Shown here: in pieces, positions 1 through 64,000 of the stretch
Numbering within the stretch: the stretch's first letter is position 1
How the letters are laid out: every line of letters begins with the position of its first letter
Source: Eledone cirrhosa
Taxonomy: Eukaryota
Assembly (NCBI GenBank): GCA_964016885.1
Contig: OZ024741.1
Span: 267,034,001-267,098,000, forward strand
DNA: 64,000 bases
Reading direction: 5' to 3'
Position numbers and translations under genes: made by a program
Notes under the pieces: model-generated
The model's input: the letters and a program-made list of their open reading frames with translations, nothing else
What the model was told of the DNA's origin: nothing
Database searches by the model: none

Positions 1-57
1 TGGAAAGCCAGTTGTATTATTTTATGAGATATAATTAAAGTTAAAATATATCTCTCT

Positions 58-182
58 TTCCAAACAATTGTTTCATTATAAGTTTTCTACAAATTGGGAG
101 AATGTTTCCAGTTTATGTAGAAGCCTAACATATATTCATGTAAGAATATATTTAGGTGGGCACTTATAAATCTTCAGTGGAA
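58..182 (-). ncRNA. Type I hammerhead ribozyme, family A
   Basis: Minus strand: TTCCA-CTGAAGA-tTTATAAG...CTTATAAt-GAAA-CAATTG-TT-TGGAA. 5-bp stem I, branched long stem II, palindromic stem III. Confidence 0.85.
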
Positions 183-1048
183 GCCCATTAAACTTTGATA
201 TAAGAAAAAATTTCTTACCGCAGTTAAAAATCGTGTCTGCTAAGCTGCTCCCTCACGCATCGAATGACCGCCAAATTTGAAATTCCAGCAGTTTTTTGAC
301 TGAGGAAGTTTCATAGCGTCACGAAGCGGGAAGGGGAGACAATCACAATACACGAGAATAGAAAAAAATAATATACACTCGGGTTAATTAGTTTTTTCAA
401 AAACATTATCAACGCAACGTGTTAAGAACTCAATTGAAATTAAAAAAATAAATGTATGCGTGTATTAATTACACACGCATATAGATATTTTCTTAGGCTA
501 AAAATAGAAGTGATAGCAAAATAAGAGACCGCATTCCATCACCGCAGCAAATACGGAAGTTTACGCTTTAAAGGCAATTGGGAATGTAAATCTCTGGCCA
601 AATTAAGAGTAAAATATTTAATACACGCGGGTTAATTAGTTATTTAAAACCATTATCAATTCCACGTGTTAAGAACTCAATTAATTAAAAAAAATAAATG
701 TATGCGTGTAATTATTTACACACGCATATATATATTTTCTTAGGCTAAAAACAGAGAAGTGACAACCAAAAAACCTCCATATCACACAACAGTAACAAAT
801 ACGGAAAGTCACCTTTATAAGGTACCTGGAAATAAATACCTCTGGCCAAATCAAGAGTAACATATTTAATACAATAACAGAGATAGCTTAACGCTAAACT
901 CCGACTGGTAACCATCTCACTCAACAAACATTAGGTTATATGTTAGTATAACCCAATTTAAGTGTTTGGGGTGCTAACTATATGTATTTTGTGGAAAGCC
1001 AGTTGTATTATTTTATGAGATATAATTAAAGTTAAAATATCTCTCTCT

Positions 1049-1173
1049 TTCCAAACAATTGTTTCATTATAAGTTTTCTACAAATTGGGAGAATGTTTTC
1101 AGTTTATGTAGAAGCGTAACATATATTCATGTAAGAATATATTTAGGTGGGCACTTATAAATCTTCAGTGGAA
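1049..1173 (-). ncRNA. Type I hammerhead ribozyme, family A
   Basis: Same motif as 58-182, one repeat period downstream. Confidence 0.85.
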
Positions 1174-1245
1174 GCCCATTAAACTTTGATATAAGAAAAA
1201 ATTTCTTACCGCAGTTAGAAATCGTGTCTGCTAAGCTGCTCCCTC

Positions 1246-1270
1246 CTATATGAAAATGTATATATATATG

Positions 1271-1317
<47 letters not shown>

Positions 1318-1318
1318 G

Positions 1319-1386
<68 letters not shown>

Positions 1387-1408
1387 AATATATATATATA
1401 TATGTATA

Positions 1409-1440
<32 letters not shown>

Positions 1441-1478
1441 TATATGATATATATGTATATATATGTATATATGATATA
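1246..1478. repeat. (TA)n microsatellite
   Basis: Direct inspection. Confidence 0.95.
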
Positions 1479-1832
1479 CGAGTGTTGAAGTATAAAGACG
1501 TGTTTTCACTTCTCTCCCCGAGTAAGCAGCAAGTCACACAGCTACAAAACAAAACCAAACAAACCAAACCAAATTGACCGGTCATTTACATTTACATACA
1601 TCTATATTTTTATATATTTGAAACCACGTGTTTACCAACTTGTGAGTACATTTTCCTTTAACTACAAATTATTATATACTTTCGTCCTTTCATTAATTTC
1701 AAACAACCAAATAACCAGAATATATTTATATATATATACTCATATTTATATATACACTTCTCACTTACACACAAGAAAAACAAATATATTGAAATACTTA
1801 ACTAAAACACACACACACACACTCAATACTAG

Positions 1833-2995
1833 AATGGCTTACCAGCAAAAATCCAAACAGGACTGGTCTGATAATGAAATCGACATTCTAATAAACACAT
1901 GGCATTGCCTTACCCAAACAGAAGACATAGATGCTTCATGTCTGAACGACATTGCTAAACGTACAGTTCACCTTTTGAAAACCCGATCTGAACAACAGAT
2001 TCAAAATAAATTAAAGCAAATCGAAGTTGCTTTTATATTAATCAATAAACATTTGGATAAACTACGGTGTGTTGTTACTTCGGACGCTATCCAGCAGCAG
2101 CAACAGCAGCAACACAACAACAGCAGCAACAACGGCAACAACAACAACAGCAACAACAACAACAACAACAACAACAGCAACAACAACAACGACAACAACA
2201 ACAACAACAATGTGAACCACTCCTTGATTCATCAACAATGGCTGATCTACTAAATGAAACTATTGACCTCCCAGTAGCCACTGTCTCACAGCAGGAAACG
2301 CCTCTTCCTTTCGCTGCCCCAGCAGTCCAATCATCACCACTGCCAACATCTCCTCTGCCTACTACTACTACTACTACTACATCTTTGCCTACTGCTATCT
2401 CAAGGAATTTACCTCCTAATACCAGTACAAGAACTCTCCCTCCCACAGCCCACAAAGGTCATCAAAACGTACTCAAACTATCATCTACACCTCTCACAAC
2501 ACACACACACATACCCACTCGAAACCCCATCATTTGCCGCTACTCTCTACGCTATAGAATATGTACGGATAGTGGCTGCAAATTCACCCATTTACCTAGG
2601 ACAAAACGGTCTATCCCCACAAACAGCCACCCCATAATACATACTCTAATTTAACACCAACACAACCACCAATAACTCAAACAAGGAATCCACAAATCTG
2701 CCGCTTTTCCCAGCGAGACAGATTGTGTTTACACCGGGATTGTCCCTTTACCCATCTCCCGGGGACTTGTCGGACAAATGAAAATAAAAATAAAAATAAA
2801 AGCAAAAACAAAAACCATAACCTACATAAAAATAACCACTACCACAGTCACCAACAGTCCCCTAAACAGGAAACTTCTTCCTCTTTTTTAGTCATAATGA
2901 ATCTGGCAAAAGAATTGGAAAAAAACATTCGAGCTATCACCCAGCACCACCCTCCACTATCACCCCACTGCACAAACTCCCATTGCTGCCATTAA
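1833..2995 (+). pseudogene. LINE ORF1-like, frameshifted: Myb/SANT-like N-terminus, poly-Q, Pro/Thr-rich linker, two CCCH-type fingers
   Basis: MAYQQKSKQDWSDNEIDILINTW...; (CAA/CAG)n at 2091-2210; CRYSLRYRICTDSGCKFTH and CRFSQRDRLCLHRDCPFTH in successive frames. Confidence 0.6.
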
Positions 2996-5900
2996 CAAAC
3001 AAACAAATTAACAACACACCAAAACAATTAAAACCATCCACTCTCGCCTCAACATTTTTGCTTAACGCCCAAGGCATCAGCCCTTCCACCAATACTCAAA
3101 AATGGAAGATCAAATTCCTGGAGGACTGGGTTGATGTCCATCCAAACCACACCCCTTTCTTCGTCCTCACTGAAACCCATCTCAGTAACCTCCACTTGGA
3201 AGCCGAGGTGAAAGTGAAAAATTTCAAAGCCATCCGTGCTAATCGCGCTGGCAGAAGAAAGGGTGGGACTGCCATTTATGTCCATAATTCTTTCTCAACA
3301 GAGGCTACGAACATATTTTCTAATGGATACTGCGAAGCAGTCACTGTATTCAGTCAAACCAACAACCTAATAGTAGTTGGGCTCTATAGGCCACCCCAAA
3401 CGCCTCTACCATGCTTCAAGGAATGCCTCAACAGCATAAAGTGTTTCATCCAAGAGTGTCACCCTGACAACATCTTAATGATGGGGGACTTCAACCTCCC
3501 TGGAGTTGACTGGTCCACAAACAGCCTGCCACCAGGTTCTTCTGCCTCAACCTCTGACAGGGAAGCTGTGGAATCGCTTCTTGACTTCATGGATGATTTC
3601 TTCCTGTCCCAACTGGTGCTCGAACCAACGAGGTGCCACAAAAACGTCCTAGACTTAATTTTCAGCAATCACACTGACACTATCCACAATATTGCAGTGG
3701 AGAAAACTCTACTCTCTGATCATGACATGGTTCTCTGTGATCTGAGATTCCACCGTCCAATATACAAACCCAATGTCATCTCTCCTGTCCATCCGTTTGA
3801 CGCTATGGATTTCCACAATGCAAACTGGGAAGCGATCAGTCATGATCTTGCACATCGCGACTGGTCCTTCACGCACACTCACACACACACTAACATCAAA
3901 AAGTCCTGGCAGACATTTGTGGACACTGTTACAAACATATGTGCAAAACACACCCCATTAAGAACTATAAACAAATCTAAGAGCAGAATCCCTAGAAATA
4001 GAAAAACGCTCATCAGGAAAATTAAGAGAACTAACAAAAACATCAACAAGCTGAAATACTGTCAGCAGCAACACATCAACTTGACTGCCATTTCATCACT
4101 AGAGATTAAAAAACATAACCTCCAAAACAATATGATGTCTATCATCAACAATCAGAGAAGAGCTGAAGAGGCATGAGCCATTGAGAAGATCAAACTCAAT
4201 CCCAAAGTGTTCTTTTCATTTGCAAAAAAACACAAAATCACTGGCTCTACTGTTGGCCCTCTAATTGATGAAAATGACACTCTTCAAGACAATGCTAAAA
4301 CCATGGGTGAGATACTGCAGAAACAATACTGCTCTGTTTTCAACAATCCTGATATGGCCGATCTGGGCTGTATCGGCGATGTTACTCCCCATTACACCTT
4401 ATCGGACATAACGTTTGGCGCCCCTGATGTCTTAGCGGCAATAAAGGAAATCAAGCATAATTCAGCAGTAGGTCCCGATAGGTTCCCTGCTTGTGTCTTG
4501 AAGGCGTGTCAACACCAACTTGCATCTCCTCTTGCCAATCTGTGGCGGAACTCACTGGATGCTGGATATGTGCCAGAAAACCTTCTATCCCAGTCTGTTG
4601 TCCCAGTTTTCAAAAAAGGAAACAAATCCCTTGCCGTGAATTACCGTCCAATCTCACTCACCTCTCATATCATTAAGGTATTTGAGCGAGTGGTGAGATC
4701 GCGAATGACTCACTTCCTTGAGAGTAACAATATGCTGAACTCCAACCAGCATGGATTCCGTAATGGAAGGGATTGCCTGACGCAGCTACTGCATCACTTT
4801 GATGACCTTTTGAGAGCCTTGGGAGAGGGTTCCAACACTGATGTTATCTACCTTGATTTCAGCAAAGCCTTTGACAGGGTTGATCACAACATTCTACTGA
4901 GAAAGCTGTCCAATATTGGTGTCACTGGAAAGCTGCTGCAGTGGATCAAGTGCTTCCTGTCAAACAGAACCCAACATGTTGTAGTCGAAGGAGTCAAATC
5001 CAGCCCAGCCAAAGTCAGTAGTGGGATCCCACAAGGTATTGTGTTGGGCCCACTTCTCTTCATCATCTATATTAATGACATCCCTGACATCATCAAACAC
5101 AGCAACATTAGAATTTTCGCTGGTGATTCCAAGCTCCAAAAGGTCATCAATGGCATGGATGACCGGGTAAGCCTTCAGTCAGACCTACTGGCTGTTACCC
5201 AATGGGCGGAAAAGAACAACATGTTACTGAACGAAAACAAATTCGAACTGATCCACTTTGGAAAAGAGGATGCTCTGAAACTCCCATACTCCCTTCCCTC
5301 CAGTGAAACTCTCGTGGCATCTAACAACATCAGAGACTTGGGAGTAACCGTGGACAGCAACAAAAGCTGGGCCACGCATGTAAGCAGCAAAGTTGACATG
5401 GCCCGCAAAATGTGTTCCTGGATCCTCAGAACCTTCCAGTCGAGAGATTCCCACACCATTATCCTTCTCTTCTCCACTTTTGCCCGACCACACCTTGAAT
5501 ACTGTTGTCCACTGTGGTCTCCCCCACACGAAACAAAATATCATGAAACTTGAAGCTCCCCAAAGAGCAATCATGAAAAAGATAGATGGCATGTCAGACC
5601 TTGACTACTGGGGTCGACTAGAAAAGCTGAAACTTTACTCACTCCAACGTCGCCGTGAGCGTTATATTATCTGCTTGATGTGAAAAATGTTTCATCAGCA
5701 CTGCCCAAATGATGTTAGCATCACCTTTAAAATACACCCAAGGCTTGGGCCCCGTGCTATCCGTCCCAAACAAAAATCTAAATCGCAACTCATAACAACA
5801 ATACGGCACAATTATTTCACCTCAATTGGCCCTGCTCTCTTCAACATCACACCAGGACACGTCAAAACAGAAACTGACCACACAAAATTCAAGAGGTCTT

Positions 5901-6004
5901 TGGACAAATTCCTCCAAGTAATCCCGGACAAACCACCCACACCTGGATATGTCTCCGCAAACAGTAATTCTCTTCTCGAATGGGCCATGGTGCCCAAATC
6001 CTGA
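2983..6004 (+). pseudogene. LINE ORF2 (APE endonuclease + RT), disrupted
   Basis: APE motifs LTETHL, GLYRPP, MGDFN, LDLIF, SDH; RT motifs YRPISLTS, QHGFR, YLDFSKAFD, GIPQG, FAGD (FADD mutated). Stop at 4174-4176 and later frameshifts. Confidence 0.92.
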
Positions 6005-6078
6005 ATTGAAAGACTTCGCCAGGTGGTGTTATGAAGTTAGACATGGCCTGGGCCAATACTGGCCAAAACATTTCAAAG

Positions 6079-6163
<85 letters not shown>

Positions 6164-6194
6164 AATATATATATATATATGTATATAGTAATAA

Positions 6195-6783
6195 TAATAA
6201 ATTTGAAGACTAAAATATGTATTCCATGTGCAACCATGCAGTATTCTTCTCCCCATGTTTTTCATATATTTACCTAAACTGCGATTATCTGTTTCTCTCT
6301 TTCTCTCTTACTGCTTCCCTGTTCTCTCTGTTTATCTTACCTTCTTTCGTCCCCTCTGTCAGTTAACACTTTTTCTCGACTGACCTCCTCCTCGCACTTC
6401 CACTCACTCACTCTCTGTTTCTCCCCTTCTCACTTCCTCCCGTTCGCTCGGAGAGGGATTCTTTCTTTCTCACATCCCCTTCACAGCGAAAGGTCTGTTT
6501 CCTGAGCGCTCATGATATTCAGCTTATGCTGATCCGATAACCATGTTGCTTGTTTTTCTTCCCATCTTCGGTTAGCTTTTCCTCCTATGTTGTTTACTTG
6601 TCTCACTAGCTTTACGCGTTTCACTTGTCCCAATAGCTTATTTTAGTTATTGCTCGCACCAACCTGAGGTATATGATTTTTAATGCGATGAAATACCAAT
6701 GATCGTTGGCAAATCACTGATGAGGGACTAATTTTATAATATGTATTCCATGTGCAACCATGCAGTATTCTTCTCCCCGTGTT

Positions 6784-6790
<7 letters not shown>
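6195..6790 (+). mobile_element. ORF-less repeat with ~524-bp period and terminal redundancy (family L)
   Basis: TATGTATTCCATGTGCAACC at ~6216 and ~6740. Homologs on - at 33878-34522 and 34815-34890 share the end abutting (TA)n. Contains CTGATGA. Confidence 0.75.
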
Positions 6791-6847
<57 letters not shown>

Positions 6848-6857
6848 TATATATGTA

Positions 6858-6906
<49 letters not shown>

Positions 6907-6933
6907 GTATGTATATATATATATATGTATATA

Positions 6934-7005
<72 letters not shown>

Positions 7006-7079
7006 TACATATATATATACATATATATATATATACATATATACATATATATGTATATATATATATACATAGTTCACAC

Positions 7080-7911
7080 ATAGCTAGAAATAAGATTAAA
7101 CACAGTTCACCATAGCTAGAAATAAGATTAAACAAATAGTAGACCGGTATACTAAGAGACAGAGCAGACCAGAGGCCCAACATCTTGGAAGGAAACCTGT
7201 AGAAGGCTTGGTTAGCCTCAAGCAGCGCACAAGGGATGGTGAGGTAGTATGTCTACCCACGGATAAGTCTGGTAGGATGTAAATAGATAGCATGCCGAAC
7301 TACATCGAGGCTATGCAACCCCACATCACCAACACGAGCGAAATTGCACAGAAAATACATGATGGGAGAGAGAAAATCCTCAACGCTCACATGATGATGT
7401 GGACCGACATCCTAAAGCCAAGCAGACGCACTGCCAACAACTTCCAGGCGTCTAACAATGGCATACCACCCTTGTATGGGCTCCGCAAAGACCACAAGAC
7501 AGTCGACGACCCGACAACAGGACCACCAACAAGATCCGTATGCGGAGCAAATATAGCTAGCAACTACAGGATCTCCTACTTCCTGTCAATGGTTATACGC
7601 CCCATAATCAAGATGTCCCCAGATGTATGTGACAGTACAGAGGACCTCCTCAGCAGAATCGGTGAGTGCAACAAAAACAGGAACCTATCCAACTGCATAA
7701 TAGGCAGCATGGATGTGGTATCACTGTACCCACCCATTAACATTGATTTTGCTGTGGAAAAATGTGTGGAGATGATCATTGAGAGTGAGGTGGAGTTCTG
7801 CGATGTCGACACAGACGAACTGGGCCTCCTACGTAGACTTACCTACGACATTGACTACCTAGACAGCCATGACCTTAGACGTTTCTGCCCCAGTAGACCC
7901 ATAAGAGGTAG

Positions 7912-7942
<31 letters not shown>

Positions 7943-9900
7943 ACCATAACCTCAATGGCTAAAAAGACTCCCATGGGAAGGTGGATTGGGCGGACCAAAG
8001 CTATACGGACCCCCCAAAACAATGATTAGTTAAGAAAAAAGGCCGCACATGCAATAGTGGCTAGTATCAAAACTACCCTAAAGGGCCACATATTCAAGTT
8101 CAACGAGAAGATCTACACCCAAAATGAGGGAGCAGCCATTGGCGTCAGCATAGCTGGTGACGTTGCCAACCTTTTTATGGTATGGTGGGGAAGGAGACTT
8201 AAAGATCTCCTTAATGAGAGCTCCATAGACCACATCATGTACTCTCGTTACGTAGACGATATCAATATAGTTATAAGAACATCCCCACAAGAGAGCACTA
8301 ACAAGTTGGATTTAGAACGTAGCACAATGGAAAGCATCCAGCAGATAGCTAATTCCATACACCAGAGTATAACTGTAACTATCGACTACCCTTCCAAACA
8401 CCCTAACAATAGACTACCTGTATTAGACACGGAACTCTGAATTAACACTATAGACGAGAGAGCCCAAATTCTCCACTCACACTATGCTAAACCCATGGCC
8501 TCCAAATACCTGATACTCAAAAACTCAGCAATGTCCAGTAGTGCTAAGTTTAATATTCTGATCGCAGACTTGGTACGAGTGATGAAGAACGTGTCCCGCA
8601 TGTGCGACCCAACAGAAATGGAAAGACATCCAACACTTCATCAACCGCATGCAGTTCTCAAGCTACAACCAAAGAGACAGAGTCAGAGTATACGAAGAAG
8701 CCACGGAGAAGTATAAGACCCTCATAGAACTGGACATGAAAGGAATTTGCCCATTATACAGGAGCAAATCATGGAATAGCTTAGATAGGGCTCGACATAA
8801 GATAGGGAAAGCCACCTCATGGTACGACAACCAGAGATATCAGAGTGTCATGTTTCTGGACGCTACCCCTGGAGGGAAATTAGCTAACCAGTGTAGAAAG
8901 GCCCTGAGAAAGACCCACTTAAAGATTAAGGTGGTATAAAAGCCAGGAACCACCATAAAATCCCTGATCAGCAAAACATACCCTTTTAAGAAAACCCACT
9001 GTACTAATAGGAAATGTATCATATGTAAGGTAAACCCCCGGATAAACTGTAAAACTAGAAACGTAGTCTATAGCATAAGATGTACAGAAGATACTTGCAG
9101 AAACATAACAACAACATACATAGGCGAGACAGCTCGCAGCATAGGTGAAAGGATAGACCAACACTGGGGGGGGGGGGGGACTAAAAGGACGAAAAAACGG
9201 TTCAGTACTATACGAACATGCCAGACAACAACACGACGGTAACATAGACAACATAGAAATTAGAATATCTAAACATAGAAATGACCCAGCAGATAGGCAA
9301 ATCAGAGAGGCCAGTGAAATAGAACTTAGAAGGCCAAGACTAAACAGAAAGAATGAATGGAATAACAACAACACCCAAACAAACAACACTGACCTAAGAG
9401 AAGTATAAATAAATAAATAGATAAATAAATAAATACATACACAAGCACAATAACAACAAACACATATAAACACACACTAGTAAAGATAGAATACATAAAC
9501 CAATACACAGTCACCCAATCACGAACACACATCAAACAAAACACTATACACACACGCAAACGCATGCGCAAAGAAGACAAAATAAAATAAACAAATAAAT
9601 AAATATATAAACAGACTAAATAAAGATGGCGTAGAAAATACAATGCAACGGGAGGAAACAATAGCACCACTGACGATGTTGCAAATGTGCAACGAAAGAA
9701 CTTTGATAAATTATATGTGTTTGTGTCTATATTGTATCTGAATTATTTTTGACCGTTGGTCAGTCAATGGCAACATTGAGGACCAAATAAATTAAATTAC
9801 CGATATAAAAGACACAGAAGCGAAAACCAACCAAACAGTGAGTGTGTTCTGTTATTAATTCTGGCAATATTACACAAATATGACCCTCCCCAAGTATAAC
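7080..9900 (+). mobile_element. Penelope-like element (Neptune/Naiad-type): RT, Cys linker, GIY-YIG endonuclease, 3' repeat; decayed
   Basis: GSMDVVSLYP, QNEGAAIG, YSRYVDD; at ~9000-9150 CTNRKCIICKVNPRINC..NVVYSIRC..YIGETARS; HHR at 9666. Confidence 0.9.
9666..9707 (+). ncRNA. Minimal hammerhead ribozyme, family B
   Basis: ACCA-CTGACGA-t-GTTGCA aatg TGCAAC-GAAA-GAAC-TT-TGAT; one mismatch in stem I. Confidence 0.7.
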
Positions 9901-9919
9901 TATATATATATATGTATAT

Positions 9920-10092
9920 ATTCTAGGGTGGGTAAAATTCCCGAGATCCATGGACGAGTTCTCTCCAGCGGTCTCTGTCCCTCATTATCGCTGCCATGTC
10001 CCGCGTCTCCAACACACCAGTGTCTGTCCTTAGGGCATCAACAAACGTTAACCTTGATCTTCCTCTTCCAGTGTGTCCATGTAGGGGCTCCC
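9920..10092 (-). mobile_element. RTE-like LINE 3' fragment
   Basis: Minus strand reads like the [23 protein letters not shown]-terminal region of RTE ORFs; short and degenerate. Confidence 0.4.
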
Positions 10093-10115
10093 ACATATAT
10101 ATGTATATATATATG

Positions 10116-10195
<80 letters not shown>

Positions 10196-10289
10196 TATAT
10201 ATATATATATATAGATATATATATGTATAGATATATATATGTATATATATATGTATATATATATGTGTATATATATATGTATATATATA

Positions 10290-10920
<631 letters not shown>

Positions 10921-10935
10921 GTATATATATATATG

Positions 10936-10967
<32 letters not shown>

Positions 10968-10979
10968 TGTATATATATG

Positions 10980-12790
10980 TCGTCAGAAAGAAACTGATTA
11001 CTTTCCTCGAGGGAGTACAAAAGTGTCTTCACATGTCCACTGAGGCACATGCAAATAACGAAGCCAGAGGAGTTCTTTGATGCCACAACACTACATCAAG
11101 AAATGGCAACCATCAACCACATAGACATAACGGAGGAAGATGTAGTGTACGCCATTGATGAAATTAGAACAGACTCGGCTGCTGGACCTGATGGATTCCC
11201 AGCAGTTCTCCTAAAAATATGTAAGCGGGCCTTAGCAACTCCACTGAAGATGCTCTTCAGAAGCTCCTTGGCTAGCGGTGTACTACCCAGGGAGCTGAAA
11301 GAAGGCACAATATGCCCTATCCATAAAGGAGGTAGTAGAGCGGAGGCCAAGAACTATAGGCCAGTCTCCCTGACGTCGCATATCAGTAAGGTCATGGAGC
11401 GAGTCGTCAGAAAGAAACTAATCACTTTCCTCGAAGAAAATGACCGCCTGACTAGCACGCAACATGGCTTCCGCCCAGGAAGAAGCTGCTACATCACTAC
11501 GACTGGGTACTGAGACAACTACTAGACAGCTCACATGTGGACGTGATATATCTTGACTTTGCGAAGGCTTTTGACAAGTTCGACCACGGAATATGTCACA
11601 AACTACACGGACTCGGAATAACTGGAAAAGTAGGCGAGTGGCTGCATGGCTTCCTAAGGGACAGGCAGTCGCAGCAAATGGGGCCCTCTCAAAGGAAACA
11701 CCAATAACAAGTGGGGTGCCCCAGGGGACAGTCCTGGGACCACTACTGTTTTTGGTGGCTCTCTCAGACATGCCCTCTGTAGTACATACAACAACATCTC
11801 TCACTAGCTATGCTGATGACACTAAGGTAGCACAGGCAATCAAAAACCCGGCTGACGCTGCCCTTTTACAGCAGGATCTGGCTGCCATATACAAATGGGT
11901 GGAAGAAAACAACATGCAGTTTAATGCTGGCAAATTCCAAGCCCTACAATACAAACCTCCAAACAAACCTGCAAACACAAATATAGTGGAACACAACTAC
12001 ACAGGACCAGGTGGGACTGATATTCCCGTGTCAAAATCGATACGAGACCTGGGCATAGACATGAGCGATGATGCATCTTTTTCTTCACACATCATGAAAG
12101 TGGCGACAATGTGCAGACGACTCGCTGGCTGGATCTTGAGGACTTTTCGGACAAGAGATCGAGACACCATGTTGACACTATGGAGGACTTTTGTCCTAAG
12201 CCGCCTGGACTACTGCTCCCAGCTGTGGTCACCCCATAGTGTCAAATTAACCTCGGAGCTTGAGGCAATCCAGCGAAGCTACACCAAGAGGATTGCCAAG
12301 ATGAGGGAGACAAGCTACTGGGAGAGGCTAAAGGAACTGAACCACTACTCCTTGGAGCGAAGACGGGAGAGATACGCAGTGATCTACATGTGGAAAATCC
12401 TGGAGGGACTAGCACCAAACTTTGGCATTGGGTGCTGGACCAACCGTCGAACAGGACGTCACTGTGTGGTGCCAAAGGTCCCGTCTTCCACATCTAGAAT
12501 AAGGAGCAGGTATTGCAATAGCCTGGGATTCAAGGGCCCTCAACTCTTCAACAGGCTGCCGAGGGATCTGAGAGACTTGCATGACGTGGAGGTGGATGTC
12601 TTCAAGAAACATCTCGACACCTTGTTATCCAGGATCCCGGATGAGCCCACAGCAAGACACGTGGGAAACCTAAGGGCAGCAGCAACAAACTCCCTCTTAC
12701 ACCAGTGGCCAACCTATACAGGCTGGAGATAAAATGTGTAGCAACAAGGGCGGATGGCTGAAACAGGTAAAAGAGTAAAAGAATAAAGGA
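10980..12790 (+). mobile_element. 5'-truncated CR1/L2-group LINE (RT and C-terminus)
   Basis: AAGPDGF, YRPVSLTS, QHGFRPGRSC, GVPQGTVLGP, YADD; frameshifted around 11480-11660. Confidence 0.9.
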
Positions 12791-13630
<840 letters not shown>

Positions 13631-14790
13631 ACATTAATTACAAAATTTCTTGGAGAAAAATTTGCAACGCTTCTCCCTATTTTAATGCTTCCCTATCCAG
13701 AACTTGTAATTTATGCCTAGCGGATAAATTTACCATTAATTATATAATAAATAGACGCTGATTTCCCTTTTTAGAGAGTTAATATGCAGGGGGAAGCATT
13801 GTCTAGAGCACTATATAGGACAGACAAAAAACAGCCTCCGTCAACGTATGACCGTCCATAAATCACAAATTAAAATACAGGAATACAGAAAGATTGCATT
13901 TAGTGAACATATCGCCAATTGTGCTCTCAACCAATATCCAAACTTTAAAATTTTCCCTATTTACAAATTCATAGACAACGCTACTTTCATCCAACGCACC
14001 AATAAGGAAACATATTTCATTAATAAATTCCAACCAGTACTCAATGCTCTAAGATTCGGACCTTTCTAAAACTGCAACAAACCATCAAACATTTACAAGA
14101 GTTACCTCCCTCACACCCTACCTAATCCTTTTTCTTAAATAAATTAAATATCACCCAGCAAGAATTGCTTCCCCCTGCATATTAACTCTCTAAAAAGGGA
14201 AATCATATCAAACCACAGTCCACCATTTGCTTCCTTTACGGAACCATGGTTCAACTAAACATTCTTGCGATATTAACACATTTTGAACTGATTAACTTCA
14301 ATGACTGTGATTGTAAATAACATTAACTTTTCTTCCACGTTGACTTTTTACGTTCCACATTATGCACGGTTTTTTTTCCTTTTTCTTTTTTCTTTTCACT
14401 TCTTAAACCTTGTTTGTATATAACATTATTCTTTCTGCACCTTCTGTTTAACATGTGCGACACCACACCAATACATTTCACTATCATTTGATAATGCATA
14501 TAAATGCAGAAACCGGTAATAGACAATAATTAAATATATAAATAGATAAATAAATGCCATTGTTAAATAATAAATAAATCAACTAATACCTTAACACTTC
14601 ACACAAAGTAAAACATTTCGTTTTAATCATTTTCTAACCCAGAAAAAAGAGAGAGAGACACAAAAAAAAGGAAAAAAATTTTTTTTTTCTTCCTCATAAT
14701 CGTCTCTTTCTCCGTTTTCATATATATATATATATATATATCCTAACTCGTCTGCCTCCTCTCCACATTTTATTATTATAAGTATATATA
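13631..14790 (+). mobile_element. Composite PLE fragments: endonuclease C-terminus, a GIY-YIG piece of another family, and a 3' repeat with degenerate HHR
   Basis: [20 protein letters not shown] (like 18065 ORF); YIGQTKNSLRQRMTVHKSQIK..ETYFINKFQPVLN; ttGATaA-TGCAT ataa ATGCA-GAAA-CCGG-TA at 14488-14518. Confidence 0.75.
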
Positions 14791-14813
14791 TATATATATG
14801 TATATATGTATAC

Positions 14814-14851
<38 letters not shown>

Positions 14852-14866
14852 GTATATATATATATG

Positions 14867-14919
<53 letters not shown>

Positions 14920-14937
14920 GTATATATATATATATAC

Positions 14938-14989
<52 letters not shown>

Positions 14990-14991
<2 letters not shown>

Positions 14992-17670
14992 TAGTCTTAG
15001 TTCCTTCAGTCCCTTGTGGAACATTGGGCGACGAGCCTCCTCCACTTGATCCTGTCACTGGCGGACCTTCTAGCACCTCTCCAGGTAATTCCCATCTCCC
15101 GCAGGTCCTCCCTGAATGTGCTCCGCCATGTTTTTCGTGGTCTTCCCCGTTCTCTCCTGCCACCTTCTGGTACCCAATCCATGGCAATATGAGCAGGTCG
15201 ATCTGCCGGCAAACGAAGGATGTGGCCCGCGAACCGCCGTCTCCTTTTCCGGACAATGGCCCTTAACCTCTCCAATCCTGACCTCCTCATCACTTCCTCG
15301 TTGCTAACTTGGTCTCTCCATGAAATTTTCAATATGGTCCGAATGCAACGACGGTGGAATACATCAAGCTTGTTACACACACTTTCCGTACTCTTCCATG
15401 TCTCACAGGCATATATCGCTGTTGGTACCACAATGGACATGTAAACACGGAATTTGACGGCATTGCCGATGGAACACCTGGACCATACCGGACGGAGTCG
15501 CTGGAAGACCGCCGCTGCTTTTCCCAGCCTTGTGCGCACATCCACCTCAGCATCCCCATCGCCATAGATGTTGCTGCCAAGGTATTGGGAGTGGTTTACA
15601 CATTCAATGTTATGCTGACCAACCATGAGGAAAAGTAAAGGCGAAAGGATGCAGCCTTGTCGAACACCCGTCAAGATGTCAAACATTTCCGTGTTTCCGT
15701 CCTTTGTCCTAACGCAGCACCTGGAATGTCGGTACAGCGACCTGAAGATGTTAATATATTTCTCTGGGACACCGTAGAGTCTTACAATCTTCCACAATGA
15801 CTCCCGATGAACACTGTCTAAAGCTTTCCTGAAGTCAATGTAGTTGACAACAAGGGACTTGTTGAACTCCCGACATTGTTTAATGATATTTCGGAGAGTG
15901 AAGATATACCCTGAACAAGACCTTCCACTGCGGAAGCCAGTGTGTTCGTCTCGAAGATGACGATCTACTTCTGCTCTCAGCCGGTTCAGGATGACTGTGC
16001 AGAATACCTTCCCTGTCACTGATAGCAACGTGATCCCTCTCCAGTTGTTGCAGTCTCTGAGACAGCCCTTCTTCGGTAGTTGTACAATCACTCCATTTCC
16101 CCAGTCCTCCAGCACCTCCTCTTCTTGCCAAATCACATTGCATAAATGGGTGAGCTGCTCCTCTATTACATCCTTGCCATGCAGCAGATGGCCTTGGCCA
16201 CCTCAGCTCTTGTGATGTCGTCTAGTCGTACATCCAGCCGGTAGCTCGCTTCCTCCCAGTCAAGCTCGAAGACTGTGTTGGGGGTTGGCTGATTGAGGAC
16301 CTCACGAAAGTGTTCGTTCCACCTCTGGGCCTGCTCTTCACTGGCTGCAAGCATCCGACCATCTTTGCTCTTGATTGGCAAACTGCTTCCACTTCGTCCT
16401 CCAGTTAGCTCTCTGATGAGACGGTACAGCGTCTTGGAAACATTTCGATCTGCTGCCACCTGTGCCTCTGCAGCCCGATCTTCTAACCACTGGTGGCGCT
16501 TGTCTTTTCGACAGCTCTTCTTTACTTCCTTGTCAAGACGTCTGTACTCTTTGTCCACTTCCTTCCATTGCTGTCGAGTTTTGGTTTGATCTCTTTTGTT
16601 CTTAACACCCTTCCTCTCGTCAATGAGATTCCATGAAGTATTGCTGATCCACTGTTCCCGGTTGGTCCCCCTTCTTCTACCAATAACTACATCAGCACTC
16701 GCCCTGACCGCCTGAACAAACATCTGCCACTGGTCTTCAAGGTTCTGTGCGTGCTGTAGTTCTTGGAACTTATTCCTGATCTCCAGGTAGAATCCCTCTG
16801 ACGGGCCTTGGTCTTGCAGGCTTGCGACAGCATATGGCCTCACGGTCTTATTTGCTTTGTTCTTCTTCAACCTCAAGCGGATTTTTCCAACCACAAGATG
16901 ATGGTCAGATCCGACGTCTGCCCCTCGGTAGGTGCGAATATCCAAGAGAGAGGAACGCCACCTCGTGCCAATGCAGATATAATCAATCTCATTCCTGGTG
17001 TTGCCATCAGGGGAAGTCCATGTCATCTTGTGAATCCGCCTATGGGTGAAGAATGTATTCCCGATGGTTGCTGATACAGCTCAGGGACAGCAACCGTTCC
17101 CCGTTGTTATTGGTGGAATCAGCTGAACCGTGGGGGCCAATGGCTGAATGCATTTCTCTCTTGTCTCCATCTAGCTTGGCATTGAAGTCACCAATCACCA
17201 GCCTAATGTCTGACCTGGGTGTTTCCTCTAGGACATCCTGTAGTTGGATAAAGAAGGTATCCTTATCTTCATCTGAGGCAACTTCAGTCGGGGCGTAGAC
17301 TTGCACTACGGTCACCTTGGCTAACCTTGTGCTCAATCTGGCAGTAATAATTCGTTCAATCACTGGCCTCCATCCCATGAGAGCCCGTGATACATCTCCG
17401 GTGAGGATGATACTAACTCCGTGGACATGGTGGTCATCATCACCGGAGTAGAGAATAGTCATGTTTCCGCTGTCGAGTCGTCCCTGTCCTGTCCACCTAG
17501 TCTCGCTGATGCCCACGATGTCAAGGCGATATTCTCTCATCTCCTTCAGCACCTGCGCCATCCGCCCATCCCGAAAGAGCGTGCGGACATTCCAGGTGCC
17601 TACTCTTGTGTTTGATTTGGCGTTAGCCGGTAACTCCGCCTTAGCCGGTCCCAAGCCCGGCTAATGCGGA
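14990..17670 (-). mobile_element. RTE-clade LINE (APE + RT), internally deleted
   Basis: GTWNVRTL, ISETRW, VYAPT, GDFNA, SDH; NWRGITLLS, GVRQGCILSPLLF with the YADD segment missing; short 3' tandem repeat (ACTAAG). Confidence 0.9.
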
Positions 17671-17671
17671 G

Positions 17672-18050
<379 letters not shown>

Positions 18051-18054
18051 GAGG

Positions 18055-20295
18055 ATTATTTTCTTTGTTTTGTGCTCCTTTTTCTCTATCTATTAATAAT
18101 AATATTCCTAAACTATTCTTTAGGGCCTTAGATAAAAGCTTCCCTCCCTCACATATCTATAGTAAAATCTTTAACAAACATACAATTAAATTTTCTTATT
18201 CCACCACTTCCAACATCTCTAACATTATCTCTAAACACAACAATAAAATATTAAATAATAAATTACATCCTTCCAACACTAAGCGTCATAATAATAGCAG
18301 TAGTATACCCGACGTCATTGTTAACTCTACGCTAGATTCTGTAAATTTAAATACGACGTCAAACGTAACTTCGTTGAATGTTCATAATACCAATCTAAAT
18401 CAGGAAACTATTGTTCTTATCGTAAATAACTTCTCCAATCCAATTCCTTCTATAAATAATACTTGGTCACTTGTTAATAACTCTGTTAATTTCTCTAATC
18501 GTAATTGTAATTGCCCTAATAAAACTAAATGTCCTCTTAATAACCATTGTCTTGATAAAAACTTAGTCTATGAATGTAAGGTTATAACTGATACTAATTC
18601 TTTTACCTATTTCGGTTCCACTTCCACTTCCTTCAAAGCTAGATTTTATAATCACAAATCGTCTTTTAAATACCAACTTAAAAGAACTAACACGGCACTC
18701 TCGGAACTCATATGGTCCTTAAAAGACAAAAATATTAACTATAATATCTCTTGGAGGAAGGTTTGTTCCGCCTTTCCTTACCTGAATTCTTCCCTATCCA
18801 GAACATGTAATCTCTGCCTAGCCGAGAAATTTACCATTATATCTAATTTCAATTCTATAATAAATAGACGCACAGATTTATTTTCGCTCTGCTTGCATAA
18901 GTTCCATAGAACATTCCATAAAGTATACAGCTAATATCTCAATACCTTATTAGTTTAAAATCCTCTTTTCTCAAAGGCTTATATATCTTTTGCAAATATA
19001 CCCATCTTTCTACCTTATTTCAGTATTATATATTATATAATACAATTTACTCATTCTATGTCATTCTTCTTTATCATTTTCCTTTCTTCCTTTTTTAATT
19101 TCTAATCTCTAATCTGTACTTTTTCTCCCCAATTACTTCTCAATTCATATTATTACTCACTACAGCATTATCCATTCTTCCATCTTTCCTCATATTATTG
19201 GCCATTAAAACTATATTGTTTTAATACATTATAATATTACCATTAGAAGATTTCCGTAAACATATAACATTTTTTTGACGTTAGATATATATATTTTTTC
19301 CTTCCTTAAATTTTTCTTCTCTCTTCTCTCCTTCCCTGCTCGTTTTAAACCCACTACTTACTTTTACTTTTACATATTACAATACATAAAAACAAACTTA
19401 AACCCCAACTAATTTCTTTTTAATATATTATATTACCATTTGAAAATATTTCGTAAACATATATATTTTTTAACGTTAGATATTTTCTTCCTTAAACATT
19501 CTTTTTCTTCTCTCCTTCCGTGCTCATTTTAAACATACTATTTACGTATACATATTACAATACATAAAAACAAACTTAAACCCTAACTAATTCCTCTAAA
19601 TTCATAACTCATTTATTCTTCTCCTTCTTTTCACATTATATCCTTAATATCATTAATATTTTTATCTTAATAATACATATTAATAAATTCTTTTCTTCGT
19701 ACATATTATTAAACACTTCAATATACAAACCTTAATTTAATACTATTCTTAATTCCTTTTTCTTCATGCATAAACCTCATTAACTTTTAACTTCAAAATC
19801 TTTTAAATTATCTATTATCTTCCAACGGTTTTTTAATTTCTCTCTGTGAGACAATATTTTCACAGTTGTAAAGGCTATCTCTCTCTCTCTCTCTATCACC
19901 CATTTCTCCTCCTCTCTCATCCTTCCTTCTTATACTCCTCCCTCACCATCCTTTACTCTTATTTCTTCCTCTTCCTTACCTTTTCCAACCCCACCCCCGC
20001 ACCTTTTCCCCAATCTCATACATCCATCTTAATTTATTTTTCATATGTTGATTTAAAACTTCACTGCTCACAAGTGTTTTTTAAGCTTCATATCATGTTT
20101 CCCTATTTTATCTGATGAGAACGCAGATATCATCTCATGATATTTGTTTTTTAAAAAAAGATAATAAAATACTTGGAACTCTTTTAACCATCTTTTGATC
20201 TTATATTATTTATACTCCAGTCCTACAAACTGTAGAGTGCTACTTATCCGATATATTGCATTACTTTATTGTGCTACAATAAAACTCACCTGCTA
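18055..20295 (+). mobile_element. 5'-truncated Penelope-like element: linker, CNC..CPL..C knuckle, GIY-YIG, long 3' region ending in a family D repeat
   Basis: ORF 18065-18934 (KFSYSTT, CNCPNKTKCPLNNHC, LVYECKV, YFGST..FKARF, CNLCLAEK); ~190-bp tandem duplication at 19225-19595; decayed HHR at ~20106-20170. Confidence 0.88.
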
Positions 20296-20323
20296 CATTA
20301 TATATATACATATATATATATAC

Positions 20324-20354
<31 letters not shown>

Positions 20355-20379
20355 CATATATATATATGTATATATATAC

Positions 20380-20410
<31 letters not shown>

Positions 20411-20463
20411 CATAAAATAAAGTTAAATAAAAGTCAAATGATTAAAATTTAGCTTCGTTTATT

Positions 20464-20518
20464 ACTGCTATATATATTTCAGTGACAGCCATCTTTGGCT
20501 GTGACCTCTTCAGGCAGT
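20464..20518 (-). ncRNA. Minimal hammerhead ribozyme, family C
   Basis: ACTGC-CTGAAGA-GGTcACAGCCA aaga TGGCTGTcACT-GAAA-TATATA-TA-GCAGT. Confidence 0.87.
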
Positions 20519-20635
20519 TTGAATATATATATACATACATATATATATATGTATGTATATATATATATATACATACATATGAATATATATATACATACAT
20601 ATATATATATATATACATACATATATATATATGTA

Positions 20636-20670
<35 letters not shown>

Positions 20671-20712
20671 GTATATATATATACATATATATACATATAT
20701 ACATATATATAC

Positions 20713-20779
<67 letters not shown>

Positions 20780-20787
20780 TATATATG

Positions 20788-20902
<115 letters not shown>

Positions 20903-20934
20903 GTATATATATTTATATATATGTATATATATAT

Positions 20935-21645
20935 ATAAGTATGTATACGTACATACATATATGTATACAGACGTACAGTAGTATGTATATATATATACAT
21001 ACATGGACACATATATATATGTACGTATGGATTCACCGAACATTTATTATAATGCTCGGTGTGTAATATATGTGTGTATGTATATATATATATATATACA
21101 TACTACTGTACGTCTGTATACATATATGTATGTGCGTATACATACTTATATTTAAGTAACAGCCGTACTAAGAGTGAGAAATGGAATTTCGTTTCATTCT
21201 TTCCGTTTATCGTTTTCGGTGCGCCCGGCCGATTAACTCACTCGATATGCAAATTAGGCGGCTCAGCCGTTAATAAGCATAAGGAAAGTATATACTTTCA
21301 GACGTTCAATCATCTGGCAGGAAGGTATACTTTGCTGACGATAGCTAATAAGCTTGAAACTAGTATAGCGTTCCTTTGTCAGTGTTGAACAAATGAGCAA
21401 CGATGGTTGCTAGACACTGTACGGCTTAATTCGGGATGTTTGTTTACAAACACACCGAGCATTATAATAAATGTTCGGTGAATCCATACGTACATATATA
21501 TATGTGTGCATGTATGTATATATATATATATATACATACTACTGTACGTCTGTATACATATATGTATGTACGTATACATACTTAGATTTAAGTAACAGCC
21601 GTACTAAGAGTGACAAATGAAATTTCGTTTCATTTTTTCCGTTTA
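20935..21645 (+). mobile_element. ORF-less HHR element with 436-bp period and inverted 5' segment (family E)
   Basis: TTTAAGTAACAGCCGTACTAAG at 21151 and 21587; 20935-21064 is the reverse complement of 21451-21585; flanked by (TA)n. Confidence 0.8.
21332..21368 (+). ncRNA. Minimal hammerhead ribozyme, family E
   Basis: TTG-CTGACGA-t-AGCT aata AGCT-t-GAAA-CTAG-TA-TAG; palindromic stem III, weak stem I. Confidence 0.7.
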
Positions 21646-21704
21646 TATATATATATATATATGTATGTATATATATATATATGTATATATATATGTATAT
21701 ATAT

Positions 21705-21736
<32 letters not shown>

Positions 21737-21779
21737 GTATATATATATGTATGTATATATATATGTATATATATATATA

Positions 21780-23305
21780 TAGGTTCTTTAAAAGCTTTAA
21801 TCTAAGTATTACCATAGATGCAAATGACAAAACAGTAAACTTCCTAGACGCCACCCTTGACCTAGAAACTAAAACATTTGCACCCTACCATAAACCTAAT
21901 GATAGACTAACATATGTAAACACCAGCTCCAACCACCCCAAATCAGTCCTAAACGCTATTCCCAAGGGGGTCTCTAATAGAATTAGCAGACTGTTCTGTA
22001 ATGAGAGTATCTTCAACTCCAATGCAGAGTATTATGACAAGGCCCTAGCAGAATCTGGTTACGGGAATAGATTATCATATATACATAAGGACTCCCAAAC
22101 CATGAGTGTGAAACCTACCAACATAATCACACATAGTATGGCCACAAAGCCTAACCAACGTAGAGGCAAGAATAATAGTAAGAACCCTAATGGCGGTAAC
22201 CCAGCTAAATGTAAACCACGTAGAGACAATACTAGAGTCCCTCACCACAACTCTAAAGCAGCAAATGATCATGCCATGAATATAAACCATCCGGGCATAA
22301 GCAAAACAGACAACGCCACTAACGTTAATAACGGAACCCTACAAAATAGTACGCACAGTAATGAGACTCACCCCACAGATAAGAAAAATAGAAGAAGGAA
22401 AAACGTATTTTAACCCACCTTTTAACTCTGAGGTCCTCACTAACCTCCCCAGAGTATTCTTCTCATTATTAGAAAAAAACTTCCCACCAGGAAATAGATA
22501 TCGCAACATAATTAACAAAAACGTGATTAAATTATCCTATTCGACCACACCTAACCTCGCATCACACCTAGCACGCACGAACATTAGGAAAACTAGGGAA
22601 GGTTTCGAAACAATTAAGACGGCAGTTAACCACCAGCAACCGACTACACTGGAAAATAGGCAACATAATAGCATCACTGAGCCATCTAATGATATAGAGG
22701 CACCTAGTGATAATGCTAGTAACCAAAGTTCGGGAGGTACGCTAACTGATCGAACCCGCAGTTGCAATTGTAGGCAGAGTAGTAAGTGTCCCCTAAGGGG
22801 GGCTTGCCTCATGAAAAACATCGTATATGCATGTGACGTAACCACACACAACTCTACCAAAACATATATAGGATCAACGTCCAATACATTTAAAACTAGA
22901 TATAACGCGCATATGTGCACATTTAGACATGATAGATATAAGAATGCCACCTCACTGGCGGGATATATCTCCTTTTTAAAAAATAATAATACCCCATACA
23001 AACTTTTTTGGAGGAAGCTTACTAGATCCACGCCATACCGACCGCAGAGCGGGAGTTGTGACCTGTGTTTACTGGAATGCCATGCCATAATACACTCTAA
23101 ACTGAACCCGCTTAACAGAAAATCGGAAATTTTCTCCTCTTGCCAACACAAAATCCTGAGTTCCTTCTATTTTAAACCTAGCACATAGACGTAACATATA
23201 TTACGCAACCCCCACCTAGACATGCCCCTCCTTGACTATAACTCCCCCCTCCAACCCATAACCCAGATAGATAGGTAGCCTATGGGTGGAACAGTCCCCT
23301 ACAAG
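21780..23305 (+). mobile_element. 5'-truncated Penelope-like element (RT thumb, linker, Zn knuckle, GIY-YIG)
   Basis: [20 protein letters not shown]; YFNPPF, LSYSTTPN, CNCRQSSKCPLRGAC, IVYAC, YIGST..FKTRY, CDLCLLE. Confidence 0.9.
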
Positions 23306-23315
23306 GTTTGTGTTT

Positions 23316-23351
<36 letters not shown>

Positions 23352-24955
23352 TCTCCTTTTCTCTCACACACACATACACACAAACATATGTATGTATATA
23401 TATGTGCATGTGTACATGAGTACCTGCATATATGTGTATATTGTATATATATATATTGTATATATATATATATGTATATTATATACACATATATATTGTA
23501 TGTGTGTGTATATATGATATGTATATATATATATATGTATATGTGTATGTGTGTGTATGATATGTATATATGTGTGTATGTATATATATTTTTTCTGTAG
23601 AAGTCTTCTCTATATGTGGTGTTTGGCATGAATTCCTCCTATAATACTCTTCTTTGAGAGGAGCACGATATGTAGAGTAACACATATGTATTGTCGCAGT
23701 TGAAACTGAGAACCACCACCCCTCCTGCTGACCCAAATGTTTACTGAGGACCAGAACACCATTCTCCACAATATAAGAGAGGAATGCGCTTGCCGGACTA
23801 TTGATGACCAAAACATCACATTCCAAGGTAATGGCAAAACACAGTGAATGATAAACACGACCAGAACATCACAACATGCACATCGGAGCAACAGAGATAT
23901 AATATCAATAAGCGAATCAATTGAATTTTTTGAGTTGAAATACATATAAATATGTGTCTGTGTGTATCGGACACACGTACACATGAAGAAACTGCTGACC
24001 TAAATGTACCTGTCATGCCTGTCTGAATTCCCAAGAAAATTTTCGGTCAGTTACTATCTTGACCGCCGCTTACCCTCACAATTACTACGTAGCGGTTCTT
24101 GCACGTGACTGCTAGACCCGGATGAAACGAAGACGAAGAATTTCCTTGCGTATCGTTTTGTACCACAGATGCGATCTCACTCTGCCTCGTTAATGTTCAA
24201 TCAACACCAAAGTTCTACGTTCTGGGCAATAGAATTGAATCCAACCACCGACAACATAGTTGGATGACCGATAATCACACCAAACCGGAGTACTGTGATC
24301 CTTGTGATTTCGAGATATACAACCACTGATAGTGTAACGAAGACCAGAAAACCATACTCCATAATATTGAACCAAGTGATTGATTTGTGCGACCAAAATA
24401 ACACCACACACATATTGGGTCGGCAATGAACTAGGAATTTTGGATCCTCCGTCAATGTCTGGGTGAGCAAAAATAGATTTCTATCTGCATTGAAATTTAC
24501 GAACTTGTGCATCTGCTGTGGTGTCAAACACAAACGCACACGACCGCACAGATGAGCAATGGACTATGCCACGTGGGTTGAACTTGCAAGTGAATTGGAG
24601 GATGTGTAACTCTGATATACAGATTATTTATTATTAAGATGTATAAACTTGACATAACTATTATCATCTTATATTCTCTCAACTAATCACATTTGATTAT
24701 ATTTCTCTATCCCGTTTTCTCCCCCCATATTTATATTTTTTTTTTGACAAAATTGGTTTTTTTACATTGTGTTTTTCCCTTCTAATACTTGCTTATATTT
24801 TTTTATATATTCTCTATATATTTTTTATATATATTTTTTTAATCTTTATTCTTATTTTCACTCTTATCCTCCTTTATATTTTACCTTATTCTTACTTTTA
24901 TACCTTATTATAGTGTAATCTTCCCCATGCCTTATTATATATTATTAATTATAGA

Positions 24956-25528
24956 TTAAAAAGACAGTAGCCGAGCCATTACTATGAACTATAGTAGCAG
25001 TTTTGACAAATTTTTGCTCAACAAAATAATTTGGAGATAATTATAGCCAAAACTACTACTATAGTTCATAGTAATGGCTCGGCTACTGTCTTTTTAACAC
25101 CCCACTCCTCACTGATTAATCTCGATGTCACGTGATTGATTCTTTTGAATTTGTCACCGACCAAGTAGGCAGTGATTTTTCAATTTCTTGTAATTTAGTC
25201 CACGCTTACTTTTTTCCATCCACTGAATTATTTTTGTATAAGTTCCCTGAGTCCACGCATCGCCTGGTAACTTAGCTGAGAACAGACTTCCTGATGACGA
25301 AAGGGCTTCTCCATGCTTTCTATTTGGAAACCATGTTTATTCCCTTTCAGAAACTAATTAGTTGGAGGGAAATTTTAGTAAGTAAGTTAATTTTTATAAT
25401 TTTCTTATTTTACGTCTTTCATATTCTGTATCCCCTTGCATTGAACGACAAAGTTACTAAGACAAAACCTATATATTTGCTAGCATAGGTATTGCATCTG
25501 TATATATATGTTGGTAGATATACTAATT

Positions 25529-25530
<2 letters not shown>
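24956..25530 (+). mobile_element. ORF-less HHR-bearing element with 5' fold-back (family F)
   Basis: 50-bp inverted repeat 24956-25005/25048-25097, HHR at 25287, ends in (TA)n. Confidence 0.65.
25287..25367 (+). ncRNA. Type I hammerhead ribozyme, family F
   Basis: CTTC-CTGATGA-c-GAAAGGG...CCCTTTC-a-GAAA-CTAATTAG-TT-GGAG; 8-nt palindromic stem III. Confidence 0.82.
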
Positions 25531-25614
<84 letters not shown>

Positions 25615-25621
<7 letters not shown>

Positions 25622-26536
25622 TTAATACAATAACAGAGAAAGCTTTAAGCTAAACTCTGACTGGTAACCATCTCACTCAACAAACATTAGGATATACGTT
25701 AGTATAATCCCAATTTTGTGTTTGGGGTGCTAACTATATGTATTTTGTGGAAGGCCAGTTGTATTATTTTATATGAGATATAATTAAAATTAAAATATAT
25801 CTCTCTTTTCAAACAATTGTTTCATTATAAGTTTTCTACAAGTTGGGAGAATGTTTCCAGTTTATGTAGAAGCCTAACATATTTTTATGTAAGAATATAT
25901 GTAGGTGGGCACTTATAAATCATCAGTGGATGCCCATTAAACTTTGATATAAGAAAAAATTTCTTACCGCAGTTATTTTTCGTGTCCGCTAAGTCGTCCC
26001 TTCACGCATCAAATGACCGCCAAATTTGAAATTCCAGCAGTCTTTAGACTGAGGAAATATCATAGCGTCACGAAGCGGAAAAGGGAGGCAATCGCGAGTC
26101 ACAAGAAAAGTAAAATAATATACACGTGGGTTAATTAGTTTTTTCAAAAATATTATCAATCCTGCGTGTTAAGAACTCAATTAATTTAAAAAAAATAAAT
26201 GTATGCATGTATTAATTACACACGCAAATAGATATTTTCTTAGGCTAAAAACAGAGAAGTGATACCTAAATAACAAACAATATCTCATAACAGTAATACA
26301 TACGGAAAGTTACGTTTAAAAGGTATCTGGAAATATAATTCTCTGGCCAAATCAAGAGTAAAATATTTAATACAATAACAGAGAAAGCTTTAAGCTAAAC
26401 TCTGACTGGTAACCATCTCACTCAACAAACATTAGGATATACCTTAGTATAATCCCAATTTTGTGTTTGGGGTGCTAACTATATGTATTTTGTGGAAAGC
26501 CAGTTGTATTATTTTATATGAGATATAATTAAAATT

Positions 26537-26545
<9 letters not shown>
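25615..26545 (-). mobile_element. Family A HHR element, ~1.25 monomers (745-bp period)
   Basis: TTTAATACAATAACAGAG at 25621 and 26366; HHR at 25807-25931 with weakened stem I. Confidence 0.85.
25807..25931 (-). ncRNA. Hammerhead ribozyme, family A (stem I mutated)
   Basis: Core CTGATGA/GAAA-CAATTG-TT intact; stem I ATCCA/TGAAA has two mismatches. Confidence 0.65.
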
Positions 26546-26603
<58 letters not shown>

Positions 26604-26660
26604 ACACACATATACATACACATACACAGCATATATATATATACACACATAAATATACAA

Positions 26661-26719
<59 letters not shown>

Positions 26720-26991
26720 CACACATGCACACATACATACACATACACATACATATGTACATATATATACATATATATATATATACAAACATACACACAC
26801 AGGTACGAACATATACTCATAAATACATATATACACAAATATATACACATAATACATATAGGTACGTACATATACTCATAAATATATATATACACACACA
26901 CGCATATATATACACACATACACATATATAAATATATACACATAAACATATATATATATATATATACAGACATACACATATATATATACAC

Positions 26992-27060
<69 letters not shown>

Positions 27061-27152
27061 TATACACATATATATACATATATATACACACATATACACA
27101 TACATATATACATATATATATGCATGCATATATATATATATATATATACATA

Positions 27153-27184
<32 letters not shown>

Positions 27185-27201
27185 CATATATACATATAAC
27201 C

Positions 27202-27234
<33 letters not shown>

Positions 27235-27331
27235 TATATATACACACACATATATACATATATACACATACACACATACACACACACAAACATATACATA
27301 AACACACACATACATATACACACACATATAA

Positions 27332-27415
<84 letters not shown>

Positions 27416-27470
27416 ACATATATATATATATATATGTGTGTATGTGTATATATATATATATATAAACATA
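26545..27470. repeat. (TA)n/(CA)n compound microsatellite
   Basis: Direct inspection. Confidence 0.95.
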
Positions 27471-28059
27471 TTAATACAATAACAGAGATAGTTTAAAGCT
27501 AATCTCTGACTGGTAACCATCTCATCAACAAACATTAGGTTATATTTTAATATAAACCCAATTTAAGTGTTTGGGGTGCTAACAATACGTATTATGTGGA
27601 AAAGCCAGTTGTATTATTTTACGAGATATAATTAAAGTTAAAATATATCTCTCTTTCCAAACAATTGTTTCATTATAAGTTTTCTACAAATTCGGAGAAT
27701 ATTTCCAGTTTATGTAGAAGCCTAATATACATTCATGTAAGAATATATTTAGGTGGGCGTTTATAAATCATCAGTGGAAGCCCATTAAACTTTGATATAA
27801 GAAAACCATTTCTTACCAGAGTTAAAAATCGTGTCTGTTAAGTTGCTCCTTTCCGCATCGAATGACCGGCAAATTTGAAATTCCAGCAGTTTTTGACTGA
27901 GGAAGTATCATAGCGTCACTAAGCGGGAAGGGGAGACAACTACGATTCACGAAAGGAGGAAAAAAAATAATAATATACACGCGGGTTGATCAGTTTTTCG
28001 AAAACATTATCAATCCAACGTGTCAAGAACTCAATTGAAATAAAAAAAAAAAAAATAAA

Positions 28060-28060
<1 letters not shown>
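27470..28060 (-). mobile_element. Family A HHR element, 5'-truncated copy
   Basis: Homologous to 865-1245/1-450; shares the TTAATACAATAACAGAG boundary. Confidence 0.85.
27655..27779 (-). ncRNA. Type I hammerhead ribozyme, family A
   Basis: TTCCA-CTGATGA...GAAA-CAATTG-TT-TGGAA on the minus strand. Confidence 0.85.
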
Positions 28061-29320
<1,260 letters not shown>

Positions 29321-29399
29321 TAATTATACACACAAAGAGGACAAGTAAACGCACCTACACACAGCGATATGCATAGAAACGAACGACCACTCATACAAA

Positions 29400-30168
29400 T
29401 ACATACAAATAAGTACTCATCTGTATAGGCATATACACAGGCACATAAAAGCAGCTCTACAAGCAGAAAATGCAGATAGGTAAGAGGTACTCACATAACC
29501 ATAGGGGCCGTATTTCAGGTTGAGGAGGGGTGGGTGGGGTGGGAAGGAGGTAGAGGGGCTAAAAGGAGGAAGTCGTTTTTAGCCATCAGGCATTAACACT
29601 GGCTTAAGGTATTTGAAAGTTGCAAAGTTTTTGTGCATGCAGTTCGGGCAGTGTTCAGAGAGTTTGTTCAGTAGCGGCCGTTGGCTAATAAAATTTCGTA
29701 GCTCTCTGAGATACAAAGGTCGCAGCCCTTGTGTCCTCCGTTGTAAGAGCGCGCTTGCTGGTATTTTCCATTTAAGCGTGAAGGGGGTGGAGTTCCTTTT
29801 GAGGTCCCAAACATAGGAGGCGAGTGTTGTCTGGTTTGATTTGTCCGGTCTTCTGAAGGAGTGGGTATGGGCATAGCAACGGGTCTTAAAGTTATTGGGA
29901 GTCATGCCGATGTAAGTCTTTTTGTTGTTGCAATTATAGGTGCCTGAGATGACATCGCATTTGTATACGATATCATTTGTCAGGCATTTGTTTTCAAGTG
30001 GGCAGGCTTCCTTATTTAGGCAATTACACAAGGCCCCAGTCCGGGGATTGGGTTCGGAGGTGGTTGGCTTATTTAATTTTTTAGAATTGTGATTGGCTAT
30101 ATTCCTAGCTAGGTTAGGTGTGGTGGAGTAGGAGAGTCTTATTGTGTTATTATTAAAGATGGTGTAGT
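29400..30168 (-). mobile_element. Penelope-like endonuclease fragment
   Basis: IRLSYSTTPNL, CNCLNKEACPLENKC, IVYKC, YIGMTPNNFKTR, CDLCISE. Confidence 0.87.
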
Positions 30169-30326
30169 GTTGACGACAGCTCAGTACATCTGAAATATGT
30201 ATAATAAAATATACTTGATCACACGAATGTCTATTTTTGTTAATATTTTTAATTAATATGTATATGTATATATATATATATATATGTATGTATATATATA
30301 TATATACATATATATATGTGTATATT

Positions 30327-30380
<54 letters not shown>

Positions 30381-30479
30381 CATACATACATATATATATA
30401 TACATATATATATATACATATATATATATATACATATACATATATATACATATATATATATACATATATATATATATAC

Positions 30480-30560
<81 letters not shown>

Positions 30561-30565
30561 TACAC

Positions 30566-30696
<131 letters not shown>

Positions 30697-30699
30697 GCA

Positions 30700-33556
30700 A
30701 AAGTTCTATTAAAAGTTGTTGGGATACAACAAGTAAATATTTTTATAACTGAAATAAAGCACTCGACAAGTTTTTGGAGTAGATATACGATATTAATAAA
30801 TGGAAACTATATTTATAAAACCATATTTATTTCATTATACATATTTCAAGGATACCACATTAAATTATGGTATGCCTTCATCAGACAAAATATAATATAT
30901 AACAGTTTTGCAAATAGCATTGACGTACCCTTTTAAAATACAACCATTACTTTTGGAGGCTGTCTGGATAGTGATTTGTTTACATTGTTTTAATAAGTCA
31001 TAGTGTTAAGCACAATTAGAAAAAGACGGAGAGAAAGAAAAAGAAAAAGACGGAGAGAGAGAGAAGGAAAGAGAAAGAAAACCTAGAGAAATATCGGAGA
31101 GAGAGAGAGTGAAATGTATGGAGAAAAGAAAGAGATAAATAAAGATAGGAGGAAATAAAAAAGAAAAAAGAAAAAAGAAAGAAAAGGAAGAAATAAGAAA
31201 AACAAATGAAAGCAACAGAAAGATATCAAGTCATCATACAGAGTGAAAAACTCAAGAGAGAGAAATATTATATATAGAGAGAGAGAGGGGGGGACAATGC
31301 CAACTTTACGTCATGTCATATTAAGTTGAGTTAACAATTTATATGAAGTGAATAATAAAAATATAACTATCAATATTCATGAATGGGACATAGATATATA
31401 ATATGAGAAATTAAACATTGTTCAATAATGACTATATGTTTAGTTTAGAAACTTGAGATCAAGATTTATTCCGTTGGTGTGGAGAAGTATGACGAGGCAA
31501 TTAAGTTCGGACACATGCAGTGCAACACCCTTGAGAGATGACGGTGGCTGGATAATAGTATAGTTCACAGGTGTTTAATTTTTTAGTCCACCGTTTTAAG
31601 ACAAGCCAGGGTGCGGTGTAAGATATCCTAGTACTATGGTGCTTGGGTATTATCCGGGGTCCGCCTGTAGAACGACTGCTGTAGTCTATGGCAGCAATTG
31701 ATGACGGTTTCGGCTGTTGATGAGATCAGGAGGCGCTTGTATGATATAGTAAAGCTCCATGAGACAGAGCTGGCAGTTCTTCTTGAAGTTGTAGGGTGTT
31801 GCGAGGTTGACAATTTCCCAATAAGTGGAGAAGCTGGTGCTAGCGTCGTTTAAACTGGTCATGTAATTGGCAAGGGATGTAGAATGCCTTACCATCCTAT
31901 TTCTAAAAGAGTGAAGATGTGCTCGAAATCTAGTCTTGAACTAACCAGAAGAGGCCCCTATGTAGCATTTGACGCTATTGTGGCTAGTAGCTATACATTT
32001 GTATATAATACTTCTAGTTAGGCATTGGCCCCGTAGAGGACAGTTATCGGGGTCACGACAATTGCAGTGCTTACTGTGGTCACCGCGAGTCCGGTTGTTG
32101 TTAGTACCCACCGCGATACTATTATTGATATTATTATTATTATCGGGACCACAGCTTCGATTGTGTCGTTAGTATTACCTAAGTTAGGGACGCATAGGGT
32201 AGTACCATGTGTACGCCGTATGTTACCGTGCCTTCTACCGCGGTTGCTCGCACTATTGAGGTCCGTATCGCAGCCCTCGGCCATACTACTCCAGCGGCGA
32301 GCATGCCGGTTAAGGTTTCCACCAACATTGCCGGATGCGGCTAGGGAATCGCTAAGGTTATCCAGTCTGCTGTATTCTCTAAGATTGTCTCTGCTAGGAT
32401 GCTGTGTTAGTGAGCTTGCTGTAGTTACTTATCGCTATGAGGTCAGCTACATTAGGTGTAGTGGAGAAGGATATTTTTACGTTATTCTTATTGAGGATTT
32501 TTATGTATTTATGGTTGGGTGGGAAGTTATTCTCTAAGGCGTCGAAGAAGATTCTAGGTAAGTCGGAGGCCACACTCCAAGAGTAAGGAGGATGGAACCA
32601 GAGGCCATTATGTTGGCGGGGCTGTGGGTTTGCTATGGGCTGCGCTGGCCGGGTGACCCTTCCTGTCATTGCTAATATGTTGCTGCCTGGTGTGCATGGA
32701 GTGTGCGTCATGCCTAGGTGCGCGAGATGTCCGAATGCGGTGGTTCCGTGTCCTCGCAGGCGGATTAGGGGGTGTAGCTAGTAGGCCATTACATTTGTTA
32801 AGCCTGTAAGCGGGGAATAACCCGAGTAGGCTGCCTGTGCTAATGTCAACCGATCCATGACACTTTAGTTGCGGTGAACTGGCTTCCCCACTACCTCTGT
32901 TATTCGCGTGCGGGCCGTATCTATTGTTGCGATTACCTATTCTACTATTAGTTACACTAGTGTGGCTGCGGCGTGGTTTGTTATAGATATGGCTTACTAT
33001 AACACTAGTCCGAGATGAGGGGAGGGGGAGGGGTACACAGTCAGCCTTATGGAGGTAGGAAATCCTACGGTTATGACCTGAATCAGCTAAGGCCCTATTG
33101 TAGTATACAGCAGCTTGGTTGAAGAGATCTTCATTAGCAGAAAGCTGCGAGATTCTATGGGAGATGCTATAGACTATGGAGTTGAGCGTAGACTTAGGGT
33201 GGTTAGAATCGTAATTGATATAGGATAGAACATCACCGGGCTTATGGTATGGTCCGTATGAGCCAGTACTTAATTCTAAGGTAACATCTAGGAAGTTGAC
33301 TATGTGGTGGTTGAGGTCTATAGTTACAGACAGGCCGTACGACTTAAAGAACTTGTGTATACGTTTGTTAAGATTCTTTAGCCTACGGTTCCTAACGGTA
33401 AATAGGGCGTCGTCCCTATACACACCTCCTTGTAGCACAGGGATTTTCATCTCTAAGTCTGTGCAGGAGGTAAATGCTGACCAGGTCCGTAGCTTGCGCC
33501 GAGTCACTGGACCCCATCGTAATATCAAAGTTATCAGGGCGATTGGTTCTAGTCCA
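30700..33556 (-). mobile_element. Penelope-like element (RT YRDD to GIY-YIG, 3' repeat with HHR), decayed
   Basis: GGVYRDDAL, VNFLDVTL, SNHP, WFHPPYS, ISFSTTPN, CQLCLME. Confidence 0.88.
30830..30890 (-). ncRNA. Minimal hammerhead ribozyme, family G
   Basis: TTTTGT-CTGATGA-AGGcATACCA..TGGTATcCTT-GAAA-TATGTA-TA-ATGAAA; lies ~800 bp downstream of the minus-strand PLE ORF ending near 31690. Confidence 0.8.
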
Positions 33557-33656
33557 ATATATATATATATATATATATAACGAAGGAAATGTGGTAAGGA
33601 ACCAGATGGACCATAACGCACCAAAGTACCCAATACTTAGGGTAGTAGAGTGGGTA

Positions 33657-33775
33657 ATAGGAACGAGTAGGACCCCGACGGCTGAGCTCAAGCCGTTTCG
33701 ACGGCTAATTCTGGAGTCCAGAATTAGTCGTCGAAACGGCTTGAGCTCAGCCGTCGGGGTCCTACTCGTTCCTAT
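33657..33775. repeat. Near-perfect 119-bp palindrome containing the 3' half of an HHR
   Basis: Arms symmetric about ~33716; GAAA-CGGCT tgagctc AGCCG-TC-GGGGTCC at 33733-33762. Confidence 0.85.
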
Positions 33776-33877
33776 ATATATATATATATATAAATTCAGC
33801 GAGAATCGTATTTCGGCTGGTAGAAAAAGCAAAACGAAACGCAAAATCGTAGAAATCCATATATATATATATATATA

Positions 33878-34518
33878 TGAAAAAATGGGGAGAAGAATAC
33901 TGCAGGTTGCACATGGATAACATGTAATAAAATAAGTCCCTCATCAGTGATTTGCCGACGATCATAGATATTTCATTGCATTAAAAATCATATACCTCAC
34001 GTCGGTGCAATAATAACTAAATTAAGTTATTAGGACAATTAAAACGCGTAAAGCGAGTGAAACAAGATAACAACAAAGAGGAGAGCTAACCGTAGAAGGA
34101 AGGGAACAAGCTTCATAGTTATTCTGTTAGCATAAGCTAGGTGAATATATGAGCGCTTAGAAAAAAGACCTTTCGGGAACGAATTCAAATGTGAGAAAGA
34201 GAGAAAATGTTTTCGTCGCGAACGGGGTAAAGTGAGAAGAGGAGAAACAGTGAGTGAGTGAGTGAGTGGAAGGAAGAGTTAACTGACATGACAGAGGGGC
34301 GAAAGAAAGTAGGAGAAACAGAGAGAACGAGGGAGCAGTAAGAGAGAGAGAGAGAAAAAAACAGAATCGCAGTTTAGGTAAATATATGTGAAAAAATGGG
34401 GAGAAGAATACTGCAGGTTGCACATGGATAACATGTAATAAAATAAGTCCCTCATCAGTGATTTGCCGACGATCATAGATATTTCATTGCATTAAAAATC
34501 ATATACCTCACGTCGGTG

Positions 34519-34522
<4 letters not shown>
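33878..34522 (-). mobile_element. Family L ORF-less repeat, ~1.25 monomers (~513-bp period)
   Basis: AAAAATGGGGAGAAGAATACTGCAGG occurs twice; homologous to 6195-6790. Confidence 0.78.
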
Positions 34523-34554
<32 letters not shown>

Positions 34555-34692
34555 ATACTTTGGTATAACAATATCGGTTTCAACACACGATTTCAGATAA
34601 AGAATCTTGCTAAACAAATTCAGAAACTAAATATATATATATAAATGAAAAGTATAGAAATTGTTGTAGCGAGAAGCTAACAGTATTCCATT

Positions 34693-34820
<128 letters not shown>

Positions 34821-35427
34821 AAATGGGGAGAAGAATACTGCATGGTTGCACATGGATAACATGTTATAAAATGAGTCCCTCATCAGTTGCCCTTAATATA
34901 ATCTGATTAAGCGTTAGAGATGTTCTGGAGTGATCTCTTTTTATTAAGATGTTAAATTTTTCGAGTTGGTGTGATTATGTCTAACGGTTTAAATTCCTCA
35001 TCTACATTTAAACATTACCAGAACAATTACCACATTACATCCACCATAAACTCACATAGAAACTGTTTTAAATATAGTTATCTCACTACATATACATATC
35101 TTAATACTTCATTTTTTTTTTGTAATTCCCAACAGCTTTACTACTGCTTAGATTGTTTACTTAATTATTTATCTGATCCACTCTCAACGCATACATCACG
35201 AAACTCTGTATATGTATACTAACACAAGTTGCTTCACAATGTTCACCTAATATTATACCCATGCATTCCTGACTGCTTAATATGTTCATCCTATTACACC
35301 TATATTTTGTGATATCTTTGCCATTGAGCTATTTTTCATACTGGTAATAAGGTGGTAAAAAATATAAAATACTGACCTTTCCTGTTTATAACTAAATATA
35401 TATAGTTTATATATAAGTATAAATAAT

Positions 35428-35815
35428 CGTTTCTACTTTAGGCACAAGGCCAGCAATTACCCCAGTGCATTACTGGTACTTTATTTTATCGACCCCGTAA
35501 GGATGAAAGGCAAAGTCAACCTCGGCGGGATTTGAACTCAGATCGTAAAGGGACGTACCGATACTGCCAATCCAAGTATAAATAATATTCAGTAATATAC
35601 TGGGTAATTGCTGGTCTTGTGCCAAAAGTAGAAACAATTATTATTATTGGCAGTATCGGCAGATGGTCGGAAGCCATGCTTTCCAGCATAGTTACGTCCC
35701 TTTACGATCTGAGTGCAAATTCCGCCGAGGTTGACTTTGCTTTTCATCCTTACGGGGTCGATAAAATAAAGTACCAACTGGATAATTGCTGGCCTTGTGC
35801 CTAAAGTAGAAACAA
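35428..35815. mobile_element. Two tRNA-derived SINE copies in inverted orientation
   Basis: Box-B-like GAGTTCAAATCCCGCCGAGG followed by TTGACTTTGCCTTTCATCC; same family as 62840-63910. Confidence 0.75.
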
Positions 35816-35822
35816 TTATTAT

Positions 35823-35869
<47 letters not shown>

Positions 35870-36224
35870 CAGTTGGGGGGGCATTATGTGTTTGAATGCT
35901 TACATGACTAGTGTGAATACTGAACTAGCTGTAGTCGCACTTGTTACGTAAAGGAAGTGAACTTCGCCCTATTTTTTTTGTTTGTTAATTTTATTAATCG
36001 CTTTAGTTACTTGTATTGTTTAGTTAGCACATATAGCCGTAGTTTTTACTAAGTATATCTTTGATTTATTTACCAAATAGGATATAACTTAGAATATATA
36101 TTACATAATATATACACTTGCTCAATATTTAGTCGTTACTTTTGACGTTAATTCCAGTTTAACAGGTAATTACGTTAACTTTTTTCTTTCGACCGTCGCT
36201 CACACACACACACACACACACTCA

Positions 36225-37045
36225 CGGGCGACAACATGCTCGGAGAGACTCTCGGCGTCGAAGATGACGAACTCACCAGTCTGTTTGGTAGGACTTTCCG
36301 CCCGGGACCTATGGACAACTTCCAGAGGTCCCTGGCCTGGCAGTGCTACCGAGGAGCTCTACCAGTTCGAGACAAGTTCTACAGGCACGGACGCCCCGGC
36401 AGGGATCCTTCCAAGAGGATATACATTGAAACCGTCTTGCACGCAATTGTACACTGCCCGGGCGTAACCGACCTGTGGAACTACGCAGAACAACTGCTGT
36501 CCCGTATGGGACAAATCCAGTTGACTGCCGAGTCCATAGTAAGGATCAAACCGCCAACCTCTTGCGGTTTTCCTCTGTATAGTGGCTATGGCGAAAGAGG
36601 TTATATGGTGGACGAGATTGAGAGGACTGAGAACAGATGCCTTTATCTCCGGGCAACAACTCATTCCCTTCTTTAGGTACTACTTTAGAAGGAGAATCAG
36701 AGAGGAGAGAGAGGCATTGCACCCCAGTAAATTTACTGAAAGGTGGATGAATGTGGCAAAAATGGCCCGAGTGATTGGGCCTTCTCTGTATATAAACCTG
36801 TATGTTGAAGAAGAGAGCAAAAGGAAGAAAGGAGCACTTGCACAACACGCTCCTGAAGTTGAGGGTTGTTCTATCGACGGGGTATTAAACAACCCATTTG
36901 TGGCGCCTCCCACCTATTGGGGATTTCGATTGTTTAATTTGTTTGTTTCAATATTTTTACATAACTGTATGTAAAATCCCCGGCATGTATCTTTGTTTTG
37001 TCCCCTTTTCTTGTGCGCCCTTTTGGCAAATAAAAAATATATCTA
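36225..37045 (+). mobile_element. L1/Tx1-clade LINE 3' fragment (zf-RVT region, 3' UTR)
   Basis: LAWQCYRGALPVRDK..ETVLHAIVHCP..LWNY; ends AATAAAAAAT; begins next to (CA)n. Confidence 0.75.
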
Positions 37046-37239
37046 TCTATCTCACACACACAAATATGTATGTTGCATGTGTTTATTAGTTTATAGTTTG
37101 GTGTCGTAAGAAAGTTGAAAATAGGTAAAATCCGAAGAGAAAACCTGGCCATTTCAACTTGACACTTCGTTGTCGGAAGTCAATTTGAAACGGCTGGGAT
37201 TTTACTAATTAGTAGTTACTAATTACTATACTTATAGTG

Positions 37240-37500
37240 CACGTGGCCTAGTGGCAAGAGTGTTGGACTTATGACCATAACGTCGTGGGTTCAGTTCCTA
37301 GACTGGGTTGTATGTTGTGTTCTTGAGCAAAGCAATTTATTTCCTGTTACTCCAGTATACTCAACTGAAAATGAGTACCAGCAATAGCCGGAAGTTTAAC
37401 CCTGTGATGGTCTGTCGTCCTGTCCAGTGGGGAGTATTGTGCGCTAAGTCGCTTAACGCCACGGAAACCGAGGGGATAAGCACCGGGCTTGAGACAGACA
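37240..37500 (+). mobile_element. tRNA-derived SINE
   Basis: Box A TGGCCTAGTGG, box B GGTTCAGTTCC, then TGTGTTCTTGAGCAA..AAATGAGTACC central domain. Confidence 0.75.
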
Positions 37501-37852
37501 TTAGACTTAGATACTTATAGTCAGTGTCCTATCACTTGTTACAATTCCCTTGTAATGTCTGTCTTTCGTGAGGTTCAGCATCCCAACATCAGCTTTTATC
37601 ACTTCTGTTCATGTCTTCTTTGGTCTTCTCCTTCCACGGCTTCCTTCCTTCTGGATACATTTATTTCTGTTTGTGCGTGTGTATCACGGTTCAACAAAAA
37701 GACATCGATAAAATAAGTAGTGGGTTCGTACGCTTGATTTCTTCATTTAAAGCTGTTCTCCTCATGGTTACAGTTAAGTGACCGAAACCAGTTAAATAGT
37801 AAAAGAATAAATAACTGTAAATGACCAGGTAGACCAGACACTGAACTGTAAA

Positions 37853-38725
37853 TAATAATAATAATAATGATAATGAAATTATTGTATACAGTGTTCAGAT
37901 GCACTACAGCTCATCAAAGGTGCATGTAAAGTACATAGAATAATGTACAAATGTCATGAAAGTGAACAGTGTATGAGTCATGATATACATGTGTGGGTGT
38001 GTATGGAGGAGAGAAATCAGGTGTAGTGTTGGCGAATTTCAGGAAGCATGGAGGTTTTAAAGGATTCAGTGTCTCAGCAGCTAACAACTGATGAAAGTAG
38101 TTTGTTTCAGCAACTCTGAGCGGGAAAAAAATATTTCCGAAAGTCATGGGAGATGTGCTGTTTTCTGATTTGTGGGCATGCCCATGTGTGTTGGACACAT
38201 GGAATTCAAAAAGGTGCTCAGGGTTGTTGTTGGCAAGATGGTTAATAATTTTGTGGACGTTTACAAAGTCAATTACCAGACATCAATGTATCCATGCCCA
38301 GGGAAGCAAGCTGTTCAGAGTATGGTAAATGCCTGATGGAGGGTATTTACTTGGTTGCACGACTCTGAACAGTTTCAAGGAGGTAAATGTTCTGAGCAAG
38401 ATAGGAGTTCCAGACTGGTGAGGCAAAGTGTGGCTGCACCACAACAATATACAGCTTTAAATAGATAGTTGTGGAGAAGCTGATAAAGGTCTTGCTGAAT
38501 GATGCCAAGACACCCTCGGCCTTCTTGACAATTTTAGACATGTGCTTTGTCCAACGTAAATCACTGTTGACAATAATGCTCAGGTCAGGTTCACGAGAAG
38601 ACTTCTTGAGATTGGTGTTGTGGAGGGAGTATGTGAAAGCTGGGTTTTTCTTCCCAAAATGCATGGTGATACACGTCTCCACAGCCAGCTACAGTTGCCA
38701 GTCCGTAATCCATTACTGCATTGTG
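37853..38725 (-). mobile_element. CR1-group LINE 3' fragment with (ATT)n tail
   Basis: TCITMHFGKKN..DLSIIVNSDLRW..ASPVWNSY..LETVQSRATK. Confidence 0.8.
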
Positions 38726-38746
38726 TCATTTCAGATTTGAGAAGTC

Positions 38747-38842
38747 ATGGCCATCTCCCAGGAGATTTGTGATATGATTGAGAAAGAGGTAGATGCTGGT
38801 CAACTTTTGAGTGAACTGAAAATCATCAACAAAATGACCAAA
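38747..38842 (+). CDS. MAVS-like gene, coding exon 1 (CARD-like N-part)
   Basis: Acceptor TTTCAG at 38734, GTCATGG start with upstream in-frame stop, 32 codons MAISQEICDMIEKEVDAGQLLSELKIINKMTK, donor GTAAGT (phase 0). Confidence 0.8.
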
Positions 38843-39114
38843 GTAAGTTTTAATATATCATCAACATTGTTTACATCTGTTTCTCTATTTCAAATAACAT
38901 TTTAATGTTACTGATTATTAGTGATTTTGTTTAGCCAAGGTCAGCCATGATCCAGGGGACCTATGATCTAAGGCTTTCTAACTGTGACCATCCCAACTTT
39001 ATTTACACAATCGATTATCAGTTGGCTTTGATGATGAGCATTCACTTATCCAGTCATCTGAATGTCCAGCTCATGAGTTAACATGTAAGTAGTTGAGTAT
39101 TCCACAGATTATAG

Positions 39115-39420
39115 TTATCAGCACTACCACTTTACAGAGTGTACTGGGTGTATTTTATCATGGTATCAGCACTACCACTTTACAGAGTGTACCGGGTATA
39201 TTTTATCATGGCACCAGCACTATCACTTTACAGAATGTACTGGGTGTATTTTACCATGGCACCATTAGTAGCACTTTACAGAGGGTACTAGATGTGTTTT
39301 ATCATGACACCAAAACTACCACTTTATCGAGTGTAGTGGATGTATTATATCATGGCACCGGTACTACCACTTTACAGAATTTACTGGGTGTATTTTATCA
39401 TGACACCAGCACTACCACTT
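39115..39420. repeat. ~48-bp minisatellite, ~6 copies
   Basis: CAGCACTACCACTTTACAGAGTGTACTGGGTGTATTTTATCATGG units. Confidence 0.9.
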
Positions 39421-39462
39421 TATTTTTTTTTAATTTATTTTTTTTTATTTTCTTTTTTTCAG

Positions 39463-39628
39463 GAGGAACTCGAGTGTTTCATTCTGAAGCATGGTAGTAC
39501 ACTTGGTATGAAGAAGATTTTAGAGAAGCTCCCTAAATATGACGATTGGCAGAAAAGTTTGATATTAGCACTCTCATCAGAAAACATAGGAAAGCCTAAA
39601 ATAGCAAAGAAATTTGCTAAGACAGTCA
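39463..39628 (+). CDS. MAVS-like gene, coding exon 2 (CARD-like C-part)
   Basis: Long polypyrimidine tract + CAG; EELECFILKHGSTLGMKKILEKLPKYDDWQKSLILALSSENIGKPKIAKKF; donor GTAAGT, phase 1. Confidence 0.85.
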
Positions 39629-39705
39629 GTAAGTATGGTCATGTGAGGCACATGGTCCTATGAGGTTATAGTAAATGGCAAATGGTCATGATACTGTGTA
39701 GAGCA

Positions 39706-40800
39706 GAGTTTCCCAAACTTTTTCAGGTTGGCGCCCCCTTGGCTTCCAGATAGATTCCTAGCGCCCCCTCTCCCAATATACACATGCGAGCTTTTTTTTC
39801 CAAAGTGAAAACAACAATATTAAACACAAAATATGTATTTCAAAAATAATAATTAATTCAATAAACCATTTTATTTGGTCTTCACAATTACCCCAATACA
39901 CACATGCAAGCCTATTTTTGTTTGTTTCAAACTGAAAACAACAATATTAAACACAAAATATGTATTGAAAAATACTAATTAATTTAATAAACCATTTTAT
40001 TTAGTTTTCACAATTACTTCTAATGGGATGGGTGTACTTGGTGTAGGGATATTAGTTTCTCCACATTAGGCTGGAACTCACTAAGAAGAAGTCGTAGATC
40101 CCCACGTTCGGTAATTTTAAGTCTGTTCCTTTGCTTGGAATGAAGCAAGGCAACTGCACTGAAGCCCCGTTCTACCAAATATGATGTTGGAAAGGCAATA
40201 AAATATATCTTCACCTTGTTCCATAATACTGGATAGAAGTCAGAGATTTTGTTTTGTAAGCAAAAATCTTGATATGATTTCTTGAACTTTGGCCTAAGCT
40301 CAATGTCGTTTTGGATTTAAACTAATTCTTCCTCTGCCTCTCCTGTTTCCTCACTGCTGACATCTAAGAATGGATTGATTACCCAGTCTGGTATTTTAAG
40401 CAATAAAAGATCCTGAAATCTTTCAGACATGTCTCTTTGCAACTCTTCCAGGTGAGCACAATACACTTGAAGGTCATCATCTGATATGCTCTTCTCTTGA
40501 TCCAATTCAGAAAGGCTTGGAAACTGGTAGAGTTCATGACGGGCTAAGTTTCATTTGAATAACTTACACTTAGACAGGAAGGTGGAGATAGTAAATTTGA
40601 CTTTGATAAGGTTGACATCATTTCCTTGCAACTGCAAATTAATTTCATTGAACTTTGTGAATATATCTGACAAATAAGATCATCACAGAGCCCAGAGTTA
40701 GAGTCTTGGAAAAATTCTACAACTGTATCAAACAGTGAATTCTACAACTGTATCAAACGTTTCAGGAAGTTTCCCTTTGACAGCCATCTAACTGTTATAC
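39706..40800 (-). mobile_element. hAT (Charlie/Buster-like) transposon 3' fragment
   Basis: TIR-like CAGAGTTTCCCAAACTTTT at 39706; FPTSYLVERGFSAV..RNRL..GDLRLLLS..QVHPSH* and ERFQDL..PDWVINPF. Confidence 0.85.
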
Positions 40801-41169
40801 AATGCAGTGCCAAGGGAAGCACTTCATAAAAGAATATCAGCGTCCTAAAGATTAAAATACCAATTCCTTATCCATGTTTTATCATTCATGCATTGTACAT
40901 CCAATGTCTACCTTATATATATATATATATATATATACCATAATCTACCTTATATATATATATCATTTCATCATCATCATCATTTCATTTTACGTCCGCT
41001 TTTCCCTGCTTGCAAGGGTGGGACGGGAACTGATTCTGGCTTGATTTCTACAGCTGGATGCCCTTCCTAACACCAACCTCATTTACAGTGGGTGCTGGGT
41101 GCTTTTTTGCTGTGGCACCTCCACGACCACTTTGCAGTGGAATGATATGGACCCTAGTCCCTATCATCT

Positions 41170-41310
41170 CATTTCTACAGCTGAGTAAACTGGAGCAATG
41201 TGAAATAAAGTGTCTTGCTCAAGGAAACAACACATCACCCAGTCTGAGAATTGAACTCACAACCTTTCGATTGCAAGGCCAATGCTCTAACCACTAAGAC
41301 ATGTGCCTCC
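41170..41310 (-). mobile_element. tRNA-derived SINE
   Basis: Minus strand: TCTTAGTGGTTAGAGC..GAGTTCAATTCTC..TTCCTTGAGCAAGACAC. Confidence 0.75.
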
Positions 41311-41334
41311 ATATATATATATATACATATATAC

Positions 41335-41367
<33 letters not shown>

Positions 41368-41483
41368 CATATATATAAGTATTGAAATTTCCGTTGGAAA
41401 CAGAAAAGGTAATAGAAATGACGAGTGCTCTATGTAAGTGCCAGAGCTAAATTTAATGTATAAAAATCAATACAATATAATTA

Positions 41484-41553
41484 CCTCATTACCAGAGGTT
41501 TCCCGAATGAGGCGAATACGAAATAAACGACTTCATTCGTTCGTCAGACGAGG
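41484..41553 (-). ncRNA. Type I hammerhead ribozyme, family H (left arm of palindrome)
   Basis: Exact reverse complement of 41882-41951. Confidence 0.82.
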
Positions 41554-41881
41554 CAATATAAAACATGGGTAAATACTTAGAAAAACTCATCAAGAAAATC
41601 AAAAAAAGATATAGACAAATGAAATAGAAATTGAAATATATAAAAATCTATCAAGAAATATAGTTAGGTGTGTGTATATGTATGTATATACGCACAACTA
41701 TACGTATACATGTGTGCATATACATATATGCACATCTGTGTGCGTATATACATACACATACACACACCTAACTATATTTCTTGATAGATTTTTATATATT
41801 TCAATTTCTATTTCATTTGTCTATATCTTTTTTTGATTTTCTTGATGAGTTTTTCTAAGTATTTACCCATGTTTTATATTG

Positions 41882-41951
41882 CCTCGTCTGACGAACGAAT
41901 GAAGTCGTTTATTTCGTATTCGCCTCATTCGGGAAACCTCTGGTAATGAGG
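41882..41951 (+). ncRNA. Type I hammerhead ribozyme, family H (right arm of palindrome)
   Basis: CCTCGT-CTGACGA-a-CGAATGA..TCATTCG-g-GAAA-CC tct GG-TA-ATGAGG. Confidence 0.82.
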
Positions 41952-42008
41952 TAATTATATTGTATTGATTTTTATACATTATATACATATATATACATAT
42001 ATACATAT

Positions 42009-42242
<234 letters not shown>

Positions 42243-42483
42243 AATGGCGAAAGACAGTTCAGAATTAAATCCAATTTGTAAATTTCCAATCATCATAGTA
42301 TTACAAATAAATAACTGCAGTTCAATACATTATTTAATTGATTTCCATATGTTTCATTCAAATACAGAAGGAGGTAGCATTTAATACTTTTGTACAGAAA
42401 TCGCCAGAATCATTAGATAATATAAAAAAGATATTTATTTACCGACCCTATGTTATTGTGACTCCAGACACAAGGATTTGGTA

Positions 42484-42602
42484 ATGGTGGTGGTGGTGGT
42501 GGTGGTCGTGGTGGTGGTGGTGGTGGTAATAGTGGTGATGGTGGTGGTGGTGGTGGTGATGGTGGTGGTGGTCATGGTGGTGGTGGTGGTGGTGGTGGTG
42601 GT
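42484..42602. repeat. (GTG)n microsatellite
   Basis: Direct inspection. Confidence 0.95.
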
Positions 42603-42736
42603 TTGTATTGAATTTTGTTTCTCTTTGCACAGCCAATCCTATGAGATATATATATACAGTTGTGGGTAGTGGATACAAATGAAAGAAAAGTGTGCAATCA
42701 ACACATAATCTAGAAGTTCAATATTAAGCATATATA

Positions 42737-42839
42737 CAGGCTGTCCCTCCAAAAAATGTATACATGCTTTGATTACCTGTACAGGCAATATTTATTAGAA
42801 TGTTGTTGAAGTGTGTATACATTTTTTAGCACACCCTGT
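42737..42839. mobile_element. Tc1/mariner-type MITE remnant
   Basis: Imperfect TIRs CAGGCTGTCCC..AAAAAATGTATACA / TGTATACATTTTTT..CACCCTG, with TA on the left flank. Confidence 0.6.
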
Positions 42840-42844
42840 GTATG

Positions 42845-42909
<65 letters not shown>

Positions 42910-42911
<2 letters not shown>

Positions 42912-44500
42912 TCATCATCATCACCGTTTTACATCTATTCTTCCATGCTAGCATGAGGTAGACGGGTTGTCCTGATGTAGGCAGTGCCCGGTCGCTGACC
43001 TTGTCTTGCTCATACAGGAACTGATTCTGGCTTGATTTCTACAGCTGGATGCCCTTCCTAACACCAACCTCACTTACAGTGAGTGCTGGGTGCTTTATTT
43101 TCCATGGCGCCTACATGACCACTCTACAGTGTGGGCTGAGTGCTTTTTTGCCATGGCACCTCCACAACCACTTTGCATTGGGAGGGGGTGGGGGCATATT
43201 GTCTATATGCTTCAGCTTCGGCTTGTATCCATGGGAAGTCAGGTCTTCTGTATTACTGCGTGACGCCAGAGGTCACAGTACTCTCATTGCCTTTGAGAGG
43301 TGTAATTGGGTAAGGTCGGCTTTTATCACCTCATTCCACGTCTTCTTGGGTCTCCCCACTCCACGGCTTCCATCGACTTCTAGTGCTCTGCAACTTTTTA
43401 TGCAGCTGTCATCCTTTATACGCATCACATGTCCATACCAACGCAACCTCCTTTCCTGCACACAGCATTTGATTCCTCTGATGTTCAGTCTCTTTCTCAA
43501 TTCATTTATGCTTTGCCATTCGCGTATATTACTATTACACATCCACCGGAGCATGCAGGCTTTATTTCTTTCTAATCTACGCAAGTCTTCTACAGACAGC
43601 GCCCAGGTCTCACTTCCATGTAACATTGCTGTTCATATGCATGCATCATACAGTCTGCCTTTCATTTTGAGGGAAAAGCCTTTTTCAGCTAGCAGTGGCA
43701 GTAGATCCCTGAACTTCTTCCATCCCGTTCTTACCCAAGTTATTGTACTTTCTGAACACCCACCTCCGCTGCTAATTCGGTCACCTAGGTAGCAGAAGCT
43801 GTCTACTGTTTCTATAGAGCCCTCCCAGAGTTTGGTGGTGCTTGTTTCCTGTGGCCGTTTGCTGCTTGCTGTCCCGGTGCAGCTGCTACATGTAAAGTCT
43901 ACATTCTTAGCTAAGCTTCCTGAGATCCCACTACATCTCTTGTGTACCCATTGTTTGTATTTGGGGCAGAAAATGGAGTTCCTACCTAGACCTTTCCTAC
44001 ATACTGAGCAAGGTCATTTCCCTGAGGGGATCTGGGCTCTGTTTTCTCGTCTACTCACAAGACCTTAGTCTTTGTCAGGTTGACTTTGAGACCCTTTCTT
44101 TCTAGTCCCTGCTTCCATGTTTGGAATTTCTTCTCTAGTTCCACCATAGATTCAGCTATAAGCACGAGGTCATCTGCATACAGGAGTTCCCACGGGCATC
44201 CGGTCTTAAACTCCTCTGTTATTGCCTGCAATACTATAATGAACAGGAGAGGGCTAAGAACAGAGCCTGGTGGACACCGACCTGTATGCTAAATTCCTCG
44301 CTATAATCATTGTTAACACTAACTTTGCTGACTGCTCCCCTATACATGGCTTGTACAGCTTTCACTAACCATTCATTTACTCCTAGTTTTCTAAGCGCCC
44401 ACCAGATTATAGCACGAGGGACTCTGTCGAAGGCTTTTTCAGATCGACAAGTGCCAAGTAGAGCACCTTACTTTTAGCTAGGTACTTTTTTTGTAACTGG
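42910..44500 (-). mobile_element. RTE-X-like LINE 3' portion with (GAT)n tail
   Basis: KAFDRVPR, LLYADDL, Cys-rich insert, MLHGSETW..RRLRWYGHV..GRPKKTW. Confidence 0.85.
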
Positions 44501-44611
44501 GACAATTCCCATCTAACCCATGCTAGCGTGGAAGATAAAGATAGACGTTAAATAATGATGATGATGATATATATCTATATATATGAATATATATATACAT
44601 ATATATATACA

Positions 44612-44649
<38 letters not shown>

Positions 44650-44837
44650 GGTTTGCTGGTTCACCACTGGATAGAACTGGTCATTCCGTATGGTCAACCT
44701 CGATGTAATATTAGGGAGAGCACTCAACGTAATGCAACTCACCCGTCTTCGTTTGTGTTGTTGGTGGTGCGAGTACAGAGTTAATTATTATAAAATAACA
44801 GGAGGCTGGACTGGTGTAAATCCTTAAAAGGTTTATT

Positions 44838-44895
44838 ATACCAAGATCATTTCAGTGACCGGGTTCAGTATGAATCCGGTGACATCATCAGGTAT
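44838..44895 (-). ncRNA. Hammerhead motif related to family C, cleavage triplet mutated
   Basis: ATAC-CTGATGA-tGTcACCGGaTTCA tac TGAAcCCGGTcACt-GAAA-TGATCT-TG-GTAT; G at the H17 position. Confidence 0.6.
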
Positions 44896-46109
44896 TCGAA
44901 ATTTAACAAAGGAATATAATAGACAAAATCCTGAAAAGCAGATACAGGAGGGCGGCCAAACATTTAGCAGCTTCTAGCCCGGTCAGCCGCCCTCAAGTGA
45001 TGATTATTAAGTCTTATGTCCTTCTGGTGAAGGGGCGTAGGCTCATAGTGTACTACTACCAACCCGTTATAGACAGAGGCCAGCGGTGAGATACATTTAA
45101 GCTCTTCCATCCTCTATATCTATATGTATAACCTTGTATTCTCCAACCGTGCTATCTATTGTTCTTTTACTGCACCTTTCTTCTGTATTTTGATTTCTTT
45201 GATATGTTTTTATATGCCCCCCCCCCCCCCCCCCCCCCCCCCCCACCGCAAGGTGGTCGTGGAGGTGCCACGGCAAAAAAGCACCCAGCCCACACTGTAA
45301 AGTGGACGTGTAGGCGCCACGAAAAAGCACCCAGCACTTACTGTAAATGAGGTTGGTGTTAGGAAGGGCATCCAGCTGTAGAAATCAAGCCAGATCAGTT
45401 CCTGTATGAGCAAGGCATGGTCAGCCGACCAGACACTGCCCACAACAGGACAACCCGTCTAACCCATGCTAGCGTGGAAGAACGGACGTAAAACGGTGAT
45501 GATGATGATGATGATGATACTTCTATTTTACTCCCTCAATTACCACCCAAGGTATGACTGCATTTTATTTATGCATTTTATTTATGTTTTTATTTATGTA
45601 TTTATTTATTCACTTTACTCTCCTTATATACTTATCCTTGTACTCATCTGTTACCTAAAATTAACACACGACCCTAGAATATTACTCTCTGTACACTTTA
45701 TATCTGTTTATCTTTATTCACTCCCCCTACCCACTCAAGAATCACACTACATATAACCCGGACTAACTGGGGACTAAATATAGTCTATTTACACATTTCA
45801 TTGGATTTTGCCACTTTTAAACTTCACATCACGTGTGTGAATAACTAATACTCGGAATTAACTAAATAATTAATAATCAGAACAATATATAGAAAAGTAA
45901 GTCCAAAGAATCATTAGATAAAATATATACAGTATTTCCTCTCCCAATCAGTATAAATCAACCACAAAAAATCATTTAAACGAGGCAATAAGTTTAAAAT
46001 GTACTTATGAAGAAATTGCTCTGATTATTAATTATTTAGTTAATTCTTCATTGTGCCACACTGTGAATGGTTGGCAAAAACATATATATGTATCTATGAC
46101 TTTGTCTAG

Positions 46110-47405
46110 TTTATATATATATGAAAGGCAGGTTGTACGATGCCTGCATACGAACAGCAATGTTGCACGGCAGTGAGACCTGGGCATTGTGTGCAGAGGA
46201 TATACGCAGACTAGAGAGAAACGAAGCTTGCATGCTCCGCTGGATGTGTAATAGTAATATATGTGAACGGCAAAGCATAAACGAACTAAGGAAAAAATTA
46301 GAAATAAGAGGGATCAAATGTTGTTTACTCGAGAGAAGGCTACGTTGGTATGGACACGTGATGCGCATGAAAGTCGATAGCTGTATAACAAAGTGCAGGG
46401 CAATGAAGATAGACGGTAGCCACGGAATAGGCAGACCTAGAAAAACCTGGGACGAGCTGATAAACTCCGACCTCACACACTTACACCTCTCCAAGACAAT
46501 GTCACTGGACCGAGACCTTTGGCGGTACTCAGTAATAGAGAAGACCCGCCTTACCTAAATACATAGTAAAACCTACTACAGTCAGTAGGCATCTCTAACA
46601 AAATACACCCCCGTCCCACCACCCCCACCCCATCCACACCGCCCCCTTCTATGTAAAGTTATGTTGGTGCCACACCATCCAGGCCGAAACAAATGAGATT
46701 GTGTAGGTGTCACGACAAAAACACCTTAACCACACCTGTATCTATAGCTAACACCTTAACCACACAGCCATGTCTGTATCTATAGCTAACACCTTAATCA
46801 CACAGCCATGTCTGTATCTATAGCTAACACCTTAATCACACAGCCATGTCTGTATCTATAGCTAACACCTTAATCACACAGCCACACCTGTATCTATAGC
46901 TAACACCTTAACCACACAGCCACACCTGTATCTATAGCTAACACCTTAATCACACAGCCATACCTGTATCTATAGCTAACACCTTAATCACCTTAAGACC
47001 CGCCTTACCTAAATACAAAGTAAAACCTACTACAGTCAGTAGGCATCTCTAACAAAATACACCCCCGTCCCACCACCCCCACCCCATCTACACCGCCCCT
47101 TTCAATGTAAAGTTATGTTGGTGCCACAACATCCAGGCCGAAACAAATGAGATCGTGTAGGTGTCACGTCAAAAAAACACACAGTTCACGCTGTAATGTG
47201 GCCGTGTAGGCAATACGGTAAAAACCTCCCAGCCCCACACTGTAAATGTGGTTGGTGTTAGGAAGGGCATCCAGCTGTAGAAAACCCGCCAGATAGTCCT
47301 ATGCGAGCAAGATAACCACTCTTGCCTCAAGTGGGAAAACCCTCCGTCCAAACCCATGCAAGCATGGAACACGGACGTTAAACGATGATGATGATGATGA
47401 TGATG
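46110..47405 (+). mobile_element. RTE-X-like LINE 3' fragment with duplicated 3' UTR and 38-bp tandem array
   Basis: ORF 46121-46558 (MLHGSETW, RRLRWYGHV); 46541-46730 repeated at ~46995-47175; ~7 x 38-bp units at 46720-46995; (GAT)n tail. Confidence 0.85.
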
Positions 47406-47610
47406 ACCCTTTAAATTAAATATATACTCCCGTAAGGTTGTATACTTTAGGCAGTATTCGGCTGCGCTTTCTAGCAACCAACCTACTCGCCGACAGGCAC
47501 CAATCACAAACTTTCTACCTTGACCACTGGCCACGTGATGATTCTTAGCCATTTTGAATTCATTTCTGGCGGGGTTCATTGCAGAAAAAATCTTAGACCA
47601 AGTGAGGTAT

Positions 47611-47695
47611 ATCTCCTGATGAGTTCCAAACCGCGTTGATTTATCCAAGATCGGATATATCCAAAAAGTGAACGAAACCACCAGGTGGTAGAGAT
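47611..47695 (+). ncRNA. Type I hammerhead ribozyme, family I (canonical, GUA site)
   Basis: ATCTC-CTGATGA-GTTC..GAAC-GAAA-CCAC cag GTGG-TA-GAGAT; all three stems Watson-Crick, G10.1-C11.1 present. Confidence 0.92.
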
Positions 47696-47985
47696 TATGA
47701 AGATTTTGGTAAAGTTTATGTACAATTTTTCTTCTAACTTCGATATTGTACCTAATTACGTGTAGTTAACTATATGTCTAGTCAATTTCTACAGGCTAGA
47801 AGGAATATTAGGTAAATATTTTGTAGATGTACGTCACGGAAAAGGAGCTATATCATTTGTCTATTATTTCTTCATAAGTACATTTTAAACTTATAGTCTT
47901 GTTTAAATGATTTTTTATGTGGTTGATTTATACTGATTGGGAGAGGAAATACTGTATATATTTTATCTAATGATTCTTTGGACTT

Positions 47986-48015
<30 letters not shown>

Positions 48016-48016
<1 letters not shown>

Positions 48017-51000
48017 CATCATCATCATCATTTTACGTCCACTTTCTCTGCTTGCAAGGGTGGAATGGGTCCTATTCACCACAGCATCTCTCCACTTGTC
48101 ACGGTCCTTCGTCATCTCCTCCGTGAGTTTCAGTGACCTGAAGTCTGCTCTCACCACCTCCGCCGATGTTTTTCGTGGTCTACCTCTATTGCGTCCTCCT
48201 TCTACTGGAGCATGTTTGCCTTATTTCTCTCCAGCCGTCGCATATCTTCTGCAGTTGCTGCTCATGTCTCACTACCATACAGCATCGCGCTCCTCCCACA
48301 GGCATCATATAACCGGCCTTTCGTATGCAGGGAGAAACCCTTTTTCATCAGCAGAGGACGCAGCTACCTAAACTTCTTCCAACCCGTCCTTATTCTAGAT
48401 ACTATGGTCTCGGAACCCCCCCCCCCCCCTCTGATCTCCTAGGTACCAGAAGCTATCAACCACTTCTCTAGCACCTGCCTACATTTGAAAAATGTGTCTA
48501 TTAATGCGACTTCTACTGTCTAATTTCCCTGTACATCTACCGCATACGTATTTCTCCCTACCTGTTAGTTTGCCTGCTATCCCACTACATCTCTTGTGTA
48601 CCCAAGATCTACATTGTGTGCATTTTATAGAATTTATGCCAGTTCCTTTTCTGCATATCGAACATGGCTATTTCCCTGACGGAATCAGAGTTTTGTCCTC
48701 TTTTCTACTCATCAACACTTTTGTCTTAGCTAGGTTCACTCTCAGTCCTCCTGATTCCAACTGCTGTTTCCATAGCCAGAATTTATTCTCTAGCTCCTCT
48801 ACTGATTCTGCTATAAGAACCAGATCGTCAGCATAGAGAAGTTTCTATGGACAGCCAGTCTTAAACTCCTCTGTTATGGCTTGGAAGACTATAATGAACA
48901 AGAGCGGGCTGAGGACCAAACCCTGATATACTCCTACTTGTATCTGGAATTCCTCACTAACTCCATTCCTACCCTGACTTTACTGAGAGTACCTCTGTAC
49001 AAAGTTTGCACTGTCATTACAAGCCATTCCTCAACACCTAGTTTCCTTATGGACCACCAGATGACAGATTGGGGTACCCTATCAAAGGCCTTCTCTAGGT
49101 CAACAAAAGCTAAGTATAGTGGCTTATTCTTCTCAAAGAACCTCTCTTGTAATTGTCTCACCAAGAAGAGGGCATCTGTTGTACTTTTCCCAGGCACAAA
49201 ACCAAACTGCATCTCATCTAGTTTGACCCTTTCTCTAATTAGTTGTGCTAATATCCTTTCTGCTACTTTCATAACCTGATCCATCAGTTTTATACCCCTA
49301 TAATTGCTCTTCTTCAGAGCATACCCTTTACCTTTGTAGAAATTTATGAGAATACTGCTGTACCAGTCTTTGAGTATGGCACCACCATATATAGCCTGAT
49401 TGATGATGCGTGCAACCAGTTTAGTGCCTTCGTCCCCTGATCTCTTCATCATCTCAGCAACTATCCCTGATGGTCCAGCGGCCTTACCATTTTTCATTTC
49501 CTTAATCGCCTCTTGGACCCTTTATTCATCAATCTCAATAGTGGTCCCTCAGTCGGATCTACTGTGGGTAATTTCTCTCTCTCATAATGACATTTCCACG
49601 CCACCTTTTTCCTTTCATTCGTGACACTAAGTACACCGGCACCATTCCGGACACATTTATCTCCAACAACATCCTGATTTGCATTGACACACTGCCTTGC
49701 AATGTGGAACACTCCACGTCTCTGATCTTCCCGTTGCACAACATTGGCAAACCTCCTACTCTCAGCCTCCCTGCGTGCTAAGTACACCTGACGTCTAGCT
49801 TCTCTCTTAGCGGCTGTATATCCTTCTCTACTCCCACCATTTTTCCAAGCCTTCCATGCTAGTCTTTTGTCTCTAATGGCCCTAACTAGCATGCTGTTCC
49901 ACCACCAAGTTACTCTCTGTCTGGTTGGAGCTCTTCTCCAGCCACAGGTTTCTTCAGTAGCCTGCAGTAAGTTGTCACGTAAGAAATTCCAGTTATCATC
50001 TATGTCATACGACTCTAAATCATCTTCTTTTCCATCATACACATCTTGAAGGGCTTTCCTAAATTTGAATTTTAGTGAAAAGTCTTTTAATTTCCAGACC
50101 TTTCTTCTCCACACCTTCCTGTATGTCTCATTCCGTCTCTTGCTTACTGAGATATCACTAACGACTAACCTATGCTGTGGGGTACATTCTTCCCCAAGGT
50201 ATTCCTTGGTATTTGACACCATATGCCTGTCCTGCTAGGAAGTCAATCTGGCTTATGTGCTTGCCTGATTTGTAGGTTATTAGGTGGTTGGCAGGTTTCT
50301 GGAAGTTAGTGTTGCAAAGGGTTAGTGTACTTGCATTACAAAATTCAAGAAGTCTCACTCCTTCTTCATTTCTTGTGCCATAACCGTGCCCACCATGTAC
50401 CTCAGTGTAACCATCCTGGAGCTGTCCAACATCACCATTGAAGTCCCCTGCTAGCATAACGATGTCTCCATCCTCTGTCATTGCGGCTGTTTGTAAAAGT
50501 TGCTCGTAAAAGCAGTCTTTCTCTTCTTTACTTAGGCCTGCGTGGGGAGCATAGGCAGAGATGATTGTCAGTAGTCTCTTACCTACAACTAATCTAAGCT
50601 TAATTATTCTATTATTAACTCAAACTACCTCTATTGTCTTATTGATCCATCTCTCAGCCAGGAAAATGCGTACTCCCCTTAACCCATCATCCTTACCTAC
50701 CCAGAAAATCTTATAACTAAGATGTTTGCCTGCGATTAGTCTCGCAGAGACACCTCTCCATCTCACCTCTTGCACGCAACACACATCCACATGCCTTCTC
50801 TCCAGCATCTCCACTATCTCACCAGATCTACCTGTGAGAGTGCCAACATTAAGTGTGGCAACTCTGAGATGCGATGTCGTCATATTCTTGTTCCTTTTCC
50901 TATAGTGCGATTGCTTGAAGACGGTCGGGGGGTTCTCGCACATGGCCGCACCAGCCACCCCACTACCGTACGCAGCCCTAACATGGTTAGTGTTTTTGCT

Positions 51001-51460
51001 GTTTACGCAGTTATTGCGATATATATTTGTTGTTGTTCTCAGAATTGTTTTGGCTTTGATACACTGGTTGGATGCCCTTCCTAACACCAATGCCACTTTA
51101 CAGCATGGACTGGGTGCTTTTATTCGTGCCAACAGCACTAGAGAGGATGTCTTACTGGACTCATGGGCCCTCTATTAACTAATGCAATCGTGCAATGCCT
51201 GTGCTTGAAGAATATTTTTAAAGTGAGGAAAGACTGTGCATTGAGCCAATCCCACTCTCTGAGCGACAGTAGCTATAACCCGAAAAGAAGAAAAGATCAA
51301 CATCATCGGTAACTACTGAGTCACAGGTTTTATGTCGGAGTTAACCCAGTTTCCTAAAATGCCTTCTCTTAGAAGAATGCTTTGACAAGGGCTAGGAGTC
51401 CTTCACTCCCAGTGGTTTAACTGCGTGATCGGGTATCCAGCACAATTATTTCTATGTCCC
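48016..51460 (-). mobile_element. Near full-length RTE-X-like LINE, decayed
   Basis: ATLNVGTL, VQEVRW, AGDFNG, PQHRLVV, GKAAGPSG, NYRGIKL, QFGFVPGKST, VDLEKAFDRVP; (GAT)n tail at 48016-48031. Confidence 0.9.
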
Positions 51461-51547
51461 CGCGCAAAAAAAAAAAAACCCCTAACCCTAACCCCTATAT
51501 ATATAAATATATATATATATATACATGAATATGTATATATACAAGAG

Positions 51548-51584
<37 letters not shown>

Positions 51585-51599
51585 GAATATATATTAAAT

Positions 51600-53215
51600 T
51601 TTGAGTCGGTGCTGGTTGTTTACTGACACCTCAGTATGCAGGTTGGAGCACTCAACGAAGTGCGCAGGTTGGTTTGTTTCCTCTGGAGTAATGTAAAAAT
51701 AAGAAGTGTAAGTCAACAGGGTAAAGTTAGCTATATATATTTCAGTGATAGCCATTATTCAACAGCTATGACCTCATCAGGCAGTAAGAATTTAAACAGA
51801 AAAAAACAGGAAAACAATGTTGTAATGGATTTTGCCATGTTAATTCATTGATATGCCCAGCTCCTGGGTGTGTTGTTAGTCCTCTAAGGAACTGGAAGCA
51901 TATGATTAAGAATGAACGAATTTCAGCGGTCAAAGGATATGCCCCACCTCATTGGTCAGATATCATACTTCCCCCAGCCGAACATCTATTGAAATTCTTC
52001 AGAAACAGGTCAGCCTGTTATTATTGCTTTTAAATGCATGTTCTACTCCGGTTGACCTACTTCACTGTGATGGTAGTGGTAGTGGTGTGAGCAGGTCAGT
52101 TAGTGGGTCAACTACAATCCCCTCTTGTGTTGTCAAGAAGAATTTATGTATGTAGACTGATAGAGTTCAGTGCTTCTCTTTACCACTAGGTCTCATAAAA
52201 AAGTGTACAATCCATATTTTAAACATTTAGTGCATACCCGCAAATGTCCGTTAACGTACACCATTGCATGTACACACGTATAAAAACAAGCCTAAGTGCA
52301 TTCACAAATCCAGATCCACACATCTGTACACATACATGCACGCATACACATAATTACATATACACACATATGCGAATACGCACACATGCACACAGGCTCA
52401 AAGGTCCCTGCATGGGGTGGGGAGAGAAGTAATAGGTGTGTCCTATTTGCTTGTAGTAGTTAGTACTGACTCTTGCATGCGAAAGGGGTCAGGTTTGAGG
52501 TAGCATATCTTTCAGATAATTGGATCACAAGCTGGGGTTGGGTGGTGAGGCCTGGTGGTCAGAAGTGTGGGGTGCCTGGTTGCACACAGGGTAGGACTCC
52601 GCTCACGTACATTGCCTTGGTAATTATCTAGTGTCCGCTAACTTGGGTTCAAGTTATGGAAGTGAGAGAGAAGGGTGGACCACAGCGGTATGAGACACGG
52701 TTCTAGCTGCTAAGTAAGTGTGGTGTTATAAATGCTATTCAAGATGAGAGGAAAGGGAGGAGAGATAGGTATAGGGGGTGGGATTGGTGTCCCGGGGGCT
52801 CAGTGTGATGGGGTTGCTATCCATATAGCTTGAGGGAAGTTCCCATCCTAAGGGGCTGCTATCTATATAGCTTCAGGAAAGTTCCCATCCTAAGGTGTCT
52901 ACAGATACCAAAGAAATCAGTGCTAAGGTTGATTAGGTTACTCCCACCACTGAGTATCTCCAGAGTCTCACTCAGACAGAGGTTTGAGATGCCATATCCC
53001 CTTCCATCAGGTGGCACCTCCCTAATCTTGGATCAGACCAAAGAGTACGGGGTCTTGTCCAGCTTGAGCTTCCAGATCAGTTCGAAAAGAGCCGTACATT
53101 TCCTCTTATCTATCCTATTTAAAGAATGGCGGTGGTTATACCATCTGTCCTTGAAGCTCGTCAATGTGGTTCCTATGTAAAGGTGCTCCGAGTTGAGGGT
53201 TGTAACTTTGCAACA
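51600..53215 (-). mobile_element. Penelope-like 3' fragment (GIY-YIG + 3' repeat with HHR)
   Basis: Minus strand ~53210-52880 reads CKVTTLNSEHLYIGTTLTSFKDRWYNHRH..ELIWKLK..NLCLSE; 3' repeat resembles 44650-44900. Confidence 0.8.
51730..51782 (-). ncRNA. Minimal hammerhead ribozyme, family C
   Basis: GC-CTGATGA-GGTcATAGCTGTT..AATGGCTATcACT-GAAA-TATATA-TA-GC; stem II covaries with the 20464 copy; stem I short. Confidence 0.75.
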
Positions 53216-54759
53216 TCGGAGTCACATCGGAGCTTCAAAGACATGGTATAACAACCGCCATTCTTTAAATAAAATAGACAAGAGGAAATATTCGGCCCTT
53301 TCCGAACTGATCTGGAAGCTCAAGCTGGGGTCAGCCTAAAGTTCTATAAAAATATAGTGGACGGGACAAGGTGGGGGGAGGATTCAGAACTAGAACCTAA
53401 AAAGTTTTAAGTTAAGATTAAAGATTAAAAATATAAAATTTAAAAATTTAATTAAAGAATTAGGAGAAGTAAGCATTTATGTAAAAATTAAATATATCTT
53501 TGATAGTCACATTCTATCACTGTGTGTTTGTGGTGTAGGGAAATGGGTGTGGCTTGTCTTTCGTTAGCCACTGAAATAATGGCTTCACAGTCATCATAAG
53601 CCCACAAACACTTCCAAGTAAAATCTCATATCAGGAATAGGGAAATTTCTATTATTTCCAAGCATTCCAGGAAACGCTCACAGGTTCATGCCCCACATGG
53701 CTAGTGCAGTTGGCTGGTGAAGCAATGTATGTCAGACAGTTATTAGTTATAAATACTAGTTATGTTAATGATTCTAAAGATAGAGTAGTGTAAAACTGGG
53801 ATGTAAAATAACAAAATAAAATAAAACTAACTTAAACTAGATTAGATCATTATCTAGCTTTGGGTTCTTTGCATTGATCGATATTATATTCCTAGTGGTA
53901 TGAAATAATTTGGAACTACATTATATAAAGGAGTGCGGTTTGGCGATCAATAATCAATGAAGTGATGATTTCCCGGCCTACCCAAGGCTCAAGGGCCTAC
54001 CAACCGTTCCGAGTATTTTTGTCTTCCGAAAGAAAGGGAAATTTATTTTTCCAAGCACTCCAGGAAGGTGGACAGACCCAGGTGCTGCAAGTTCAAGTAA
54101 GAAAGCCATCACAGCTGGTCGTTTATCCAATGTATACCAAATGATTATTATTTATTCATATCAGTGATGTGAATAATAGAGTCATAGGAAAGCTTAAATG
54201 TAGTAAAATTTAATGAAATAGTAGGTAAAGAAACTATTCTCAAGCTAACCTGGGTTCCGTGTGTTGTTTGGTTTTGAATTCATATGGGATATAATCCCAT
54301 CCCACACTATAATAAATATAGGTGAGATATATATATATACCTTAATACTACAACGTACTTCTCTATGTAATTATTATAATATGGGAACTATATCGCATGG
54401 TACATGTTGAGTGAATCCTAAGTGGGGGGGGGGGGGATAATTAAATGAATAAATAGATATAAAAATGGTTGATAAATATGTGAGAGAAAGATTTCTTGCA
54501 GCGGGGACATGTGATATCTTGTAAGGGTTACTGGATAACGCTAAAGTCAGGACAAGTGAATTCAGGAAAAAAAAAAACAGTATAGAAAGTAATATTCTAG
54601 TATAGTTAAATAAGTTTAGGTAACAGTTGAGTAAAACCAAGGGTAAGTCTATAAAGAATATAAAATGTAATCATACACAGAGTGGTAATCATAGGAGTAA
54701 GAATGGAAGTAAATAAGAAAATATCGAAGAAATAATAAATAAATGCAAATTAAAGTGTA

Positions 54760-55070
54760 TCTAGAGGGCACTTGCTACTTACTGCACATAAAATCTGGCA
54801 CATAAAATCTACATTCTTAGATAGCCTGCCCGTGATCTCACTACATCTTTTATGTACCCATAGTTTGCATTTGGGGCATAGAATGGAATTTCTACCTACT
54901 CCTTTCTTACACACTGAGCATGGCCATTTCCCAGAGGGCACCGGTCTCCTATTTTGCTTTCTACATACTAGAACTTTAGTCTTAGACAAGTTAACTTTAA
55001 GGCCTTTTGATTCTAGGCCATGTTTCCATGTTTGGAATTTCTTCTCTAGTTCAGCCATGGATTCAGCTGT
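54760..55070 (-). mobile_element. RTE-X-like LINE internal fragment
   Basis: LESKGLKVNLSKTKVL..GKWPCSVCKKGVGRNSILCPKCKLWVHKRCS. Confidence 0.8.
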
Positions 55071-55774
55071 GGAGGGCTTGCCAAACAAAGGGTCGGGATG
55101 ACCCTTCAATCATGTTAAGGACATGACAGCCCTCCTAGTGTTGGTTATCTACTCAATAAATGTACTCAGTATATGCTGTAAAGTGGTGGGTAATCGGTAG
55201 AGAATCCAGCAGTAGAAAGCTTATCAAACGAAGGGTTTGGAGGACCCTTAGTTGTGTCAAAAACAACAACCTCCCCTGTGTATTTGGTAGAATGTGAGAC
55301 TGTACATAAGCAAAATAACAGATCCCTGGTCTGTCTGGGAGATCAGTAGCCACTGCTTCAATACTGACTTGCTCTATGTAGACACATCCAACCCTTGCTA
55401 GCAGAGAAAGTGGATGTTAAAACGATGATGATGGTATATATATATAATATTAACTGCTTCAAACTGTTGAGAAGTGTTAAATATAATGTTTTGGGCTACA
55501 GCCTTCTTCAAGGAAACAAAATAATATTGAGAAAATATAGAGAAAAACATAGTAAAAGAAAGGTTAACAAAGATTGTCACATGTGTTTTAAATGCCATTG
55601 TTCTCCACTAAACTCTTTTCTTTTCCACTAATCTAGGTTGAATGAAATGCATGGGGCCTAATGATTAGGCTGTTGAACTCATGACCCTAAAAGTTGTAGA
55701 TTTGGTTCCTGAGCTGGGCATTATCAAGTGTTCTTGAGCAAGCTGCTTCATTTTACATTGCTTTTCATGATAGG

Positions 55775-56065
55775 ACTAAAGACCCCTATTGTTAACACAC
55801 CCAACAAACCTCCTTGGAGATACAGTCCCGTAAGAGACCATCTAAACCTACATACATATGAGCTGTAACAACAACATTATGATAGGATTGGGTCTCCTCT
55901 CATTAAAACACCCAAGGAACCTCCTATGAAATGTAACCTCACTGGATGCTTGTTAAGCTTACATAAGTGTGTGCTTTAACATGATATGACTGGGGCTCCT
56001 ATACTTAAAACACCCAAAAAACCTCTTATGTGATACAACCTTGTAGGAGGCCAGCTAAACCTGCT
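55775..56065. repeat. Degenerate ~100-115-bp tandem repeat, ~3 copies
   Basis: Recurrent AACACCCAA..AACCTC.T..GATAC..CC..TA units. Confidence 0.55.
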
Positions 56066-56106
56066 GAGTAGTGATTTGTAAATTTCATTTTTTCATTTCA
56101 ATTTAG

Positions 56107-56229
56107 ATAAAACAAAGGAGCATAGACTTGATGACTTGCTCTGTACCATGGATTACTTCTCTTGCCTAGAAAACTTAAATGACCCCCCTTATTTGAGGCA
56201 TAACTGGAAGGATTTGGCTAAAGAACTTG
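56107..56229 (+). CDS. MAVS-like gene, coding exon 3 (start of Death-like domain)
   Basis: Acceptor TTTAG, 123 nt, phase 1-1, KTKEHRLDDLLCTMDYFSCLENLNDPPYLRHNWKDLAKEL, donor GTAAG. Confidence 0.82.
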
Positions 56230-57285
56230 GTAAGATCCTTTCTATTTTTCTTAGTATAGTAGGTTATTGTTTATCCCCTGTTCAGTTCTGAGTTGGCAGA
56301 CAAATGAAGGTATTCCAACTCTGACCATGACATCTTTTATTCACATATATATATATCTCAGACTATATTATCTAATATTTTCATCAACGCACATGCTCAC
56401 TTGATAAGACAAAGATAGATGTTTTTTACCCAATTGTTTCTACTTTTATTTACAGTGATAGAATATTTTTCTGTGTGTCATAAGAGATGAGTAAAAGGGC
56501 TGGCACCAAGAAGGGCTTCTAGCCATAAGACATTGTTCCAAAAAGGCTCCCATAATGAATATGAAGCCCTACAAGGGACCTTTCTTTAGAAGGGAAAAAT
56601 GGCTTTAACATTTTTGCTGTTGTTGTATTTGTTATATTTTCTGACATTGTCCACTGTATTAGTCACTATACCTCAGTAAAACATATTGTCAACCTAGCAT
56701 CACATTATTGTCTTGCTATACACTAATATTGCAATGTTCTCAGATGTACTGTTTAGTGCACCAACTACATACACAGTAATTACATCATCTAGTGCACTAA
56801 TGCCAATAGATAATTTTGATTTACTGTTTCCTATATAAATTTTGGTCATACAAGAAGCGTAGGAGGATCTGAGGTAGGCCAATGAAGCTTGTAGACTTTG
56901 TATGCCACAGATGCACTGAGAGTTTACGAGGAATAGTTTCTCTCCAATATTCAGACAGCTTTGTAGAAGTAGTTGATAGTTTTTGTTACCTGTGTAACTT
57001 CATTAGCAGTGGTGGTAAATGTTCTGAAAGCATAGTAAATACCAGTTGAAAAAAGTTCAGCGAGCTCTAACCACTACTGGCACAAAGGAATTATCTGTGA
57101 GTGAAGGGTACACTGGAATCAGATGTAATGTGCATGTGAGAGGATTATGCTGGTATGGACAGTGTGTATGAAGGATTATGTCAATTTATCAATCCAGTAT
57201 ATTATGAATTTTTTAAAAAAAATTTGGAAATTTGTTTTAATCTTTTGTCATTGAGTTCTCTGATTTGTTTTCTTCATGCCACAAG

Positions 57286-58184
57286 ACTTCACTCCAAAAC
57301 AAATATTGGATATAAGTAAATTTGATGGGAACTTTATGCAGCGTGTGATGAAAATATTGGCAGACGACAGATTTGAAGTACTTAATTATCTTTTATTAGC
57401 ATTGAAAAGGCTTAATCTTGAAGAAGAATACAAGTGTGTGTTAGTACAGGCTGGATTGAAACATACATTCCAACATACATTGCAACACAACATACAAGGG
57501 GCCACTTCACAAAGAAATCACCGAGCTGATTCTCCAAGTACTTCACGAGAGATGAATGACCAGAAAAATAAGCTAAAATATTTCAATCAAACTACGAAAA
57601 GCTCAGAAAGTACTAAAAAAATCAATAATGTGCATGACCAGAGAGATGGGCTAATTAACACTGAAAAAGATGTGGAAACAATACCAGTGTCACAATATCA
57701 AACTTTTAATAATGAACCTACTGAAAGCAACTCCAATATTTCTGAAGATGAAGACAACAATATCAATACATCTGAACATCTTGAAAGCACCTCCAACGCT
57801 TCTGAAAACAACGATAGCTTCAATATAGCTGCAGAAATTATACCTACTCCGTCTGTGGTAGACCCTGAAAAAGATGTGGAAACAATACCAGTGTCACAAT
57901 ATCAAACTTTTAATAATGAACCTACTGAAAGCAACTCCAATATTTCTGAAGATGAAGACAACAATATCAATACATCTGAACATCTTGAAAGCACCTCCAA
58001 CGCTTCTGAAAACAACGATAGCTTCAATATACCTGCAGAAATTATACCTACTCCGTCTGTGGTAGACCAAGATGTGACTTCATATATCAATCCTGGACAG
58101 GAATTTAATGGGGTTGCAATACCTTCATTGATCATTGGTTGTGTGGTAGGTCTGATCCTGGGTAGATATATGTTTAGTCGCTGA
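57286..58184 (+). CDS. MAVS-like gene, last coding exon (Death-like C-part, acidic linker with 68-aa duplication, C-terminal TM anchor)
   Basis: Acceptor AAG, phase 1; FTPKQILDI..LNYLLLALKRLN; ends GVAIPSLIIGCVVGLILGRYMFSR*; AATAAA near 58277 and 58458. Confidence 0.85.
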
Positions 58185-58653
58185 TCCCAAGATATCACAT
58201 GAAAACTAAAAGGGGAAATCTATAAATGTATGTATATATTATTACATTTATATATGTATATATATGGAGCCTACAAAATAAACCAATCAGAAGGCTGATA
58301 CATCTACTACTAGAACTTAATAAGAAAAGAGATTTATGTGTCTGCTGGAATCACAACTGGGTGGTAATGCATTACCAGCAACATATCTCAATGATTGCAT
58401 AATTACACCTATGATTGCATAAGCATCTGATGAAGTCACATGCATAACCATATAACAAAATAAAGCAATAAAGCAATTATGGTGAAATGATTCTGTCTTT
58501 ACTTTTATTTGATAAATGAATACTTCGTCATTCTTAATCTTCAACTCTTAGGGGGGATAAACTACTGGCGTGAAGTACTTTTGGATCGATCAGATTGGCT
58601 TATCCTCAAGAAGTCACAACGTAGCAACCACATAGAAGCAACTTATCTTCTGC

Positions 58654-58706
<53 letters not shown>

Positions 58707-59165
58707 TATACACAGACACACATACACACAGAGAGGCATAGAAAGGTCCTCCCCAACATTCTCTAAAGTTCCCATCAGATACTTTGATAATCATGGTATA
58801 TCCAAAATATATTGGGCCTTAATAAATATTTTCAGAGTAACATTATCTCTGATTCTTGTTTTTTTCTTCCTTTTTTCCCACTCAACTTCTCCTCTCTTCT
58901 CTGAATATTTACAATGACATCTGAATTGTACCAACTTCCTAGATATAACCAATATTCATATTCCACAATGCATCAAGCAAAGTACAATACCCATATATAT
59001 ATATATATGTTAAAGTATTGTTCTCAAAATAAATAATATCAAAATTTCATAGATTCAATATTATGTGAGATAATTATGTAATAATAGTATATATAGAGTA
59101 ATGTAAATGCTAAAGGGTTTTAAATAAATGTACAAAGGACACAGAACTCCATAGTTATCGGCCAT

Positions 59166-59202
<37 letters not shown>

Positions 59203-59323
59203 AGGTGAGTTTTATTGTAGTACAATAAAGCAATGCAGATATCGGATAAGAAGCACTCTACAGTTTGTAGGACTGGAGTATACATAATATAAGATCAAAA
59301 GATGGTTAAAGGAGTTCCATGTA

Positions 59324-59390
59324 TTTTATTATGCACATTTCAAAAACAAACATCATCATGCAATAATATTTGTGTTTTCATCAGATAGAA
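59324..59390 (-). ncRNA. Minimal hammerhead ribozyme, family D
   Basis: TTCTAT-CTGATGA..GAAA-TGTGCA-TA-ATAAAA. Confidence 0.78.
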
Positions 59391-59507
59391 CAGGAGAATA
59401 TGATATGAAGGCTAAAAAACACTTGTGGATAGTGCAGTTTTAAGATATGTTGATTTAAAACTGCACTATCCACAAGTGTTTTTTAGCCTTCATATCATGT
59501 TCTCCTG

Positions 59508-59574
59508 TTTTATCTGATGAAAACACAAATATTATTGCATGATGATGTTTGTTTTTGAAATGCGCATAATAAAA
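59508..59574 (+). ncRNA. Minimal hammerhead ribozyme, family D
   Basis: TTTTAT-CTGATGA-AAAC..GTTTTT-GAAA-TGCGCA-TA-ATAAAA; palindromic stem III. Confidence 0.87.
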
Positions 59575-60169
59575 TACATGGAACTCCTTTAACCATCTTT
59601 TGATCTTATATTATATATATATATAGATATCTGTGTGTGTGTAAGTATGCACCCAAATACGTAAACACATATGGGTAGAATCATGTAAACACCTGAATGC
59701 ACATACACGATTTCTTCCGGATGGATAATGTGCTTGTAAGCAGGCCTATGTATAGGGTCCAGTGGCCTTCTCAGTTCAGTGTTGTGTGCCTAGTTCTATG
59801 TTAACTATTGTGTGCTTAGTTCCACTTCCGGTCAGCATGTTATTGCAAGCCACATTGGACACTGGAATAGTTCCTTTATTTTCCTCAGAAGAAGAGATAT
59901 TAATCTCAAAATATCAGGATATATGAATAAATTAAGGTAAAAAAAGACAAGTCCTGTTTATTTCGGTTTAATCATTCTCTGTCCAAACCCACATTGTCAT
60001 GGCTTTCAAACTTCAAATTCTTTATATATATATGTGATAGTTGATGACTTTCTTACTTATGATAAATATGTGCCATTGTCACCATGATGACCTCTAGAGT
60101 GGCTTTTATCTTTAGTCCTTCGTTAACCACCAATAGAACAGCAACAATGCTCAACTACATGCATTTTAT

Positions 60170-60800
60170 TGACATGTCAATTTATGCTTGACTTGGATCT
60201 GTATATTTTACCACACACAAGACAAGTTAACGCTGCATAATTTCCCTTCCCATGACTCTTTAAATGTCCTTTGTATCCAGCTTTGGACAGAAGAATCTGA
60301 ACACAAACTGGACACATCAACTTTTCTTTGGACAAGCTACCCTGATGTAGCTTAATATCATGCATTTTCTGTGCTGCCTTTTTCATTTTCTCATGCTCTA
60401 TATGCTTTAAATCATAATTCCTCACCCTTCCATACAGATTTTTTCTCCATAAAACCAAGCAGCTGTTTTCCAGTCATCCAATGCAACCGCCAATTGTTTC
60501 AAGTTGTTTTTTATGTTGTTTCAAAATTGCATCCTTAGCCTATATTTAGCTCTCCATACAACAGTTGTTTTGACCTCTCATTCTCAAGCTAAACAACAAG
60601 CCCAACCCAATACAAGCTACTTTTCCTCAAATGGGATTTTATGCTCATGCTCTAAGCACATTAAAGCACAACTGTATCAGATGTAAAGTTTGTCCATTTC
60701 ACTGCTGTAATCTATCTAAGGCAGTTCTTATGAAACCTTTCTAAAGTCCTTATGTGCTTTCTCTATACAAATGTGCAGGGAGAATGCATGCATTACACAG
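60170..60800 (-). mobile_element. Degenerate LINE (probably RTE) C-terminal fragment with C2H2-like fingers
   Basis: CPVCVQILLSKAGYKGHLKSH and CLVCGKIY in a decayed frame. Confidence 0.45.
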
Positions 60801-60859
60801 ATCTCCAACATTTCTAAAGGTTTCTACATTGGAGCTCAAATATCATTTTCTTTGTGTAT

Positions 60860-62450
60860 TTTGGGGTGCTGAACTCGAAAATGACAAAGTAATTGGGGGT
60901 TTAGGTCTAGTATTTTAGTTATGTGAGTTTATATATGATTTACAAATAAGAGATAATGACACACAAATGACACTCACGTCATGTTGATTACACAGTATTT
61001 CTTAGCCTGTCCCTTGTATTCAAGCTCTGGTGCATCTTGTAACTAACCAACAGTAATCTCCATTTACCCTCATGCCATTTTTCCATGGCTGCAATAACTT
61101 GGTGAAACCGCTTTCTGCATTCATTGCTCACTCCACAACTTGACAGGAAGAAATCCAAGTGTGAATAAAGAAAGTGGATCTTCAATGATGTATTACAACT
61201 CAGTTGCTGGTTGGAAAGCAGTAGATTTTGCACAAGTTCCTGGTAGTTGTCCACTCTGATTTCCTAGAAAATTCTGTGGCACCAGTCAAACATTATTCCA
61301 AGCTTTCTTTTTCCAAAAGAATTCAGTCAAATTCATTATCCTTTAAGATTTTATGAATTTGGGGATTGACTAACACACCTTTAATTTTTGCTTCACTTCA
61401 TTTTGGAAACCTCCTTTCAAGATACTGAAATGCCTGCCTGTCTTATCAAGACATTTAATGAAATTTTTCATCAACTCCTGTTGGATGTGGAATAGTGGCA
61501 GCAGTATTTTCTCATCATCTACAAGAGGCAGGTTCTGAACATCTTTTACCCCAGGTTCTTGTGACTTGCAACATGACCATGCTTGTGTAATAAGAATCTT
61601 TTGCAACAAAACAACAGTACTTTGTGTAGCCTGATTGTATTCCCACCAACAAAGCAATCACCTTTAAGTCACCAGAGATCTGTTACCTGTATTTATTACA
61701 ATTTATACAGATCAGAAATTCCCTGAAGTTCTTGAATGCCTCCTTCATATGTCCAGCCAGAATTGATGGTAGCTCATTGCTTATGTACAGTAAAACTTCT
61801 TTCAGGCTAACTTTGGATGACTCAATGAATAATCTCCACTGTTCTGGATGATGGTCAATGCATAAAGTCATCATAAGGCTATCGACATCAGTACATCCAA
61901 CAAGGTTACTCTTCTTTGTAAAAAAAAAATGGCTAAAATTTTTTATCACTATTTCCACATAAGCATACCCTGCTATCATCAGCAAGCAAATCATATTGCT
62001 GTATCTTTGTGACCAACAATTCCGCTTTATTTTTGACAACACTAAATCTCTGATGAGATCATTTAATTCACTTTGTCTCAGTTTGGATTGTTTGATGTTG
62101 AAGCTTCAAATTGTATTTCAAAGTCCTCTTCTTCATTCAATTCAAGGATTATTTCTGGAGGCACAAGTATAGGTAGTTCTTTGCTGGACAGTATTAGATG
62201 CCTGGCATAAGGAATATCAGGATAATCAACATTTCCTTTCCAAGCTGGTTGCACAATAAAGAAGTAACACTCATTTAAACAATTGGTTGACTCATGCCAA
62301 ACCATTGACACTGCAAAATGCAAAGATTTTCTTTTACTTTGCAACCATTGGCAAATGCTTTTTTCACAGATATGAGGCCCAACTCTTGTCTTGGTCACCC
62401 ACTTCACATACAAAATAATGATGATAGGCCCTTCTAACAATATTTGACAT
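60860..62450 (-). mobile_element. Chapaev3-like (CMC) DNA transposon, decayed transposase
   Basis: VWHESTNCLNECYFF, QWRLFIESSKVSLKEVLL, ILLPLFHI..LMKNFIK, KIHFLYSHLDFF..VSNE..RFHQ..ME. Confidence 0.78.
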
Positions 62451-62529
62451 TAACCCTAACCCCACCTTTTTATATTACTAAATCCCCCCAAATTCTTGAT
62501 TATTTTTGGAATTACTTGAAAATTGTAAG

Positions 62530-62668
62530 CAGTGTCTTTAATTAGAAATATGGCAATGAAAGAGTTAAACAAGATAGGGAGTGTCTTTCATTAGAAATAT
62601 GGTAATGAAAGGGTTAAAAAACATAGGGAGTGTCTTTCATTAGAAATATGGTAATGAAAAGGTTGAAA
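62530..62668. repeat. ~49-bp tandem repeat x3 ending in GAAAGGGTTAA
   Basis: AGTGTCTTTCATTAGAAATATGGTAATGAAAGGGTTAA units. Confidence 0.8.
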
Positions 62669-62839
62669 AAAACATTTGTTTCTTGTTAGAATAAGCTTTA
62701 TTCAGAGAAGAAATAAAAATAAAACAATAACAAACAAAAAGAGAAGAAAAAAAATATTATTAAAAAATTCAGGATTGGCAAAGGAGATCATATAAATCAA
62801 TCAATATTGGCAGATATAATCAATAACAATAATATTAAT

Positions 62840-63915
62840 GGTTTCTGATTTAGGCACAAGGCCAACAATTTTTGGGGGTAGGGGAAAGTCGATTAAATCA
62901 ACCCCAGTGCATTACTGGTACTTTATTTTATCACCTCTATAAGGATAAAAGGCAAAGCTAACCTCAATCGAATTTGCATTCAGAATGTAAAGGGCCATAA
63001 CTATATGCAGCAAAGCATGTTGTCCAACGCTCTACTGATTCTGCTAATCCACTGCCTTCATTACAATAGTAATAGTAATAATTGTTTCTACTTTAGGCAC
63101 AAGACCAGCAATTCACCAGTACATTACTGGTACTTTATTTTATCGACCCCGTAAGGATGAAAGGCAAAGTTAACCTCGGCGGGATTTGAACTCAGACTGT
63201 AAAGGGACATAACTATGCTAGAAAACATGGCGTCCAACCCTCTACCGATATTGCCAATTCACCGCCCTTAGTAATAGTAATAATAATAACATTATTAAAG
63301 ATTTCTAATTTAGGCACAAGGCCAGAAAAATATTTGGAGGGTGGGGGTGTCAATTGAAATCAACCCCAGTATCTGACTAGTACTTTATTTTATTGCCCCC
63401 CCCCCCCAAAAAAAAGGATGAAAGGCAAAGTAGACCTCAGCAGGATTTGAACTCTGAACATAAAGAGCTGGAACAAATGCCATAAAAGCATTTTGACCAA
63501 TGCTCTAACGATTTTGTCAAAATGGTGCCCTAATAATAATGGTTTCTGATTTAGGCACAAGGCGAGCAATTTGGGGAGAGGGGCAAAGTTTATTAAGTCG
63601 GCCCCAGTGCTAATTCACCACCCTAATAATTGTTTCTACTTTTAGCACAAGGCCAGCAATTATCCCAGTGTATTACTGGTACTTTATTTTATCGAATGAT
63701 TTCTAGTATAGGCACAAGGCCAGCAATTGGGGGGGGGGGATTGATTAAATCGACATCAGTACATTACTGGTGCTTTATTTTATCGGCCCCTTAAGGATGA
63801 AAGGCAAAGCTAACCTAGGTGGGATTTGAACTCAGAATGTAAAGTGCCGTAATTATATGCTGTAAAGCATGTTGTCCTGACACGCTACTATTTCTGCTAA
63901 TTCACGACCTTAATG
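62840..63915 (-). mobile_element. Head-to-tail cluster of ~4 full and 2 partial tRNA-derived SINEs
   Basis: Repeated TTAGGCACAAGGCCAGCAATT..GGATGAAAGGCAAAG..GATTTGAACTC, separated by (AAT)n. Confidence 0.8.
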
Positions 63916-64000
63916 ATAATAATAATAATAATAATATTGATAATAATGAAGTAGAAAAGCCAGTTGATAGAATAAACTCAGTTTATTAATGGTATTTATT

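What the first reader, a model, noticed from the sequence alone, without database searches (positions are those of the whole stretch)
38747..58184. Four-exon CARD + Death + tail-anchor gene: candidate cephalopod MAVS
Seen: exons 38747-38842, 39463-39628, 56107-56229 and 57286-58184 have canonical splice sites and matching phases (0,1,1), giving 427 aa. The N-terminal ~90 aa has a CARD-like pattern (..KILEKLPKYDDWQKSLILAL..G..IA), followed by a Death-like NWKDLAKELDFTPKQI..LLLALKRLN, an acidic Ser/Asn linker, and a hydrophobic C-terminal helix with flanking Arg. Established: MAVS has an N-terminal CARD and a C-terminal mitochondrial anchor, and as I recall bivalve MAVS adds a Death domain. Orthology is inferred from architecture only.
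Basis: partly seen in the sequence, partly recalled or inferred. Interest (0 to 1): 0.75.

Follow-up and report, generated by a model that had tools for sequence, protein, structure and literature searches.

The report
Octopus-type MAVS antiviral adaptor gene
This is a real, spliced gene in an octopus-like genome for a protein with a CARD-type domain, a probable death domain and a predicted membrane tail, likely the cephalopod version of MAVS, the adaptor that would relay the alarm from a viral-RNA sensor.

Summary
The gene is real. It encodes 427 aa. The N-terminal 90 aa match the CARD of this genome's own RIG-I-like receptor best among 48 death-fold domains (0 of 1000 shuffles reach the score); exon 2 hits Pfam CARD_2 weakly (E 0.016). 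A phase-0 intron splits the CARD at the register reported for salmon MAVS, assuming no gap over 17 residues, and not where the RLR's CARD is split. The Death domain is only weakly supported. There is one C-terminal hydrophobic helix with a +2 tail. The layout matches oyster and scallop MAVS. No database homologue was recovered, fold searches of half-domains were uninformative, and localisation and binding are untested. Verdict: likely MAVS orthologue (about 0.75), a new member of a known kind. This scan already noted the same layout in another octopus genome. My literature searches found no cephalopod MAVS described.

The parts
36000..36165 (+). Non-coding first exon (start is approximate: where the contig ends)
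   Evidence: 163-nt loose end of the exon1-exon2 contig maps to 36133-36162; GT donor at 36166; no ATG
38735..38842 (+). ATG exon; coding from 38747, aa 1-32, predicted CARD helices 1-2; phase-0 donor
39463..39628 (+). aa 33-87, predicted CARD helices 3-6 with the helix-5 Trp shared with the RLR CARD; phase-1 donor
   Evidence: Pfam CARD_2 E 0.016, 15.7 bits, below the 28.2 cut-off; 31% identity to the RLR CARD exon; four helices at pLDDT 64
56107..56229 (+). aa 88-128, inter-domain segment and start of the probable Death domain (Trp motif near 56199-56229)
   Evidence: junctions; Death profile match starts at aa 119
57286..57455 (+). Rest of the probable Death domain (about aa 129-185)
   Evidence: 58 columns aligned to an own-genome Death profile, 1 of 150 shuffles as high; four helices at pLDDT 72; no Pfam hit
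57456..58109 (+). Low-complexity linker: basic in aa 191-250, strongly acidic and Asn/Ser/Thr-rich in aa 251-400; predicted disordered
   Evidence: 2 K+R against 31 D+E in aa 251-400, Pro 7%
57661..58068 (+). Recent in-frame tandem duplication, 2 x 204 bp (68 aa), one mismatch
   Evidence: a collapsed contig at about twice the flanking depth in X2 and X3 and 1.5 times in X4
58110..58184 (+). Predicted tail anchor (aa 404-421, GxxxGxxxG) plus 6-residue tail with two Arg, then stop
   Evidence: only Kyte-Doolittle 19-residue peak above 1.0 in the protein, maximum 2.2
58185..58457 (+). 3' UTR, at least to 58457; polyA-type hexamers at 58277, 58459, 58467
   Evidence: X1 contig 58039-58457

Best explanation
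This single-copy, spliced gene likely encodes the octopod orthologue of MAVS, of the bivalve CARD+Death+tail-anchor type, predicted to sit on an organelle outer membrane and relay signals from the RIG-I-like receptor. Shown: the gene structure, splicing in one run, an RLR-class CARD by sequence, one C-terminal hydrophobic helix, and a CARD-bearing RLR and IRF genes in the same genome. Inferred from vertebrate and bivalve work: the tail inserts post-translationally, most likely in the mitochondrial outer membrane; RNA-bound RLR exposes its CARDs, which nucleate assembly of this CARD; the long linker holds the assembly away from the membrane; CARD and Death domain then recruit TBK1/IKK-epsilon-type kinases and TRAF or death-domain partners towards NF-kB and IRF.
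For: (1) aa 1-90 score best against the RLR's own CARD exon among 48 own-genome death-fold domains: score 66, Z 7.6, 0 of 1000 shuffles reach 66 against any target. The helix-5 Trp occurs in that column only in the query and that RLR CARD among 23 aligned rows. Pfam CARD_2 is the only family hit by exon 2. (2) Intron position: salmon MAVS has 123 coding bp before its first intron (phase 0, after residue 41) and residues 18-24 end in Val24 (PMC11187282 passages; frame check). Here the matching Val is residue 15 and the phase-0 intron follows residue 32: 17 codons in both. The split CARD-like exon of this genome's RLR has its donor 13-14 codons after that Val, in phase 1. Human MAVS has an exon limit after residue 97, the CARD end (PMC5536018 passage); here one follows residue 87. 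(3) The query lacks three residues between helices 2 and 3 relative to RLR CARD2, as MDA5 CARD1 does. (4) Oyster MAVS is CARD+Death+TM; scallop MAVS has the same parts and binds a TBK1/IKK-epsilon kinase. (5) The genome has one RLR locus with CARD_2, DEAD, Helicase_C and RIG-I C-terminal exons and IRF genes. Exons 2 and 4 each have one strong match in the genome.
Against: No homologue came back from three word-based searches or one full phmmer search, so there is no reciprocal hit or tree. Generic CARD profiles from own-genome domains do not score the N-terminus significantly (45 of 1000 shuffles; 27 of 150). Death support is weak: 1 of 1000, 22 of 1000 best-of-48, 1 of 150 with HH probability 3.7%, no Pfam hit. 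No TRAF6 PxExx-aromatic/acidic motif and no pLxIS motif, although oyster MAVS binds TRAF6. The tail has only +2 charge and an acidic upstream flank, so ER or peroxisome targeting is possible. The intron match assumes no gap in salmon residues 28-41, which I did not see. The recalled vertebrate neighbours (pantothenate kinase, AP5S1) lie on other contigs.
Confidence: 0.75

Rival explanations
1. A lineage-specific membrane-anchored CARD+Death adaptor, RAIDD/CRADD-like in function, that recruits a caspase to a membrane and is not in the RLR pathway.
For: CARD followed by Death is also the RAIDD layout (recalled). This genome has a cluster of intronless CARD+Death genes at C2:233.68-233.83 Mb and many caspase CARDs, so the combination is available here. 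No TRAF6 or pLxIS motif.
Against: None of the cluster's CARDs is among the top seven matches to aa 1-90 (its Death domain L036 ranks fourth, Z 3.3); the RLR CARD is first. The cluster genes carry both domains in one open frame that ends without a hydrophobic tail, whereas this gene has the MAVS-like intron.
Confidence: 0.1
2. A true MAVS descendant, or an RLR-CARD-derived gene, that now works as a regulator or decoy (CARD19/BinCARD2-like, recalled) or on a non-mitochondrial membrane, without activating signalling itself.
For: Very high divergence (no database hits), missing vertebrate signalling motifs, weak basic tail. Oyster MAVS did not activate NF-kB, IFN-beta or ISRE reporters in human cells, and the passages read place it only in the cytoplasm.
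Against: It is the only CARD+Death+TM candidate I found, and the RLR keeps its CARDs, so an adaptor is needed. Oyster MAVS knock-down raised virus mortality. The genome search scores few candidates, so a second adaptor is not excluded.
Confidence: 0.12
3. The helical N-terminal half is not a death-fold pair and the resemblance is chance.
For: Single-sequence models of the two half-domains matched no death-fold structure significantly; PDB sequence searches were blank.
Against: Only half-domains could be folded. Pairwise and Pfam signals agree on an RLR-class CARD, and the predicted helix spacing fits.
Confidence: 0.03

Closest known systems
Bivalve MAVS (Crassostrea gigas CgMAVS, PMC5557890; Chlamys farreri CfMAVS, PMC9879056)
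   Same: Order CARD, Death, C-terminal TM; no proline-rich region; CARD-bearing RLR in the same genome.
   Different: No sequence link could be shown here; Death domain very divergent; linker acidic with a fresh 68-aa duplication; no functional data.
Vertebrate MAVS (IPS-1/VISA/Cardif)
   Same: N-terminal RLR-class CARD split by a phase-0 intron at the salmon register; exon limit at the CARD end; C-terminal TM with basic tail.
   Different: Probable Death domain in place of the proline-rich region; no TRAF6 or pLxIS motif found; weaker basic tail than human MAVS (recalled).
RAIDD/CRADD and this genome's intronless CARD+Death cluster
   Same: CARD followed by Death.
   Different: Those in this genome lack a tail anchor and introns, and their CARDs are not the best match.
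CARD19/BinCARD2 (recalled, no call)
   Same: CARD with a C-terminal membrane anchor.
   Different: No Death domain and much shorter (recalled); not compared by sequence here.

Membership tests
MAVS, bivalve type | N-terminal CARD of the RLR/MAVS class | tested here: met
   Best of 48 own-genome domains is the RLR CARD, 0 of 1000 shuffles; Pfam CARD_2 E 0.016 on a half domain, below cut-off; generic CARD profiles not significant
MAVS, bivalve type | Death domain directly after the CARD | tested here: inconclusive
   1 of 1000, 22 of 1000, 1 of 150 shuffles; no Pfam hit on exon pieces
MAVS, bivalve type | Single C-terminal TM helix, short tail, no signal peptide | tested here: met
   Hydropathy scan only
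MAVS, bivalve type | Orthology to CgMAVS/CfMAVS by reciprocal hit or tree | tested here: inconclusive
   Exon-wise searches returned nothing; a simulation put exon pieces near the detection limit at about 40% identity
MAVS (all) | Phase-0 intron inside the CARD at the vertebrate MAVS position (supporting character) | tested here: met
   17 codons after the aligned Val in both salmon MAVS and this gene; assumes an ungapped register; human position near residue 39 is recalled only
MAVS (all) | Six-helix death fold | tested here: inconclusive
   Only half-domains folded without alignment; no significant structural match
MAVS (all) | Mitochondrial outer-membrane localisation | not testable with these tools
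   Tail GRAVY about 2 and charge +2 are compatible, not decisive
MAVS (all) | Binds RLR CARDs and is needed for dsRNA signalling | not testable with these tools
   A CARD-bearing RLR exists in the genome; binding not tested
MAVS, vertebrate type | Proline-rich region with TRAF6 and pLxIS motifs | tested here: not met
   Pro 2-7% by region, motifs absent; oyster MAVS also lacks the proline-rich region
RAIDD/CRADD | Soluble CARD+Death adaptor without a membrane anchor | tested here: not met
   C-terminal hydrophobic helix present; feature definition recalled
CARD19/BinCARD2 | CARD plus TM without a Death domain | not tested
   Recalled family; no sequence comparison made

The most novel reading that the evidence does not exclude
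Cephalopods keep a true MAVS, diverged past the reach of ordinary searches, whose CARD intron is shared with vertebrate MAVS. That would make MAVS a single gene inherited from the bilaterian ancestor, suggest that reported absences in gastropods may be detection failures, and complete an RLR-MAVS-IRF pathway in the animals with the most A-to-I editing, paired with an RLR that may carry four CARDs.
Probability: 0.5. Interest if true: 0.6.

Novelty: new member of a known kind. Interest (0 to 1): 0.43.

Why it matters
MAVS is shown in oysters and scallops and reported missing in abalone and Aplysia. In squid the RIG-I response to symbiont RNA was described with no adaptor named in the passages I read. 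A cephalopod MAVS supplies that link and gives a knock-down target. It also makes testable whether the heavy RNA editing of coleoids shields self RNA from RLR-MAVS sensing, as ADAR1 does in mammals (recalled). The intron position offers a way to find MAVS where sequence searches fail.

Tried and rejected
Homologue searches: exon 4 near-length, exon 2 longer, exon 4 first 70 aa longer and phmmer of exon 4 over 1.84 billion representatives all gave 0 hits; weak evidence, as only exon pieces were queries. ESM Atlas gave no answer. PDB sequence searches with exon pieces: 0 hits; profiles mixing exon 2 with RLR CARDs found MDA5 and RIG-I or unrelated chains, and MAVS was not among the 60 of 65 rows shown. 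Fold searches of half-domain models: best Foldseek E 3.0 and 1.2, best VIA Z 4.4 and 7.0, all generic helical matches; a MAVS CARD chain at rank 10, E 8.6, for the Death half is treated as noise. No RNA holder was listed by the run search; X1 was read as RNA from its joints. Synteny with recalled vertebrate neighbours: not found. STING search blank, and nothing rang in controls, so uninformative. One search used an overwritten CARD file and was replaced. No complex prediction was run: the CARD is split over two exons and the expected assembly is a filament. A retrocopy as source of the joined contigs is unlikely: one strong genomic match each for exons 2 and 4, and X2-X4 lack the exon 3-4 joint.
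Full report
Observation. The four stated exons have canonical GT..AG introns of 620, 16,478 and 1,056 bp, phases 0, 1 and 1, and give 427 aa. Four public runs of one study hold the last exon; none is on record as RNA. Contigs of X1 skip every intron: a 440-nt contig holds exons 1 and 2, and a 182-nt contig carries the last 30 nt of exon 2, all of exon 3 and 30 nt of exon 4. X2-X4 run through the introns like DNA. So the gene is transcribed and spliced as predicted, on the evidence of one run. The same contig extends 163 nt further upstream, and those letters map to an exon ending at 36165. The gene has five exons, the first non-coding, with no upstream ATG and an in-frame stop just before the start. 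Exons 2 and 4 each have one strong match in the 3.0-Gb genome.

Organism. The window is G000:C2:267,034,001-267,098,000. The cephalopod label is indirect. Of 14 exon lengths listed for Octopus RLR in the supplement of PMC8998645 (search rows), 5 were recovered exactly as exons with RLR content in this genome's RLR locus (393, 193, 163, 246, 168) and 9 were not; some of those lengths recur in other molluscs. Earlier scan notes on this genome also call it octopus-like.

The N-terminal domain. Exon 2 alone hits only Pfam CARD_2, at E 0.016 and below the cut-off. I collected 26 CARD and 20 Death matches from the genome plus two RLR pieces and scored the spliced aa 1-90 against all 48. The best was the CARD exon of the RLR, score 66, Z 7.6; 0 of 1000 shuffles reached 66 against any target. 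The alignment spans predicted helices 2-5, and the helix-5 Trp is shared only with that RLR CARD. The query is three residues shorter between helices 2 and 3, as MDA5 CARD1 is in the PDB alignments. Against this, profiles built from 18 and from 21 own-genome CARDs did not score it significantly (45 of 1000; 27 of 150). The signal is specific to the RLR class.

The second domain. A profile from 17 of the 20 Death matches placed a hit at aa 119-140 within an envelope of 114-185, with 1 of 1000 shuffles as high. Pairwise, the top two of 48 targets were Death domains, but 22 of 1000 shuffles reached the best score. HH-suite aligned 58 columns, 1 of 150 shuffles as high, probability only 3.7%. Pfam gave nothing for exon 3 or the start of exon 4. 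A Death domain is probable, not shown. Only half-domains could be folded: four helices each, pLDDT 64 and 72, with no significant structural match.

Linker and tail. aa 251-400 hold 31 acidic and 2 basic residues and include a 68-aa duplication with one base difference, seen as a collapsed, deeper contig in X2-X4. The only hydrophobic peak is at the C-terminus, about aa 404-421, with GxxxGxxxG and a six-residue tail holding two Arg; the N-terminus has no signal-peptide-like stretch. This is a tail-anchor layout. By recalled rules, moderate hydrophobicity with a small positive tail fits mitochondria but does not exclude ER or peroxisome. No TRAF6 or pLxIS motif was found; one TRAF2-type match lies at aa 398.

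Intron position. PMC11187282 (passages) gives salmon MAVS 123 coding bp before its first intron, inside the CARD, and names residues 18-24; its TALEN arms put Val24 in frame with the next three residues. The matching Val here, at the start of helix 2, is residue 15, and the phase-0 intron follows residue 32. Both introns lie 17 codons after the Val. This assumes no gap in salmon residues 28-41, which I did not see; that MAVS has the short helix 2-3 link, and that human MAVS is split near residue 39, is recalled. The one split CARD-like first half found in this genome's RLR has its donor 13-14 codons after the Val, in phase 1. A review places a human MAVS exon limit after residue 97 (PMC5536018 passage); here one follows residue 87, a weaker match because introns at domain ends are common.

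Pathway context. One RIG-I C-terminal domain was found in the genome. Upstream on the same strand lie Helicase_C, DEAD and two CARD_2 exons, one above the cut-off. Seven IRF exon matches were found. So the sensor keeps CARDs and needs a CARD adaptor. A separate cluster of intronless CARD+Death genes without tails lies at C2:233.68-233.83 Mb and is the main rival model; its CARDs are not close to this one.

Mechanism. Inferred from oyster (PMC5557890: passages and section 7) and scallop (PMC9879056: passages): RNA-bound RLR would present its CARDs, these would seed assembly of the adaptor CARD on a membrane with help from the TM helix, and CARD plus Death would recruit TBK1/IKK-epsilon and TRAF-type partners towards NF-kB and IRF. 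None of these steps was tested here. Oyster MAVS did not activate human reporters and is described only as cytoplasmic in the passages read, so the mitochondrial address is an inference even for the closest model.

What failed. Four database searches with exon pieces gave no homologue. A simulation gave mean scores of 28 and 36 bits for the two pieces at 40% identity, near or below what these libraries need, so the blanks show divergence or absence from the library, not novelty. Orthology to bivalve MAVS therefore rests on architecture, CARD class, intron position and pathway context.

Prior knowledge. Searches for MAVS with octopus (25 of 31 listed), with cephalopod and RIG-I (17 of 17) and with squid, cuttlefish, octopus, antiviral (25 of 1,014) listed no title describing a cephalopod MAVS. 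In PMC4199593 MAVS appears only in a figure legend, and the figure that marks present or absent could not be seen. In PMC7665748 and PMC10844198 the passages shown had it only in references. PMC11103948 and PMC9334734 (passages) report no MAVS in abalone and Aplysia. PMC8998645 (passages, section 6, supplement rows), PMC11874512, PMC4892480 and PMC8306335 (passages) gave background. Subscription journals, where such a report could sit, are not held. This scan has already noted the same layout in another octopus genome (e1-9913472), unreviewed and not independent support.

Verdict. A real gene and a likely MAVS orthologue of the bivalve type, confidence about 0.75; a new member of a known kind. 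Interest 0.43: useful for mollusc immunology and for the editing-versus-sensing question, but expected once bivalve MAVS was known.

Noticed in passing
G000:C5:78,831,776-78,922,011 (L008, L009, L011, L015, L017), minus strand: The single RLR locus found may carry four CARDs: two exons hit Pfam CARD_2, and two further exons look by eye like halves of CARD1-type domains, suggesting a duplicated CARD1-CARD2 pair. One expected exon was not found.
   Followed up: partly
G000:C2:233.68-233.83 Mb (L025, L026, L028, L031, L034, L036, L038, L047, L049, L052-L054, L056, L063, L064): Tandem cluster of intronless CARD+Death (RAIDD-like layout) genes in two sequence types and both orientations, some with stops.
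   Followed up: partly
window 35953-35961: GGAAGTGAA, an ETS or ETS-IRF-like motif (recalled consensus), about 40 bp upstream of the mapped start of the non-coding first exon.
   Followed up: no
window 57547: G>T difference in X1 and X4 contigs, second base of codon 216 (Arg to Leu); likely an allele.
   Followed up: partly
window 39599-39760 and 56263-57314: Low-depth X1 contigs run into intron 2 and through intron 3, which may be unspliced or intron-retaining transcripts.
   Followed up: no
G000:C17:40,544,243-40,544,956 (L039, L050): Two classical CARDs in one 271-aa open frame, joined by short repeats.
   Followed up: no
window 1-36000 and intron 2: Otherwise filled with decayed LINE-type reverse transcriptase/endonuclease and GIY-YIG (Penelope-like) fragments and long TA repeats, judged by eye from the ORF list; no other host gene seen.
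   Followed up: no
G000 whole genome: No STING_LBD match, but controls were also blank, so absence is not shown.
   Followed up: partly
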